From NCBI RefSeq assembly GCF_009914755.1, contig NC_060933.1: a stretch of 64,000 nt of DNA; one strand, written 5' to 3'. The translations under genes were made by a program, and so were the position numbers. Shown here piece by piece: positions 1 through 64,000 of this stretch (the first letter of the stretch is position 1; every line of letters starts with the position of its first letter). The notes beneath the pieces are model-generated. The model saw nothing but the letters and a program-made list of their open reading frames with translations, did not search any database and was not told where the DNA came from. Origin of the DNA: the human T2T-CHM13v2.0 reference genome, Homo sapiens.

Positions 1-89
1 AAAAAAAAAAAAATCATCTGGATCTCGGCCGGGCACAGGGGCTCATGTCTGTAATCCCAGCACTTTGGGAGGCCGAAGCGGGCAGATCA

Positions 90-505
<416 letters not shown>

Positions 506-1249
506 TCAATCCCTTGTCATATATGTTATTTTCAAATCTTCCTGTGGGTTGCTTCTTTATTCAGTTGATACTGTCTTTGAAGTGCAAAAATTATTATTTT
601 TTGAGACAAGAGTCTCACTCTGTTGCCCAGGCGGGAGTGCACTGGCGCGATCTTGGCTCACAGCAACCTCCCCCTCCTGGGTTCAAACAGTTCTCTGCCT
701 CAGCCTCCAGAGTTTAGTTGGGATTACAGCGCCCGCCACCACGCCCGACTAATTTTTGGATATTTAGTAGAGACGGGGTTTCATCATCTTGGCCAGGCTG
801 GTGTTGAACTCCCGATCCACCCGCCTCAGCCTCCCAAAGTGCTGGGATTACAGGCGTGAGCCACCGCGCCCGGCCGATGTGCAGAAATTATTTTGATGAC
901 ATCCACTTTGTTGGTCTCTTGTTGCTTGTGCTTTTAGTGTCATTTCTAAGAATCTGTTGCCAAATTAAAAGTTGTGAAGGTTTATCCCGTTTTTTTCCTA
1001 AGAGTTTTATAGTTTTAACTTTTTTTTGTTGTTTTTTGGGTTTTTGTTGAGACGGAGTCTCGCTCTGTCACCCAGGCTGGAGTGCAGTAGCGCCATCTCG
1101 GCTCCTGCAACCTCTGCCTCGCAAGTTCAAGCGATTCTCCTGCCTCAGCCTCCCAGGTAGCTGGGATTACAGGCGCCCGCCACCACATCCGGCTAATTTT
1201 TGTATTTTTAGTAGAGTCGGGGTTTCATCATGTTGGCCGGACTGGTCTC

Positions 1250-2199
1250 TGTGGGCGGCAAGCCACCCAGGTGCCGAGGCAAGAGACCGAGGGCACGAGC
1301 TGTTCCAGTATAATAAAGAAAATATACAGAATAAGAATAGTTATACTGGAACTAGAATATAGATATGATATATGAATATTAATCATTAGTTTGTAGCATT
1401 ACTCTTTGTTCCAATATTATAATAATCTCTGTTCTACAATTATAACCTGGGAAAAACCAGGCCATACAGAGATAGGAGCTGAAGGGACATGGTGAGAAGC
1501 GACCAAAGACAAGTGTGAGCCTTCTGTTATGCCCAGACAGGGCCACTAGAGGGCTCCTTGGTCTAGCGGTAACGCCAGTGCCTGGGAAGACACCCACTGC
1601 TTAGCAGACCAGGAAAGGGAGTCTCGTTTCCCCAGGGGAGTTAGAGAAGACTCTGCTCCACCACCTCTTGTGGAAGGCCTGACATCAGTCAAGCCCGCCC
1701 GCAGCCATCCGGAGGCCTAAACGTCTCCCTGTGATGCTGTGCTTCAGCGGTCACGCTCCTGGTCCACTTTCGTGTTCCGCCCTGTACACCTGGCTGTGCC
1801 TTCTAGATAGCAGTAGCAGAATTAGTGAAAGTATTAAAGTGTTTGATCTCTCCGAGAAATACATAGAAGAAATAATGACATAAGCTGTCCCCATTCTCTC
1901 TCCGCCTCGGCTACCAAATAGGGAAGGGCCCCCTGTCCGGTGGACACGTGACTCACATGACCTTACGTATCGCTGGAGACGACTCACACTTCTTACCTGC
2001 CCCCTTGCCTTGTATCGAATGAATAACAGTGCAGCCAGGCATTCGGGGCCACTACCGGTCTCCATGCCTTGGTGGTAGTGGTCCCCTGGGCCCAGCTGTC
2101 TTTTCTTCCATCTCTTTGTCTTGTGTCTTTATTTCTACGATCTCTCATCTCTGCACATGAAGAGAAAAACACACAGGCACAGTAGGGCTGGACCCTATA
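1250..2199 (+). mobile_element. Solo LTR13 (HERV-K13/HML-4) inserted inside an Alu
   Basis: Starts TGTGGGCGGCAAGCCACCCAGGTGCCGAGGCAAGAGACC, ends GGGCTGGACCCTATA; TSD GTCTC/GTCTT; Alu halves at 1021-1249 and 2200-2283. Confidence 0.85.
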
Positions 2200-2289
2200 G
2201 TCTTGAACTCCTGACCTCGTAATCCGCCCATGTTGGCCTCCCAAAGTGCTGGGATTACACGGGTGAGCCACCGCGTCTGGCCCAACTTT

Positions 2290-3020
<731 letters not shown>

Positions 3021-3036
3021 TGAGGCGGGTGGATCA

Positions 3037-3303
<267 letters not shown>

Positions 3304-3377
3304 TCAAGGAACCCTACGTTTCTGTCAGGACAAGAGAAACGGCAAGTGGAACTGGGGGACCATACTGTGTTTTTGGG

Positions 3378-3477
3378 GGTCAGATGGGTAAGGCGCTGAC
3401 TTTGTAAGAAGGTTTGAGAAAAGCACATCTCACATGAGTGTGAAACCAAATCATCACACTGAGGAACTACAAAAAAT
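3378..3477 (-). pseudogene. U13 (SNORD13) snoRNA retrocopy
   Basis: Reverse complement ATTTTTTGTAGTTCCTCAGTGTGATGATTTGG...TGTGAGATGTGC...TTACCCATCTGACC aligns along U13; box C TGATGA and box D CTGA kept. Confidence 0.85.
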
Positions 3478-3700
3478 CAGTGTTTACAGACGTTAATTTC
3501 CACCTGAGCACAACCTGGCTCCATCCCATACATTCTGGTAGTTTCTGCTCTCGTTTTCATTCATCTCTAAGTATTTTCTACCTCCCCTTGTAGTTCTTCT
3601 TTGACCCATTGGTTAAGAGTATGTTGTTTAATTGCCACAGATTTGCAAATTTTCCAGCTTTTCCTGTTACTCGTTTCTTTCTTTTTTTTTTTTTTTTTGA

Positions 3701-4018
<318 letters not shown>

Positions 4019-4447
4019 TGAAAAACATACTTTGATGGATGGACACACTAACTCACACCTACAATCCCAGTGCTTTGGGAGCCCCAGGTGGGAGGCTCAT
4101 TTGAGGAAAGGAGTTCAGGACCCACCTGGGCAACATAGTGAGATCCCATCTCTACAAATTAAAATTAGCCAGGTGTGGTGGTGTGCACCTGTAGTCCTAG
4201 CTATTTGGGAGGCTGAGATGGGAGGATCACTTGAGCCCAGGAGTTCAAGGCTACAGTGAGCTATGGATCATGTAACTGCACTCCGGCCTAGGAGGCAGAC
4301 AGACACACACACATGTGCACCCACGTGTGTGTATATACATACTGTATTATTTCAACCTTTGAGGCTGGGCATGGTGGCTCATGCCTGCAATCCCAGCACT
4401 TTGGGAGGCCGAGGTGGGCAGATCACCTGAAGTCAGGACCAGCCTAA

Positions 4448-4794
<347 letters not shown>

Positions 4795-4816
4795 TTAGGC
4801 TGGGCGCGGTGGCTCA

Positions 4817-5071
<255 letters not shown>

Positions 5072-5074
5072 TTA

Positions 5075-5239
<165 letters not shown>

Positions 5240-5863
5240 TTAAAAAAAAAAAAAAAAAAACTTTGAAAATGAAAATATAGGCCAGGCGCAGTGGCTCATG
5301 CCTGTAATCCCAGTACTTTGGGAGTTTGAGATAGGTAGATCACCTGAGGTTGGGAGTTCGAGACCAGCCTGGTCAACATGGTGAAACGCCATCTCTATTA
5401 AAACTACAAACATTAGCTGGGCATGGTGGCACATGCCTATAGTCCCAGCTACTCTGGAGGCTGAGGCATGAGAATCACTTGAACCCAGCAGGTGGAGGTT
5501 GCAGTGAGCCGAGATAGCACTACTGCGCTCCAGCCTGGGTGACAAAGTAAGACTCTGTCTCAAAAAGAAAAAAAAAAAAAGAAAATATCTTAAGGCCAGG
5601 TGCGGTGGCTCATGCTTGTAATCCCAGGACTTTGGGAGGCTGAGGCAGGCAGATCACCTGAGGTCAGGAGTTTGAGACCAGCTTGGCCTAGATGGTGAAA
5701 CCCCGTCTCTACTAAAAATACAAAAATTAGCCAGGCATGGTGGCGGGAGCCTATAATCCCAGCTACTCAGGAGGCTGAGGCAGGAGAATCACTTCAACCC
5801 AGGAGGTGGAGGTTGCGGTGAGCCGAGATCGTGCCACTGCACTCTAGCCAGGGCAACAAAGCA

Positions 5864-5866
<3 letters not shown>

Positions 5867-5943
<77 letters not shown>
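5867..5943. repeat. Poly(A)-(TA)n microsatellite derived from an Alu tail
   Basis: ~A33 followed by ~21 TA units. Confidence 0.95.
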
Positions 5944-5947
<4 letters not shown>

Positions 5948-6150
5948 CTTCTTTTAATATATTTTAATATGTGGCCTAACACATGGTCTGTCCTGGAGGA
6001 TGTTCCGTGTGCTTAAAAACTGTGTGTTCTGCTGTTGTTGGGTGAGTGTTCTGTGTCCGTCCTTTCTAGTTGATTTTAGCACTGTCCAGACCCTCTATTT
6101 CCTTGTTGATCTGCCACCTAGATACGTTTTCCATTACTGAAATAGGTTGA

Positions 6151-6489
<339 letters not shown>

Positions 6490-7500
6490 TGATCCACCCA
6501 CCTGGGCCTCCCAAAGTGCTGGGATTACAGGCGTGAGCCACTGCGCCCGGCCATACATCTTTATAATTGCTATAATGTGTTCATGAATTGACCCTTTTAT
6601 TACTATATAATGTCCTTATATCATGTAATAATTTTTTTTTATTTTGAAACGGGGTCTTTTTCTGTTGCCCAGCCTGGAGTGCAGTGGTGCAATCATAGTT
6701 CATGACTGCCTCAAACTCCTCGACTCCCACAATCCTCCTGCCTCAGCTGCCTGAGTAGCTAGGACTATAGGTCCTAATTTATTTTATTTTTTGTAGAGAC
6801 GGGATGTCACTATTTTGACCAGGCTGCTTTTGAACTTCCTGTCTCACTTGATCCTCCCACCTCAGCTTCCTCAAGTTCTGAGATTACAGGCATGAGCCAC
6901 TGTGCCCAGTCCATCCTTTTACTTTCAATCTATTTAAATCTACTTCTCAACAGCATCTGGAATTTGGCCATTCTCCTTCCTGAACCGTATCTTCAATGAT
7001 GAGATGTTTTCCTGGTTCTCTGGCTGCCCTTGCCCTCCTCCCTGACCCCAATCTTCTCAGTCTGGTGGCACTCAGGACTAGGCCTGGCCCCTTCTTCCAA
7101 CCTTTCCGGACGACAAAAACCATCTATACCTAGGGACTCCTAAAACCTGTCTCCCCTGGCAGACTCTGATCCCGGCACCACCTGCCCACCAAGGTCTCCA
7201 TGGCGCCTCCCAGGCATCTCACAGTGGGCAGATCCAAAACGGAGCTCCTCAGTGTCCCCAAGCCAGAGCCTGCACAGCCTTTGCTGGCCCCTCCACCCAG
7301 GGACCCGCCCTCCTTTTCCCAAGGCCCACTCCTGCGGAGCCCTCCTCCCCCACTCAGCTTTTCCCACAGCCAGGCAGCTCTCCTGGCCTCCTGCCCTCCA
7401 GTGTCTCCACCCAGCCAGAGCAGTTTCACAGTAAACATCTCAGACCTCCAGTCCACGCCAAAATCTTCCCGCACATCAACTGAACCCTCCATGCTACCTC

Positions 7501-8020
7501 TGTAGCAGGACGAGCCGCAGACAAAACCCCTGACAACGGGTTAAAGACGGAAGTGGCGAGACTCCGTCTCAAAAAAAAAAAAAAAAAAGGAAGTGGCTTC
7601 ATTCCGCGGGAACTTCGGCAGACTTGCGTCTTTAAGTACCGAGCTCCCTGAAAAAGAAATTCCCGGCCCTTTTAAGGGCTTACAACTCTAAGGGGTCCAC
7701 ATGGAAGGGTCCTGGTAGATTGAGTAAGCGCGGGAAATGTGACTAGGGGCTATGCATCAGCTCACAGAACAGAAAGTTTTACAATGCTTCTGCATACAAC
7801 GTCTGGAATTTACAGATAACACAAGTAGTTCAGGTCAGGAGCTGATATTATTATTATAATTATTAACCACCAGGGCTGGGTGGTGGCGCCAAGGTCGTCT
7901 GGCTATTTATCTTACTTCGGTTTCTTTCCAACTGTTTGCTTTCTCCCTTTCCTCCTGCCTTATAAACTAGGCAAGGTGGGGAGAGGAGGCCAGCAGGAAA
8001 AGTGGTGGTCTGCTTCCTTA
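7501..8020 (-). mobile_element. Solo LTR2-family (HERV-E) LTR
   Basis: Reverse complement begins TAAGGAAGCAGACCACC and ends GCTCGTCCTGCTACA; exact 4-bp TSD CCTC at 7497-7500 and 8021-8024. Confidence 0.8.
7556..7588 (+). mobile_element. Ultra-truncated Alu (last ~15 nt plus A18)
   Basis: GCGAGACTCCGTCTC-A18 flanked by GGAAGTGGC at 7549-7557 and 7589-7597. Confidence 0.8.
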
Positions 8021-8999
8021 CCTCCAGGACCTGTAGGACCACGGATGGACTGAGACAACCCCCACTCCGTCTCCCAGCCCTGGGAATTTCACCGTCTCAA
8101 ATATGCCAAGGTCCTCCTTGCCTCAGGCAGTTTCGCTCAGGCTCAAGTCAGCCCCCTCCCCACCCTGCCCGGTGCCAGCAGCTTCTCAGCCCTCAGATCT
8201 TGCCTTCAGTGCCGCAGCCTCCGCTGAGCCCTCAGAACCAGCCACGGTTCTTCCCCAGGGCCCTGCTCTTTTCCACACAGGACGTACACATGTGCCACCT
8301 GCCTCTGCCTGTCTGTGGCTGGCTTCTCACCAGCCTCTCCTACAAATCTGTTTTATTCATCTCTGCAGTCAGAACTAAAACGGCAACTGGCCACGGTAGG
8401 CGTTCAAGGAGAATGAAACAAAGAATATGCCTGTTTCTTCCCAGCCAAGAATAGGTTGTGCTCCCAGAGACAGACACAAAAGGGACTCAGAAAGGCATGC
8501 TCTGAGTTGAGAGTCTCAACTGAATCTCAGTGACTCTCCGACTGAGAGTCTATAACGCCCTTAAGCCAAAGACCACTGCAAACACGCCTGTAGTTAAACA
8601 AGTTGGGTCTTTTACTCTACGTACAAACACACCAGGTTGAGACGTTGAGGTGTCTCAGCAACAGGGTGTTCGGAGGAAACTATTACAGGATTTCACCTGT
8701 AGTTGGGTGATTTGGGGGATGATCTAAGGAAGGAGGATTTGGTTCTAGATTAGACGCACGCTGGAGCCCAGGAGGTCGAGGCCGCAGTGGGCCATGATCG
8801 CCACTGCGCTCCAGCCTGGGCGACTAAGCGAGACCTTGCCACAAAAACATAAAAAAAGATTAGACGCTGTGGGAAGGAAGAGGGTAATTCTCAGCTTATG
8901 ATCGCTGCATGTGACAGGGTGAGCTGTGCGTTCCCTGCTTAGAATCAAGAAGAGGTCTTAGTTCATCTCACTTTGTCGTGGTGTCTGCGTGGCGCTTCA

Positions 9000-10574
9000 T
9001 GCCTCACAGAACATGGGCTGGCTACGAGGGTCAAACCAGGCCACAGCAACGCGTCAGGGGCCGCTTGCCTTCTTAGGAGCAACAGGTCCAGAGGCTTCCG
9101 CTCCAAGAGGGACTGGGGCCTGGGCCAGGACCTTGCCGAAAATCAAACGAAGCCCAGACAACCTGCTGGGGCTCCAACCCTTCCTCCCACCACCACCGCC
9201 CCGCAGAATTTGGGCCGCTGAGACCGCTGCAGGCGTGCCGACCACGGCTGCCCCGGCCCGGAAAGCAGATTTGCCCCTTTTTGCGGGGTAAGGGTGGAGA
9301 GGGCGGCGTCGGGGGGAGTCGAGTCTGCCCGCCCAGGCCCCGCTCGGAGCCGCAGGCTGGGAGGGCGGCGGGCGCAGCGACCCCGGGCCTCGGTCCGCCC
9401 GGCGCGGTCCTCACCCTGCAGCACAAGAGCCGCCGGCAGTTCTTGCTGTTGCCGTAGCTCTCGCCAAAGCTCTGCGTCACCGAAATGAAGTCCTGATGAA
9501 GCAGCGGCGGCGGATGCGTGGAAGGGGGCCTCGAGGAACCACCGGCGGCATCAGGAGACCCGGTCCTGTAAAAGACTGAGAGCTCCGCCTCTCCGATACT
9601 CGCGGGCAGCCATTGCGGCGCACAGAACCGTCCGCGTGTGAGCAGCGCGCACGCGCACGCAATGCGCCTCAACCCCGCAGCCTATGCGCCTGCACTGAGA
9701 GCTCACGGCTTGCGGCGCCTGCGTCTACCCCGCGCGCAGTCGCCACGGCAACAGGGCGGGCCTTGGTTCTGCTTCGGGCGTGGTCGGTGCATGGTCCTCC
9801 AGCACTGTTCGCCCCGCGGGTCTGGTCCTGGGTTCCTTTCGCCTCCTGTCGTCGGACGGCACCGGCTTTGCCCACGGCCTCGCGGGGAGACGCAGACACC
9901 CGGGACCCGGGGAGGCGCCCGGGCGCCGCCGCCATGTTGTCAGGGAGCGCCCGCTCCCAGCTCTTCGGTTCCGGGACCCGCGGCGCGGGGATGGGGCTGG
10001 GCCGCCCTTGGTAGCCGTCCTGGGCTGGGGGCCACCCTGGCCGCGTGGTCACCGGCAAGAAGCCCAGGGCCTCACCCGGGCGCGGCGTCGCGGGGGCCGA
10101 GGGAAGGACCGGACCCTCCCGAGGTCGCGGACCCGGCCGGCTGGGGCGAGGCTGGGGTGGCCCCTACCCCGAGCTAAGCTGGCCGCGCCGCATCTCACCG
10201 TCGCCGGGGCCCGAGCGCTGCGCCTGGACCGGCGCCGAGCGAGGGGGCCAAGCGGCCGGCTGGACCCACAGTCCCCGCGCCATAGGCGGGTCGGTGCTTT
10301 CAGACTCGGCTCCAGCCCTCAAACCTGGTAGCCTTGGAGGTCAGCTTGAGATGACTGCGCTTCCTGCGCGCGTTGTCCTCCCCAGAAACGCTCAAAATGG
10401 CAAAGCGGCGTCCGTGGCCGCCGGAGGCCTGTGTTCTCCCCTGCCGAACCTCACGCGCGGCCCCTCCCTCATTTTCTTCTGGCCAGGCTGCCCCCTGCCC
10501 CTTGGGCGATTCTGCTGCGTCCCACGGTCCTGGCTGTGGCATTTCTGGGTGTTTGGAGGGCTCCCCCGGCAACG

Positions 10575-10580
<6 letters not shown>
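9000..10580. promoter_or_regulatory. Orphan CpG island with housekeeping-promoter motifs
   Basis: Very high GC/CpG; NRF1-like GCGCACGCGCACGC (~9646-9660), YY1-like CCGCCATGTT (~9929-9938) and AAAATGGC (~10394). Confidence 0.8.
9415..9613 (-). pseudogene. Degenerate unprocessed copy of MAN1B1 (ER alpha-1,2-mannosidase I) exon 1
   Basis: Across frames reads MAAREYRRGGALS.. / LLMPPV / HPPPLLHQDFISVTQSFGESYGNSKNCRRLLCCR|GTGAGG, versus recalled MAN1B1 [50 protein letters not shown]; in-frame TGA at 9553-9551, frameshifts. Confidence 0.8.
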
Positions 10581-15665
<5,085 letters not shown>

Positions 15666-17403
15666 GGGAGGTGTTCTTTCTAGACCTCACCTGGGAGTCA
15701 CGCACCATTACCTCTACCACGTTCCATTTGTAAGTGCAGGCCATGTATGCCTGGAGGGAAATCAATCTTCTGCCGAACAGGGTGGTGTTCAAAGCACCAC
15801 CGGCTCCACCACACTCTGCCTTTTATTCTGCATTCTGTTTCTTGAGACCACGCGCCGCTACGTGGAATGGTCTCAGGAGCTCATGTGTTTGTGCTCCATG
15901 AAGTCAGAAAGTCCAGCCTTTGCACTGCCACATACCCACCCTTAGAACAGCGTCTGGTACACGGTAGGTGCTCAGTGAATGTGCCTAGTGGAGTAAACGT
16001 GCGGTGCGGTGCTGCCTGCGGTCGGATCTGTGGGGATCCTGTGATGGGGAAGACGGCTACCAGGAAAGGTGGAATTTGGAAAGTCAGGACAGGGAGAGAG
16101 GAGGGACTTTGTGGAGGCAGGAAGGTATGGGAGCCAGTCCAGCACAAGGGCTGGCGGGAAAGCCTCGTGGGTGTCAGAGACTATACCTCTGTGAGGGTCC
16201 CTGGGCTCCCCCAGGTCAGGGCAGAGGTCCTGACCCCAGTCTAGCTCTTTAGCGGGGGCCAGGCCCGAGATGGCCAGCTCCGTTTCCCCTGCGTGGCCTG
16301 GCAGCCCCTCCAGGAGCTGGCACGGGAAGCAGGCCTGTCCTCCACGCCCTTGGCCGGCCTTGGCTGCGATGGGTGGAGACGCTTCTGCCCGCCCCACCCC
16401 TGTCTGTCTGCCTCCTCCTCTCAAGCAGGCTTCCTCTCGACAGAAATGTGTCTGCAGGTGGCTCTTGAGCCCCAGTTCTCAGGGATTCACCTGCAGAGGA
16501 TGTAGAGCTGGGGTCCCTTCCCTGCTTCTGATCTGCCCAAAATCCTAGGGAGAGCCCTGATTGGCAACCCCTCGGCCAATGGGCTGAGGCCAGGGCGCGT
16601 CTGCACCCGGGTTGACAGCCCTGACTAGAACCGCGAGGCTGGGGTCGGGGAGGAGCAGCCGCCTCCCGCCGGGGCCGCAGCTGTCAGAGTGGGCAAGGGG
16701 ATCTCCACAGAGGGGAGACTGTCCCACAGTGGCCCGGGGTAGAACAGCGCTTCCCTCCCCACCCAGCGCCTGACTGCTGGCCCCGGGCCCATCCCAGGGC
16801 AGTGCCCCAGGTCTCTGGTCCTCCCCACAGCCTTTGTCTCACCAGGTCTCAGAGGGGTCCGAGTCCAGGCTCATCTGTTGTGGTACCACTGCCCCCTCCC
16901 TCATGGTTGTGGAAGAAGCCCACGGGGGGAAAATGCAGAGCAGAATCCAGGAAAGACTCGCTCACAGGAGGAGCTGTGGCCTGGAGACGCGGCCTCCACC
17001 CCATCTCCATCATGGACAACCTGCCAAGGGGTCTTGAACAGAAGCTTGGGGACGCACATACGGTCCGGTGGGGCAGTGACCCACTGGCAGACCAGCTCCC
17101 TGAGTAGAAAAGAAAAAGCCCTGGTTTGTGGGGTTTGATGATTCCGTGGCAGCAGAGATAATCCCACTGTGGCCAATTTCGAAGCCTGACTGTAACAGCT
17201 GCTGGCAGGTGTCTGAACATTTAGCGATCAGCTCTCCAGGGTCAGCGGGAGTCGCTCCAGCACCCCACGGGGTGGGGGTGGGTGGGTGGAGCCAGGGCCT
17301 CTGCTGCAGCCTCCAACCCCTTTCTTCCACGCTGATGAGGCGCTGTCTGGGCTCAGGTCTACCCCCACGCAGCTGCCAGGCTCTGGCCTGCCTGAGGCGG
17401 ATA

Positions 17404-17803
<400 letters not shown>

Positions 17804-18679
17804 TGAGGGCCCCGAGGCGGATGACCCGTGTGCCTCAACCCGAACGGGGAGAGGCGGGGTCTGCAGCAGGGTACGGGCAGGTGATCCCCCAAGGAAAGAT
17901 TTTCCTGTATTGAGAGAGAAGGGGCCAAGAGGAGGAGCTTGTCAAACACCACAGCCCCTCCCCCTCCTCTCAGCTCCAGGGGGTCCCTGGTGCCAGTGTT
18001 CGGCTGATGGAGAGAACGGCAAGCGGGAGAGAGAGTGTGACCCCTGTGGGCACATGACTTCCCTTGCTGCACTGCTGCACATAGCAGAGGTGTGGTGACG
18101 ACCCTGTTTTGTCCCATTGGGGGCGTTTGCTGTTAGGTCTGCAGAATCCTCAGTTGCTATTGGAAATGGTGACATCACTGGCAGGGGCGGAGCTTCAGCC
18201 ATCCTTCAAGTTAGGGAGGGGCACGCACACTCCAGGGGTGGAGGGGGACAAAGACAGGGTGGTGTGGACCAGAGGGATGGGTAAGGCTCTGGAAAAGGGG
18301 GCGCTGGGAGCGCATTGCGAGGGGGCTGGAGAGGGAGAGAGGAGCGGAAGCTGAGGGTGTGAAACGGCTGGCCCCGAACACACCTCGCGGCGCTCCAGTG
18401 ATTCCTGGTGTCCGACCTCAGCCCCAGTCAGTGCGGGTCCAGTTTCCAGGCTCTCGCGGAAGGCCTGGCTGAGCACATGCGGCAGCCACGGTCACCCTCC
18501 CTATTCCTCTTAGCCCGAGGAGGGGGGTCCCAAGTTACATGGCCACGCAGATGGGGCCTCTCCCTCATTTCTGAACCTTGTGGGGAGGGGAACCTTGAAG
18601 GGAGCGCCCCCCAGAGCCATGGCTTAGGGCCTCCCCCACCCCTCTGGAGCTCCAGTCTGCAAGAGTCAGGAGCCGAAAT

Positions 18680-47207
<28,528 letters not shown>

Positions 47208-47453
47208 GACTCCCCGCCCGCCCTCCTCTGCCCCCTCCCCCGCAGACAGACAGACAGACGGACGGGACAGCGGCCCGGCCCACGCAGAGCCCCGGAGCAC
47301 CACGGGGTCGGGGGAGGAGCACCCCCAGCCTCCCCCAGGCTGCGCCTGCCCGCCCGCCGGTTGGCCGGCTGGCCGGTCCACCCCGTCCCGGCCCCGCGCG
47401 TGCCCCCAGCGTGGGGCTAACGGGCGCCTTGTCTGTGTATTTCTATTTTGCAG

Positions 47454-47522
47454 CAGTACCATCCCACTGATATCACGGGCCCGCTCAACCTCTCAGATCC
47501 CTCGGTCAGCACCGTGGTGTGA
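47454..47522 (+). CDS. GRIN1: GRIN1 C2' terminal cassette (alternative 3' splice site; PDZ ligand STVV)
   Basis: QYHPTDITGPLNLSDPSVSTVV* following ttttgcag acceptor. Confidence 0.96.
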   Translation, partial: QYHPTDITGPLNLSDPSVSTVV

Positions 47523-48533
47523 GGCCCCCGGAGGCGCCCACCTGCCCAGTTAGCCCGGCCAAGGACACTGATGGGTCCTGCTGCTCGGGAAGGCCTGAGG
47601 GAAGCCCACCCGCCCCAGAGACTGCCCACCCTGGGCCTCCCGTCCGTCCGCCCGCCCACCCCGCTGCCTGGCGGGCAGCCCCTGCTGGACCAAGGTGCGG
47701 ACCGGAGCGGCTGAGGACGGGGCAGAGCTGAGTCGGCTGGGCAGGGCCGCAGGGCGCTCCGGCAGAGGCAGGGCCCTGGGGTCTCTGAGCAGTGGGGAGC
47801 GGGGGCTAACTGGCCCCAGGCGGAGGGGCTTGGAGCAGAGACGGCAGCCCCATCCTTCCCGCAGCACCAGCCTGAGCCACAGTGGGGCCCATGGCCCCAG
47901 CTGGCTGGGTCGCCCCTCCTCGGGCGCCTGCGCTCCTCTGCAGCCTGAGCTCCACCCTCCCCTCTTCTTGCGGCACCGCCCACCCACACCCCGTCTGCCC
48001 CTTGACCCCACACGCCGGGGCTGGCCCTGCCCTCCCCCACGGCCGTCCCTGACTTCCCAGCTGGCAGCGCCTCCCGCCGCCTCGGGCCGCCTCCTCCAGA
48101 CTCGAGAGGGCTGAGCCCCTCCTCTCCTCGTCCGGCCTGCAGCCCAGAACGGGCCTCCCCGGGGGTCCCCGGACGCTGGCTCGGGACTGTCTTCAACCCT
48201 GCCCTGCACCTTGGGCACGGGAGAGCGCCACCCGCCCGCCCCCGCCCTCGCTCCGGGTGCGTGACCGGCCCGCCACCTTGTACAGAACCAGCACTCCCAG
48301 GGCCCGAGCGCGTGCCTTCCCCGTGCGGCCCGTGCGCAGCCGCGCTCTGCCCCTCCGTCCCCAGGGTGCAGGCGCGCACCGCCCAACCCCCACCTCCCGG
48401 TGTATGCAGTGGTGATGCCTAAAGGAATGTCACGCAGTTTTCGGTCTGTGTCGCTTGTTGACGCCGGCAGACAGTGTAAAGGGAGGGCAAAGGCATGGGG
48501 GAAGCTTCGAGCGCTCCAGGCGGCCGCGGCCGC

Positions 48534-49623
48534 TCAGGCTTGGGCGGCAGCGGCGGGGCTCCCCGGGTCCGCGGGCGAGGCACAGCCGTGGGGGTCGGGA
48601 TCGGGGTTCGGGTCTGGCGGTCTCGGCGGGCGGAGGGCGGCGGTGCGGAGGCGGCGGCGGCGCGCACGGCAGGCGGTGAGCCCAGAGCCCAGCGCCAGGC
48701 AGGAAGCCAGGCTGACGAGGAAGGAGGCCGGCCCGAGCGTGTAAACCACGGCCAGGTCCCGCAGGGCGAGCGGCTGCGCGCAATGGCTAAAGGCGGCGTC
48801 GGAAAAGGCAGTCAGGGGGCTGAGCGTCAGGCGTCCCGGCCACACGCAGAGCACCGTCTCGGCCTCTGTGGGACACAGACAAAGGCGCGGCGTCAGGTGG
48901 CGGCTGCCGCACCGCCCTGCAGACCCCGACCCGCGTCCCCAGCAGCTCACCTGACGCGGGCAGCGGGTGCCGGCGCAGCCAGGCGCAGAGCGGGCGCAGC
49001 GCGCACCCGCAGCCCCAAGGGTTGCCGCGCAGGTGCAGCGCGTCTAGAGCGGGCAGGCGGCCCAGCAGCCCCGGCGCGAGTGCCGCCAGCTCGTTGTCCT
49101 GCAGGCTGAGTGAGCGCAGCAGCGGGAGCGCGCCTAGCGCCGCGGGCTCCAGGCGCGCCAGCCGGTTGCCGGCCAATGAGAGGTTGCGCAGCGCGCGCAG
49201 CGGCGCGAAAGTCCCTGGTGCCAGTGCTTCCAGCTGGTTGGCGCTCAGGTCCAGCAGCTGCAGCGCGCCCAGGCCCCAGAAGGCTCGCACATGCACCGAG
49301 TGCAGCCCGTTCTCGCGCAGGTCCAGGCGCTGTAGCGCGCCCGCTCCCGCGAAGGCACCTGGCGGCAGCGCACGGACGCGGTTGTGGTCCAGCAGCAGCG
49401 CGCGCAGGCGCAGGCTCAGGCCCGGGGGCACGGCGGGCAGCGAGAGTGCCGAGCAGCTGGCCAGGCCTCCCGGCACGCACGTGCACACCTCGGGGCAGTC
49501 CGGGGCGCCCAGGGACCCCGAGGGCGAGGCCGTGGCCGACACATGGGCCCAGACAGGCCAAGGCGACAGCAGCAGCAACAGCAGCAGCAGCGGCCGAGGC
49601 CGCGACCAGGAAGGGCCCCGCAT
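48534..49623 (-). CDS. LRRC26: Leucine-rich repeat-containing protein 26 (BK channel gamma1 subunit), 334 aa
   Basis: Exons 49623-48951 and 48865-48534 total 1005 nt; signal peptide, LRRNT, LRRs, LRRCT (NPWGCGC), TM segment, RARRRR basic cluster. Confidence 0.97.
48866..48950 (-). ncRNA. MIR3621: miR-3621 precursor, coincident with the 85-nt LRRC26 intron
   Basis: Contains CGCGGGTCGGGGTCTGCAGG (48935-48916), the miR-3621 mature sequence as I recall it. Confidence 0.75.
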
Positions 49624-50510
49624 GGGGGCAGCCCCCCCGCCCCCGGCACCCGCGGTGGGAGGCCCGCTGCCTGTGCGTCCCTGGAGCCCGTCGTCCGCGG
49701 AGCCCGTTCCTGCGGCGCCTGCACAAATATTAACTCTCTGGCCCGAGCTCAGGCAGTTCCTGTCCCACGGCTGGATCCACGCTTGGGGCGGGGGCAGGGC
49801 AAACAGCCAACGCCCGGCACCGCCAGCCACCTGTCCGGGAGCTCCAAACTACTCTTGGCTCAGCGCCGGCCACAGCGCTATCAAGACCACCTCACCCCGC
49901 CTTGTCCACCACCGGGCGCCCGCCGAGCCCTGACCTGAGCAGCAGGACACCGCCCACCTGCACCCGCCCAGCTCACGGCTGCAACAGGCGCCCACACGCA
50001 ATGCAACCCAGAGGTCCTGCTCCTCACCCGTCTCGACCCCACCCAGGCTCCGCAAAGTGATCCCAACGTGCACATGCGGAGTGGCCCCCACGCAGGGATG
50101 GTCCCATTCCCATGCTGGATAGGGCCTGGGTTGGAGACAGGCCTTGGGGTGGAGGGAGACAGCACACCCGAGGCAGGAGAGGCGTGCCTGCCCCACCCCT
50201 CCCCCCCAGGACTCTCCTGGGATAGAGGTACAGACCAGTGCAGTGGGGCAGGGGTATCAGCCCAAGTCCTCCTGTTAAACCCAGCGCCCTTCACAGTTGC
50301 CAGTTGCAGGTCCTGTTCTAGGGGCTTTCCAAAGCTGGGTGCAGGAAGGAGCCGGGCTGACCAGCTGTGGCAGAGAAGGTGGAAACATTAGGGGTATGGC
50401 TTACTGCCAGGGGGCAGAGGAACAGGGGAACTTGCTGTGGGGCCTGGGCACTCTGCTTTGATGAGACCCATATGCGCGTGCACCCCCCATGATGCAGCCG
50501 TGAGGGGTGT

Positions 50511-50650
50511 GAGGGCCTGCAGGGAGGACGGTGCACAACCACTAAACAAGCTTTAATTCCCCTCCCCCAGCTGCCCTCAGGAGGGCCTGCAGGGAGGACA
50601 GTGCACAGCCACTAAATACGCTTTAATTCCCCTCCCCCAGCTGCCCTCAG
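50511..50650 (-). terminator. TMEM210 poly(A) cassette, duplicated 2 x 70 bp (ATTAAA at 50627-50622 and 50557-50552)
   Basis: Direct repeat 50511-50580 / 50581-50650 with 4 mismatches. Confidence 0.8.
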
Positions 50651-50654
50651 CCCT

Positions 50655-51812
<1,158 letters not shown>

Positions 51813-51973
51813 TCATTTGCCCTTGGGCACCGCAATTCAAGGAGCCATGGCCAAGCAGCTCTGGGAATGGGACAGGTAGGGTGGGCAGAGGCCTGAGAGC
51901 CCAGCCAGCTCAGGCCAGCTCTGAGGCAGAGGCAGCAGTGGGGCTGGCCTGGTCTTACGGGCAGTCCTTCAGT

Positions 51974-52080
51974 GGTTTCACCGTGTTAGCCAGGATGGTC
52001 TCGATCTCCTGACCTTGTGATCCGCTCGCCTCGGCCTCTCAAAGTGCTGGGATTACAGGTGTGAGCCACTGCGCCCAGCC
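51974..52080 (-). mobile_element. Alu left-arm fragment upstream of TMEM210
   Basis: GGTTTCACCGTGTTAGCCAGG...GCGCCCAGCC. Confidence 0.8.
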
Positions 52081-53402
52081 AAATCCTTCACAGTGAAAGG
52101 GGGTGGGCAGCACTCCAGGCCCCGATGTGGGTGCGGTGGCCTGGCAACCTTGCAGGGTGGGCGGCAGGCAGCCTCGGCCTCAGCTCCCTCCCAGCATAAG
52201 GGCTGCGGCAGCTCAGCATGTGGGCTGGGCTCCAGCTGGCTGTAGGTCACCTTCCTCCAGGGCTGGGGCAGGAAGGGGCCAAGGAGGGCTAAGGGGGTGG
52301 GCTTGCACCCATCCTCCCTCCCCACTGCTTCTGGGAGGGTCTGGCTCACGCCCTGGCAAAGCTCAGGTCAGAAGGGCTGCCGGCACCCAAGGGAATCCCC
52401 CATCAACTTGGAAAGGTCTGGGGGACACTGGCCACCCCTGTCTGAGCAGGACCCCAAGCCCTGCCTCCCAGACATCCCCCAAGGCTCCAGACTAAAGGTG
52501 TCACTGAAGTTGGAGCCCCCAGGAGCTTTCCCCTCTGCAGAAAAGACAAGCGTTGCCCAAGGAAGTCGACCGCAGGCCGGCATGGCCAGGGTTGCTTTCA
52601 GCCTCCTCCCTGCACCTGCTATTCCAGGCTGGGAGAGAGGCCCCTGCCCTCCCAGCCTCCCCTCCTCTGGACCTGCCAAGCAAACCGCCAGGCAGCAAAA
52701 GGAAACACCTGCCCCACAGCCAACGGAGGCCAGGCCTTCTGCCAGCTCAGGACACATGGGACACGGGGGGTGGGGGGGGTGGGCACAGTCTGGCCCCAGT
52801 GGCCCTGGGCACCAGGGACCCCCTCGCCTGTTGACAGGCACCCTCCTGCTGGGGTCCTCCGACCTCTGACTTGCCGAGTGACACCGTGACCCGAGATGCA
52901 CCCTTCGCCCTTGTCTTCAGGACACAACCAGAGATGGAATCCACAGGACACAGAACAAAAGGTGTACCAGAGCCAGGCTGGCAGTGACACTCGACAGGCC
53001 AGCCCAGCAGGTTTGTATCCTGGTTAGGACAATGGCACACCCAGCCTGGGGCCAGGTGGTGGCCACAGACAGCGGGATCCAGGCAAGGCCACCTTGCTCT
53101 GAGGGGGCATCAGAGCAATCGGGACCATCCCACCAGAATTCAGGAGAGGGGTCCCTCTTTTTGTGACAGCAGCACAGACAGCCTTGGAGTGAAGTGGAGC
53201 AGGTGGCAGGGCCCAGGGCTAGAGGGGAGATACCGCACAGGCGGAAGCAGCCCTCCTTGGCGGGGCAGAGGCCTGATGGGCACAGGCTGTGCATCTGGCG
53301 CCTGCCTAATCCCGGCCACTTCCTCCTTCAAGCCCTGAGGCAAACAAGAGTTCTCCAGAGCAAGGAGGGTGCAGGAATGTCCACTGAACGGGACGGCTCA
53401 AA

Positions 53403-53572
53403 CAGGCCAGAGCTGGAGAGGTGGGAGGGTGCTGGGCGGCAGCTGCAGGAACCCACGACAATGGACATGGGACCAGCAAGGGCATCAGGCCAGAGCTGGA
53501 GAGGTGGGAGGGTGCTGGGCGGCGGCTGCAGGAGCCCAGGACCGTGGACATGTGGGAACCAGCAAGGGCGTC
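53403..53572. repeat. 83-bp tandem duplication
   Basis: CAGGCCAGAGCTGGAGAGGTGGGAGGGTGCTGGGCGGC at 53403 and 53486. Confidence 0.85.
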
Positions 53573-54478
53573 TGGGGACAGCGGTGGGAGCACTGAAACC
53601 AGGCGCAGCTCACAGCCTGGGAAGGCGCTGCAGCAGGAGCGGGACTCGAGGCACCAGTTCAAAGGGCCTTTGTCCCCCGCGAGGACGGCGCCATCGGGGT
53701 GGAACGTGTCTGGCCTGGAAACGGCACCTCTGGGACAGAGGCCCAGGTTTGAGCAGCAGAAGAGCCCAGAACTGGACCCTAGGGCCCTTGCTCAGTTTTG
53801 TGGCGTCTCCCTCTCCTAGTGCCAGCCTCTAGGACAGGACCTGGGCAGCCTGCACACGCGTGACCACACGTGTGAAGGACGTAGGGGCGACCTGCCTTTC
53901 TGAGGCACACCTGTGAAGCTGAGCCCTCCGGCCACCCTGCCTGAGTGTGGAGCAGGGGACAAGTGCCCAGTCCCTCTGGCCACCAGGGCACAGCCTTCGG
54001 CAGAGCCTCACTGCCAGAGACGAGGCGTGTTGGCCTAGAGGTCATTCGCCAGCCTCAGCAATTCCAACCGAACCCGCACAACGTCCCAACCTCGCCCGAG
54101 ACCTCCTGGCCGAGCGTGTGGAGGTGGGCACAGGCTGAGCAGAGGGTGACCCCAGGGCTCCTTCTAAAGGCCAGAGGCGCAGGAATGGAGCTGGAGGTCT
54201 GGCGGGTAGCAAGCACTAAGCCCTAGGACGTGGCTGCCTGAGCCGTGGCCCGGGCGTGACGTGGACCTTCACGTGCCGCTCCCTGAGCACCCTGGGTCGG
54301 GGGCGGCCCGGGATTCTCTCAGGAGGCTACATTCCCAGTGCAGATGTGTAGGCCTAGGTGGCCCCTCACCTGCTGCTGAGGAGCAGGCCCTGCCAGGCTG
54401 AGAGAGAGGCCCAGGCTAGAGGAGGATCCTGGGGGGCCCCACAAAGCCACCAGGACAGAAAAGGATGATCTGACTTGC

Positions 54479-54484
54479 TTTAAT
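54479..54484 (-). terminator. ANAPC2 poly(A) signal ATTAAA
   Basis: tttaat on + strand, ~140 nt past the stop codon. Confidence 0.8.
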
Positions 54485-54621
54485 CTGCACACTGCGGGGG
54501 TGGGGGTGGGCATGCTCCTCAGCAGTGCATTCTGGGACACGGGCGGGCGGGGGCTGGCACGGGAGGACGAGAGCACCTGCAGGGCAGCGCCTGGCGGGCG
54601 GGCGGGCGGGCGGGCGATGTG

Positions 54622-63475
<8,854 letters not shown>

Positions 63476-63839
63476 CTACAAGAAGAAGAACATCCCTCAG
63501 GGACAGACATGGATGCGTGCGCACGTGCAGGCTGGTGCAGAGTGTGTGCGGTGTGGGAAAGGACACGTGCTTGCCAGCCCCAGGACGATGATGAGACCAC
63601 CTGCTAGGCACCAGACATCCCCCCGACACTCTGGCGTGCTGATGCATTTGACCACAATGCCACAGGGTGGACAGAGCAACACCCAGGGGCCAGTCCCCAG
63701 CAGGAGCCAAGGCCAAGGCAGCACAGCAGTGGACACCCAGAAGCACTGTCCAGCATCTGCCACACCTGCCCTGATCCAGGCACGGGGGACGCCGCAGTGG
63801 GGACAGTCCCAGCACTGCCCGGTGCACCCCCCTGCAAGA

Positions 63840-64000
63840 GCGACAGCGAAGGCACAGGGAGCCCCAGACGTGGACACAGGGAGCCCAGATGCAGACACAG
63901 AGCCGACATGGCGAAGGCCCTGGGAGCCCCAGATGCAGACACAGAGCAGACACGGCGAAGGCACAGGGAGCCCAGACGCAGACACAAGGAGCCCAGACGC
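63840..64000. repeat. Minisatellite running off the window end
   Basis: GACACAGGGAGCCCAGA(T/C)GCA-type units. Confidence 0.8.

What the first reader, a model, noticed from the sequence alone, without database searches (positions are those of the whole stretch)
9000..10580. Orphan CpG island carries a fossil MAN1B1 5' end (exon 1 plus donor), head-to-head with GRIN1: possible inversion-breakpoint relic
Seen: on the - strand, ATG 9613 to AGG|GTGAGG at 9415 encodes, across three frames, MAAREYRRGGALS / LLMPPV / HQDFISVTQSFGESYGNSKNCRRLLCCR. It has a stop at codon 21 and ~20 nt net loss relative to the recalled exon. The donor, a GC-rich intron start and upstream NRF1/YY1 motifs are kept, so this is a genomic copy rather than a retrocopy, and the CpG density argues it stays unmethylated in the germline. 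Recalled knowledge: this matches human MAN1B1 exon 1; functional MAN1B1 lies tens of kb upstream on the opposite strand beyond DPP7, while mouse Man1b1 is head-to-head with Grin1. Inference: this is the ancestral MAN1B1 promoter position, left as an inverted duplicate when the MAN1B1-DPP7 block inverted. It may now act as a ubiquitous promoter/enhancer ~9.5 kb from the REST-silenced GRIN1 promoter, or drive a lncRNA.
Basis: partly seen in the sequence, partly recalled or inferred. Interest (0 to 1): 0.85.

Follow-up and report, generated by a model that had tools for sequence, protein, structure and literature searches.

The report
Inverted partial copy of MAN1B1 promoter
Upstream of GRIN1 lies an old, broken, inverted copy of the start of the MAN1B1 gene whose CpG island has stayed as CpG-rich as the working original, but whether it marks the gene's ancestral position is not shown.

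Summary
Window 9093-10579 is an inverted paralogue, about 88-89% identical over ungapped columns, of the MAN1B1/MAN1B1-DT promoter island, exon 1 and the start of intron 1, which lie 45 kb away. The quoted peptides, the stop at codon 21, the 20-nt net loss and the donor are all exact. The copy is larger than reported. It runs from 6944 to 10579 and includes two pieces of MAN1B1 intron 3. Exons 2-3 are missing, and an interspersed repeat inserted later. The fossil island has CpG o/e 0.85-0.87 against 0.83 in the parent. Of CpG sites, 97 of 150 are shared, against 6 of 34 in the co-duplicated intron pieces, which implies long-term germline hypomethylation. The core holding both TSSs is the most decayed part. 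RefSeq lists only reporter-assay "silent" elements and no transcript there. Divergence (K2P 0.086-0.113) suggests roughly 35-55 Myr (rates recalled). The "ancestral promoter left by an inversion" reading is not supported by what could be tested. The GRIN1-side edge is a junction in a 5'-truncated Alu, and turkey shares the human DPP7-MAN1B1-UAP1L1 order. It is not excluded either.

The parts
6944..7500 (-). Copy of part of MAN1B1 intron 3 (parent chr9:149325486-149326072). This is the DPP7-side end of the duplicated block.
   Evidence: 87.6% over 590 columns, inverted and colinear; 93.3% over 554 ungapped columns, CpG o/e 0.25; homology starts at 6944, 32 nt from a complete antisense Alu head.
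7502..8015 (.). Interspersed repeat (solo-LTR-like, with a short Alu-tail piece) that inserted into the fossil after the duplication.
   Evidence: 1176 first-look candidates; the other full-length copies scored are ~430 bp and 82-86% identical; flanked by an ACCTC direct repeat, while the parent has the empty site at about 149325487. The family name was not determined.
8021..8443 (-). Copy of part of MAN1B1 intron 3 (parent 149325040-149325489). It carries RefSeq 'active region_29345' at 8112-8321.
   Evidence: 82.3% including gaps; 87.4% over 422 ungapped columns. for the RefSeq element.
8444..9092 (.). 650 bp with no detectable homology to the parent's 1616 bp (149323424-149325040), which holds MAN1B1 exons 2 and 3. 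Those exons are absent from the fossil.
   Evidence: best matches of exon 2 and exon 3 anywhere in window 6000-11500 have E 0.2 and 0.26; unique in the genome except for a ~97-bp Alu piece (about 8761-8857).
9093..9414 (-). Copy of the 5' part of MAN1B1 intron 1, with the GT donor retained. It contains RefSeq 'silent region_20582' (9312-9391).
   Evidence: 88.2% for block 9093-9513; parent silent region_20579 maps to 9514-9284.
9415..9613 (-). Fossil of the MAN1B1 exon 1 coding part: 199 nt against 219 nt, frameshifted, stop at codon 21.
9614..9747 (-). Remnant of the bidirectional core promoter (equivalents of the MAN1B1 TSS at ~9628 and the MAN1B1-DT TSS at ~9739). This is the most decayed and shortened part.
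   Evidence: parent 149322655-149322852 aligns at 12-64% identity with large gaps, and the parent's 'active region_29343' maps to 9695-9495, where no element is annotated; one NRF1-like site kept near 9656, one lost.
9748..10579 (-). Copy of the region upstream of MAN1B1, equal to 831 nt of the single MAN1B1-DT exon (parent 149321833-149322663). Two YY1-type motifs are kept. It contains most of RefSeq 'silent region_20583' (9752-10261).
   Evidence: E 2.3e-289. (88.9% over 820 columns; 67 CpG shared)..
9093..10579 (.). The orphan CpG island as a whole.
   Evidence: GC 0.708, 162 CpG, o/e 0.87 (parent 0.83); 97 of 150 CpG sites shared, with symmetric loss (12 versus 13).
10580..10890 (+). 5'-truncated Alu abutting the block; the junction at the GRIN1-side edge.
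   Evidence: 8 of 8 comparison Alus from the region have a ~20-nt head that this one lacks, and block homology runs up to it; not paralogous to the Alus near the parent's edges (ranks 4-5 of 70).

Best explanation
Window 6944-10579 is an old, inverted, partial genomic duplicate of the 5' end of MAN1B1. It comprises 831 nt of the MAN1B1-DT exon, the bidirectional promoter CpG island, exon 1, the start of intron 1 and two pieces of intron 3. It is an unprocessed pseudogene fragment, and RefSeq annotates no gene or transcript for it. Shown: the homology, the disabling lesions, the loss of exons 2-3, the later repeat insertion, and a CpG island as dense as the working parent while co-duplicated intron sequence lost its CpGs. 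Inferred: both islands have been kept unmethylated in the germline since the duplication, roughly 35-55 Myr ago in the primate lineage. The likely cause is that CpG-rich DNA with retained factor sites (YY1-type, SP/KLF-type, one NRF1-like) protects itself from methylation whether or not a gene is attached. Inferred: the piece arrived by a copy-and-insert event that joined it into an Alu already present between DPP7 and GRIN1. On this view it is a dispersed inverted duplicate rather than the ancestral promoter left in place. Today it is most likely an accessible, promoter-like but transcriptionally weak or poised island, because the core that holds both start sites is the part that has decayed.
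For: Identity: (only two places in the genome match, E 2.3e-289 and 2.3e-143). Lesions. Order of events: (target-site repeat in the fossil, empty site in the parent). Hypomethylation: (o/e 0.85-0.87 against 0.83; intron pieces 0.21-0.38); shared CpG 97 of 150 against 6 of 34, Fisher p 6.5e-7. CpG-to-TpG/CpA differences are 25 of 150, only 1.5 times the non-CpG transition expectation, against 17 of 34 (5 times) in intron pieces, and loss is symmetric at 12 versus 13. No sign that conversion from the parent explains it: (945 of 5000 shuffles reach the best high-identity segment; 1753 of 5000 reach the longest run). Accessibility: searches list RefSeq 'silent region_20582/20583' in the island. 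PMC9435738 (passages read) reports 30,078 active and 21,125 silent regions called only within accessible chromatin of lymphoblastoid cells, with silent ones mostly at promoters. Assigning the RefSeq elements to that data set is my inference from their names and numbering. Decayed core. Junction. Bird order like human. Age: (K2P 0.086 non-CpG, 0.113 all sites).
Against: The position (in the DPP7-GRIN1 gap) and the orientation (head-to-head with GRIN1) are exactly what the inversion-relic model predicts, and under my reading they are coincidence. The Alu truncation could come from a later deletion or a truncated insertion rather than from the original junction. One bird is a distant outgroup, and this block flips in mammals, so parsimony is weak. 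No methylation, CAGE or RNA data were available, so germline hypomethylation and present activity are both inferred. Reporter 'silent' calls are episomal and from one cell type, and the paper itself says their nature needs validation. One intron block is much less diverged (non-CpG K2P 0.052 against about 0.10). I did not explain this, and it makes the date rough.
Confidence: 0.5

Rival explanations
1. The ancestral order was UAP1L1-DPP7-MAN1B1-GRIN1, as recalled for mouse. A primate-lineage inversion of the MAN1B1-DPP7 block, made by staggered breaks, duplicated the 4-kb interval between the breaks. The fossil is then the original promoter left in place next to GRIN1.
For: The fossil lies in the DPP7-GRIN1 gap in the orientation ancestral MAN1B1 would have had, and the two copies are inverted and sit at the two ends of the MAN1B1-DPP7 block. 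Inverted duplications at inversion ends are a known signature (recalled from Drosophila work; not read here). The block is reported as inverted between cat and tiger (PMC13047762, passages read), so it is rearrangement-prone. The age is after the primate-rodent split, as the model needs.
Against: The fossil's GRIN1-side edge should be continuous ancestral sequence, but it is a junction with a 5'-truncated Alu. Turkey has the human order DPP7-MAN1B1-UAP1L1, so this model needs at least two inversions. The mouse order is recalled only, with no paper found.
Confidence: 0.3
2. Inverted repeat first, inversion later. The 4-kb copy arose as a dispersed inverted duplicate. Recombination between the two copies then flipped the block one or more times in the primate lineage, so that each copy is now a chimera.
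For: Inverted repeats flank the block. One block (6944-7500) is markedly less diverged than the other three (non-CpG K2P 0.052 against 0.097-0.104), which exchange between copies could produce.
Against: There is no significant high-identity tract within the island blocks. At 87-89% identity, recombination is unlikely today. Flipping between these copies would separate MAN1B1 exons 1-3 from exons 4-13 unless the crossover lay beyond exon 3, and the fossil lacks exons 2-3.
Confidence: 0.1
3. The CpG richness of the fossil is not due to hypomethylation. It is due to recent origin, ongoing conversion from the parent, or GC-biased repair.
For: The transition:transversion ratio in the island blocks is low (49:42 and 30:19), so substitution there is unusual.
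Against: The co-duplicated intron pieces have lost or changed most CpGs over the same time (6 of 34 shared). There is no conversion tract. CpG loss is symmetric between copies (12 versus 13). Divergence is 11%, which is not recent.
Confidence: 0.05

Closest known systems
Unprocessed (duplicated) partial pseudogenes made by small intrachromosomal duplications
   Same: It is copied as genomic DNA with promoter and intron sequence. It is truncated, frameshifted, lacks downstream exons, and was later hit by a repeat insertion.
   Different: At 87-89% identity it falls below the usual threshold for catalogued segmental duplications (at least 90%; recalled). RefSeq annotates no gene or pseudogene here (program's annotation). 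The copied part is essentially a bidirectional promoter.
Orphan CpG islands (islands away from annotated start sites; concept recalled, not read here)
   Same: It meets island criteria and lies 9.4 kb from GRIN1 and 11 kb from the DPP7 start site, with no annotated transcript.
   Different: Its origin can be traced to a duplicated housekeeping-type promoter, and a working paralogue serves as an internal control.
Inverted duplications flanking evolutionary inversions (staggered-break model; recalled)
   Same: Two inverted copies bracket a two-gene block that is recalled to differ in orientation between human and mouse.
   Different: The edge that should be continuous is a junction, and the one outgroup order found matches human. 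Membership is not established.
ATAC-STARR-seq 'silent' promoter-proximal regions (PMC9435738)
   Same: Two such RefSeq elements lie in the fossil at positions paralogous to the two at the true MAN1B1 promoter.
   Different: The fossil lacks a counterpart of the parent's 'active' core element.

Membership tests
Unprocessed partial pseudogene of MAN1B1 | Significant DNA homology to the parent gene that includes non-exonic sequence (promoter, intron) | tested here: met
   upstream, exon 1, intron 1 and intron 3 pieces, E down to 2.3e-289.
Unprocessed partial pseudogene of MAN1B1 | Disabling lesions or incompleteness | tested here: met
   stop at codon 21 and frameshifts; exons 2-3 absent. Exons 4-13 lie outside the block.
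CpG island (length over 200 bp, GC over 0.5, o/e over 0.6; criteria recalled) | Composition thresholds | tested here: met
   1487 bp, GC 0.708, o/e 0.87.
Orphan CpG island with promoter activity | No annotated start site nearby | tested here: met
   the nearest RefSeq TSSs are GRIN1 (19044) and DPP7 (11 kb before the island).
Orphan CpG island with promoter activity | Unmethylated state, H3K4me3 and transcription initiation | not testable with these tools
   Only indirect evidence: CpG retention and RefSeq reporter-assay elements implying accessible chromatin.
Inversion-breakpoint inverted duplication | Two inverted copies at the two ends of the inverted segment | tested here: met
   copies at 149321833-149326072 and 149364944-149368579 bracket MAN1B1 exons 4-13 plus DPP7.
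Inversion-breakpoint inverted duplication | Outgroups carry the uninverted order with a single copy at the fossil's position | tested here: inconclusive
   No mammalian outgroup DNA was available. Turkey has the human order. Mouse order is recalled only.
Inversion-breakpoint inverted duplication | The left-behind copy is continuous with its ancestral flank | tested here: not met
   homology ends at a 5'-truncated Alu. A later deletion could mimic this.
Catalogued segmental duplication (at least 1 kb, at least 90% identity; recalled) | Identity of at least 90% | tested here: not met
   82-88% by BLAST; 87-93% over ungapped columns, by block.

The most novel reading that the evidence does not exclude
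A primate-lineage inversion of the MAN1B1-DPP7 cassette left the original bidirectional promoter stranded 9.4 kb from GRIN1. That island, cut off from any gene and with its core decayed, has been held unmethylated for some 40 Myr and now serves as a poised element or boundary between DPP7 and the neuron-restricted GRIN1. The same cassette flips repeatedly in mammals (mouse, cat versus tiger) because its two boundaries are reused breakpoints.
Probability: 0.25. Interest if true: 0.55.

Novelty: new member of a known kind. Interest (0 to 1): 0.35.

Why it matters
It is a clean natural experiment. A promoter CpG island was separated from its gene tens of millions of years ago, and its working twin sits 45 kb away as a control. 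Both have kept the same CpG density and have lost CpGs at equal, near-background rates, while intron DNA copied in the same event decayed. This supports the view that island hypomethylation is a property of the DNA itself and not of the attached gene. Practically, the island is an unannotated promoter-like element in the 21-kb gap upstream of GRIN1. Its 87-89% similarity to the MAN1B1 promoter could also confuse short-read or probe-based assays of either locus. If the inversion link holds, it would date a primate rearrangement and mark a reused breakpoint region.

Tried and rejected
Exons 2 and 3 of MAN1B1 in the fossil: a sensitive blastn found nothing (best E 0.2 and 0.26).

Extension of the duplication through the flanking Alus: rejected. 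The Alus next to the parent's edges rank only 4-5 of 70 and 5-8 of 50 among matches to the fossil's flanking Alus.

A specially conserved or converted tract inside the island: not significant (945 of 5000 and 1753 of 5000 shuffles).

A structured RNA in either copy: 24 Rfam matches at E up to 1, all below gathering score. 22 are to Alu-related families (SRP, mir-3135, mir-1268, mir-1285). The other two are weak hits at E 0.28 and 0.95.

The 1.3-kb direct repeat near the DPP7 promoter seen: an unrelated interspersed repeat.

Literature for gene order in mouse or other mammals: searches gave only human CNV lists, the turkey table and the tiger paper. The cattle paper gave pathway lists, not positions.

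Literature for a MAN1B1 pseudogene, paralogue or inversion: 0 papers.

Dating the duplication against primate orthologues of exon 1 by protein search: not attempted. The spliced protein cannot be passed by reference, and a single exon (73 aa) would exclude full-length relatives by the tool's length rule.

No mammalian outgroup DNA, methylation, CAGE or RNA data were reachable.
Full report
WHAT IS THERE. The window is chr9:149358001-149422000 of T2T-CHM13. A whole-genome search with window 9000-10600 returned three places. One is the query itself. The other two are inverted pieces at chr9:149321833-149322663 (E 2.3e-289, 87%) and 149323008-149323424 (E 2.3e-143, 87%). RefSeq places MAN1B1-DT at 149320841-149322705 (-) and MAN1B1 at 149322873-149347137 (+). 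Its exon 1 is 149322873-149323106, with coding from 149322888. The gene order on the + strand is ENTPD2, SAPCD2, UAP1L1(+), MAN1B1-DT(-)/MAN1B1(+), DPP7(-), then the window with GRIN1(+).

In a global alignment the parent ATG aligns with fossil 9613, and AGG|GTGAGG is shared at the exon-intron boundary. The parent exon-1 coding part is 219 nt and the fossil is 199 nt. Upstream and intron sequence are included, so the copy was made from genomic DNA.

IT IS LARGER THAN REPORTED. Chaining the inverted, non-Alu matches gives five colinear blocks:
- window 6944-7500 with parent 149326072-149325486
- window 8021-8443 with parent 149325489-149325040
- window 9093-9513 with parent 149323424-149323008
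- window 9575-9621 with parent 149322926-149322880
- window 9748-10579 with parent 149322663-149321833

The block is therefore 3.6 kb here against 4.2 kb at the parent. It covers 831 nt of the MAN1B1-DT exon, the promoter, exon 1, the start of intron 1 and two pieces of intron 3.

The parent's 1616 bp between 149323424 and 149325040 holds exons 2 and 3. In the fossil it is replaced by 650 bp with no detectable similarity (best E 0.2 and 0.26 for the exons). That 650 bp is unique in the genome apart from a short Alu piece.

Window ~7502-8015 is an interspersed repeat. It gave 1176 first-look candidates, and the other full-length copies scored are ~430 bp and 82-86% identical. It is flanked by an ACCTC direct repeat where the parent has a single empty site, so it entered the fossil after the duplication. 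I did not determine its family.

THE ISLAND HAS BEEN MAINTAINED. The fossil island (9093-10579) has o/e 0.87 and the parent island 0.83. The intron-3 pieces copied in the same event have o/e 0.25/0.25 and 0.38/0.21 for fossil/parent.
- Shared CpG sites: of CpG sites present in either copy, 97 of 150 are shared in the island blocks against 6 of 34 in the intron blocks (Fisher p 6.5e-7).
- CpG transitions: CpG-to-TpG/CpA differences are 25 of 150 in the island, about 1.5 times what non-CpG transition differences predict. In the intron blocks they are 17 of 34, about 5 times.
- Symmetry: 12 sites are CpG only in the parent and 13 only in the fossil.
- No conversion signal: there is no significantly over-conserved tract that would point to conversion from the parent. 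945 of 5000 shuffles reach the best segment score and 1753 of 5000 reach the longest identical run of 48.

My inference is that both islands have escaped germline methylation for most of the time since the duplication.

THE CORE PROMOTER HAS NOT BEEN MAINTAINED. In 50-column windows, identity is 80-98% in most of the flanks. It falls to 12-64%, with large gaps, across parent 149322655-149323000. That stretch holds the MAN1B1-DT TSS (149322705), the MAN1B1 TSS (149322873) and the first part of exon 1, and it aligns to fossil ~9756-9520.

With recalled consensus strings:
- Both YY1-type sites are kept at aligned positions (fossil 9938 and 10401).
- One NRF1-like site is kept (about 9656).
- The NRF1-like site at the DT start site falls in a gap.
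- A CACGTG present in the parent is lost.

RefSeq functional elements tell the same story. The parent carries silent region_20578, active region_29343 and silent region_20579. Through the alignment the two silent ones map onto the fossil's silent region_20583 (9752-10261) and silent region_20582 (9312-9391). The active one maps to 9695-9495, where nothing is annotated.

PMC9435738 (passages read) reports 30,078 active and 21,125 silent regions. They were called only within accessible chromatin of lymphoblastoid cells, with silent regions mostly at promoters and enriched for bivalent marks and SP/KLF motifs. The authors caution that silent calls need validation. Linking the RefSeq elements to that data set is my inference from their names and numbers. 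If it is right, the fossil is accessible chromatin in that cell type. RefSeq annotates no transcript from the fossil. Rfam finds only sub-threshold matches, nearly all to Alu-related families.

AGE. Pooled K2P distance is 0.086 at non-CpG sites (1846 sites) and 0.113 at all sites (2213 sites). By block the non-CpG values are 0.097, 0.104, 0.100 and 0.052. The low value for 6944-7500 is unexplained. With recalled long-term primate rates of 1.0-1.2e-9 per site per year this gives 36-56 Myr, and a faster rate gives 20-26 Myr. Either way the event post-dates the primate-rodent split and is a primate-lineage event. The date is rough.

WAS THIS THE ANCESTRAL PROMOTER POSITION?
(a) a mouse-like ancestral order;
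(b) a fossil that is continuous with its GRIN1-side flank;
(c) a junction at the fossil's DPP7-side edge and another at the parent's UAP1L1-side edge.

I could not reach any mammalian outgroup DNA. What I could test goes against it, though not decisively.

First, the GRIN1-side edge. Homology to the parent runs right up to an Alu that lacks the ~20-nt head present in 8 of 8 comparison Alus from the region. That Alu is not paralogous to the Alus near the parent's edges. This looks like a junction formed inside a pre-existing Alu, which the insertion model predicts and the relic model does not. A later deletion could mimic it.

Second, outgroup order. A table in PMC8470100 (passages read) lists turkey chr19 genes as ...ANKMY1, DPP7, MAN1B1, UAP1L1, SAPCD2, ENTPD2... 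The list is positional, because it forms long monotone runs against human coordinates and is not alphabetical. So MAN1B1 is next to UAP1L1 in a bird, as in human. GRIN1-LRRC26 lie elsewhere on that turkey chromosome.

Third, mouse.

In favour of a link with inversion:
- The fossil's position and orientation are just what the model predicts.
- PMC13047762 (passages read) reports a putative cat-versus-tiger inversion on chromosome D4 containing UAP1L1, MAN1B1 and DPP7, so the neighbourhood rearranges repeatedly.

I put the insertion reading at about 0.5, the relic reading at about 0.3, and repeat-first-then-recombination at about 0.1.

HOW IT MOST LIKELY WORKS.
- Shown: a dead partial copy of a bidirectional housekeeping-type promoter.
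- Inferred: its CpG-rich DNA and retained factor sites keep it free of methylation and accessible. Loss of the core with both start sites leaves it weak or poised rather than a ubiquitous promoter.
- Untested: any effect on GRIN1 or DPP7.

COMPARISON AND NOVELTY. It is an unprocessed partial pseudogene and an orphan CpG island, both of which are known kinds. It falls below the usual identity threshold for catalogued segmental duplications (recalled). RefSeq annotates no gene or pseudogene here. No paper in the searchable library mentions a MAN1B1 pseudogene or paralogue, or an inversion with these terms. Supplements and subscription journals were not searchable, and I could not consult GENCODE. 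I rate it a new member of a known kind, with interest 0.35. The clean internal control for CpG-island autonomy and the possible link to a reused breakpoint region are the points of value.

Noticed in passing
window 1250-2200: A ~950-bp interspersed repeat (6372 first-look candidates; most scored copies 83-91% identical) has one copy at chr9:149778402-149779354 (-) that is 99% identical, about 420 kb away. This suggests a recent duplication or conversion.
   Followed up: no
window 8112-8321: RefSeq 'active region_29345' lies in the intron-3-derived part of the fossil, about 100 bp from the later repeat insertion. The parent's counterpart (about 149325170-149325400) carries no annotated element.
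   Followed up: partly
window 6944-7500: This block of the duplicate is about half as diverged as the other three (non-CpG K2P 0.052 against 0.097-0.104). This is unexplained. Possible causes are exchange between copies, local rate variation or chance.
   Followed up: no
window 3378-3477: A U13-like snoRNA (LOC124902353, a cmsearch prediction) lies between DPP7 and the fossil, outside the duplicated block (program's annotation).
   Followed up: no
literature, cattle: Pathway rows in PMC10778490 list 'MAN1B1, MAN1B1', meaning two cattle gene entries of that name inside CNV regions. This hints that MAN1B1 is also duplicated in cattle (table passages).
   Followed up: no
literature, turkey chr19: In turkey, DPP7 is next to ANKMY1, and GRIN1-LRRC26 lie at the other end of the listed interval. 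The DPP7|GRIN1 boundary is therefore a breakpoint region between birds and mammals too.
   Followed up: partly
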